Assembly: GCA_051294375.1 (NCBI GenBank)
Contig: CM119264.1
Coordinates: 11,968,263-12,032,262, forward strand
Direction of reading: 5' to 3'
Source: Paraspadella gotoi
Taxonomy: Eukaryota; Animalia; Chaetognatha
DNA length: 64,000 bases
Shown here: positions 1 through 64,000 of the stretch, piece by piece
Position numbering within the stretch: position 1 is the stretch's first letter
Layout of the letters: every line of letters starts with the position of its first letter
The notes under the pieces: generated by a model
Seen by the model: only the letters and a program-made list of their open reading frames with translations
Told to the model about the DNA's origin: nothing
The model's database searches: none
Translations under genes and position numbers: made by a program

Positions 1-277
1 AGTTGGGGGGCGCTTTCATTCGAAACTAAGGAAAACGACAAAAACAAATAAAATAAACGAAATGAGAAAAAAATGTGGCGGAGGACGAGATCATGAGTGC
101 CTGAAGAATGGAGTGAAAACAATTTGGTGAACGGAAAAATGTCAACAGAGAAACAATAGAGAGAAATGCAAACGATTTCAAAATTTCCAACTGAATAATT
201 TTTTGATTTTATCGAATTAATTTTTTGATTGAAAGGAAATTCTATGGTGGACTAAAAATCCACCAACGCGTTCATAA

Positions 278-470
278 GCCGCCATTGGTGAAGGGATGGT
301 AGCAAGTCTTCGCCACACCCAAAGGTCCAGGGTTCTAGCCGCGGTGGTAAGCCTAGCAGTTAAGAGGGGACGTGGCGCTTAAGCGCCGTCTGTAACACGG
401 TGTTAGCAGCTGATCGGGGAAGCTGCTTACATTGGAACGCGTTCTGTACTGAACTCGATAAAAATTATTA
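278..470 (+). mobile_element. Putative tRNA-derived SINE (degenerate pol III A/B-box head)
   Basis: GCCGCCATTGGTGAAGGGATGGTAGC (A-box-like) is followed about 45 nt later by GGTTCTAGCC (B-box-like), and GCCGCCA/CGGTGGT are partly complementary. GC-rich island in AT-rich context. No clean cloverleaf. Confidence 0.4.
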
Positions 471-502
471 CTGTCTCTTCAACGCGATATAAAATTAAGC
501 CT

Positions 503-2462
503 TAAGGGGACCCAGTGATAAAATGGATATCATGAAAGCTTAAGGGTCTATCACAAAAGAATTGAATGGGTGATAGTCATTAATTTTGTCTTTGCACGGG
601 AACAGTGGCAAAAAGATTCCTGATCGTGGCTTATTCTAGGCGGAAACAAAAATTTAATAATTATGAAAAAAAATTTAGTTGTGAACCCGTGACCTAAATA
701 TTTTAGTATTAGATCCATGTATTTAGTTTTTACATGTGAGAAAGTATTTTTTTACTAAATTCCAATTTTTTAATTATTTTACTGTACAAAGCTATAAATG
801 TTTAGGTTTTAAGCCTCATTGAACAAAGGCTTTAACGAGACTAATATTTTTTTATTTTTATATTTACTTAAAAACCGCAGACAAATCGAAACGGCTAAAT
901 TCTATTCTTAGACAGAAACAAAAACTGCTAATATATTAGTTGAATGTAATATTCATGATTCATAGGCCCTTAAATGTATAGATTAGAAACTGATATTGAT
1001 CGTCCTAATTATAACAATGTAAAGCAATGTTAGCAAAAGTATAGAATCTTTCTACTTGCTTTTTATATGTTATAATTACTTCAAGAGAGTTTTAGTTTTC
1101 ATCGCCAATTAGACGTAGAATGCAGTTTAGAAATGAAAGTTTAGAATAAAGATGCAGTGCGGATACCTGCGCTTTAAAATTTTGGATTCATTCCTGAAGT
1201 TTTTTTTTCTTATAAATACTTTTGTGATAAAGCTGAAATCTTTTTAAAGAGTTAGATCTTATTAAGCGAGCGCCTTTTTAGGGAAAAAAAATTTTAAAAA
1301 CTTGAAAAAAGATTTTCTTCTTGCACGCGGATTTTGTTTAAAGAAAATTAAGCTCGCTGATTTTATCCGAAATTTTTTTAACGCAGTAGCGTTTCCGCCG
1401 AAATGATTATAATAAGAACAATATTCATACTAGAAGCACTGGGGGGGCCGTAAAAAGCTGAAAACTCTATAATATACGTTTGAGAACGCCTTTAACTTAA
1501 GCTAGTCTGGATCATGGTGACTCTAGAATTATAAATTTGTCTGTCTTCTATTAATCTATTTGTGTGAAAGTTAGTTAATTCTAAAATCATGGAGTTAATT
1601 TCTTCGAAAAAATCAAGAGATAATCTTTTGATATGAGTAGATACGAATCAAAGTTTTTGTAGTTAGAACTTTTTTTTTTGCATTTGCAAAAAGAGGGTAT
1701 AGACTCTAATTTTAAAAAGATTTGCAGCTTTTTATCTACAAAAATTTAGATAAGAAGAAAAAACTAGAATGAATGCAAAAATTTAAGAGTATCGACTATT
1801 TTATTATATAAACTTTCTTTTCAAATGATTCTGTTAAGTTGGATGAAATAAAACTCTTTTGAAGTAATGATAAATATAAAAAGAAGACGAAGAGATTCTG
1901 GTAGCTTTTGCTAACGAATTTTTGGAAATGTGTTAGTACTATTAGGAATGCGCAATATAGTTGATATTATACGCATTTAAGGGATTGAGATATCGAATGA
2001 TTAATTAATAATGTATGTAGAAGGGTTTTGTTGGTCTGTAAGAATAGAAAGTCTATGGATTTGCTATTTGTCTGCTTTTAAAGGTCAAATATAAAAATAA
2101 AATAAAAATAATTAGTTTCGTAAGCCTTTGTCTCTAGATGAGGGCTTTAAACCTAAAATTGATAAGCTTTGTACAGTAAAAATAAAAAATTGCGAATTTA
2201 GTAAAAAATACTTTCTAATGGCAGAAAATAAAATAATGGATTAGTTATAAATGATTTAGGTAGGGTCAATAAATTTTTTCTTCATAATTATTAAAATTTT
2301 GTCTTCGCGCTAGAACTCAAGAGATGAGTCGGAATTTTTTTGGCACTTCCGCTTTGCACAAGAAAAATTAATGACTATCACCGCATTTCAAGATCGCGCT
2401 TTGATGATAGAGCCCTTATAGGCTTATAGCATACTCATTGTTTTATCACTGAGGTGCCCCTA
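503..2462. mobile_element. Foldback/MITE-like element with long (~870 bp) imperfect inverted arms (~503-1375 and ~1575-2462), no coding capacity
   Basis: The reverse complement of 1575-2462 aligns colinearly with 503-1375. Shared blocks include GGTGATAGTCATTAATTTT, AGAAAGTATTTTTT-ACTAAATT, TTTTACTGTACAAAGCT and GTTAGCAAAAG. Left end reads TTAAGGGGACCCAGTG, right end reads CACTGAGGTGCCCCTA. Confidence 0.7.
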
Positions 2463-3832
2463 CACTTATACTATTACACACGAGACAATGAAAAACTCCG
2501 CAGACAAAAGCTTGGAATAATAGAATAGAAAAGAAAAGTACAAAGACGAAGCGAAGAAGAGGAGCGACTAATAGAAATGAAAAAAAAAAAAAGGAAGGAA
2601 AGGATGAACGAGAATAGTCATAGATAAAAGGGTGATAAAAAGCCGGCGGGGGTCGATTTATATAGAGCCTTTATAGAGGCGAAATCTATAGAGGAGAGTA
2701 ACGAGGGCGAGACCCGGAGGGAAACGGACAAAAGCGAGTAAAGAATATCGGACCGTTTATATATTCTGAGTCGCCCTCGCGAAGCGGAAAGAGGAAGAAG
2801 AGAGGGAGACAGAGAGGGCGCTAGGGGGGGGAAAGAGTAGGAAAAGGGGGGGTTGGGACAGGAGGAGGAAGAGGAGAGAGGGAACTCGTCTTAAGAATGG
2901 TCGTCGTCAAGGAAATAGCTTGAAAGATTGGCAGGTTACTGACAAGAGAGTGGCACCGATGCTAATATCGATGGTGACGCATAAAAGTCTCACGTTGGGA
3001 TTTGTATTGAATAAGTGCCACTGTCGACTGAAGGTTCGGTGAAGGGTGAAAGCGTATAAAGGATGTCGCAATAACTTAATATTCAAGGAAGAGATAAGAC
3101 AAATGAGATGTTTTTAGGGCAACAATGGGCATCGACTCCCACGAATGGAGCGTAACGTTAAGAAAGCAGATAACTAATACATCGACGCTGGCCGATCGAT
3201 GTGTAATGATAAAAGCTTGGCCCAACGAAATTCCATTAGATGTGTAGGGTCCAGATGCCCTTTCCCAAGTGAGTTTGCAGTTGGCTGGGAGCGTGAAACC
3301 TCACCGAGGCAGATACATGGGAACCAGGACGCAGACGTTGGGTCGGGCAGGCGACGGAGAGAACTTGGGAGGTCAGGGCAGGATTTTATGGGTAGTAAAA
3401 GGAGGTTGTGACTGTTTGGTTGTCAGATCGTGAAAGTGGAGATCTCTACATGGGGGTGGGGTTAACGAAGTGTTGTCGGTCGTTGTCAAGTGTTTAATGT
3501 TCATACTGTTGGTCGTCGTGTCGTCTCCGTCATTTTTTTATTTTTCGTTTCCTTCCTCGTTTTTCGTCGAGGTCGTTGTCGTCGTCGTCGTCATCGACAA
3601 AAATGAAAGAGAAAAAAGCGAGTGACACCCTTTTGACCCTTTCTTGAGTGACTCTTAAAATAAATCAAATTCGCGCGTCAAAGTTTTTTTCTCAGAGGAA
3701 AAATCCAAAGGAAAAAGCGAGATCAAAGAAAGAAGTGGTAGTTGGAGAGACGAGGAAGTTGAGAAATAAAGGAAAGAGGTTTTGATACTTATACTATCCT
3801 TTTTATTATCCGACTCGTGTTGGGATACAACG

Positions 3833-3835
3833 TCT

Positions 3836-3916
<81 letters not shown>
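3833..3916. repeat. (CT)n microsatellite, representative of many GA/CT tracts (e.g. ~8185-8220, 8990-9115, 18875-18970, 21458-21510, 37430-37600, 38948-39050, 41615-41710, 55388-55476, 61254-61341)
   Basis: Directly visible. Confidence 0.95.
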
Positions 3917-3922
<6 letters not shown>

Positions 3923-6900
3923 TCTCTGTTTTTTTAAAGTCTCAACCAGGTGGGTTTCACCGGGCCTGCTTACCGAGATAAACGGAATCTGTAGGCATCC
4001 TCGGCTTTATCTCTTCGCCTCCGGAAGTGTTATGTTTAGGGCGTCTTCCCCGATTACCCCGCGGAGGAGAGTAAGCGTAGGTGAGGGCGTTTGTTTTCAT
4101 ACAAGAAAAGCGGTCGCCTTATCTCGCTCATAAACTGCTTCGCTTCGCCGCGAGATGTTTTGTTATTTTGTATTGTAGCGCGGCTTAATTTAACGACTTG
4201 CGAGGGTCTTAAAGAAATTCAAAGATAATTTTCGAAAAATATATTCAAGTTTATGTAATTTACGCGACTTTCAAGTTTCGATAAGAACTACATAAATTAC
4301 AATTTAAAATCAAAACTTTAAAAATATAAAAAAGGGAAAAAAATATATAAGTCGGATCCTAATTAAAAAAGGGTGAAAGGATAATTTTTGGGGTGGATTA
4401 AGGTTATATTTATGATTGTTTTTTACATAAGGATAAGACTACCTTGCAGAATTGTATGTTCTAATAAATTAACAACAATATGTAACATTTTATTTATTCT
4501 AAGATACCAAAAATTATTCTAAAATTATAAGAATAGGAGATATTCTTAGTATAAATCATAGACTAAGATAACGAAGTTATGTACTGTTCATTTATTTACG
4601 GTAGCCGTTATCAAGTGTCTCTAATAAGCAGTAAAACACTTTTGTTTTAATAGGGATGGCCTATCTTGTTGAGTGAGTTAAAAGTTTTAATTGAGCACCT
4701 GCCTAAAGAAAATTTATACATTTTTTTTAAAATTAGCACCGACAAAAAAATTTTAAACATGAATCTATACCTATATATTAATCTTTCAATATTTATTTAT
4801 AGATTGAAAGGCTAAATATATATTTATTTTTAAGATCAGATTCATGTAGCTTGCAAAAAGTCGTCTAAACAAAGTATAATTATTTTTTTCGATATTCTGG
4901 TCCTAAGTGGGTAAAAAATAAAGAAAACTATTAATATAATCATTATCATATTCCTTTGGATAATTTATTAGTTTTTTTAAATTTTGACCAGAAAACATAA
5001 GCATTTTATAAAGTTGTAATTATATATTTTTTATTTAACTTTTTGTTCTCAATAGAATCTATTGAAATAATTAGGATTGATTAAAATTTTTTTTATCATT
5101 AAATAATAATATAATAATTTTTATAGCAACAATAAAGCATTAATATTGAATTTTTAAAAAAAATTCTTTTTCTACCTAAAAGTAGACATCAAAACTAAAG
5201 TGTGTACCCCCGCCCCTTTTGATTTTATTTTCATAGTTGATATCTATTAATAAGACAGAATTAGATTTAAAATATAAGTTTATAACTTGTCCAATGTTGG
5301 AATTAAAATATGAACTTTTGATTTTGATTGTATATAAATTTTATTTGTTCAATCATGGAACTACCTTCTTATTCTGTAAACTTCAAACTTTTATTTTTTT
5401 TCTAATAAAAATAAAAAAATAAAAAATAATAAACATTTCATTTATTATCATTTATCATTTTATAATTTATCAGTTTATTTTCATTGGCAAAGCAAAAAAA
5501 GGTTTGTCATGACTGTTCATTTCTTTTTTTTGTCCCAACGAATGCGCTCTCTTGTAATATCAGCTCGAGTTAAAAAATAAACAAAAGTTAAAACGGAGTA
5601 GCGAACGGAGTAGTCGTACACACTTCACACTGTGTAGTGTGTAGTGTGTGTGTGTGTGTAGTGTGTAGTACACAGTGTAACATACGTAGTGGCGCAATTA
5701 GTTTTTTCTATCAATTTCCTTAATCTCTTTAATTTTTACATTTCTAAATTAGCTGGGTGTATTTCCCTCATTGAAAGGTTCTGTTTATTTAATTTAGAAA
5801 ACTAAAAGGAACTCGAAAATAAAAAATAAAAAATATATAAAACAAACGGACATTCTGCTTCGCCATCGGATCTATACCTGTCACGTGACGTCCTGACCTT
5901 GATCCTGAAGCAGTTGCCGTAAGGGAATTGGCAAAGAAAAGAAATTAAAAGGAAAAGAAGCAGAAAGTAGCAAAATATGATTGGGAATTTGATGAATTTC
6001 CTCACATGGCATTACGCCCCGTACGGGACTTTTTAGCTTTTAAACTTTTTAGTCGCAGTACATAGAGGAAAACATATAAAAAGAAAATAATAATATTTCA
6101 ATATTTTTCCTTGAGTAGGCCAAAATCAGACGCCCCGCTAAAATTTGTGAATAAAGAAAGTTTGGCGGCGGAGATGCACCACCGACCTATTCACCTCTGA
6201 CGGAGAGAAATCTCGTGGCGTGGGCGATGCCGTTTAGGAGTCGGACGGAGACGCGGCGCATAGCGAAGCTTCCCATGTCGCAGACGCAAGAGAGTCACAG
6301 GCGGGCGACACGATCCTCAGAAGCCTCGTGTTCGTTTTTCAAATTAAAAGCATTTAAATCTACGTTACGAGACGATAAAGAAAACATTAATAAGCAAAAT
6401 AGATAACACATAAAAAACCTAAAAACAATTTTTATTTTTATTTTAGATGAGAATGCGTCTTCAAGAAGCTGTGAATCATTTTGCATAATTTGGTAGGTAA
6501 CATAAAAAAGCTAAAAAATATTTTAACGTACAAGAGTCATTATTTTGTTGCAGAGCCAAAACATATCACTATTCAGTATCACGAATGTATATATTAACCC
6601 CGGAATAAACTGAGCATTCGATTGTGAAACAACAACAAAACAAATCTTGAGTCCTTTCGTTCTCATGCTCTATTCGTCGTCGTCGTCGTCGTCGTCGTCA
6701 GACGGTTCCACTCGTCACGAATTCAAAGCGAATGGATTCGATTTCGTTGGAGCGACTGGAAGAGGAAAGCACCGACGCCGCAGACCGCCGCTGCCGACGC
6801 CGCCCTCAATAGCCGCTCTCGTCGCCGACTCGGCCGCCGCCGCCGACGCCATCAACAACAATCGCAACGTAAACAACAAAACAAAAAACCCAAATGGTAA

Positions 6901-7167
6901 AATCGATAAACACAACGACGAACCATAACGCATTCTCCGCCGAATGATTTTCGCAAAGTGGAGTCCGCAATACCAAACAAACCGAAGAGGACGATGACGC
7001 CGACGTCGGCGAAAGAAGAAGAAATTGAAGACGACGAAGGAACGGAATAACACGCAAACGAGTCACGAAGTCGATTTAGTAGTTGCAGATAAATTGCTGA
7101 ATTGATAAATCAGCAATATATGTAGCGGACATGCCCTTGGTTCAATCGTCTATAGACATCCTTACAT

Positions 7168-7237
7168 CAGTTGTGACCCGAAGAGTGATGCCGTCGGCTC
7201 ATGACCAAGAGCTACCGGGTTCAATCCCAACCCGGTA
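7168..7237 (+). pseudogene. Degenerate tRNA-like sequence (CAT anticodon-like loop); tRNA pseudogene or SINE head
   Basis: GGCTCATGACC anticodon-like arm is followed by CCGGGTTCAATCCC (T-arm/B box). Stems are mismatched, so this is not a functional tRNA call. Confidence 0.4.
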
Positions 7238-8183
7238 CCTCCCTTCGGAAAGTATGAAAACGGCCTTAACCCGACTTCCAAAACGGTTCCAGGCCTGTGG
7301 TACATTCCAATGCTTGCGCAGAAATTAGAAAAGTTTTCAGCTCACTTACCCACATATATGCAGACAAAATACTAATTAACTACAAGGACATAAATAATCG
7401 TTGGTAAGAGAAACCACTGTAAAGGACGATCTGTTTTCTCGCCTGAGAGCGAATCTTGCGACTGTCTAATTTCGTTAATCAGAACCTGTTTTTATTTTTG
7501 TTTGTTAGTTAGTTACCGTAAGGGAGATAGTTACAGTTACACCACTTACGATTTAGTGGAGTATTTAAGCTTCCGCGAGAGATAAGGTCTCAGAATTACC
7601 CTGGAAGCAGATTCAATTCATTCCGGCTCAGAGCGTTCAATCATAGCGGTGGGCGCCCCCGCGCTCTCGCGCCCTTTCACTTTTTTTCGAAACCGCGTCG
7701 TCCTGGTTCTTTTGTGTCGGCAAAAATTTTTTTTTCTTTCTCCTTTATTTTTCTCTCTTTTTTTTAATCCTTCTTTCTTGGCGTTGACTGATTTTGTTTT
7801 TGTCTTCTTTATGAACGGCGTCATAAAAGGGGAAAAAACAAAAGTGGAAATGAAAAGACGCGACGTGTAAAACTCTCTCATCCAGAAAAAAGTTTTTCTC
7901 CGAGATAAGATTTCGTCCTCACTTCCACCCCACTGGGCCGCCCCAAACCACCGGCCCGCCACACCCACCCAACCTCCCGTTAATTTTTCAACGCCGCGGC
8001 CACCGCTGCCTCACCCACCCACCGCAACTTGGGATGGAAGAACGAGAAAAAAAAAAGAAGAAGAATTATCCGTTTTTATATTGAGGCCGAGAGAAAGGTT
8101 AACGTGGCGAGGTGAGTGGAGAGCAGGAGGCGGATGCCGTGGATGGGAAGAAGGCGGAAGGTAGAGGATGTTAAGTAGAAAAG

Positions 8184-8224
<41 letters not shown>

Positions 8225-8540
8225 GATGAAGATGAAAAGGATTAATTGTTGAAGAACGACGAACGAGGCTGAATATTTCATCGTGAGAAAGTGAAAAACT
8301 CAGTCAGTGGTTTAGTTTGAACAAGAATTACAGTATGTAGAAACAAGCACTCGTGATCAAGTAGTTTTCTTGGCAGACGAGTACATATATAATAATAGCA
8401 CAGCCATATGGATCAACTCTCATTCATTGGCTTCATTAGTTACTCAAACAAAGCCATTCTTATGCTGAAGACAAAATTATAAAGCCAGCCCTCAACGAAT
8501 CTAGCGAGTAAATAACTAACACAAACAGAGAGAGAGAAGG

Positions 8541-8579
<39 letters not shown>

Positions 8580-9011
8580 AGAAGAGAGAGAGAGAGAGGA
8601 GAGAAGAAACTTACAAACAAAAGTGAAGGAATTAGCTTTACGCATTCGCCCTCCCTTTATCCACTGGGAAAAGGTTCAGTGAAGGAATTTCTTACTTTCG
8701 AGGTCGGTGACCTAGTTTTCACAAATTGGTGATATTCTCCATGGTTTTATTTTGGCAAAAAACTTGCTGAAATTGGTCATAGGTGATGGCTAACGTAACT
8801 TTTTTTAGGCATAATAGATGGGGTACCTGCATTTAAAAAAACGATTTCTGTTGTGATAGTGTTTTAAAAATTTCGAAACTATGTATAATAGTACTTAATA
8901 GTGACGTATTCTATTCAACGAGGTCATCATAAATTTAAATACTCATTCAACTCATGTTCGAAGGAAACTGAAAAAACACAGAAGCAAATTCTCTTTCTCT
9001 CTCTCTCTCTC

Positions 9012-9100
<89 letters not shown>

Positions 9101-9567
9101 CCCTTTCTCTCTCTCGTACCTCTATCCAATCAGGTTATTGTTTTTTTCCTCCTTTCGATTGTGTAAAAAGGCTTGAAACCTGTCGAGGCGTCGCGACCAG
9201 GCTTCCTCCGCCATCGTAACCCCCCCCTCATCTTTAGCCTGGCATCTTTCACGACGTTTCGGCTCTCTATCTCAGATAACGAGGGAATCGAGAGACATTT
9301 TCGCCTTAATTAGAAGCGAAAAGAAAGGTTGGGATAGTGGACACTGACGTCAGTGAGTGTCATAAAGCGCTGTTTTCGTAGGCGAGTAGTACACGGCTCA
9401 GGAAGGTAAGGAAAGAACTGAATTGGTGAGGCGAGTGGGCAACTGGTCATTGGTCAGGCAATGAATCAAGTTCCGCTGTGACAATCAAAGGAATCGCAAT
9501 AGGATAAATATATTATTTGATGATCTCGAAAGGTACGTATCANNNNNNNNNNNNNNNNNNNNNNNNN

Positions 9568-9600
<33 letters not shown>

Positions 9601-10375
9601 GATAAACTTTCTATTTCAATTTCTTAAAAAAATATCAACCCCTTCATGAAAACAAAAATTTGACAATGTCATAACTCAACATATTACATCATTTTAACTG
9701 GAAAACAGAAACTTTGTTTCCAAAGTTTTGCCAGCGGGCGCGATGCTCTTGCCGAAGATTCATGGAAGAGTTTTCCGGTGGAAATCCGAGTTAATGCCGA
9801 CGCGGGAGCCGGATTTCCGGTTTTTTCTTGCCGGAAATCGGAGCGTCGAGGCGAAGAGCGGAGGCCGTGCGGGGAGGAGTGGAAGGAAAAGTGGAAAAAG
9901 GAGAAGAGTCTAATGTGAATCAGCTGTGAAAATGGTGTGATGGGAGAGTAGAAGGGGCGAAATAAAAGTGGAAAACGCTTCGTACCGAGGGTGACTGGTG
10001 AGTGGTGAATGGTGAGTGGTGAGGTGAAAAATAGAAATTTAGGTCGTGAGTTTCAATGGTTTCGAAGAAACGAGTACCTACTGAAATAAACAGCCACAAT
10101 TATACACATATTATGCTAGAAAAAAGGAAAAGAAAAAAAAAGGAGCAAGAATAAAAAAAGAAGGGAAACGATTTAAAGAAAAAAGTAAAACCGTATTGAC
10201 TTAAACAATTGCAAACAGATGTTTCTTACGAAGCTTCATTTGCAAAGGAAATGGCGAGGAGAGTCACAACTCACAACCGTCTCTGTTAGAGAAAGTGACC
10301 GAGGATGTGATTTGTGAAGCGAGGGTTTTGGGGAGGGGATTAAACTGAGTCTCCCATCGACGTTGGAAGGCGGAG

Positions 10376-13300
10376 GGTGGATGAGACGGCAGTCGGAATC
10401 GGGCTGGAATCCGCGACGCCTTTCTCTCAAAGTCGTTTATCTGACGCCGTTGAGAATCCGATGAACCGATTGGCGCCGATTGTCGACGTCGTTTTTGTCG
10501 TCTTCATTGTCCGTCGTCGTTGTCGTTGTTGTTGCCTCGATTCGGATTGGATTAATTTTTCGTTTCTATGGAGTTGATTCAATTTCTTTTTGTCAAATAA
10601 TTTCCGCAATTGTTATAGCAAAATCTCGTTCCTTTTGTCTTCGTTTTGTCATATGTGATCAGTCACGTCTTGTAATTACTTAGGTTTTGTCGATTCATCA
10701 TTGTCGCTTTTCTTGACGTCATCAAACAAAGTTGTCGCCTTTTTTTTAAAACGTCGTCGTCGTCGGCTCGATCGCTTGGCTGGCGGAAAAAAGCTTAATG
10801 AACCCGACAACCTCGGAATAGCAAAGTCGAAGGGGAAAAAAAAGGAAAGAAAAAAAGTTGGGTATTGGCAGACGGTGGGTGCATCCCCGGGTTTTATCGC
10901 TGCTTTAAACCTCGGGTGAAGGGGATTCCTTTTTTTTTCTTTTTTTGATACCGCCTGAGGAAAAAAAAATCAGCGGGCTCAGGGATTTCTTTTTTTTTTT
11001 TTGAAAGGAGCCGTTGTTTGGGCAGGATCTGAACAGATTCCGAGAGAGAAGAAATCTGTTCGACAGATAAAAACTTTATTTTTATTAGTAAAGATATCTT
11101 AGATTTAATCTGTTTAATTAGGCGGTGGGAGGTTTATCACTTAGTCATTAAGTTGCCCCTTCTTAATTATCAGATAAGATAAGATAAGATAGTTTGTTTG
11201 TAAAATTAGAAGGGAAATAAATAGGTACAGTTTCTTTACCCGATATTTATTTCTAAATCTTATCGTCTTCTCGCTCTCTCTTTCTTCGTAGGCGGCGCTG
11301 TTCCAAAAATAGACGCACAAAAACTCCGACAAAAGGTCCATTGTGATTCTATGCTTGGAATTCACGGCGAATCCAGCGGAAAGATTTTTTTTTCCGCATA
11401 ATTTCGCGCGGGATCCAGATCTTCTTTTATGTATCCTCTTCCTTCTAGTGGTCTCTCTATCAGTCTGCCTTTCTTTTTTCTTTCTTTTATCATTCATGGA
11501 CTCTTTCTTCTTGTTTTCTTGATCTAAATTTATTTCAATTTCGATAAAATGCATGTATATCTAATATCTATGTACAGTTTTATTCATTCTTAATTATTTG
11601 TGAAGCATTACTTACAATTTTTAATATAAAATTAAGCAAACCATGATTTCTATTTTTAAATTTTGTATAAAAAAAAAGTTTGCTGAAAAAAACAAACTTG
11701 AGAATGGCGCCTCATCGTGAATCTTAGAATATCACTCGGACAAAAACCCATTTTGTTGATAGGCATTATTTTTCTATTTTGCGTAGATTTCTTGCTGCTG
11801 AGTAAATGTCTCGTTCGCCGTCAGGATCACACACCGCAATGGTACAATGTGGTAAAGGGGCACAATTATGGAATAATTCATAGAACAGATGTCACGATTG
11901 GACTCGGGGGAAGACATGATTGGCCAAAGAAGTAGAGATAGGGGTAGGTGGATGGACGGCAGTCGGAAATCGGCCTGGAATCCGCCGACGGGCCTTTCCT
12001 CAAAGTCGTTTATGTAGAGCCGTTGAGAATCCGAGAACGATTGGCGCCAATTGTCGACGTCGTTTTGTCGTTTCATTGTCGGTCGTCGTTGTCCGTTGTT
12101 GTTTGCGGCTCGATTCGGATTGGATTATTTTTCGTTTGCTCGGAAGTTGATTGTCAATTTCTTTTTGTCACAATAAATTTCGCAATTGTTATAAGTTGGG
12201 CTAAAATCATCGTTTCCTTTTGTCTTCGTTGTTGTCATTGTTGATCAGTCACGTTTGTAATTACTTTAGGGTTTTGTCGATTCATCATTGTCGCTTTGTT
12301 TCTGACGTCATCAAACAAAGTTGTCGCTTTTTTTAAAACTGAGCGTCGTCGGTCGTCGGCTCGATCGCTTGGCTGGCGGGAAAAAGTTAATGAACCCGAC
12401 AACCTCGGAATAGCAAAGTCGAGGGGAAAAAAAAGGAAAGGACAAAAAAGTTGGGTATTGGCAGACGGTCGTGCATCCCCGGGTTTTATCGCTGTTTAAA
12501 GCGCTCGGGTGAAGGGGATCCTTATTGTTGTTTTTTTTTTGATATCCGGAGCCTCGAAGGGAAAAAGAAAAGTGCAGCGGGTGCAGGGATTCTTTTTTTT
12601 TTTTTGAATAGGAGCCCGTTGTTTGGCAGGCGATCTGTGAAACAGATGTCTCACCGAGAGAGAAGAAATCTGTTCGCACAGATAAAAACTTTATTTTTTT
12701 ATAGAAGATATCGTTAGATTTTCTGTAATTACGTGGGAGTTTATCATTAGTTGTTGCCCTTCTCTTTAATTTAGGTACAGATAAGATAAGATAAGATAGG
12801 TCTAATGTGTTGCATTGAAATTAGGAAGGGAAATAAATAGGTAAGGTTCTTTAGCTCCGGATATTTATTTTCTAATCTTATCGTCTTCTCGCTCTCTTCT
12901 TTCTTCGTAGGCGGCGCTGTTCCCAAAAATAGACGCACGAAAAACTCCGACAAAAGGTCCATTGTGATTCTATGCTTGGAATTCACGGCGAATCCCAGCG
13001 GAAAGATTTATTTTTTCCGCATAATTTCGGCGCGGGATCCAGATCTTCTTTTATGTACTCCTCTTCCTTCTAGTGGTCTCGTCTATCAAGTCTGCCTTTC
13101 TTTTTTCTTTCTTTTATGCATTCTATGGGCTCTTTCTTCTTGTTTTTGCTGCATCTAAATTTTTTCAATTCGATAAAATGCATGCGTATATCTAATATCT
13201 AGTGTACAGTGTTTTTATTCATTCTTAAGTTCATTGTGGAAGGCATTACTTAGCAATTTTTATATAAAATTAAGCAAACATGATTTTCTATTTTTAATTT

Positions 13301-13570
13301 TGTATAAAAAAAAAGTTTCGCTGAAAAAAAACAACTTGAGAATGGCGCCTCATCGTGAATGCTTAGAATATCACTCGGACAAAACCATTTTGTTGAATAG
13401 GCATTTTTTCTATTTTGCGTAGATTTCTTGGACTGCTGTGTAAATGCTCTTCGTTCCGTGCAGGATCACCCACCGCAATGGTACAATGTGGTTAAAGGGC
13501 ACAATTATGGAATAATTCATAGGGAACAGAGTGTTCAACTGATTGGATCTCGGGGAAGACATTGTTGGCC
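10376..13570. repeat. Tandem ~1.6 kb duplication (10376-11925 / 11947-13570), probably an assembly artefact
   Basis: Copies are colinear and differ mainly by single-base indels. The block ends next to a 25-N gap. Confidence 0.85.
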
Positions 13571-13874
13571 GCGAGGGAGACAACCGTTCGCACGCCGGCG
13601 ACTAATTCGTGCGAGGGAGAGGAAGACGGAAGACGTTGCGTCAGGTGTTTCGCCAGATCTTAACGTTACGCGCGACGCGACGATCGATGAATGGACGACC
13701 GATGCGACGNNNNNNNNNNNNNNNNNNNNNNNNNGCGAGGGAGACACCGTTCGCACGCCGGCGACTTAATTCGGCGTAGGGAGACGGAAGACGGAAGACG
13801 TTGGTCAGGTGTTTCGCCAGAATCTTAACGTTACGCGCGACGACGACGATGATGAATGACGACCGATGGCGACG
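13571..13874. repeat. ~140 bp sequence duplicated on either side of a 25-N gap (13710-13734)
   Basis: gcgagggagaca(a)ccgttcgcacgccggcgact...gaccgatg(g)cgacg occurs immediately left and right of the gap. Confidence 0.85.
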
Positions 13875-20449
<6,575 letters not shown>

Positions 20450-20883
20450 TGTTTGCGAGAGTGAGAGAGAGAGGAGAGAGAGAGAGAGGAGATAGGAGAG
20501 CAGAGAGAGAGAGAGACAGAACGTTTTAAATTTTGTTTGAAGTTTGAGAAGAATAGAATAAAATAGTATTTTTATGCGACAAGGTGGAATGAACTCTTAA
20601 TGGATTTAATCATTTTAACTTGTTCAGCCTCAATGAAACGTTTATTACCCCGTGTCGCATCATACCATTTAAGTAAGTGATGATACATTTACTTTTCACA
20701 TAAAAGGAAAAACGAGCAAAATTAAACAGTAAAGCGTAATTTTTGTTTTTTCCACTTTTATTAATTTCCACGTGGACAGCGAAACTTGATTTCCAGCTCA
20801 TCGCACACTTCTTAACCCATACATAACATTTTAAGTCAATCGCTCCGTCCACTCACCAGAAATGGGCGTTCAAAGCTATGGTG

Positions 20884-20928
20884 GGACAGACAGACAGACA
20901 GACCTACAGACGGACGGACGGACGGACA
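20884..20928. repeat. (GACA/GACG)n tetranucleotide tract, possible HINE remnant
   Basis: ggacagacagacagacagacctacagacggacggacggacggac. Confidence 0.6.
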
Positions 20929-21455
20929 TCAATTTTTTTGTATAATTCAATGATCTGATATGATTTAAGTGACTTACCGACTTACCGACAATTTCACCTA
21001 AAAAAAATTATTGAAAAAATAATCGGAAATCTTCTGGATGATTTTTTTTCTAAAATACACTTTTAATTTTCCAGTCGTAACCGTTTTATTTACTTTGCCG
21101 CTTTTTAATTTCGGGACATAATTTATTAATATCACCTCAGGCGACGATCATTCTTATGGTTTGAGCATAAAACTTCGAGGACAACAAAAATAAGATAAAT
21201 GCACCGCAATCTTGACTTTCGCTTCGGTAATGGATTGGGACGACAACGATGTGAACGACGACGACGACGACGATCGCTTTTGTTGACGATCGTTGTCGGC
21301 TAAATATAGCGTACGTGAGTGGGTTGTTGTCGCTGCTCTCGCCGCTAAGTGGATCTCGATGATGGCTGAACCGTCGCGAGTTCTGGAGGAGAAATTTCTT
21401 CTTTCTGTCAACTCGAAATTATTGTCACTAAATCAAAATTCAATTCCGTCTCTCT

Positions 21456-21512
<57 letters not shown>

Positions 21513-24500
21513 TTCCTTTTCTCCTTTGATCTTTTCTTCGCGACTTCTCACTTCAACCCACTAATTGTTTTCTAACCTATTCAAACTCTTTTTTTCAATT
21601 TCTCCCACATTTTCGTTGTTAAACCTTTTTTTTTTCGTTCAGTTTCTTTCTTTTCTTCGTTTGTTTTGTTTTCTTCCTCCCATTGTCCTCTTTCTCTCGC
21701 TCTTTCTTCTTTCCTCTTTCTTTCTTTTTCATTTTCAACTTACTTCAATTTTCTTTTCTCATTTTCTTTCTCATTTTCCTTCTTTTTCAAAAGAAACGCG
21801 AAACAATTTTGCTTTTTTCTCGAGAGAATCACCATTGACCCCCACACCATATTTTCTCTCCCCCATATCTCTCTCTCCATCTCGCTCTCTCCCTCTCTCT
21901 CTCTCCTCTATTTCGTCGATTTCTCTCGCTCCTTTCTGTTTCTTTTCTCTCGCCTCCCACTTATCTTAGTCCTTCTCTCCTTTCCCAGTAATTCCTCCCC
22001 AGCCACTGTCCACTGGCAATTTTTCGGCCGGTTACCCGACTCTGGGAGAGTGATTGGCTTCTCACATAAAAGATCACCTTTTAAGGGGAGAAACTCCCTT
22101 TGACGTTGATTGAATAAAAGGCAGGGGATGAAGAAAGAAATGGAAGNNNNNNNNNNNNNNNNNNNNNNNNNGGTGAGAGGGAGAGGAAAGAGATGAAAGA
22201 TGAAGAGGAGAGAGAGAAGAAGAGAGAGAGAGTGAGGAGAGAGATAGAGAGGAGGAGAGGAGAGATGAGAGCGGAAGAACATGTTTTCGTCAAAATTTTC
22301 ATCACCTCCCGTCTCAGCTATTCTTAGTGCATACCTCTTTCGCTTTATGCTGAGAGTAGTGAAGCTGTGATAATTAGTGGACAGAGGATATGTTTATCCG
22401 CACTTCGTGTACTTACATTCAAATTAATGTGCATAATTGTACCTCCACGCGCATGACCATTACCGTATCTAGAGAACTAGACCATAATCTCTAGTTGTCT
22501 GTCCAACTCGTCGAGAAGGGTGTCATGCTGACATTTCTGTTATACTCGAGGAGTGTGACATATTAACCAATCGGCGGCGGTGTCCGTCATTATCATTTGC
22601 ATTTTCTGAAACTCGATTTATCAGCTATCTGTACGGGTCATGAACTACGAGTTTGCTTGCGGCATGAAAGAGATACCATCGCAAGGGATAGCGATGATGG
22701 ATTATCGGTGCCCTCGAAGTTTGGATGCTTTTGTGGGGACTTGGTGTGCCGGTAAGATTTTAATCTAAAGAGTTTTTTTTAAATTTTTCATATTGTTCAG
22801 TGACTAAGCTTATTTTTTCACGAAAAGGTTTCGGTGACATTGCTTGGTCGATTCTCTGATGTATCTCCATTCTCTCTTCTGGAGAAACCTAAGCGGAGGG
22901 GTGTGATAAAGGTACTCCAAGATATACTGTGGAAGTTTGCTGACTATACCTCACATCAAGGGAGCTCGATAAGGCAGGCGCAATTCAGCGCTCTGATAGA
23001 TCGCTTCTCTTGTCTCCTTGTAATCCTGTTGGATTGATTGATACCGATGTTTGCCATTTTCCAGGTCTCACTTGGATTACAGAGATAGTGATTGAAGAGT
23101 GGAGAGGGATGTTCTCGCTTGGATGTAACTGACCGAGGAGTAGAATACTATAAGATAAAGTATATTCAGGAATGTTCAAGGCGAAGGGCGATGATTTGAT
23201 AGGCGAAAGTCCGAAGTCTCGTGAAGCCTGCATCCGATTGGGGGCCCTGTCAGCCCAGTTCGACCGAAGTCAGAGACTTCACATGTCTCCAACCACGGCT
23301 TCCAACATGGGCCTATGCTTAATATCATGCACAGGTTATTATTTATGCATTTTATGTTTCTACAACTACAGCCTAATTAAAAAAAATTGACTTTTTTTTT
23401 ATGCTCCATGGAACAGTAGATACAAAAAATGGCGAAATTGCGGGAAAAATCATGAACACCATGGAGTTCTTACAATCATTTGCGTTTACGGCGAGATAAA
23501 AGTAAGTAATTAAATATTACTAATCTATTTATAAAATAAAATGTGGCTATTTTGCCTCTTTTTCATATTTGTATCTCGTGCATTTGTTTACTCGATTATT
23601 TACTGTTTTCATTATGCTTTCTTAAAACGAATTGAAAAATTAATCTGATCAATTGAAGAATAATAAAAAATTAGTACGTATCGAGTAAACGGAAAAAGAA
23701 CCCGAGGTTCTGAAATATGAGAAAAAAATAATTATTTTAAGATAGTTGTTACATTTGTAATTCTCGTTATTGAACGCGATCTCCATTAGGTAACTCGACT
23801 CCGAGAATACTACTGTTTCCCGATTCAATGGATATTTTGGAGTGACGCGCGTGGATGCACTCGATAGCTATCTTCATATTGTGGAAGTAGAATAAAAAAT
23901 CTGAGCGTGAGAAGATGATTTGTAATTTATTGGATCGAAAAACTTATGTATAAGTGTGCATAACGTTGCATAAGTTATGGGTTAGTTTGTAAATTTGAGT
24001 CTTTTTGATAGTACGTACGAGCCAAGAAATACTCTTGAGAAGAAGACTTGTTAAGCCATTCGATCTTGACCTTGTGTCCCAATCTCATCCCATCTCTTTG
24101 ATAAGACTACAGTTTTATGAATTATTATTCCATCTCTTACTATTGACCCCCCACAATTAAATGATTTCAAACTTCCCGCACACTGATTGCTCCCTCACCC
24201 CGGGAAATCATGCGGATAAGCTACGTTATGCGTCTGAATGCCTTCTGGATACGTCGCCAATATATTGTACCGTCATTTATATGATTATTATATGGCGTGG
24301 CTCACAACCATTTTCAACAGACTAAACTACATTTCGAGAGTTCAAACGCAAATTTTTTTGTTTTTATTTGTTTTTTAAATTTGGCCTCCTCCCTTCGCTC
24401 GGAGTTTTTGATTAATCAGCCGCGGGATTTGTCGATTTCATTCTGTCTATGCGGCAGAGTGAGCAAGTGATGTTATTTTGTATCTTCCTTACCGAATAAT

Positions 24501-27240
24501 TTATGCAATGATATAAATGGATTTGCCTTTTATTCACTGCTGAAATTATAATATAAGAATATCTGTAATACAAGCCATAGCCGATTGAAATTTTAAATGC
24601 AATGCTACTACAGCCGTTAAACTTATTCTATCATGAGCATTAGATGTATGCCGCATTGGTTTGATACTTTTTCTTCGTTGTTTTCTAAAGCATATAACAA
24701 GAAATGAGTAATATTGTTAACAATGATTATATTATTTTAATATTATATAGTGTCGGTAACATAATATTCATTTAAATTTTCTTTGTAAACATTAACATTT
24801 TTCTTAATTCTAAAATTATGCAATGAAAAAAGTTCATCACCAATATTTCTTATTTAGACTCGCAATGGGTGCGTGAGCCAAAAACTTCTAGCTATATGAT
24901 TACCGTCTGCTCAACACGAAAAATTTGAGTATACCACATTTTTGTTATACACGCCCTTTTTTCCACAGTATAACTTTCAATGGACAAATTAACGTTTCTG
25001 TAATAGTTGCTTTCTTTTATTATGCGTATTTTCCTACTCCGGGTATCGCCATACTTAATCAATATTTACTATCACTTGTCCTTAACTAGTGAAGCCACCA
25101 GTCAATAACATGATTAGTATTTAACAGATATTTCATCAGTTGCATAAAGCACTGATCAATCTTGGTAAAATAACGGATCATTGTCTGGAGGGAACCGCCA
25201 AAAAAGGTTGAATTATTAATAATGCGTGGATTTTAAATTTCGCTCGCGATGATAAGTAGGAGTATGAATAATGTTGACAAATTTCGCTACCGCGGTATGG
25301 AAAGTGAATGACACATGTGAACTCTCTCTCTTAATCTAGGGGTTTACCATTTTAGTGAAATAGCTGTGCGCCTTTCGTTTTTTTCGTTCAGGCGAAAATT
25401 CCGGCTAGCTGAGGCCCGGCACTTCTAATTTCCTCCGTCCCGTCTTAATCTCAGTAGTGCATGCACGAATTTTCTGAGCGTGGCTTCTAGCGAAAACGCC
25501 AAAGGTGTTATCTGGGTCTTCGCCCTCCAAGTATTGATTTATGATGGATGATTCCAGTTCGATCTTCATTTTTACCCTAGCCCGTGTTCACTGACTTCCC
25601 TTTATCTTCACTTTCCGTAAATTTTCGTTATTGAAATTGGACATGCTTTGGTAAGTATACTTAAATAACGGTCTATGAATTAAAAAACAGAGGTAAAAAT
25701 TTAATTTCGCCGTTTTGAAAAATCCACTTAAAAATGCTTTCATTTCGAATAATAAATGTTTAAAATGTATATTATTTTAAAAAATGTTAACATTCCTACG
25801 CCGCGCCTAAAAAACACAGTGAACCTTCATCAGTTCGTGCCAATTCCACTTTGAAGGGAAACCCGAAACCAGTCTCTCCAAAAGCGGTTTGTCAAAATCA
25901 AGATCAATCAATTTTAAATTGTCAATTTGTGGCCCAACTGGTTTTTCCAGATCTTATATAGTTATGAATTATAATTGTGATTCCTTACGATTTTCTTTGC
26001 TGTCGTTTTAAGTCGCTGATTAAATTCTTTGTTATGCACTTTTGAAATGGTAGTGCTGGGGGAGGAGATGCTATCCCCTAATGGTCGGAGAGAGTCGGTC
26101 TGAGTACCTTCTTCCAACGACTTCGCGATCCGGTCATAGCGGCACGGAGTGTAAATATATGGATATGCTGCGAAAAACGTGCTGAGCGCGAACTTGCTAA
26201 CCTCTGAATCGTTATGGAGGAGGAACCACGGAGATAATAATAAAACGTGCTATAAAGCAAAAAGCGTAAAACATACATGCTTAAACAAAACACGTTTGAG
26301 AATTTATAAAACTGAGACAAAATATTTTCGTCTCCTACGTGGTGTCGAGTCGCCTACTCACGCGTCATGGTCTGCCTGAAAAGCATGGTCAGGCCTACTA
26401 TGATGGCCCTGTATATATCGCCAAACCTCAAAGCGCTCGCCTGACCTTTTTAAAGAGGCGGCCGAACGTGATTTATTGGCCTCACTATTGACTGCGCCCT
26501 CGTACGTGGCGTCTCTTGACTCAGGCCGAGCTTCTTTCCTGTTTCATCATCGACTGACCAGAACTCCAGGGCTGTAACTCATTGACAATCTACAAAGTCT
26601 CGGTACAGCCAAGTACGAACAGTAGGTCACAGCAGTCGTGGAGGAAAGTCGTCAAAGTGAGAGAAATTACGCCAGTCCTACGAAATTATTGTAGCGCCCG
26701 CTTCTATTTTTAGTATGCCGACGGAGAGGCGCAGGATGATGCGAAATTCGGGAACCATGATCGGCCATCTCTCGCGTTTAAGCGGAGGCAGAGTTAAACT
26801 GTTCGGGACTCGTGTGAGATCCCATTTAATGAGACCTCGCTGTCTGCGGTGGTGTAGCCTCTGTGATAAATGGACGCGCGACGTTAGTCGCTCGTAGCGC
26901 GCGCTTAGTGACATGCGAGTATAATTGTAAATCACACCCTCGTGCTGATCATGTGAATGTGATCATGCCTCCTTCGCCGGCCACGGCATACTGCTCCCTT
27001 TTGACGCATATGGTCTCGTTCAATATTAATTATATGTGGCACAACCCTTCGGGTTAGTTTCGAGAATGATAAGTGCATATAGTATGGAAACAGAGAGTGT
27101 GGGGCACGCTGGGACTCTCTCTCTCTTTATAATAAGGATATTTTTCTTAAAATAAATACTAAGAAAAAGACCTGAACAAATATGAATACCACGCTCGATT
27201 AAAAAAAATTAGTTTGTCACTAGTCAGAGTTAGTTCAGAG

Positions 27241-30200
27241 NNNNNNNNNNNNNNNNNNNNNNNNNNNNNNNNNNNNNNNNNNNNNNNNNNNNNNNNNNNN
27301 NNNNNNNNNNNNNNNNNNNNNNNNNNNNNNNNNNNNNNNNNNNNNNNNNNNNNNNNNNNNNNNNNNNNNNNNNNNNNNNNNNNNNNNNNNNNNNNNNNNN
27401 NNNNNNNNNNNNNNNNNNNNNNNNNNNNNNNNNNNNNNNNNNNNNNNNNNNNNNNNNNNNNNNNNNNNNNNNNNNNNNNNNNNNNNNNNAGAGAGAGAGA
27501 GAGAGAGAGAGAGTTAAAGTCCCGACTCACAAAAGCTTCTGTCCCTTCGTCCATGAGATCCATTTTTCCCCTTTTGTCCCACAGAATAGAATTTTTTTTC
27601 TTTCTCCAGATCCGTGAAACCATCAGCGTTAGTTGCTTTCGAGGGAAAGGCGAGTGGAGTGAAGAATGATGTGGAGGTAAGTGAATCGGTGTGTTAATGT
27701 GTAAGATGAGAGTCGGTCTGTCGGTCGATCTGCGAAGGTATGCTGAAACTCGAGGAAGAACTTGCGGTGTGAGAACAACTGGCGAAAGATCGCAAAGCAG
27801 AACTCATCGAATACTCGAACAAGAAGAGTCACAGGAGAAAGTCGTCAAAGTGAGAAATCAAATGAGAGACGCTCTAATTTTTCAGGGAGTTATGAATAGA
27901 TTGATTAAGCGGGCAGAAAGTCGGGACTCGGTGAGAGTGCCCATTTAATGAGACCGACGATGTTTATGCGAGTGTCTTAGCATGCCGAGCATTTAATGTA
28001 TAAATCACACCCTCTGGTAGTTAAAGTCTGCTAGACAAGAACAACTCTGATGCAGATGAGACGATCGCACCTTGCTGAGGAGTCCAGGGGTCAGACTCCG
28101 CGCTTGCGCTTCGCTTCGTCTGAAAAATGATTTTTCGTAAAAAAAAAAAAAGAAGGGGAAAGTCTCATCACTGAGGAAAGGCGCGAAGCCGATGGACGAA
28201 TTTAATGACGAGAATAAAAAAAACTATTTAATTTTTTTTTATTTCCCTCTATTTATTTATTTATTTTTATATTTTTTTTATTTTGTAAGTTCTGTCTCGT
28301 GGCAGAGCTTGCTGCTCGTCTCTGTAGCACTCACCGCTTTAGCCTGTTTGCTAAAACCAATACGAACTCAATATGAATCGTTATTTGGTTGAGAAAAAAA
28401 ACGTCTGCGCGGTGAATGATAAGTGTGCTCGAAATATATTTACAAAGCTCTATCATGACATTTCGCACGCACTCTGAGTCGTTTTGAGTCGTAGGAAAGC
28501 TACAAAAGAAGACGCGCAACCATCCGACAGGATTAAATTCACGCGCGCTTCCTGGTGTATTCTGTTCGATGTGTGAAAAAAAACCGCGAAAATTGTAGAT
28601 TTGACGCGATCCCGACGCGGAAAACCGCAATCCAAGTCTTTCGATGGACCATTCCGAGTCCGCGGATGTCCTTAGATCCCATGAGNNNNNNNNNNNNNNN
28701 NNNNNNNNNNNNNNNNNNNNNNNNNNNNNNNNNNNNNNNNNNNNNNNNNNNNNNNNNNNNNNNNNNNNNNNNNNNNNNNNNNNNNNNNNNNNNNNNNNNN
28801 NNNNNNNNNNNNNNNNNNNNNNNNNNNNNNNNNNNNNNNNNNNNNNNNNNNNNNNNNNNNNNNNNNNNNNNNNNNNNNNNNNNNNNNNNNNNNNNNNNNN
28901 NNNNNNNNNNNNNNNNNNNNNNNNNNNNNNNNNNNNNNNNNNNNNNNNNNNNNNNNNNNNNNNNNNNNNNNNNNNNNNNNNNNNNNNNNNNNNNNNNNNN
29001 NNNNNNNNNNNNNNNNNNNNNNNNNNNNNNNNNNNNNNNNNNNNNNNNNNNNNNNNNNNNNNNNNNNNNNNNNNNNNNNNNNNNNNNNNNNNNNNNNNNN
29101 NNNNNNNNNNNNNNNNNNNNNNNNNNNNNNNNNNCTTAGTCTCCCATCCTTTGTACTACCATTCACTTTTCTTAGCCTCCGTTAATTTCCTTAATAACTA
29201 TCTTCCTATCTTTTTTCGCCCTACTTCTCTCACGTTCCCCATTTTTTGCCTCTCCACTCTCTCTCTCTCTTTGCCCCCTTCCTGACCGAAACTGACCGGA
29301 AGAGGAAAAAAGAGCAGATCACGTGACAAGAACGTGATTCCCATGCGATTTCGGATCTTCACAGAAGGCGGTCGTGACTACGGACTAGTGAGAGTGATAG
29401 TGAATGTTCACATAAATTTTTCACAAAGTATGCTCATGTGCATACTGCATAGTGAATGCAGAAAAAAGACAAAATAGATTTTAATCATTTAAAAAGATTG
29501 TTTGAATATTCAAAATAATCGCTTCGGTGACTCTTCAATCGCTCACGAAGATAAATTCTAATAAAACATTTTAAAACTTTCGAAAGTCGCTAACATAATA
29601 TTAGTTATCTCGTAAGACAAGGTGACCAGGGTGCCCCCCCCCTTTTGAGCGACCGGCCTCGAACGCGGCGGTGTTCGCCGCCAATTGGCCGGTCACGAAC
29701 TCGCCGGAAGATGGCGACGATAAAGACGACGAAGACAGCGAAGACGACAACGACGAGGCCGTAGCGGCCATTCGTGCTCGCGCCGGGTCCGAGCCACGCC
29801 CATTTCCGTTTCGGTCAAGTCGAAACGTCTGAATCCGGAAATGGAAATGAGCCGGCGTCATTGTTTGCGGCGTCGTCTCTCAGCGGCGCCGCGCCGTTTC
29901 TACATTGACGACGCCGGCTGGGATGACGAGAAGCGAGAGAGAAAATAAGAGGAGCGTNNNNNNNNNNNNNNNNNNNNNNNNNNNNNNNNNNNNNNNNNNN
30001 NNNNNNNNNNNNNNNNNNNNNNNNNNNNNNNNNNNNNNNNNNNNNNNNNNNNNNNNNNNNNNNNNNNNNNNNNNNNNNNNNNNNNNNNNNNNNNNNNNNN
30101 NNNNNNNNNNNNNNNNNNNNNNNNNNNNNNNNNNNNNNNNNNNNNNNNNNNNNNNNNNNNNNNNNNNNNNNNNNNNNNNNNNNNNNNNNNNNNNNNNNNN

Positions 30201-30585
30201 NCGCGGACGGCGTTAGGGTCGTTTTGGGCAGCGAAACTCTGATTTTGGATTCTGACGCCGGAAAAATAGGATCTTCTTCCGGCGAAAGGACAGATTTCGG
30301 CCGGAAAACGAAGGAAGCGTCATCTCGGTCGACGTCGCTGGAGAGAAATTCCGATAATTGAAAGCCGGAATTTAATTCGTTCGACAGGGCTCTNNNNNNN
30401 NNNNNNNNNNNNNNNNNNNNNNNNNNNNNNNNNNNNNNNNNNNNNNNNNNNNNNNNNNNNNNNNNNNNNNNNNNNNNNNNNNNNNNNNNNNNNNNNNNNN
30501 NNNNNNNNNNNNNNNNNNNNNNNNNNNNNNNNNNNNNNNNNNNNNNNNNNNNNNNNNNNNNNNNNNNNNNNNNNNNNNNNNNNNN
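27241..30585. other. Region broken by four sized assembly gaps (N runs starting at 27241, 28686, 29958, 30394)
   Basis: N runs in the sequence. Confidence 0.98.
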
Positions 30586-33500
30586 TTCCGTGTCGCGATT
30601 TTTTTCCCTATTATGACAAGGCTTTACGGTGAAAATGATAAATGGGCCAACAAATTAGCCCTCTGCCGGACCGTGGCCAAACGATATGCTGGAGGAGAAA
30701 GTCAGTGACGCGGAAGAACCTGAACTTCGCTCGGAACAACGGGTGACCGCGTTCGCGTGGGTAGAGGGTATGGAAGGTGGTGGGTGGGAATGGGGTAGGG
30801 TGGAAATGAGAAGGGAAGGCAACGGAGTTGTGGAGTAAGTAACGAGTGAGAAAAAGAGGAGAAGCTATTTTTTTTTCTCGCTCGGAGACTATTTACATTC
30901 GAGAAGGACAGGCGAAGTCTATTTCGAAAAATGACGCAAGCAACGGTGATGAGTAACAAGAAAAGAGATAACTTTATTTCGAAGGAGCAGAAAAATGGAT
31001 TAGATGGTAATACTTAAAATTGACTTAATAATCTCGTCGAGTTAATCTCTAAATCTTCCTCGATTTAAGAGATTTTTTTAAGATTCTGTTCTGTTACTTT
31101 TTCATCATGATTTCAAGAGAATATTCTGCCAAAACAAAGCGACAAATAACTGGCCTCTGCGTGATCTCCCCACAAGCATTAGAAACTTATGTATGAAGGG
31201 AGATGAGGTGACTCTGTGCCAGCCTGTGGGGTTCGCCGGTTGCTGGGCCGGAGATGAGACCGCGGAGCTAAAAAGACTGTCTTTTTTTTTGAAGCCCGAA
31301 AGAGGTCATTGACGTCGCTAAAAATTCTCGCAAGAATCTCATCTCATTCCATCTTCGTAGTCTCCGATCTCATGTCTCCCTAACTAAAAGTTGAGAACAA
31401 AAGTTGATTAATTTTATATAAAAATGCCGTATTTGTTTGAACGGCATAGAAACGGAAATTTATCAGAGAACGTTTACCTGGTCGAACGAACTTCCCCGCA
31501 GTCGCCAGGGACCGTTAATGCCATCCAATCGCCTGACGCGAGAGAAATATCGTCGCTAAAAACCGACTCGCTACGATGTCGCTTTAATATCACACCTGAA
31601 CGTGCGGTTCGCTTCAAATCGCGCAAACACTCAACCTCACTTCTTCGCAATTTCTTTCTCGTAATTTTTTTTTCGAGTATCGGTGAAACAAAACACAAAA
31701 CAGTGACACATAAGACTGGCAAAAATTTTCTCAGTTTTGCTCTGGGCACAGGAGAGTGAAACCGGTTAGGTTTGGCCACGGACATGATGAGATATTTCGG
31801 TCCAGCGTCGAGCACGAAGTTGTCAAGGAGACGCCCGTCGCGTTGCCAATGGCAACGGCGGTTCGAAGCGATGACCACATCATCAAGTTAATGGCGAAAA
31901 GAAAGACATCATCCCCAGGGATGAAGACGACGACGCCCATGACTACGACGGAGACTCTGACGACGACGATGGCGACGACCAAAAAAAGATGACGATGAGA
32001 ACGATGAAGACGAAGATGACCGTGCCAACAATGACTTTTTAATTGAGAGATGTCGATCAAAAAAAACAAAAAAACAACGACATCCGACAAAAATATAAAG
32101 ACAATTTGTATTTAATTTCTCTATAAATAAAAATAAAGAGAAAAACTATGATAACGACGACTTAGAAGACAACGACGACAATGGTCCAGAGTCCTGACGA
32201 AGACAGAGAAGATGACAGCGAAGGCGACGTCGCCGTGGTGCAGGAGTCGAGATGGCCTCCATTCCCGATCCCATAATAATATGGCTGAAGGGACAAATAC
32301 AAACGACGACGGCGATGACGACGAAATCGAAGACGAGAGAGATGATTGTGATATCGACGATAGAATTAGCTAAAGTTAAATACAATTTAATGAAATATTA
32401 TTCGATCAAGATGTCTCGGAATGAAATGGAAAAATATATGAGAAAAAGAAATTGATTACCTTTTTTTTGGTTGCGATTTGAGAACTGCTTCGTCAGTGGA
32501 ATCCGTATATGGGTAGCAATGACAGAGACGATGACAATGATGATGAAGAGCGCCATGATGACACAATCGCCCCGTCGTCCCGTGGGTCAAATCGATCTCC
32601 TTTCCCTCTTTTATACAATAATCCTGACAACGACGAAAGCAACGGGGATGAAACTGAAAACGATCAAAGCAAAGAACAAAACTTACATGTCCGCTGATTT
32701 ACGGAAAAATACAATTAATTATGATTAATTCATTCGCTTCCTCCGCTGCCTTTTACGTCGGTGTCATCACCGTGTCAAACGCCACCGCCACAGCCGCTTC
32801 CCGCCGCTTCCCGCCCTTGCTCGCCACGGCGTCAACGCGAGGTGATTTGTGAATCGCCCGAAGGAAAAAAGAAAAATTCTTAATCAGGCGTCGACGGAAG
32901 AAAGTAGAGATGATGTCGACGGCTAGGAATATTCCGGCCTGGGGAGAGGGAGATTGAGCTCAGATAGGATCGGATAGGAAAATTGGGCTAAGATGGTTGG
33001 ACGGAGAAAGGTTGAGGAGAGTCGCTGAGAATAGGAGTGGGGATAAATTAGGTCCGGAAGTTGGGGAAGTGAAAAGTGAAACTCGGGGCGAGAGATGACG
33101 AAGGGTCGGGAAATGTTGAGGGTGCCAGTAACGACCCTGACTCCGGAGGCGAAAGAAAAATGAATCTTGCCAAAGATTCCATCGTTTTTCAAGAAGAAAC
33201 GATGATGACGCCCACGACTCTTCCACAAGAGGGTGGGAAGGATCGAAGGGGTAAATTCAGGGGTTGTGGACAAGGAAGATCGAATGTTAAAGAATTCGTT
33301 GGATCGGGGTTTGAGAGTTCTGATGATCATCAATCCTCACTCTTGAGATTTGGAAACTGAGGGTCATCCAACCCCGTTTCAAGTGACCCCACGGACTCAT
33401 GGTTCCAAAGGGGGACGACTTTATCTCCGGAGCTACGGCTCCACTCACACGCCAGAAACTCGTAAAAATGATGGGTGAACCGTGAAAAAATTTAGGATTA

Positions 33501-34401
33501 CAACAATTTTGATCATAAATTAAAGTCAATCTATCCTATAATACGTCAAAAATTGTGAAATTACACAATATTTTATCTTTCCTATTTTCTCTATTTTCTT
33601 CATTATGAAACTTCAAAAGGTTTCAAACGACGCTGTCTCTGCCTCTAGCGAGACGACAACAACGACAACAGTTTCCTTAGCACAAAAGAAAACCTCATCT
33701 TGTCATGTTACTTCGTTCTTTCAACTTTGATCTAAATTTTCGATAATCAGCGTTGGGATACTATACTGATGGCAATATTGATGGCAACATCCGTGGCATT
33801 GCTAATGCAAAGTTTAGGGCAATAACAAAATGGAAACGCCGATGGCAAATTGTTTCCCAGGATTCTTATCCCTCTCATTAACGCACCGAGAAAAAAAATG
33901 GTCTCTCTTTCTCCATCCCCGTCGCAAGTCAGCCTCGCCATCCTATTTAAAGTAAATACGCCGATGGCAACGCCGTTTTCGGCCCAATGCGCCTCCGGGG
34001 CAGAACTGGGGGGTGCCTGGTCCGGATTACCCTCTCGATGAATAACGAACTGGTGGCGCCGGCGCCATCTTTTGCGCTGACCATCTCCTCGCGCCATCTA
34101 ATGGCCTTTCCATTTACTTCTCAGCTTTTGCGATCTTTCATCCTTTCGTCTCTGGGAGAGCGGGCGGACGGGAGAGAGGGAGGCGGTGAATAAGCGTAAG
34201 GTTTCGGAAGTGAGTTCGGCGGAGAGTGGGCAATATCAAAATAGATTGGGGAATGTGACTGGTGAGTGGGGTTGCCACCGGTTTTTGTATACGGTACGGT
34301 TTGTTAAGCGTACGCGCATGACTGGAAAAAAGAAGCCCAATTACTTAAATACATACTTTTTTCAAAAAAAAGAACAATAAAATAATATTTTATTCATCAC
34401 A

Positions 34402-34970
34402 TAAGGGAGTGGTCTTTTCATACAATTGAAACATTCTTTGAAATTTTTCCCTTCATTGATAGGGAGCCAGTACTCTGGGAGTGAATAAACGAGACTGTGA
34501 AAGAGTCTTGATTGAAAGCTTGCAGGGACTGCTATGTCATTATCTTGTAAGAGTGATGGAGGCCTTAAACCACCAAAGCCTGTCCAAAGTCAGGGGCAAG
34601 ATAGCTTATTTATTAATGAATGGATAATTTTTATATTGGTTGTCCAATTATAAAGTTCAGCTCCTTGTATTTTGATGCTAGTGGCGGAATACAATAAGTA
34701 TTCCCCGATCTAATACTTAAGGGAGTGGTCTTTTCATACAATTGAAACATTCTTTGAAATATTTCCACTTCATTGATAGGGAGCCAGGTACTCTGGGAGA
34801 TGAATAAACGAGACTGTGAAAGAGTCTTGATTGAAAGCTTGCAGGGACCTGCTATGTCATTATCTTGTAAAGAGTGATGGAGGCCTTAACCACCAAAGCC
34901 TGTCCAAAGTCAGGGGCAAGATAGCTTATTTATTAAAATGAATGGATAATTTTTTATATTGGTTGTACAA
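34402..34970. repeat. Two tandem ~250 bp copies (34402-34650, 34718-34970) of a dispersed repeat family
   Basis: taagggagtggtcttttcatacaattgaaac...aagatagcttatt...tggataatttttatattggttgt is present twice, nearly identical. Confidence 0.85.
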
Positions 34971-36960
34971 TTTCATAATATCATCATTTTTTACTTATTT
35001 ATATTTTAAAGTAGGGCCAATTCCGAATAAATTTTGGTCATCAAAGCGTCTACAAATTTATCTATTTGAGAACCTTGTTTTCTTTTTTTTTTTATTATTC
35101 TAAATAGGAAATGGTTCAAAATCGTTTCAAAATTCGGGGACGTTCGCGGCTTGAGATCCGACCGCGGTTCTCTGGAGATACTTATTTGCTGTCGAAAGCT
35201 GATCGATCGTCCGATGTCGACAAGGCAGCATCACTCCTCATCTCCTCACGTAAGACCTCGCCTCAGATTGAAGACAGAAAGAGGATACACTTACTTGCCT
35301 CATCTCAGAACGCAATCACAGAGAGTCAAGTCCGTCCGTAAATAAATCATGGGAGTTTTCTTTTAAACGATTTTTGTGGATCTTGACTCTAACTATCGCG
35401 GCGCGATTCGTTTTGAGAGGCGGGAAAGAATTTGATAGGAATCGGAGTTTAAAACGATATTAAAATACTAATTTGACGGGTCAAAAATTTTGATATTTAA
35501 TGCTTCCTGTATTTTATATCTAAGACATGGAATTTGTACTGTTTAGCACCGTGATATTTTTATCGTCTTAAACGCAAATATTAATTTACTGCAATATGTA
35601 AATGAGATTTTAGTGGCGTCTGTTACCTATTTAACACGTTTCGGAGTCAAGAGTCGAGATAATGTCAGAATAAGACAATGAATCAGAATCATGCAAAGAG
35701 TTCATATCATGCCATATTTCGGAATCACATCGCTCTATATTGAGTTAGTCGAAATCCTTTCATTGTGGCGTTCAAATGCGATTTTTTTTTTTTTTAGTTT
35801 AAAATTATTGCATATTTACAGAATTCAGAATAAAATCAAAACTTTTTGTTTTTCTCGTATACTAATCGAATCAGTAATTCAGGGTTGGCATCGCGTAGCA
35901 TTTTTTTTATGCTAATTAAGCAAATTAAACCTAAGAAAATTAAACCAGGTCGCAAATGGCAAACCGAGAAGTGAACCAAGTGACGCGTTGAAACGCGTCG
36001 GGTAAAACCGCGACCCCTGGTGGCCCCGTTGTTGTTGTCTCTCGGTCCAACGCTCTGATGCGCTTTAACGTCCGCGCCACTTCCGGTCAGAGGGACGCAC
36101 CCTTCGGTCACACAACAAAATAGGCAAATCACCATTTCGGGGTCAAACTCCGTGCCCATAGTGGATAGCCTTCACCGGGAATTCGGCCCGAATTCGGGAG
36201 ATTTAAGTTGTCATTTAGATCTAAGAAGAAAACTTTCGTTTTAAATGTCAACCCTCAGAAAGTTAAAAAGTTATAAAAGGGGTCCATTAAGAAAAACTAT
36301 TGAGTATTCACTATTCAGTTACGCCGAGAAAAACTAAAGTTGATCTTGGTTGGTAATAACCAGTCGAGACCAACTTAGGCTAATAGTCGGTTTATCTTCT
36401 CTCTCGATCGGCGTCGCCACCTGATCCACTGATTGACCACTTGTTTTTCTTTTTCCTTTTTTTCTAACACAAAGCGTTGGAATAAATCAGTTCCCTTCCA
36501 ATCTAACTTCTTATCCTTTTTCTATTGTCTGGTACCAAAAATCAATAACTCATTTCTGCGAAATTTCCCTTGTCCCTTATCCTTTATCCTTTTCCCTTCC
36601 CCTTTTTCCATTAAACCGCGTCCGACGCCACATCGGACTAAACCTTACTCGCCCTTACTTACCCTGCTCCCGGTCCGACGCCAAAAATAACCCACGTTGT
36701 CGGCTTACCCCCTTTCTTTTTCTCGGGTAAAGGAAGTAAAAAATACCTAAATTTGCCGCCCCATAAGCGTTTGCCGCACCATGGGCGCGGAAAGCACCGA
36801 TGGAGACGAGTGTAGCGTAAGATACGGCGACGGCCATGCGAGAGAAAGCCAAAAGGGTGATGTGTTTTAAGCATATTTTATATAATAATACTATTAATAC
36901 TAATAATACGATGATTATGGGGTTTTTTGGGCTAACTTTTGTCTAATACGTCCGACATTT

Positions 36961-37023
36961 TACGACACTGTACGACACTGTACGATACTGTACGATACTG
37001 TACGATACTGTACGACACTGTAC
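36961..37023. repeat. 10-bp minisatellite (TACGA[C/T]ACTG) x6
   Basis: Directly visible tandem copies. Confidence 0.95.
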
Positions 37024-37451
37024 AGTCTTAACGGCGGTCATATTTGTCTTTTAATCATTATTTTTGCCACGAAATCATAATATCCTAATGTGATTTTCGT
37101 TTCCAAAAGTCTAAATTCGGATTAAGGATCGATGTGAGGTCCTACCACGTGATTCCATATCGATCTTCCACGAGATGATTTGATTCACCGCCGCCCATAA
37201 TTACGTTATGGTCTCCTCGAGAAAAAAAAAAGTTGATTTGTGTCTTCCCATTTTCTCGTCGCGCGAAAGCCAAAGCCAAAACCCGAACCCTTTTCAAAAC
37301 CGAGTCGTCTTTTTCTCCTAACGAGGTCAACGTCGAAAGGCCTTTCCCTCCTTTTTTCCCCTCCATTTTCCATTTTTCCCCTTTTTTTTCCCCTGTTCTT
37401 TCTCTTTCTCTCTTCTTCTCCGTCTCTCTTCTCTCTCTATCTCTCTCTCTC

Positions 37452-37493
<42 letters not shown>

Positions 37494-37506
37494 CTCTCTC
37501 TTTCTC

Positions 37507-37550
<44 letters not shown>

Positions 37551-38945
37551 CTCGTCTCTACTCTCCTCTCTCATCTCTCTCCCCTTCTTTTCTCTCTCGT
37601 CTTTCTCTCTCATTGTGGCCAATACTGGCCTTATTTTAATAGTCTTTCTTTACAACATGGCAATTGTGATTCCTTATTCTTTGTCTTTTTTCACTCTTCT
37701 TTTACCGCATTTTTTTTCTCTTCAACTCCTCAAATTTCTTGCTTCGTTTCTCAAATTTTCATTCAGCAAATTCATTTTCCCTTTTTTTTTCTCGGTTTTT
37801 TTCTTTTCTTTTTTCTTTTCTTTTTTCTCTCCTTCACTCAGATTCTTTTCCCGAGAACCTAAACCAAATTCACATTTTTTAAATCTTAAACGTTTAAAAC
37901 CAATGTTTAAAACTAAAAGGTAAAATTGTTTCTTGTTAGTAATATACATTTTTCTTTAGTTGTTATAACTATTTACTTTTTACTATATAACTAACTATTT
38001 ACAAAAATGTCATTTCAAAAAAGTCTTTTTTTTTCTTAAATTAACCATGACAGTCTATCTAAATAAATTAAAAACGAATTACAGTCTTCTACCAGCCGTT
38101 CATACGTATTAAAATAAAAATGAATATATGTAATAGCTGTTATAAGAGGACCGAGGACATTTATTAATGTTTCGCTACTAGACTGAATAAGACTCGTCGC
38201 TCCATCTCTATCTGTCTCCGAACTCCTCCCCTCCAGTCAGCAGCGAGAAGAAAAAAAAATCCATAATTGAATCCGCGATGAATTAAATCTCATTAAAAGA
38301 ACAATAAATCTAGACGCGCGGAGAGGCGCCCGTGACAAGCCGCCGTAGATGAAGCGGGTGTATGGGCGGACGGATGGGTGCGAGAGGCGTTGGTGAGCGT
38401 CCGGGTCACGGGTTCGCTCCGTCGCTTCAACTGTTCAGAAAGAACAGAGAAAGAGACTGAGCTATTGAAAACAAAATTGGACGCAATTTAAACTTGATGC
38501 GCGTTTTTTTAAAGCGGAAAGCTCGTCGAAAATTTCAACGCAATTTGAAGTCTTGGACGTTGCCCAAAGTGCTCCGGTTAATGCTAGACCTGACGTCGAC
38601 GGGTATAATTGACGACGCAAAAAAAACAACGACAACAACAACTTCAACTCATCTTCGTCGACGGCGATCGGTCGATGGAAATAACTAAAGAATTAAAAGG
38701 GAAAAAAAAGAGAGTTTATAAAGAACACGTCTGGGAAATGATGAATATAAACGATGAGCTTCGGTTGAATGGAGCGAAATAAAGCTAAGACTCGTAGTAC
38801 GAGGATAAAGATTAAAAAAGAAAAAAGTGTTGCTTTTTTGTTTGTATCTATTCTTTTTTTTTATTCTGTTGTAGACAGTTTTATTTTATGCTCGATAACT
38901 GCGTCTTGAGTTGACGTTCGTTCCGCGCGTTTAATATTGAATCTT

Positions 38946-39035
<90 letters not shown>

Positions 39036-39275
39036 CTCTCTCTCCCTCCTCTCTGTCTTCCTTCGACATTATAAATGCAAGATTCTTGTCTTTATTCAAG
39101 CGTATGATGGCAGTATAAAAATCTAGGGAGGAGATTTTTCATGATTTTATGATTCCGACTTTAATAAAAATACAATTTCTTTCTCGCGGAGAAAGCAGAG
39201 TTTTGATCTGAAAGGGCGCGACCTTGAAGTCTTTCTCATCCGCTCTCTCGCGATATCATCGAAGCGAAGATGAGA

Positions 39276-39342
<67 letters not shown>

Positions 39343-39484
39343 GTGTAGCGTCGTAAAAGAAAGCACGTGTTTTTGCATTGCCCAGTCAAATTTAACTTAC
39401 TTTTCTAAGAAGAAACTGTGGAGAACTTTCCTTCTCTCTACTTTTTCTTTTCTCTACACTCTATTCTCTCCTCTCTCTACTCTC

Positions 39485-39516
<32 letters not shown>

Positions 39517-41615
39517 ATCTCTCTCTTCTTTTATAGCTTCCAAACTTACTCAATTTTTCTTTCTTTGGCCTCAATTCATCCTTGAAATCCGGAATTGCAT
39601 AGCGAGGTTAATATTTATTTATTCATTAAAAATACTGCAGGTGTTATTCATTCCTCTTTTTCTCTTAAGTTTTACCAAATAATATTTTTTATAAACAGTT
39701 AGCCAGATACATTTGAATATTTAAATAAAAATATCGTCCATTTTGAAAAAAAGGGTAAAAAAAGTCATTAATTTACTCTTGAGCTCTGCACAAGACAAAA
39801 AATTCTACAGAAACAAATTTTGCGAATATGAAAACGCCATTTTAAGCTTTGAAGGACAGAGAGAGAGAGAGGGAAAGACCAGAGGAGAGACGAGAACGAG
39901 AAAGAGAGAGGAGAGAGAGCAGCAGAGAGAGAGATGAGAAGACGAAGCACGGAGAGGAGAGGAGAGAGACGAGAGCAAGGAGGGCGAGAGAGACGAGATC
40001 CGCAGAGAGGAGAGCCTAAGGTGGATGAGAGCATCGACTGGAGAGACGAACGCAAGAAGAGCGCAAAAATAGCTTGAAAGACGAAAAGAAAATACTGAAA
40101 GGAGGCGAATAGAAACGGCCCGCACCTATCGTCCGAGAAGGAGAGGAGAGAGATTGACGAGCAGAGAAGAGAAGAGCAGAGAGAAAAGATGCAGAATGCC
40201 GTGACAGCGAACGACGAGATTGGCGAAGAGAGAGACTAGGACTGACCGAGAGCAGGAGAGAGCAGGCAGAGACGAAACGCGACGCAGCAGCGACGAGCAA
40301 GATGACGGAGACGAGAAGAGGAAATATTAATTTCCCGCCAAAACCATTCAAGGCTAAAAGGGGGAAAAATCTTTCTTTTCCCGAAGTCGATGGAGTTTTT
40401 TCGCGTCGGACGTTGACGAATCATTCCAATCGGATTGGCAGTATATTTGGCGTCGGTGCCGGAGTGGCGGAGTAGCGCAATGGCGTAGTCGGTTGGGGTG
40501 ACGGGGCGGAGTGGCAAAGGGATTAGGTGACGGTATACCGGTATACGTATTGCATTGACTAGCAGTCTAGAGAGCACAAACTGAGAAACGAATGGACAAA
40601 GAATTATAGAAAGATAGCGTGGGTGAAAATCTGATACAATCATTTTTTTATGAAAACGGCTCATGTTTGCTTCAGATAGCTGCTTCAACTGCATCAAGCG
40701 CTCAGTCTAGCGGTTTTTTCGCCTCTTGATGCAACGTGTCGTTTTTAAGCGATCGAAACCCACAAATTTAACCATTTCTTTTATTTTTTTGTTTCTCCTA
40801 CCTCAATCCCAACCTCCCTTTCCTTACTCGACCTCTCTCACGCCACATAACTCACCCTCCCCCCGCAACCTCACCCCCCGTTCCTGCCCTTCCATCGACG
40901 GGTCTTTAGAGTCGCATCGCCTTCCACCCGCGCGAGAAAAAGAGAATTCAGTTCTCGTTCTTCGATAGCGGTTGACTTTAGCGTTCGCTATATCTTGTTT
41001 TTTTTTAATTAAGTTTTTAATCAAAGCCCAGAATAAAATAATCGTTTTAGGCCATAAATAAGATTCCTTATTCCTTATCAAGTCTAAGGCAAAGCTCCAC
41101 CTTAATTTTTTTTTATTATTACCTATAGACAATTCGCATAAATCTGAGCAGCCGCTGGTTGTCTTCTTATTCGAAGAGTGAGGGAGTGAAGAAAGGGCGG
41201 AATAAAAAGAAAACTAAAAAAAGAAACTGAAAAAAAAAAAATTCGTTTTTTCTTCTGCTTCATCTTTAATCATGTTGCTTCGCTTTTTAACTCTCAGATA
41301 TTCGACTTTATATAAGCGTTTTTTTCTCCTCCCCTTCGACCTCCCTTTTCTCACCGACTTTTTTATGACTGAGACCCCGACTGTGAAGCGGGACTGTGAG
41401 GATGACTGTCGAAAGCAACTAAGAGAAATCTGTTTTTTAAAAAATGATGAATAAAAGGATAAAAAGGATAAAAAGTCGTGAAATTCCTTGTTGAGTAATT
41501 CGAGACTAATGACTCGAACAACAATTTTTCTATAATTTTTTTTTACGTATTTGTCAGCGCAGAAACTAGCATTACAGACGCTCGCTCTCTTTCTCTGTCC
41601 CCCTACCTCACTATG

Positions 41616-41715
<100 letters not shown>

Positions 41716-43269
41716 CCATAAACTCCTTGTTTTTCCTGGTTTATGCGTGTCCTTCGTTCTGGCGTTCGCATTTACGCTCCGTCGTCGAGCTCAACTCGCT
41801 CTGTTTTTCCTTCTTTTTTTCAAAATACAAATTTTTTTGCATAGGAGAAAATTTTTTTTGTTTTTAGCTACGAGACAAGCTTTAAAATATATTATTCAAC
41901 GACTAAAATAACAACCCTACTTAAACTCCGCTGCCAGCGATATCTCCCTGAAAGGTTTCACAGTGACCAGATTATCGATTTTTTTTTTCGAGTTTCTACT
42001 TAGTCGTCCCACAACTCACCTCATCCATGAGCTTTTTGCCCCAAATCACTCGTTAAGCCCCATTTCTGATCCTCGTTTACTTTCACACTTTCATACTTTC
42101 ACCCACACACATTGCCTCTTCTTTACTTAATAATCTTCCGGCTAAACCAAAGCATGTCTTCGACGACGGCGACGACAACGATGACGACAAGAACGGCAAC
42201 GAGGATGACAACAACGACAACGACCTTCTCCAACATCCTCGAGCAAAAACCGCATTAAAACGTAAATTCGCTTCTCGAGAATTTTCTTTTTTTCTAAATT
42301 AAAAAATAAAAACCTTCTTCAAGTTTTAACTATAAGGTTTATTGTTGGTTAACAAAAAATATATCGCGAGAAAAAAGTGCCATCAGGCTCAAAGCTTTCC
42401 GAGTTCCCACTTCTCATTCCCCGACATGTCAGTAAGCAATGTTGCTATTAAATTCTTAAATCTTAATGAACAAATAATCTTTTTCAACCGATTTAAATAC
42501 CAACCTTCCTTTGGCATTGGGCGTGGGCTTGGGCTTGGGCTTGGGCATTTTAATTTTTTTCTTTCATGTACCACCCTCAACTCGTTCCATCATTCACAAT
42601 TTCCATTCTAAATCCAATCTCCCTCATTCCTAAATCAAATTCTCCTCGCTAGCAAACCCACTTCCTTTTTCTTTCTCCTTTCTCACTCCCACTTCGTCCA
42701 TATTCCTCTTCCTCCCACGCTCCAACGCCGCTGTTCCTTTACAACTTCAATCTGTCCGATCTTTTTTTTTTTTTTCCTTTTCCCGATTATTCTACGTCAT
42801 TACTCGCGTTCGAATTCCGCTTCCACGCCCACCGACCGCCGTTTCAATCGACCGTCGGCGACCTAAATCTTGATATGTTTAGACCCACGCCGTCCTACTT
42901 CGTTCTGTAGTTTTCAACATGCCCTACCACGTTTCGATATGGTCATGGGAAACGGTTTTCGGCCATATGTCGACATTGAAATGATAAAGCGAAAAACTTT
43001 TTCCTTTAGTAGGTTTCCTATAGATATAGTTATTGATAATTAACTATATTCCTAATTAAAATATATTAAGATGTATCTAAATGTAATTTCCCTCTCCCCA
43101 TGTTTTTAAAAACTGCATGATGTAAAATGTAAATAAAATCTTTTTTATAAAATTTGTTTATAAAATACATAACAAGCTAACAACACATAACAACACATAA
43201 TCACCAAATTTCAATCCTTAAATTAGGCTTGTTAACCAGTCTTAATAAAAGCACCGAAAATAAATAAGT

Positions 43270-44614
43270 TTACAAATCCAAAAATGCTTTCAGTTTTTGC
43301 TCGAAGTTGATGTCGGCCCAAGGCGAGCGGTCGTGGACTTGCCAGTCGTTGACGAGGCGTTGGGCGCAGTGACCCGGGGAAGAGACGTTGAAACGATCGA
43401 AGAGGCGAGTCTGTCTATCGAAGGGCACCAACTGATCGAGGACGCTCGAGTACATGAGGAGGCAAGACCCGTTGGCTGCGAGGCTTTCCAGCGCCGGTCG
43501 AGTGTCCATGAAGGAACGGAAGAATAGCGGCGCTGGAACCCGAGATGGTTGGGGTTAAGATGGAATTAAAACTTACGTAATATAAATGTTTGGGGAATTT
43601 CGTTAGATGTACCAATGGCCATTCCCGTCATCCTGCACGCGTCGGACGCAACCTCCTCCAGATCATCCATGGGATTGTGGAGGATCAGCTTGCGAGATCC
43701 GGCCTCGGCGGCGCCGAGGGCCGAGATGGCGCCGCCCATGGAATGGCCCCAGATGAGGACGTCGCTTCGCCGTTTCTTGGAGGCGTCGGCGACGAAGTCG
43801 AGCAAGAGGGAAAAGGAGGAGAGGATCGTCGAAGGATCGTTCGATCCTTCGCTGGCGCCGAAACCTGATGAGGATGTGGATCGATTAATGAAAGGAAAGT
43901 TTAACAACATTCGCTCGTTAATAATAAATTGACCTGGCAAATCCCATCCGTACACGTCCATCCCGTGTTGCGCGATTAAAGTCAAGTTGCCCAGTTCTTC
44001 CATGAGCGTGTCTTCAGAGAGACGACATGGCATACAATTTTAATTTAATTCTATGTGCATAGCAATGAATTAATTATAACTTGTTAAGTCTATACAAATT
44101 TTATAAATTTACCTCCTCTTCCATAAGTGTAAAAGACGGTGATGTTTCGATGACTCAAAAATCCATCTGGTTTTTTGTTGACTTTTAAAACTGCCAATGT
44201 GGTCGAATCAGTCTTAATTCTGTATGCTTCCGTCTAAAGAAAGTTAAGGTAGAAAAAGACCCAAGTAAAATATAATTCACATCATTTTCTTTAGCGATCC
44301 AAATATCCTTTCGAAAAGATCACGGTACCGCCAGCCGCTCTCACCCTAAAATCTCCGATGTTATCGTTGACCTTTGGGGAGCAGATGATCTCCGGCGGCC
44401 CCAACAACATGTCCTGGATGATGACTGGCAACACGCCCATCAATATCAACAACAGCAGTATGTAGGCCAAGAGCGGCGCCGCCAATATCGACAAGGCCAA
44501 AACGAGGATTTGAAGTTTCGACGCCGCTTTTTGTGGATGACTCCGTCGATGTCGTCGCCAACAAATGAAAATCGCGACGAAGAAAATCGTGCAAATGATG
44601 AGGAAAAGGATCAT
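43270..44614 (-). CDS. Membrane-anchored alpha/beta-fold serine hydrolase, ABHD12/ABHD13-like (~327 aa). Exons 44614-44345, 44233-44113, 44011-43934, 43864-43613, 43532-43270
   Basis: Hand-spliced GT-AG model gives a continuous 984-nt frame. It contains two N-terminal hydrophobic segments, TVFYTYGRG (HG-equivalent), DVYGWDLPG|FGASEG (DxxGxGxS motif restored by removing a 69-nt intron), nucleophile elbow VLIWGHSMGGA, candidate acid SSVLDQLVP and candidate His WQVHDRS. The start codon could lie in a further upstream exon. Confidence 0.85.
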
Positions 44615-47485
44615 CTCGGCCAGGATGGTGCACGGGTGGTAGAGGGGAGCCTCGGCGATCCATTGCTGCCAGAAATTGTTTTGTTTTTCGTATTAATAAC
44701 GAAAATAATTCCTTTTACGCAACAATTCGCATTAGACACTTGACAGAAAAAAAAATTAACAAAAAAAGATTTTAACCTTAGGGGAACTTTCTTGTTCCAG
44801 CGCGACGGTGGGGATCGGTGCACAGTTTTTGTCGAAGACGCGCCAAATGTCAAGAACCTCTTTTTCCATTTTCTTGCTGGATGTATGTAATTATTTATTT
44901 ATTTAATTAGATTGTAAAGTTAGATTATCTGGATAATTGTGATTGGTTATCGTCAAAAAAGTCGTAGAAATCTTTTTTTGAAAAAAGATTCTTTTTTTTT
45001 TTCAAATTAAAGACGAACGTATTTATTTTCAAAGGCGGGAAAAATGAAGAATTTCGTCACTATTATGTTCTTTCGTAACCAATACTGCTTGATTATGAGG
45101 GTTAAATTTCTATCTCCATTCTGAAACTAATTTGCTTAATCAGGAAATAAAATTGCAAAATTTTAAGAGAAGACAGAGACAGCGTAATATTTAAAGACTC
45201 GGAACCCGATTTTTCCTTTAAAACACAGTTTATTTTTTTCCTTTTTTATCCCGCATATCGAATACTTAATTGTTTTCTGGGACGGTTAATTCTTTTCAAT
45301 AACAATTATTACGTCGTGAAGGAGAAATATACCGAAAATAAAAAATAAATATTGTTTATTTCATATCTCAAAACACAAGCGAAATATTTTTGGTCTAGTT
45401 TTTGTAAACTCGTGAGGTTCGAAAATGAAGATAAATTATCAAATTATTTATTCAATTGCAGGATGAACCGGATTTCAAAGTTAAAAAACGTTTAAAATAG
45501 TCCAATGATTGTTTTTAAATGGTTTTTAACTGGAGAACGAGAAAGAAAATAATGCTGGTATCTCCCCAATTATTAGAATTACGAGACCCGAAAATAGCTG
45601 TTGATTCATCTATTTGAATCAGTTATTTTTTTTTCCTCAACATCCGATTGTTGACAGTGAAGACTGTCTGGTGTGACCTGAATCTTTCTCTCTCTATCTC
45701 TCTCTCCTCTCACTCTCTCTCCCCACCTGCATTCGTTCTAATTATTAGCACGTTTCTCCTTTCTGGTCGTCCTAACCTAACTGTCAAATTTATCCCCAGT
45801 GCCCAACCAATTCCAAGCTCCCTTCCCATTCTCCTCGCCAGATCGCTTAAGCTACACCCGATCGCGCGGAAATTGCTTCTCCGCTCCACTGCGACCGCTT
45901 TGCCCCTTCGCTCAATTGCTTTGCTCTATCGCTGCACTGCGCTACTTTAATCGATTGCTTTGTTTTGTTGCTCCTTTGTGTCGCTTTACTCCATTGCTTC
46001 ATCGATATCGTTTCACCAATCCATCACACTGCTTTAGCCTATTCTATCATTAATCCATTGCTTTACTTTTTTTAAATCTTTTCACTTTGTTACAATGTTT
46101 TTGTAGTATAATTTTAGTTTGAATTTATGTAATATAGAGCTTTACTACTAATTCGCTTTGTTTTAGAAATTTTAATTTAGTAACTATCACCATTCACCAC
46201 ATTAAATCCATTGTTAAATCGTTCAATTCAATTCCTTCATTTCTATCCCGCGTATCCGCCCGTCACTCGCCGTTTTTTTCTCAAACTCATCGCCTTCTCG
46301 TTTCTCCCCCCCTCCGACCCCCCCCCCCCGACTTTCCTTCTCCCCCCACCCCATCGCTCCCCCTACTTCATCCGACGTAATCGCATAGAAATTGTTTCGC
46401 CGAAAGAAATTAACATGGAAACGAACTCGAGGTTCATTCAGACTCGGCGCTCGCCGTCTGATTGAAGGCCGCCAGAGAGCGAGGGGTTCCGGCGCCGCTC
46501 GCCGTCGCTGCCGATATATCGAGTAATGCCGATGCCGCCGGATAAATCCGTCGGAGAGAATCGAACGCCGCCGAACGTAAAGACGATGGCGAATGGTCGG
46601 AAAATCGAGAAACAAAGGAAAATATTTTATTCGATTACGTTACATTTAACAACGAAATAGAATCGACCGTCACAATAGCGAACGATACAAGGAAAAGCCC
46701 TTTTGTCCGACCCGTCTGCGCTTTCTTTCGACGAGATGGTTCAAAAGCTCTGGCCAGTTGAAAAAAATAAAAAACAGAATTTACGGATTCCATAAGGGAG
46801 GGAAGAATCTGTGAAAAGGAGGCTGTAACTTGTAGGAATGGAATGAATATGAAAAGGATGGAAAGCGGGAGCGGAAAATGAGAAAAAGGGGAAAATGAAT
46901 ATCATGAGGGAATAAAATGAGTATAAGCAAATGCGTAGAACAAAAAATGACGGATGGAATATAAAGGATTGAATACTGAAGGGAAAAATGAAGTGGATGA
47001 AAATAAGAAATTATAAAAAAAATTGGAGGATAGCGAAATGAAGATTTTTGCAATTGATGTTAACGAAGATGAATCATATGGGAAGGAAGATGATAGAGTA
47101 GAAAAACTATTCTCACGAAAGAAAAAAAATTCTTCTTTCCAAAAAGAAATCCGAGGGAGAAAAAGACAAAAGCCTGGATGACGAGGGTGGGGAAAAAAAA
47201 GGGGGAAATTCATTAGGGAAATTATTTTTTCTTCAAAAATCCTCATTTTCCCTCCTTTTAACTCCAGTATTCGCAGGCGAGAGAGGAATCCGATAATTTT
47301 TTTTTTAATTGCGGATTTTCTTCCCAAGTTTGATCGTTAATTTTGAAGCACGCATTCGAGCTTGTAAGCAGAAAATGATTGTGAAATTTTTGTACTGAAA
47401 TTATTCGTTTTCATAGCGATATCTCAATGTTATCGGTAAACAGTAAACGCGCATATAATAAACTTTTAGCTGGCTAAAGATAACA

Positions 47486-47491
47486 TTTATT
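47486..47491 (-). promoter_or_regulatory. Candidate AATAAA polyadenylation signal of the lamin-like gene
   Basis: tttatt on the + strand about 210 nt downstream of the lamin stop. The region is AT-rich, so chance occurrence is possible. Confidence 0.35.
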
Positions 47492-47701
47492 GATTCGATG
47501 GTAGAGCCAAGTACAAAATTAAAATGTAAATAAAAAATTCGACTTCTCCGTTATCAACGTATATTTGTAAACAAAACAACTAAATCCGGATATACTAATG
47601 ATTCAAGGCATTTTTATATAATCACCAATATAAGATATAAACGAAAAATGTATTAAAAAAAGCCGTTTTTATCCTTCCATTTATCTTTCACATTTGTTTA
47701 T

Positions 47702-50700
47702 TTACATAACGACGCAGCTTTTCGCTCTTTCGCTTCCGGCTTCCAATGGCGTTTCTTCGACAATGGTCCTTGTCACGATCGTCGTCTGCCCAGTCGAGGA
47801 CGTCGACGAAGAAGCGGCTGCCGACGTCGTCGCAGAACTCCTGTAAACGGTGGATGTGACTGGGGAGAAAGAGATGGCCGCGTCCCTCGATGACCTCGTC
47901 CGCGAAGTCATCGGCGTCGAGGACGAGACCGCCGTCAGCTTCATCTCTTTGCCGCCGGCGGACCCCAAAGAGGGCTCCGCCTCGACGGCCATTTCCACGA
48001 AGGATCTCTTCATAGAACGCTTCCGCTTTGTGCTCCGCGCGGGCGACGGAGTTTTCGAGGTGTTGAGACGCTCCTCCTCTCCCTCCAGAAGCTTGCGGTA
48101 GGCGGAGATTTCCATGTCCAGGGCCAATTTGATGTCCAAGAGTTCACGATATTCCGCTAATTGATTCGCCATTTCCTGTTGCAACTCGCCGATCTTAGCG
48201 TCCTTCTCGGCGATTACTCCGCGAAGACCTTCCTCCATCGAGGCGGCGTCTTGTCCCATCTGCTTGACGCGGGCTTCGAAAAGTTTAATTTTGCCCTGGA
48301 GGTCGGTCACTTGAAGACCCAGTTCGTTGATTTTCAAGGAGCTTGAAGAATCGACGACGCTTGCCTTTTCTGGAGATTTTGCCAGCGACTCCTGCAATCC
48401 CCCAAGTTTAGTCTGGTAAATAGCAGCAAGCTCGGCGCGTAAAGCCGTCGACTGCTTATCGTTTTGTTGACGTAACTCTTTCAGATAGGCATGGACTTTG
48501 CTCTCTTTAGGTTCAGAAACGGAGAGCTCGCCACTGACCTCTAGCTTAGATCGGGATTGATTTAATTCTGCGTCAAACAGAGACTTTTTGAAGACCAATT
48601 CTTCTTTGAGAGACTGAAGACGGTTCTCTAGGTCGACTCTGATCAAGGTTTCCTCCTCCAACTGCTTCTTTGCCATGGTAAGTTGGGATTCCAAATCTTC
48701 GTATTTGACGCGAAGGTCAGACAACTCCACTTTGACTCTTTGGCTTTCTCTAGACTCGGCAGCAAGCTGTGCCGAGAGCTCCGTTACTTTCCCCTCTAAA
48801 GCTTTGGCCGACTTTTTCAAAGCAGCAATTTCTGCCTGGCACTGAGCCAGCTCGGCGGCTAAATCCTCGGCCTTGGCTTTCCACTTGCCGACTTCGATCT
48901 GCAGCTTGGCCTTTTCTTTAGAGGTTTGATCGATGAGGATACGAGCGTCGGCTAATTCAGCCTCGAAAATTCCCTTGACGCTGGCGACCTCCTTAATTGC
49001 AGCTTCTTCCGCGCTCAAAATTCTTGCGTCGAGCGTTTGACTGTCGCCTCTCAAACGTTGCACTCGGTCTACGTACGAGGCGAAACGATTGTTTAGAAGT
49101 TGAAGCAAGTCCTTGGTGTGGCTGTAACTCGCGGCCAGAGAATCGGATTTTGAGGCTTTCGATTTTGATTCTTTTGCTTTCATTCCGAAAAGCTCCTCTT
49201 CGGCTTTTAGCATTTTGTCATAGGCCGAAATTTCAAGATCCAAAGCCAGTTTAATATTCATCAACTCTTTAAAATCTAGCATCTTTTCGGACAATTGCGC
49301 TTGGAGATTTTGAATTTCAGCCTCTTTTTCGGACAGGTTAGATAAAAAGGTGACCTCCTTAGCGTTCAATACCCCTTCGAGATTCGCGTATCTCGATTCT
49401 TGGGTTTTCAATTTTTGAAGAAGCTCTTCGATTTTCATAGATAGCTCGTTGATCTTGGATTGACCACTGGCTGTGATTGAAACTGATTTACTTTCTGTAC
49501 CGACCGAATACAAGGTGGCCTGAAGCTCTTGGATTTTGGTGCCATACTTGGATTCCATCTCTAACTTCATGGCGGCCGCTCTCTCGTCATAATGCTGTCG
49601 CAGCTCCTGAAGAGATTTTTCCAAACGAGCATCGTATTCGACCAAAACGGAATCATCCATCTCCACGAGATCAAGGTCCGTCTGTTGCCTCAGCTCCGCT
49701 TCATACATGGAACTTTTAACGTTGGTTTCTTGTTTGAAAGTCGCCATCTCCTTTTCCAGGGTAAGTTTCGACTGATCAGAAATATCCAAGTCTTTCTTCA
49801 AGGAAGTTATCTTGAGTTGCAGCTCGGAGATTTCCGCTTTGAATTTCGCCACGCCGTCAAGCGCCGCTTGTTTCTCCCTCAATGCGGCTTCCAATTTCGC
49901 GGAAAGGGAAGAAATTTCCTTTTCTGCTGATTTTAAATTGCCCTTGAGCATTTTCAATTCAGCCTCCAGGTTTTTTAACTTGGCTCTCAGATCTTCGTTC
50001 GTTTCTTTTAATTTTTTTATCTCCAGAGACAAATTAGCCTTTGCCTTTGACAACTCGTCCACCATCTTCTGTTTCTCCGTCAACCTAACCTCGTATCCCT
50101 CTTTCATTTTCGCCATTTGCTTTTGCTTTTGATCCTCGAAGTTTTGCAACTGAAGGCGAAGTTCCTTCTTCTCAACTTCGAGATGCTTGAGATTTTCCTC
50201 GATGAATCCGGCAAATCGATCGTTCAGCATCTGCAATTCCTTCTTGAGGTCACCCTTGACCTTGGAGGGCTTGGCGATGCGTACTCTCTCTTCCTCGGAA
50301 AGAAGCAACTTATTGTAGGCTTCGACTTCGACCTCGAGTGCAAGATGCAAGTTGATCAAGTCGTTGTATTTCTTCATGCAAGACGACACCTGGCCTTGGA
50401 GCTCGGTTATTTGTTTGTCCTTTGTTACCAGCGCAGCGTTATGTTTCGCCTCTCTGCCGGCAGATTCCCTCTCCATACTGGCGATTTTTGATTCGTACAT
50501 TTTAATTTTTCCGTTCAGATTGTTGATTTGCAGAGCAAGATCCGAGATTTGCATTTCGCTTTTGGCGAGATCGGCGGAGGCGTCGGTATCGACCGGCACC
50601 GTCTGCCTCGCGGCGCTGAATCCCTTTGCGTGAGACTTGTACATATTTTGCAACTCGGCCTGTAACTCCGCCGCCTTCTTGTCATAATGCTCTCTCAAGC

Positions 50701-51610
50701 CCCTGAGCGATTCCTGCAGCTTTAACTCGATGTTGACGGCCGACTGCTTATAACCCCTGGTGACAGGCGAACCAGCTCCTCCCACCTCGAACACGCTCGT
50801 CTTAAACTCCAACTCTTCCTTCAATGACTGCATCTGGTTCTCCAAGGCGGCCCGCTGAAGCACGCTTTCCTCGAGCTTTGATCGGGCCGCGTCGAATTGC
50901 TTTTCCAGCTCGGCGAACCGGGTCTTCAGAGAAGTGCATTCCATCACTGCGGCCTTTCCCTCGCTCGTCGCCGCACTCAACTTCTCCGTGAGGGCAACGA
51001 TTTTAGCCTCGGCGTCTCCGAGCGCCTTACGCAGCCTCGTCGCATCCGCGTCGCTCTTGGCGAGTTGGGCGGTGGAGGCGTCCGCCTCTCCCTTCCATCG
51101 TTTCGCTTCGAGCTCGAGGCGTCCGTTTCGATCCTCGGCGTCAACGAGGCGTCGATTGACGTCGGAGATTTGCGTCTCGAAAAGGCTCTTCAGTCCTGAG
51201 ATTTCCTGAACGTAGGTCTCCTTTGTGTTGGTGATTTGCACTGTGAGCGAAAGATTTTCCGCTTCCAAATTCCGAACTCTCTCGATGTAGTTGGCGAATC
51301 GGTCGTTGAGAACCTGAAGCTCTTCCTTTTCGTGAAGACGTTGGACTCGCGCCGGAGAGATGGGCGATTGACGCGAGGAAGCGCCGGAGCCGTTCATCGA
51401 AGCTGCGCCGTTTTTCGAAGACGCAGTCACCGATGCGTAGGAAGCCTTGGCGCCTTTCGTCACTGACGACGACGACGAAGTTTGAACGAAGGTTTTCGTC
51501 TGCTGAACGAAAGGCGTTGACGACGACGATTCTTGGACGGAGATGGCGACGCCTTCGGTTGGATCCGGCGTCTTCTGTCGCTTCGATCCTTTTTTCCCGC
51601 GGGACGACAT
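47702..51610 (-). CDS. Lamin-like nuclear intermediate filament protein with three tandem rod domains, NLS and CaaX, lacking the Ig/LTD domain (1302 aa, single exon)
   Basis: Uninterrupted 3909-nt ORF. Lamin head/coil-1A signature SPISPARVQRLHEKEELQVLNDRFANYIERVRNLEAEN (cf. the lamin pattern [21 protein letters not shown]). Three LN[D/N]RF coil-1A motifs (L101, L462, L839) and three coil-2 end motifs (AYNKLLLSEEER A431, AYDKMLKAEEEL A796, AYRKLLEGEEERL A1170). Tail carries TPSP+KRKR and ends in CVVM-stop. Confidence 0.95.
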   Translation of the reverse strand: MSSRGKKGSKRQKTPDPTEGVAISVQESSSSTPFVQQTKTFVQTSSSSSVTKGAKASYASVTASSKNGAASMNGSGASSRQSPISPARVQRLHEKEELQVLNDRFANYIERVRNLEAENLSLTVQITNTKETYVQEISGLKSLFETQISDVNRRLVDAEDRNGRLELEAKRWKGEADASTAQLAKSDADATRLRKALGDAEAKIVALTEKLSAATSEGKAAVMECTSLKTRFAELEKQFDAARSKLEESVLQRAALENQMQSLKEELEFKTSVFEVGGAGSPVTRGYKQSAVNIELKLQESLRGLREHYDKKAAELQAELQNMYKSHAKGFSAARQTVPVDTDASADLAKSEMQISDLALQINNLNGKIKMYESKIASMERESAGREAKHNAALVTKDKQITELQGQVSSCMKKYNDLINLHLALEVEVEAYNKLLLSEEERVRIAKPSKVKGDLKKELQMLNDRFAGFIEENLKHLEVEKKELRLQLQNFEDQKQKQMAKMKEGYEVRLTEKQKMVDELSKAKANLSLEIKKLKETNEDLRAKLKNLEAELKMLKGNLKSAEKEISSLSAKLEAALREKQAALDGVAKFKAEISELQLKITSLKKDLDISDQSKLTLEKEMATFKQETNVKSSMYEAELRQQTDLDLVEMDDSVLVEYDARLEKSLQELRQHYDERAAAMKLEMESKYGTKIQELQATLYSVGTESKSVSITASGQSKINELSMKIEELLQKLKTQESRYANLEGVLNAKEVTFLSNLSEKEAEIQNLQAQLSEKMLDFKELMNIKLALDLEISAYDKMLKAEEELFGMKAKESKSKASKSDSLAASYSHTKDLLQLLNNRFASYVDRVQRLRGDSQTLDARILSAEEAAIKEVASVKGIFEAELADARILIDQTSKEKAKLQIEVGKWKAKAEDLAAELAQCQAEIAALKKSAKALEGKVTELSAQLAAESRESQRVKVELSDLRVKYEDLESQLTMAKKQLEEETLIRVDLENRLQSLKEELVFKKSLFDAELNQSRSKLEVSGELSVSEPKESKVHAYLKELRQQNDKQSTALRAELAAIYQTKLGGLQESLAKSPEKASVVDSSSSLKINELGLQVTDLQGKIKLFEARVKQMGQDAASMEEGLRGVIAEKDAKIGELQQEMANQLAEYRELLDIKLALDMEISAYRKLLEGEEERLNTSKTPSPARSTKRKRSMKRSFVEMAVEAEPSLGSAGGKEMKLTAVSSSTPMTSRTRSSRDAAISFSPVTSTVYRSSATTSAAASSSTSSTGQTTIVTRTIVEETPLEAGSERAKSCVVM
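48068..49117 (-). other. IF rod domain 3 of the lamin-like protein (aa ~832-1181)
   Basis: Runs from LLQLLNNRFASYVDRV through KKQLEEETLIRVDLENRLQSLKEELVF to LLDIKLALDMEISAYRKLLEGEEERL. Spacing is 331 aa. By eye this is the most canonical lamin rod. Confidence 0.92.
49190..50248 (-). other. IF rod domain 2 of the lamin-like protein (aa ~455-807)
   Basis: Runs from LKKELQMLNDRFAGFIEE to IKLALDLEISAYDKMLKAEEEL. Spacing is 334 aa. Contains EYDARLEKSLQELRQHYD, typical of lamin coil 2 start. Confidence 0.88.
50285..51331 (-). other. IF rod domain 1 of the lamin-like protein (aa ~94-442)
   Basis: Runs from EKEELQVLNDRFANYIERV to LALEVEVEAYNKLLLSEEER. LNDR-to-AY spacing is 330 aa, the long lamin-type coil 1B. 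Internal LEESVLQRAALENQMQSLKEELEF matches lamin coil 1B end. Confidence 0.9.
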
Positions 51611-52527
51611 TTTTTTAAGAATTTGGATTCAACAAAGTACAGGCCGGCGGCGAATTAATATTTTTTATCCAAAAGAACCTTTATTTCTGTTTTCTTAGGT
51701 TTTAAGCTTTGTGTTTTTGTTTCCAACTTTTACCGCTTCGCCGTCATGCCTCGACGCAAACTTTCGTCCAGCATTTAGAGAAGAAAAAAACGAAAACACT
51801 CCAGGAATCTTTCGAAAGGCCGGGCCAAGCTTCAATTCGACGACGACGACGACGACGACGACTATTAAAACCACCAAGGAGCTCTGCACCTTGGATGAGC
51901 GGGAAGATAGAATATTGCCGGGCCGCCGTTGCGTCGGGCTGCGGCTTTCTGAAGCGGCGTAACGCTGCGTAATGCGGCAGTGGCGAATCAGGGCGAGGCG
52001 GCGAAACTTGCCCGACGAGTTTTAGACAGAGAAAGTCTGTCTGACGCCGATTCACTCCCGTTCAAAAGGTTTCGAGGAAACAATTCTGTTGAAATAAAAT
52101 TTAACATTCAACAATTTTAATAAATGCATTAAAAAGTTTCAGTTAATTGAAAGTGATAAGAAAAAATACATTTATAAAATTATCACTGATTATCTGGCAG
52201 TCCCAAACGATCTTTTAATGTAACAACCCTTAGGAGTTGGGGTAAATCGAGTTCTTCTCCTAATTATATCCACCCAAACTGTTAAAGATAATTAAGAATA
52301 TCTTTTTTTATTTTGTTGATCAACCAAGAGAGGGCCAACGTAAATATTTTAACCCAAAGCAGAAAAAAAGGTATTTGGGATTTTGCCATGCAGATACGCC
52401 GATTTTGACAGTAAATTCGCAGGGAAATTCTTGCCGAATCTGATAAACTACGACTACGCCAAATTTATCTTTCGGTAATAGTAATTTAAACGTTAGAGAG
52501 CGACGACTACTTATATCGATTATTATA

Positions 52528-52601
<74 letters not shown>
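52528..52601. repeat. (ACG)n trinucleotide microsatellite upstream of the lamin-like gene
   Basis: Directly visible perfect tract. Confidence 0.95.
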
Positions 52602-52687
52602 AGGATTTTCTTGTTTCGTCGGCGATAAAATAAAAGGGTCGTCAACGATCGAGTCGTGAATTCAGTTTAGAAAACTTTTACTTAGGC

Positions 52688-52730
<43 letters not shown>

Positions 52731-55385
52731 TCTCAATGTATATTTTCGTGCCGCTGGGACGTAATATCCCGGTCCGCTCGAAAGAACACCTTCCTGCTTC
52801 TGGCATGCGGCTTTAAAAACCTTCTCTCTTTTCCCTTTTTTTTTTTTTCTTTTCCTACTTTTCCCCCCTTTTTCCCGCTAAAATTTAAATCGGATTTTTA
52901 AAAGGGCGCAACCGACGAGAATTTTTTTCCCCCTTTTTTGAAAATTGAAATAAAAAAAACGTGGATTCGAGCCGAAAGGAAAAAAAACCCAAATTTGTTT
53001 GCTTTTAATTACGATTAATTCTTTGTTTTATTATTAAACATTAATATTTTTTATTTGGCAATAATTTTGCGACCACGTGCTAAAAACGTGCGGCTTTTAG
53101 TCGTCGAGTGAGGAACGAGGAAGCAACGTTGCGCGGCTTGAATTTATTGTGTTTTTTTTTTCAACTTTCCCCCCCCCCAAAAAAAAGGTTTCATCCGAAT
53201 AAAAAAGGCAAAATTTTTGATGTGGTGACTCATCCTTAAAGAATCCTTTATGACCGGCGTTTTTCGAGGCAGAAATTTTTGAAATTAAAACGAAACTTCC
53301 TGTTGTTAGATGTTGAGACTTTTATTCAAACATAACAAACCCGCATCGTTCGATTCTTGGTTTCGATTACGAGAAATATTTGAGAACTATATTTATAGTG
53401 AAGTGGAACAGCTACACCCACGACATTAGCAAAAAAATTCAAGAGAAGAAGGTGGCAGAGCGAGAGTTTTGTGTGGAGCACACATTGGCTCGGATAGATC
53501 GAGNNNNNNNNNNAGAGAGAGAGAGAGAGAGTTAGAGAGTCTCAGTCAGAGAAGAATCCTTGGGTCGAGATAACTTTATAACCCAATTTTTTTCTCCTTT
53601 ATTTTCTATTTCTTTCAATCCCCTTTTTCTATTTCTACTTCTTTTTCTGTTTTGATTTCTTTTTCCATTTTTCCCCGTCGTTTTCTCGTTCAACCTTGAA
53701 AATCGAAGGAAATTTTCAGCGGAGAGAATCGAATCGAATGGAAAAAAAGAATATATTTTCCGAGTTTGTTGAGGTTTTTAAAATATATTGGTGTTTTTTC
53801 TTTTTATTCTTTGACAAAGTATGGAAAATTGTTGAAATGGTAAAGATTAAAGAATTTTCAAATGTTTTTATTAATATCAACATCTAACGTTTCAATTCAG
53901 TGACAAACTCGGGACCTCACTGACAGCGACCATTCTGATCAGATCACTCACTGATTCCTCAGACCCCCAGATTCCATTTTGCCAAGCTGAGAAATTAAAA
54001 ATGATATCGAGTATGACTAATTTTTTATGCCAACTCTTTAGTCTAAACTCTACGTTCACAGTCTACTCTCTTCTCTTAGTCATATTTATATTTTTGAATT
54101 TTTTTCTTCGATTTTTGTCATCTTCTTTTTCAATTTTATATTTCTGATCTTTTATATTCGTCGCCGGCCTTTAATCTTCTCTTTTGTCTTCCCTCAACTT
54201 TCTTTACTTTGTAAGACGTATAGAAATAAAAAAAGAAGGAAGGTTTATATAATTAATCAAATATTAAAAGCGAGATGCTCTTTTTTCTCTATTTTTAACT
54301 CCCTCTGTTTCCGGCTGCGTTGTTTTTTTTTTCTTTTCAAAGACGCTTCTTTCAGTGCAAAAAAGCCTGCAAAGTTCAAGCAGATTGAATCCAGTCGTGG
54401 CAGAAGCTTGAAAAAGAGCGTTTAAAAAAACATGTTAAGCCTTAAATTAAGGACATTAAAAAAACTCGCAATTGCCCTACGTGGCGCGTGAGAGGTTCGC
54501 TTTTGAGAAGGATAAATTACACGGTAATAGTCGATACAATAACCATTAACCATACAAGAATTTCAGCTTAAAAAGCGAGCGACCTATATATATTGACTAG
54601 CACTAGAAGAGAAAACCTTTTTATTGCAGGCAAGAACATTACTGAAGTGCAAAATATGAAAAGCAAGCGAAGAAAAAAAAATTGAAAGAATCTCCATCAG
54701 GGCGCATGAAAGCGCGTGTCAGACAACGCGCTTGCTTCGAACGGCACCCGTAAATCCGCGTGTAACTTCGCGCGCGAGAGAAAATACAAAAAAAATCGAG
54801 CACGAAGAAGACCCTCCTTATATTTCCTTTTTTTTTTCTTTTTCTTCTTCTTTCTTTTATCTCTCGAAAGAAACAGTTTGAAAAAAAAGTGTCAAAAAAA
54901 AAAAAAAAATCGGGGTCGACCGTCGTGAGGAGCGCGGGTTAATGACGCCGTCGTTTCCGGCGCGGAGGGACCTTGACTCGAACTTCGTCCCCGTCACCCC
55001 AGTCGACCCTGTCACCCCGCCACCCCTGTCATCCCTGTCACGGCGTCACCCGCGTCACCGGGAGGAAGATGTTGAAGATGAAGGTGAGAGAGGGCGGCGC
55101 CCGCGGTTATGACCTTAATGTCGCGAGCGAAGCGCGATCGGCATGAGAGAGGACGACGTTGACGATGGGGGGGGGGAGTGCCAGAGGTCGAGGGGTGGAG
55201 GGGAGGGGTTTGTCGATTGTCTTTGATGTGGGGACGAGTATGGAGAACTGACAGTGAAATGGGGGAAGATTTTTTAGCAGTCAAAAAAAGAATCATGATG
55301 ACGATGACGATTCAGTCTCCGATGGGACGAAAGGTGGCGTTGGCGGTTTTTTATGAGGACGTCGATGACGAACGGAATGAAGTGT

Positions 55386-55470
<85 letters not shown>

Positions 55471-56901
55471 AGAGAGAAGGGGAACAAATAAACGCGATGA
55501 TGACGACGATAACAAGTGTGAAGTGTGAAGAGGGTGAAAATTATGGCCATGACGAGGTTGACCCGAAGGATATAAAAGCTGAAGGGACTTTAGCTTGGCG
55601 AGCGGTGATTACGATGGAGAAGACACCTTTTGAAACGATGAAACGCGAAACGGTAATATTCGGCTTTGATTTGTAATTTCGTATTGTGGCAATCGCAAAT
55701 AGTTCGTTTGTTAATAATGTTGTGAAGATTGTTTGCCGCGCTTAGCTGAGAACAAAAAGAGAAGCCCGTTGATTTCCACATGGATGACGACGTCTTTGCC
55801 GACGCGTTGCTTGTCAATTGCCGCGCCTTTGGTTTTCTGCCAAGACCGAGATTCCGTGAAAACTCGGAAGCTAAGAGGAAAAAAAGGAAAGAAACCAATC
55901 GTATAAAGAAATATCGAAATTGAATTTATTCCGAAAAAAAATCAAAGATGGCGGTTTTTTTTTTGGTTTAGTTCTATCCACTTCTTTTTTAGTTTTCTTC
56001 TCCTTGCACAATTTTCTCTTTTCATCTCGATCTTGGCGGGAAAAAAATAAAAAGCTCGTGATTGAAAAAAAAAATAGAGGATTGTGACACAGGCCGGAGG
56101 GGGGGTTATGAAATGTTGAAAAAAAGGAGTGGCAAAATTTCCTGGGTGTTTTTAAATATCATGTCTTTTAGCGAAAACANNNNNNNNNNAAGGCGTAAAT
56201 AAAAAAAAGGGTTTGATTGACGTTAAAAAGTGGTTTTTAACAAATATTGGATGTCACTTGTGATAATCGAGACGCATGAGTTGGAATTCTGTCAAACGTG
56301 AAAATATCGGAGGAAAAAAAGAAAAACTCGAATTATCTGCTCGAAGTTGACCCGGGAGAATTTGCGGATAAAAAAAAAATTTCGAATTATATTTGAGATT
56401 ATGTAATACGTAAGTTGTACGGTGGCCGCTATAGTATTACATACGCCCAAAATTTTCTCAAAGCATGACGTTTTTTAAACGTGTTAATAAACAGGCCAAT
56501 GCTCTAATCGATTTCAAGTTTACCGTATAAAGATAACCGAGAGAAAACTTCCAATGTCCAATGGTCGATCAGAGGACATTCCGCGTTTCCTCAACATTTT
56601 TATGGTCCGTTGGTGCGACGTTAGAATTTTTATGGGACAGTAAAACGAGTCTTAAGATTTTTTTTTTTCAGTCAGAAAAACAATATTCGTTTTCTGTCAA
56701 AACAGAGAAATTTTTGGCAGGAATATTTTTTATTCACTTTTCTTCTTTTTTTTAAAAAGTTTTAGTTCCGGCCGAACATGCAACATTCCACTACGCTTTA
56801 CTACGGAAATTGCATACTTCGAAGAGGACAAGTTGTTTATTAAAATCAATAATATTGAGTCTATTTTTGTACATTTATATATCGAGACGTTAGCCACTTT
56901 T

Positions 56902-56977
56902 GTTTCTCTATTTATCGACGTCAAACTCAGTACGAAAGGTTTCTCTATTTATCGACGTCAAACTCAGTACGAAAGGT
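56902..56977. repeat. Perfect 37-bp tandem duplication
   Basis: gtttctctatttatcgacgtcaaactcagtacgaaag x2. Confidence 0.95.
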
Positions 56978-57986
56978 AAGTTATATGGAGAAGAGGTTGG
57001 GACGATAAACGTAGTTACAAGGATCTGGGCACAAAAAGAGAGTAATGCTGGCTTAGTACTTGGCTTGTGGAATGTAGTCAAGAAAAGAAAAGAAAGAATC
57101 TGGTCGTGCGATAAAAAGGAAATCTTTGTGGGTTTGAGAAAGTGGAGGGAGGATGGGACTATAAAATCTCAATCTTAAAAGATCTGAAGGTCGAGAGGGT
57201 TTTTATTTTTATTAGGAGGAAAGGGTTACAACCCGTGTTTGTCAGGACTTTTCTCCTTTCTTTATACAAAGATCCCCGATGCGAAGAATGTAAGAGAAAA
57301 TTTCAAACAAAAAAATTGTGAGAGAAAAATCTCGTCGGTCCGAGGTGAGTTGACTGATGAGGCATGAGAGAAACGAGGTAGGAGTAGAAGTAGCGCCGCT
57401 TGCGCCGTCTTTCGACTCGCGGCGTCGAATTCGCGCCAGGGCGCCGGTTTCCACACATGGCGGGTTTTTCTCGCCTCGACAATTTTGGTTCCTGACTTTC
57501 TACCTCCGTTGCGCTTTTGTTTTTGGGTTTTTTTTCCAGTGCTGTTGTTACAAAAAAACTATTTGTTGCTTTAATTTTTAACGCATAGTTCGTTTATTGT
57601 AAATATTGTAATGTTGAAGAGAATAACGTACCAGTGATCGTTATTTATATGTGCTTTGTTCCTTATCTGAGATACCAAGAATATAAAAGCGTTACTTTTT
57701 TTTTTAATTTGGCATCGAGAAACAGAAAATGAATTTTAAATTTTAAAAGCTCTCCCCAGATTGCTCTTTTGACCTGATCGAACTGTAATTAGTACACCTA
57801 GAGGGTAGAGGGCTCATTCGATCAGAGTAAAAAGAAGAACAATCGTTTACTTTGTATAGATTCGATGGGCGTTAAAATAATATATTGATTCGAAAGCAAG
57901 ATACATACAAATTGTAAGTAAATAGTTTGAATTAAACTGAGATAAAAATGGAATTATAGCCTATATAAGAGAGAAGAAAAGAGAGA

Positions 57987-58035
<49 letters not shown>

Positions 58036-58765
58036 GTTTTTGCCGAGAAAAATACCCTTTTGACCCCCTGAGTCGTTATCCTCGCAATTCTGGGCTGAAA
58101 AGGTTAAAGGGACGCTTTTAAGCCAAACTTCCGGTGAAAAAAAAAACATAAACGCGAAAAGGTGCGAAACGGCGTTTGTCTCGGCCACATTGCTTCCTCC
58201 GTGTCACCGCCCAGCTGCGTCACGATTCTTTCGTCGTCACTCTGGTTTAGAAAACAGTTTGTTATTTCGAAGGTTTTTATTTCGTTTCCGAGTCGATGAT
58301 GTTTTTATTTCAATGACGGTTACATTTAGGTTTTTGTTATTCTTTTGATTTTCTACGTCTAAATATTCTTAAGTTAAGCTTTATAACTCGCGCGATAACA
58401 TTGAATATCTAACCATATTTTGGCATTAAGTCATCGTATCGATTCGGCGTCAGATTTGATTTTTGCCATGAGGCGCCATTGGAACCATATAATCTAATAT
58501 TTCTACTTTGACTCACCCCCATTATCCATTACCATATTTCTATCTTTTTCTCTCGTCACACCTTCTCAGCCATGAGTACCCCTTTAACGTTCGCCGCTTC
58601 GCCCCGTTTTTCCATCAACGGGTACCGCCCCTACGTTCGAGCCATTGCACCGCTTTGCTCTCAGCGAGGGCCTCCTTCTGCGACATCAGCACTTCATCGA
58701 CGCGCGCGGCAATATTATTTGTTTACAAGAAACTCGACGGAGAGAAGCGATTCAAAATAGAGAGG

Positions 58766-58789
58766 GACGACGACGACGACGACGACAAA

Positions 58790-58865
<76 letters not shown>
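58766..58865. repeat. Compound (GAC)n-(GAT)n microsatellite
   Basis: Directly visible. Confidence 0.95.
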
Positions 58866-58867
<2 letters not shown>

Positions 58868-60840
58868 AAAGGGAAGGAATTGAGGAGGCCGGTAGAGGCG
58901 GAGAAGGAGAGAGGAAATGGAGAGGAAAGGAAAGAATAGAATTCGAGATCGAGTTAAAAGAAGAAGAGAAAGAAAAGAATTGCAAAGATATCAACATAGG
59001 TTAAGAAATTAAAAAAATCACAGAGATATAATATTCAAAAAAACTATGGGGTAAAGGATGTAAAAATGACAAAGATTAAAGAAAAGGAAAGGATAGAAAA
59101 TAGTAAAAGTAAAAATCAGAGAAATATAAAAGAGGGACAAGGAGGTAAGGTGAAAGTAAACTCACGGTGATATCAAAAGGGGACGAGAGGGACAGAGATC
59201 CGTGCAAGTTATGAGAATGACGTGGAAGAACGAACTGAGCCAAATCGTTAAAGCGAAGATGATTCTCGCCGCTCGGAATCACAATGTCGCTTCTTCAGGT
59301 TTCACGATATCGAATTCGATAAAGTGAGGCTTATCGTTCCCCGTTTATCGTTCGCCGTTCGTCTCTTCGTCGTTCGTACGTTCAAGTCTTGCCCATATTA
59401 TACAATCTACAAACGTTGTTCCTTGTTACTTCCTTTCTATTTTATTTATTAAAAAAAAATAATTAACTTTTTACCCGTTTCTCTTCTTGTAACAACGCTG
59501 TGTCACCTTGGCAATCTTTCCGCTCGGATAAATCAAACGTATGAGTAAAGAAAAAACTTGAAAGAAAAACCATTTTTAAACTCGTTGGTGAAAAAAAGTA
59601 TCAAACGTTTGGTTGAAATAAATTATTCGTTTAGTTATTTTTCTTCTTCTTTTTTTTAAAACTCTGTTGACTCTGACGACGCCGACTCGAATGCTTGGGT
59701 GAGTTACGCTCGAAAATTTCCTTACTAATCACCTAATTTTCTGTTATTTTTTCTCACGTTTTTCTCCATTTTTCTTTTTTCGCTCTCCTCGTTTTTTTCT
59801 GTTGCTCGACTTTTTTGAAACTTTTAACTCTAGTTTGTTTTCGCTTTTTTTTTTCTCGAAGATTGTCTAAATACGTGTATGATTCGGTGGCTATTCTTGT
59901 TATTGTTCTTGCCATATCCTGTCGTCTAGTTGTTTTCGACCCGAAAACTATCATCCTGTCCTTCAAGAGCCACGTGCGTCTTCATTATTTCTCTCTTTTT
60001 TTTCTATAACTGCAACTGTAGTTCCAATTTTCCAATCCCGTTTTTCCTCCTAATTTTTTCTCATTCCTTTTCTCCCCTCATAATATTCTTCCTCCTCTTC
60101 GTCATCATACCTCTCACCCACATCGACGTCGTCGTCGTCGTCGTCGTCGTCCTCTACTTCGCCGAATAAATTCCGTCCGAAATTTTCGCCGGGGAGAATA
60201 AAGTCTATTCTCCGGAATATTTGTTTACATCCCAGAAGCTTCCTCCCTCCATATTTTTTTTCCCTCTTTTTCTTTTTAACCTTATATCGCGTGATTCACG
60301 GGAAAGAGAATTTTCTCTATTCGGTCAGGTTTTTCTTTCGTTTAGAGGAATCGTGGCTTTTCTAAAAATCCTAGGGTTTATCTAAAAATTAGGTTGAATC
60401 TTTAATCGTATTTATACTAAGACAAACCATTTTTTTTTTTGCTTTCTAAACTTTTCGGTCGAACGATCTCTTTGTCTGTCTGTCCGAGGATTTTAGGCTA
60501 AACAGAATTCGAAATTCGCAATAGAACCAGAGAGAGAAAAAATATTGGTTGGTTGTGCCAATTTCATAAAGAAAGAACAAGTTCGGTCCATCCAATGTGT
60601 TGCGCCACAGTAACTTTCTTTTCACGAATGTGATATATGTAATTTATGTATGTATGTATGTATGCATGTGATGACTACATGACTAAGAAATTTATGTATA
60701 ACAAACGTTTTTATATTGTATTTGTATTTATGACACTCGCTGCATCGGAATTCCGTCTTTTATTCTTTATAGTTTTAGAATTTCCTGAAGGCGGCGCTTG
60801 CTGTCACTTAGATTTGAGATTTTTTCTTATCTAGTTATAA

Positions 60841-60924
60841 GTGGGAGAGACAGACCGACAGGCCGACCGACCGAAAAGTTAATTATAGAGTTGTTACGCG
60901 AGTACTCGCCGCGCAACTAAAAAA
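60841..60924 (-). mobile_element. Terminus of a Helentron-associated/DINE-1-like non-autonomous element
   Basis: The minus strand reads TTTTTTAGTTGCG, then the palindrome GCGAGTACTCGC, then CAACTCTATAA, then (CGGT/CTGT)n. This T-run, subterminal hairpin and GTCY-like microsatellite layout is typical of HINE/DINE elements. Confidence 0.5.
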
Positions 60925-61250
60925 GGGGAAAAATGAAGTATAGAAGAGAAAGAAAAAAGGCGGCATTCGAAACTGGATTATAGAAAGCTTCAAATTCGGT
61001 TTGGTTGTAAACTAAAGTGTCACTTTCATAATCCTACTATCTACGGATTACAAAATATTTATACTTCGTCCCGGTTCTATCACAAAATCATCGCCGCAAG
61101 TCAACCAGGAAGGTTTTCCGACTCCTGATTTCTCAACGCCTACATGGTTCTACCATGGCTCGTCTCATAACCTCAGGTCCACAAGAACTGGTCATTTCCA
61201 ACAAGGCCTCCAAATGTCCCACTCTTTTAACATCAGCTTCAGCACTCTTC

Positions 61251-61344
<94 letters not shown>

Positions 61345-62409
61345 AAACAAACAAACGAGTTTTTTCCTCCGACGCTCCACGTAAGCGCCTCGTAACGTCG
61401 GCCATCTTGGGGAAAGAGAGCGTTGCCACGACAAAGTCAACCTGGGAAGTAATTACATTATGCAAATGAGGAAAATAAGGGTGCTTGGAATAACAGAGTC
61501 GAAGAGAGAGAGAGAGGGAGAGCTTCGGTTGAGAGCGAGACGGGAGTCGCCTGGAGTCGGGTTAAGAAAGGAGAGAGGAGAAATAAAGGGGAGATGAAGA
61601 GAGAGAGAGAGAGAGAGACGGAGAGGAAGCGAGGGAGAGGGATATGAATAGAGAGATGGAGAAAGAAACGAAGAGAGATAGAGAGGTTTACTCTCTTTTT
61701 CTCCCACGTGCTCCTCTCTTCCATTCCTTTTCATCGCATACCACTCGAGTTGATGGAAAAAGAGAAGATAGGAAAGTGTTAATTAAGGAGCCGGGCACGA
61801 GCTGACGAGCAACGAACAAGGTGGGGTCCAACTAGAATTTCTAAACGTTCAGACGTTAAAAATCGTATTAAAAATCTCCTAATCTCATAACATACTTATT
61901 GTTCTTACTTTCTTTGGTTTTCTATCACTTTCAACGATTTAGGATTTGCGTTCGATCATCATTAGTCAAGAAACCTGAACTTCGCCGCCCAATTCGAACG
62001 ACGAGAGAAGCCACAAAACGCCAAATTAATCGCGACTCGCTGGTTGCCCGCCCTGTGACTGCAGCTATCTTTTTTTCGTTATGCCAGGTTTCGTGCTCGG
62101 CCACCTAGATTAAATCATTTGGGCTTTTTGTTTTCGTCGCTCGATATAAATAATTTTAACTGGAAACTCTATAAATGTCTATTTACGTGTTGTTATATCT
62201 TAAATCCATTTTCCAAATTTTGGTGTAAGACTAACGTGGAGAAGTAATCGATAGGGAGCTGGCAGAACAGCGTTTAAAATTAAAAAAACAGAATCCGTCC
62301 AGTCTAAACTAAGATGTGATTTCTTTATTTTATCTCGCATCATGACTTTGATTTAAAATATCGGCGTCTTCCATCATCCCGAGTCCTCGGAATCGCATTT
62401 GTTTAGTCA

Positions 62410-62595
62410 ATGCTTGATTGAACTATGCTTCAGCGAATGTCTATGTCAGTATCTTGTAAGAATGGGAGGCCTTAGGATAAGAATTGCCCCTTAAAAACCA
62501 ACAAGCCCCCCCTGGTTCTCCCCAAAGGTCTCTGGTGAACAAGATAGCTTAATTATAATGTAATGGAAAATTTTTATAGATTGGTTGTTCCATCA
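62410..62595. repeat. Diverged third copy of the 34.4-35.0 kb repeat family
   Basis: Shares cttgattgaa, ctatgtca-tatcttgtaaga, ggaggcctta, caagatagctta and aatttttata-ttggttgt in the same order. Confidence 0.65.
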
Positions 62596-62793
62596 TTTCT
62601 ATAACTGTTTATTTTGTCTACAATTTTCAGTGCTCAAACTTTTTTTATATTTTATGGCATGTAATCGAAGTTCGCAAAAAGAAATATAACTTTCTCCCTA
62701 TAATCAGTAACACAACGACTATTGTATTTCTGTTGCGTCTATGATGCCAAGTATTAATCACACGAATCAACACAACAAATAAACTTGGCCCCA

Positions 62794-63315
62794 ATGAAGC
62801 TCCGAAGCCGTTTCGTCATTCGTCTCGGTCTCATCTTTACGATTTTGTCGCTCATCTGCAGCATCGTCTCCCTCAGTACGGATCACTGGGTGGACGTTCA
62901 CAGGACCACCGGTGAGACAGACGTTGCTGACTGTTTTAAACCCAACTGAATAAGGAGAGAATCATCTCTCTCTCTCTCTCTCTCTCTCTNNNNNNNNNNN
63001 NNNNNNNNNNNNNNNNNNNNNNNNNNNNNNNNCCCTCAGCCGCTCCGCCAATCAACGAGACCATTCGTCACGAGCATCACCCTCACCACTACGGCCTCTT
63101 GCGAGAATGCGTGGACGATAATTCCTCGTGAGTTTCTCCAAAATATCAACAAAAACCAAACGAACGCAAACGATGTTGTTATTTCTAGGTTCCCGGGCGC
63201 GCACCCTCTCGATCTGGTCAACCAGCACGAGTGGTTCGACTCCGTCCTCGGCACCCGTTGCTTCTACATCGACTTTCAAATTCCGTCCGATGACGACGTC
63301 GAATTTGGGAAAGAG
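62794..63315 (+). CDS. Claudin/PMP22-superfamily tetraspan membrane protein, 5' portion (exons 62794-62911, 63040-63127, 63189-63315); remaining exons not identified
   Basis: Not in the ORF track. Hand-spliced: MKLRSRFVIRLGLIFTILSLICSIVSLSTDHWVDVHRTT-A-APPINETIRHEHHPHHYGLLRECVDDNS-S-FPGAHPLDLVNQHEWFDSVLGTRCFYIDFQIPSDDDVEFGKE. TM1 is followed by STDHW, a GL(W/L)xxC motif and a second Cys, the W-GLW-C-C extracellular loop signature. Splice phases are consistent with donors gtgaga/gtgagt/gtgcgt and acceptors ctcag/ttctag. Confidence 0.8.
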
Positions 63316-64000
63316 GTGCGTCGTCTCGCAGCAAAAGCGGCCCAGTCTCCCTTTAAGCGTTCGTCGTCGTCGTCGTCGTTGTCGTTATTGTTGTGAGGGG
63401 AATTTTTCACTGGACTGCCTGATGAAAATTTTCTTTTCAAGTTACTTTAAGTTAGTACAACTTAGACTCGAGTTTCCTTTCGAAACTCGGATTGACTTTT
63501 TGAGCAGATTTGTTTATTTCCGTCGTCTCAGGAATGGCGCCGATTCCATTTGATGCGCGCGACTTTCGGGTTGATGGCGATTTCCATCTTTTTCCTTTTC
63601 CTTTCCGTTATACTTGGTTTTTATGTGGTCGATGATTTCAGGTGAAATATATATTTTTTTAAATATGAGAGAGAGCAGAGAGGCTGACAGTTTTCCCGCC
63701 AACGAAACGCATTATTTAGCGTCTCTCTCGTTTATATAAAGAATAATCAGGAATTTTTAGGGACAATAATCCACGAAAAATCTCGGATGTAAATTTGGGA
63801 TTTTGTCATTGAGAAAAAAGCGCGGAATTAAATGGCGCTGATCAATAAAGGTTTTTAGAAGGAAAAGAAGAGAAGAGAGAGAGACAGCGAGAGAGAGAGA
63901 GAGAGAGAAGAGAGAAGACTGGAACAGCCGCTGGAACCGCCGCTGCGACGCCGCTGCAGAGCCTTGAACTCATTTCCGACGAATATGAGTAAGGACGAAC

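Follow-up and report, generated by a model that had tools for sequence, protein, structure and literature searches.

A transcribed lamin-derived gene of the chaetognath Paraspadella gotoi encodes three intermediate-filament rods in one polypeptide

To our knowledge, all intermediate filament (IF) proteins are taken to have just one rod in each chain, and in lamins the length of that rod sets the filament repeat. Very long coiled-coil components of the lamina occur in plants (NMCP) and trypanosomes (NUP-1). These stand outside the IF family (PMC10125929) and resemble the protein described here, as very long lamina proteins, by analogy only. Nearest to it are the lamins of chaetognaths themselves, of which a survey reports one, 480-511 aa long, in each of eight species (Stick and Peter, PMC10125929). 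Absence of the LTD has already been published for these lamins (PMC10125929), and ascidian lamins are also without it (PMC10125929 and the accessible part of PMC4448529). Variant lamin architectures in the accessible part of Kollmar 2015 (PMC4448529) comprise losses of the Ig domain, CaaX or tail and the gain of a PDZ domain, with no multiplied rod among them. The protein analyzed below is not listed in the chaetognath survey (PMC10125929), and we found no multi-rod lamin in the published literature searched. The word 'lamin' is absent from the main text of PMC12460157, five terms are absent from three of its supplements, PMC6145532 contains no description of the host lamina, and in the accessible part of a chaetognath single-nucleus preprint just one cytoplasmic IF is mentioned besides laminin and the basal lamina.

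The window, a stretch of 64,000 nucleotides (64 kb), carries on its minus strand, as do all features located below, an intronless open reading frame (ORF) at 47702-51610 that encodes 1,302 aa (144.6 kDa) with no internal stops. The nearest N run in the range checked (40,000-60,000) starts at 53,504. A blastn search with the coding sequence (CDS) matched nothing in the window besides the CDS itself, and tblastn found no second lamin there. The initial annotation had proposed that three complete rods are fused in this one polypeptide, and the domain evidence bears this out. Coil-1A motifs at L101, L462 and L839 are followed by coil-2 end motifs 330, 334 and 331 aa downstream, respectively, and a Pfam scan of the whole protein returned three Filament stretches. 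Scanned alone against a cut-off of 40 bits, each rod gave a near-full-length Filament match: rod 1 at aa 94-442 (50285-51331; profile 2-313, 156 bits), rod 2 at aa 456-806 (49193-50245; profile 3-312, 133 bits) and rod 3 at aa 833-1181 (48068-49114; profile 3-313, 200 bits). Pairwise identities among the rods are 29, 33 and 32%. All three align with a coil 1B of lamin length, without the 42-residue gap, and their spacing from coil 1A to the coil-2 end (330-334) compares with 336-337 in 16 single-rod lamins, the deficit being located after coil 1B.

The head (aa 1-93; 51332-51610) has a basic N-terminus and a CDK1-type SPAR site at aa 85. Linker 1 (about aa 443-455; 50246-50284), whose sequence VRIAKPSKVKGD was found in the ORF as earlier quoted, has 13 residues and spans at most about 5 nm, and linker 2 (about aa 807-832; 49115-49192) has 25-26 residues and spans about 9 nm. 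AlphaFold predicts an interruption of the helix at both junctions in a single-sequence model with a mean pLDDT of 66, falling to about 50 or lower at the junctions themselves. The linkers are Lys-rich and predicted to be unstructured. Beyond rod 3, a second CDK1-type SPAR site (aa 1189), which with the first flanks the rod region, and the NLS KRKR (aa 1195-1198) occupy 48017-48046, and a Ser/Thr-rich tail (47705-48016) ends in the CaaX box CVVM (47716-47705). The single NLS and single CaaX claimed earlier were both recovered, as motif matches only, and the expected lack of an LTD was confirmed by the Pfam scan, in which the final 120 aa matched no family.

The transcript extends beyond the ORF on both sides. 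Contig X6 (47547-52085) terminates in a spliced leader: its 22-nt loose end at 52085 matches, letter for letter, the 3' terminus of the published spliced leader SL2.0 of chaetognaths (PMC2481426 Table 3), and is absent from the 64-kb window with up to 3 mismatches allowed. The trans-splice acceptor (52085-52087) consists of a pyrimidine/T-rich tract followed by AG at 52087-52086, with the mRNA body beginning at 52085; the 475-nt 5' UTR (51611-52085), delimited from the transcript contig and its genomic context, contains two upstream ATGs. At the other end, contig X7 (47547-51601) terminates in poly(A), and runs X6, X9 and X7 carry non-templated T runs of 20-23 nt where the genomic context has no such run; the 3' UTR occupies 47544-47701, and poly(A) is added at 47547 and 47544. 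Contigs from the runs of three studies pass through both junctions, which answers the earlier call for reads spanning them. Contig X1 (47417-51829) includes both junctions, and X3 (47655-51829) is of genomic type, with flat depth into its flanks. X1 and X2 are identical in contig and depth and so probably represent one data set, X3, X6 and X7 may be source data of the window, and the RNA status of runs is deduced from spliced leader and poly(A). Run X10 (organism B) yielded no contig at 80%. These contigs were built from short reads, so that rare forms are lost and no contig stands for one molecule. Within that limit, no joints occur inside the ORF in the four runs mapped first or in X2 and X7, and none of the loose ends listed is a spliced leader or poly(A) end inside the ORF. 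All four CDS substitutions in four runs are synonymous, and the sole CDS indel preserves the frame. The triple-rod lamin-derived gene is real, no product of misassembly, and a single message is transcribed from it. Furthermore, a single-rod lamin contig was found in the same organism; the triple-rod gene is therefore likely an added lamin paralog beside a single-rod lamin, not the sole lamina protein.

Relatives are represented by database fragments that are 44-57% identical to the triple-rod protein. Junction 1 is retained in eight records, which fall into two sequence types with 62% mutual identity, and junction 2 in three records, again of two types (62% identical). No single record covers both junctions, and the tiling of fragments suggests that relatives also have three rods. 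Linker 1 measures 13, 15 or 22 residues among them, linker sequences are not conserved, and linker 2 of relatives contains a SPAK motif that is absent from linker 2 here; relative P0275 ends in CILM. A search for proteins of similar length gave six matches among 7,992 scored candidates, all with query coverage of 28% or less, phmmer against 1.84 billion representatives returned no full-length multi-rod relative among its best 150 matches, and the ESM Atlas returned ordinary Filament clusters only. More than one rod or part-rod per predicted protein is also found in P0201 (a singleton, a fish double keratin), P0243, P0155 and P0223. However, their internal copies are 84-98% identical, against about 30% here, and in P0201 a stretch of tail and head of about 110 residues lies between them; all four records seem to reflect a merging of gene models or a duplication in the assembly.

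A phylogenetic tree of 26 rows placed each rod with its positional counterparts from other sources (UFBoot 100 in each case) and united them with single-rod chaetognath-type lamins in one clade (UFBoot 99, FastTree 0.998), apart from two mollusc cytoplasmic IFs. Monophyly of the three rods relative to the single-rod lamin was weak (UFBoot 77). The rods are 39-50% identical over aligned stretches to P0009/P0011, and P0009-P0012 match chaetognath single-rod lamins by description. With those lamins the protein shares a missing LTD, the CaaX box, a near-identical basic N-terminus and the block of CDK site and KRKR after the rod, but it has three rods and 1,302 aa instead of one rod and 480-511 aa, and a longer Ser/Thr-rich tail. 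With metazoan lamins in general it shares the long coil-1B rod, NLS, CaaX and flanking CDK1-type sites. A protostome cytoplasmic IF was considered and rejected, given the NLS and CaaX and the grouping of the rods with lamins. Coil-1B length, tree placement, the NLS after the rod, CaaX and flanking sites all speak for membership among lamins; the LTD (Ig) is missing, and three rods replace the organization of head, single rod and tail. Since LTD absence is published for chaetognath and ascidian lamins, its lack here is not decisive, and it is the three rods in place of one that lead us to class the protein as a lamin-derived paralog and not as a canonical lamin.

The three rods are not equivalent. 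Conserved lamin columns are kept at 38 of 41 positions in the outer rod ends and at 47 of 82 in the inner ends (Fisher p 3e-5, with columns treated as independent and segments picked after seeing the alignment), and this pattern of intact outer and degenerate inner ends recurs in the fragments of relatives. The coil-1A start of rod 1 is canonical (18/21) and its coil-2 end degenerate (12/20), both ends of rod 2 are degenerate, and rod 3 combines a degenerate coil-1A start (11/21) with a perfect coil-2 end (20/20). Both inner coil-2 ends, here and in relatives, have lost Arg, Glu and Gly from the terminal motif; inner ends retain its Tyr and an LNDRF-type core. In rod 2, coil 1A has a one-residue insertion common to relatives, the coil-1B end signature is lost (4/19) and the L12/coil-2 signature is the best retained (16/19). 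The coil-1B (A11) signature is intact in rod 3 only (19/19). The A11 contact is centred on lamin A residue 146 (PMC6704074), and in two bins symmetric about that residue rod 3 keeps 11/12 and 15/15 columns and rod 2 keeps 5/12 and 2/15.

We favor, with a probability of about 0.62, a chaetognath paralog that arose by rod triplication and would form a coiled-coil dimer, hinged and roughly equal in length to three rods, anchored to the envelope by a single tail and polymerizing through its two outer ends. The calculated length of this dimer is likely about 160 nm. By extension from lamin biochemistry, the NLS would import the protein, the CaaX box would be farnesylated so that the single tail anchors the dimer at the nuclear envelope, coil 1A of rod 1 would dock onto the coil-2 end of rod 3 in the next dimer, the A11 contact, an antiparallel one, would fall to rod 3, and mitotic release of the protein would come about through its pair of CDK1-type sites at the outer ends. 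It would most likely act as a long strut beside the single-rod lamin, attached to the membrane once in every 160 nm or so of chain. The initial annotation had the gene hard-wiring steps of head-to-tail assembly, and this stands in part. Because inner ends have lost conserved residues and outer ends have not, covalent joints appear to replace two head-to-tail contacts. The canonical overlap, however, is probably not reproduced, since the 13 residues of junction 1 could bridge no more than about 5 nm, less than the modelled 6.5 nm, and the length of this junction varies (13/15/22). Inner joints would then be short flexible tethers that stand in for two reversible contacts, and probably are tethers rather than canonical overlaps. 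Against this reading, linker 2 is long enough (about 9 nm) for a 6.5 nm overlap; furthermore, 57% of the conserved columns survive at the inner ends, which may therefore still make part of the overlap contact.

If the joints are flexible, each rod could instead pair with a different chain or filament, making the protein a branching cross-linker that ties lamin filaments into a mesh. The predicted helix breaks and varying linker lengths would permit independent rods, conserved segments are split among them (rod 1 has coil 1A, rod 2 has L12/coil 2, and rod 3 has coil 1B together with the coil-2 end) and the organism has a single-rod partner. Once one rod had paired, however, a short tether should strongly favor in-register pairing with the same chain, and rods only about 30% alike should pair like with like; we hold this alternative to be unlikely. 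Quite unlikely, too, is a canonical pre-assembled filament segment, in which inner joints retain the four-helix overlap and the linker loops back. The LNDRF-type core and Tyr kept at inner ends, the length of linker 2 and early overlap estimates of just 1-3 nm would accommodate it, but the lost Arg, Glu and Gly, and a junction 1 that falls short of an overlap of 6.5 nm or about 10 nm, run against it. We consider it improbable that single-rod products function, released by cleavage of the linkers or made from transcripts with internal trans-splicing or polyadenylation. Linkers are Lys-rich and predicted to be unstructured, and nearly half of chaetognath genes are trans-spliced (PMC12460157); yet rods 1 and 2, if separate, would have neither NLS nor CaaX, the decay of conserved residues at the inner ends argues that these are never free, the linkers lack the conservation expected of a cleavage site, and the loose ends listed include no internal leader or poly(A) end. 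An artefact, whether from tandem paralogs wrongly joined or from gene models merged, has precedent in the four database proteins with repeated rod parts but is extremely improbable given that the ORF is continuous genomic DNA with copies about 30% identical and that both junctions are crossed by contigs of three studies and kept in divergent relatives, as the earlier argument against assembly duplication had held.

A natural and conserved triple rod would break the rule of one rod per chain. It would also be a built-in experiment on head-to-tail geometry: the residues that decayed at inner ends and were kept at outer ends would be those that the contact requires, and the length of the linkers would set a bound on an overlap for which published lamin values range from 1-3 to 14 nm (PMC7407374). 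Longer filament units might furthermore be engineered on the model of the triple rod. The chromatin of chaetognaths is reported to be weakly organized into domains and compartments (PMC12460157), and the triple-rod protein is a candidate structural factor in these nuclei, although a link between the two is speculation. Overall, we see an even chance that this is the first natural IF protein in which the rod is covalently multiplied, a paralog both old and present throughout chaetognaths, whose assembly sites are divided among its rods (rod 1 the start, rod 2 a spacer, rod 3 the lateral and end contacts) and whose unit of about 160 nm would give chaetognaths a lamina periodicity and anchor density unique among animals.

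The minus-strand ORF at 47702-51610 (1,302 codons) encodes three full Filament rods in one polypeptide. The Pfam Filament model matched the whole triple-rod lamin three times and, when the rods were scanned separately, was covered nearly entirely by rod 1 (aa 94-442; 156 bits), rod 2 (aa 456-806; 133 bits) and rod 3 (aa 833-1181; 200 bits), against a score cut-off of 40 bits. The Pfam domain scan revealed no lamin tail domain (LTD) in the tail, so that the profile scan returned three Filament matches and zero LTD, as the initial annotation had predicted. The coil-1A motifs (L101, L462 and L839) and their proposed spacing of 330-334 residues from the coil-2 end motif were confirmed, with distances of 330, 334 and 331 in rods 1, 2 and 3; the same spacing in single-rod reference lamins is 336-337 (16 of 17 measurable). 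Also as annotated, the protein carries one NLS (KRKR) and one terminal CaaX (CVVM), and its rods are strongly diverged, being 29-33% identical, with no DNA-level self-similarity among them found when the CDS was compared with the window.

An assembly duplication or misjoin, which had already been argued against, is excluded by the read data: contigs from runs of three studies cross the ORF, and no joint inside it was listed in any run of the organism. At least 92% of sampled words were present in nine runs from these studies, and contigs were examined for eight of the eleven listed runs. Single contigs spanned 47655-51829 in X3, where depth was flat across the gene and its flanks as genomic DNA would be, 47417-51829 in X1, where the flanks were almost uncovered, 47547-52085 in X6 and 47547-51601 in X7; four pieces covered the ORF in X9. 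Run X2 yielded the same contig and depth as X1 and was treated with it as one data set. Note that the window may itself derive from X3, X6 or X7, all three being marked as potential sources. In the first group of runs compared, all four CDS substitutions were synonymous and the sole CDS indel was 3 nt. Elsewhere in the window, similar spurious reading frames recur at ~14300-18850 (14305-15648/17564-18845 and 16996-17520/20151-20525), which suggests diverged local duplications and is possibly the duplication that the initial annotation had mentioned.

In run X9 the 5' UTR and head (51481-51802) were also represented by a divergent allele, with six substitutions and several indels, one of them in-frame. 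This allele terminates in what we take to be a template-switch adapter, suggesting a cDNA library. Poly(A) tails were read from non-templated T runs that X6, X7 and X9 show at 47544 and 47547. At the other end, the genomic sequence in the X6 contig stops at 52085, immediately beside an AG acceptor, and is followed by 22 extra nucleotides that have no copy in the window and correspond to the 3' end of the chaetognath spliced leader SL2.0 (PMC2481426 Table 3). This leader makes a chaetognath the most likely source organism. From leader to poly(A) the message extends over ~4.5 kb without introns, as assembled from short-read contigs of runs not annotated as RNA. In X7 a different 20-nt leader, absent from the SL table of PMC2481426, is joined at the same acceptor (52087); it may represent either an upstream exon or a further spliced leader. 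Two more minus-strand ORFs lie downstream of the lamin gene at 43566-44692. One matches an alpha/beta-hydrolase family (Hydrolase_4, E 2e-7), the other is hydrophobic, and the two may be exons of a single membrane hydrolase gene.

Close matches in protein collections were of two kinds, single-rod lamins and fragments related to the triple-rod lamin. The former (stored proteins P0009-P0012; 496-509 aa, without LTD) share their N-terminus and NLS block with the triple-rod lamin and match the description of chaetognath lamins given in PMC10125929 (eight species, each with one lamin of 480-511 aa that lacks an LTD). The fragments are 42-57% identical to the triple-rod lamin (P0001) at their own rod position. 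Eight records cross junction 1 (rods 1/2) and three cross junction 2 (rods 2/3), in each case as two types 62% identical to each other. Fragments P0302 and P0128 (98% identical) jointly tile aa 122-773, and P0275 extends from the rod-2 end through to a CaaX. None of the related fragments found in these collections crosses both junctions, and the tiling points to three rods in other species. In X11, from another organism, short pieces (at least 80%) are collinear with rods 1 and 3, and a loose end translates by hand to rod-3-specific sequence. X2 and X7 each contain a separate contig (2,567 or 2,059 nt) that matches the coil-1A region alone and has loose ends that translate by hand to the single-rod lamin type, indicating that the organism has both a single-rod and a triple-rod gene. 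A third X2 and X7 contig matches the coil-1A motif at 51273-51310, and the hand-translated cytoplasmic-IF-type start at its loose end indicates that a cytoplasmic intermediate filament (IF) gene is also present.

A tree of rods with a sponge lamin as its root (26 rows and 362 columns, after three short fragments and five further rows had been removed and another row skipped) paired every rod with its positional counterpart (UFBoot 100) and grouped all rods with single-rod chaetognath-type lamins (UFBoot 99). Rods 1 and 2, which have long branches, were sisters (UFBoot 92), and the three rods grouped together against the single-rod gene with UFBoot 77 only. In the simplest history, the gene would first have duplicated and then undergone two internal duplications of its rod, in that inferred order, before these lineages split.

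Conservation at the rod ends was scored on 108 columns, each conserved across 13 or more of 15 single-rod lamins. The outer ends (rod-1 start, rod-3 end) retain 38 of 41 conserved columns versus 47 of 82 at the four inner ends (p 3e-5, the columns not being independent), a pattern that recurs in related fragments. Two mollusc cytoplasmic IFs retain 15-16/21 and 15/20, above every inner end. Such a pattern would be expected if a covalent link relieved the need for head-to-tail contact at the inner joints; against this, the inner-end decay is only partial. Rod 3 has intact coil-1B segments symmetric about the A11 centre (lamin A residue 146; PMC6704074), rod 1 retains them in part, and rod 2 has lost them; the A22 region, as delimited in PMC10183791, holds few conserved columns. 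CDK1-type SPAR sites flank the outer ends only, and SPAK occurs in linker 2 of two relatives.

With rod-end positions from the relevant part of PMC7407374, junction 1 measures 13 residues, compared with 15 or 22 among relatives; junction 2 measures 25-26. The reach of junction 1, ~5 nm, is too short for the 6.5 nm head-to-tail overlap modelled there, yet compatible with the early estimate of 1-3 nm. In a single-sequence AlphaFold prediction of aa 371-957 the helix was interrupted twice, at aa 443-450 and at aa 813-823, both of them low-confidence stretches. The protein might branch or be cleaved. Our best reading, in which dimer form, localisation and assembly are drawn from knowledge of the family, is a hinged dimer of ~159 nm (calculated as 1,072 residues x 0.1485 nm) that would assemble through its outer ends and rod 3 and operate alongside ordinary single-rod lamin.

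Literature searches for multiple rods yielded no multiplied IF rod, although subscription-only lamin reviews may bear on this; the lamin architectures in the cited part of Kollmar (PMC4448529) include none, and chaetognaths are unmentioned there. Repeated rod coverage was found in 15 of 361 stored proteins, a sample of search matches narrower than a full architecture census: the triple-rod lamin, nine related fragments and five others. In the four of these five that were compared, all but P0319, internal copies are 84-98% identical, which is typical of merged gene models. The fish keratin model P0201 (787 aa, a singleton) has two complete rods 84% identical and is likely two tandem genes merged. 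Another possible merged model is P0192 (963 aa), in which a calponin-homology-like N-terminal part appears to be joined to an IF rod plus tail. The gene described here is real and expressed, and it encodes an apparently conserved triple-rod derivative of lamin that contradicts the one-rod rule of intermediate filaments.
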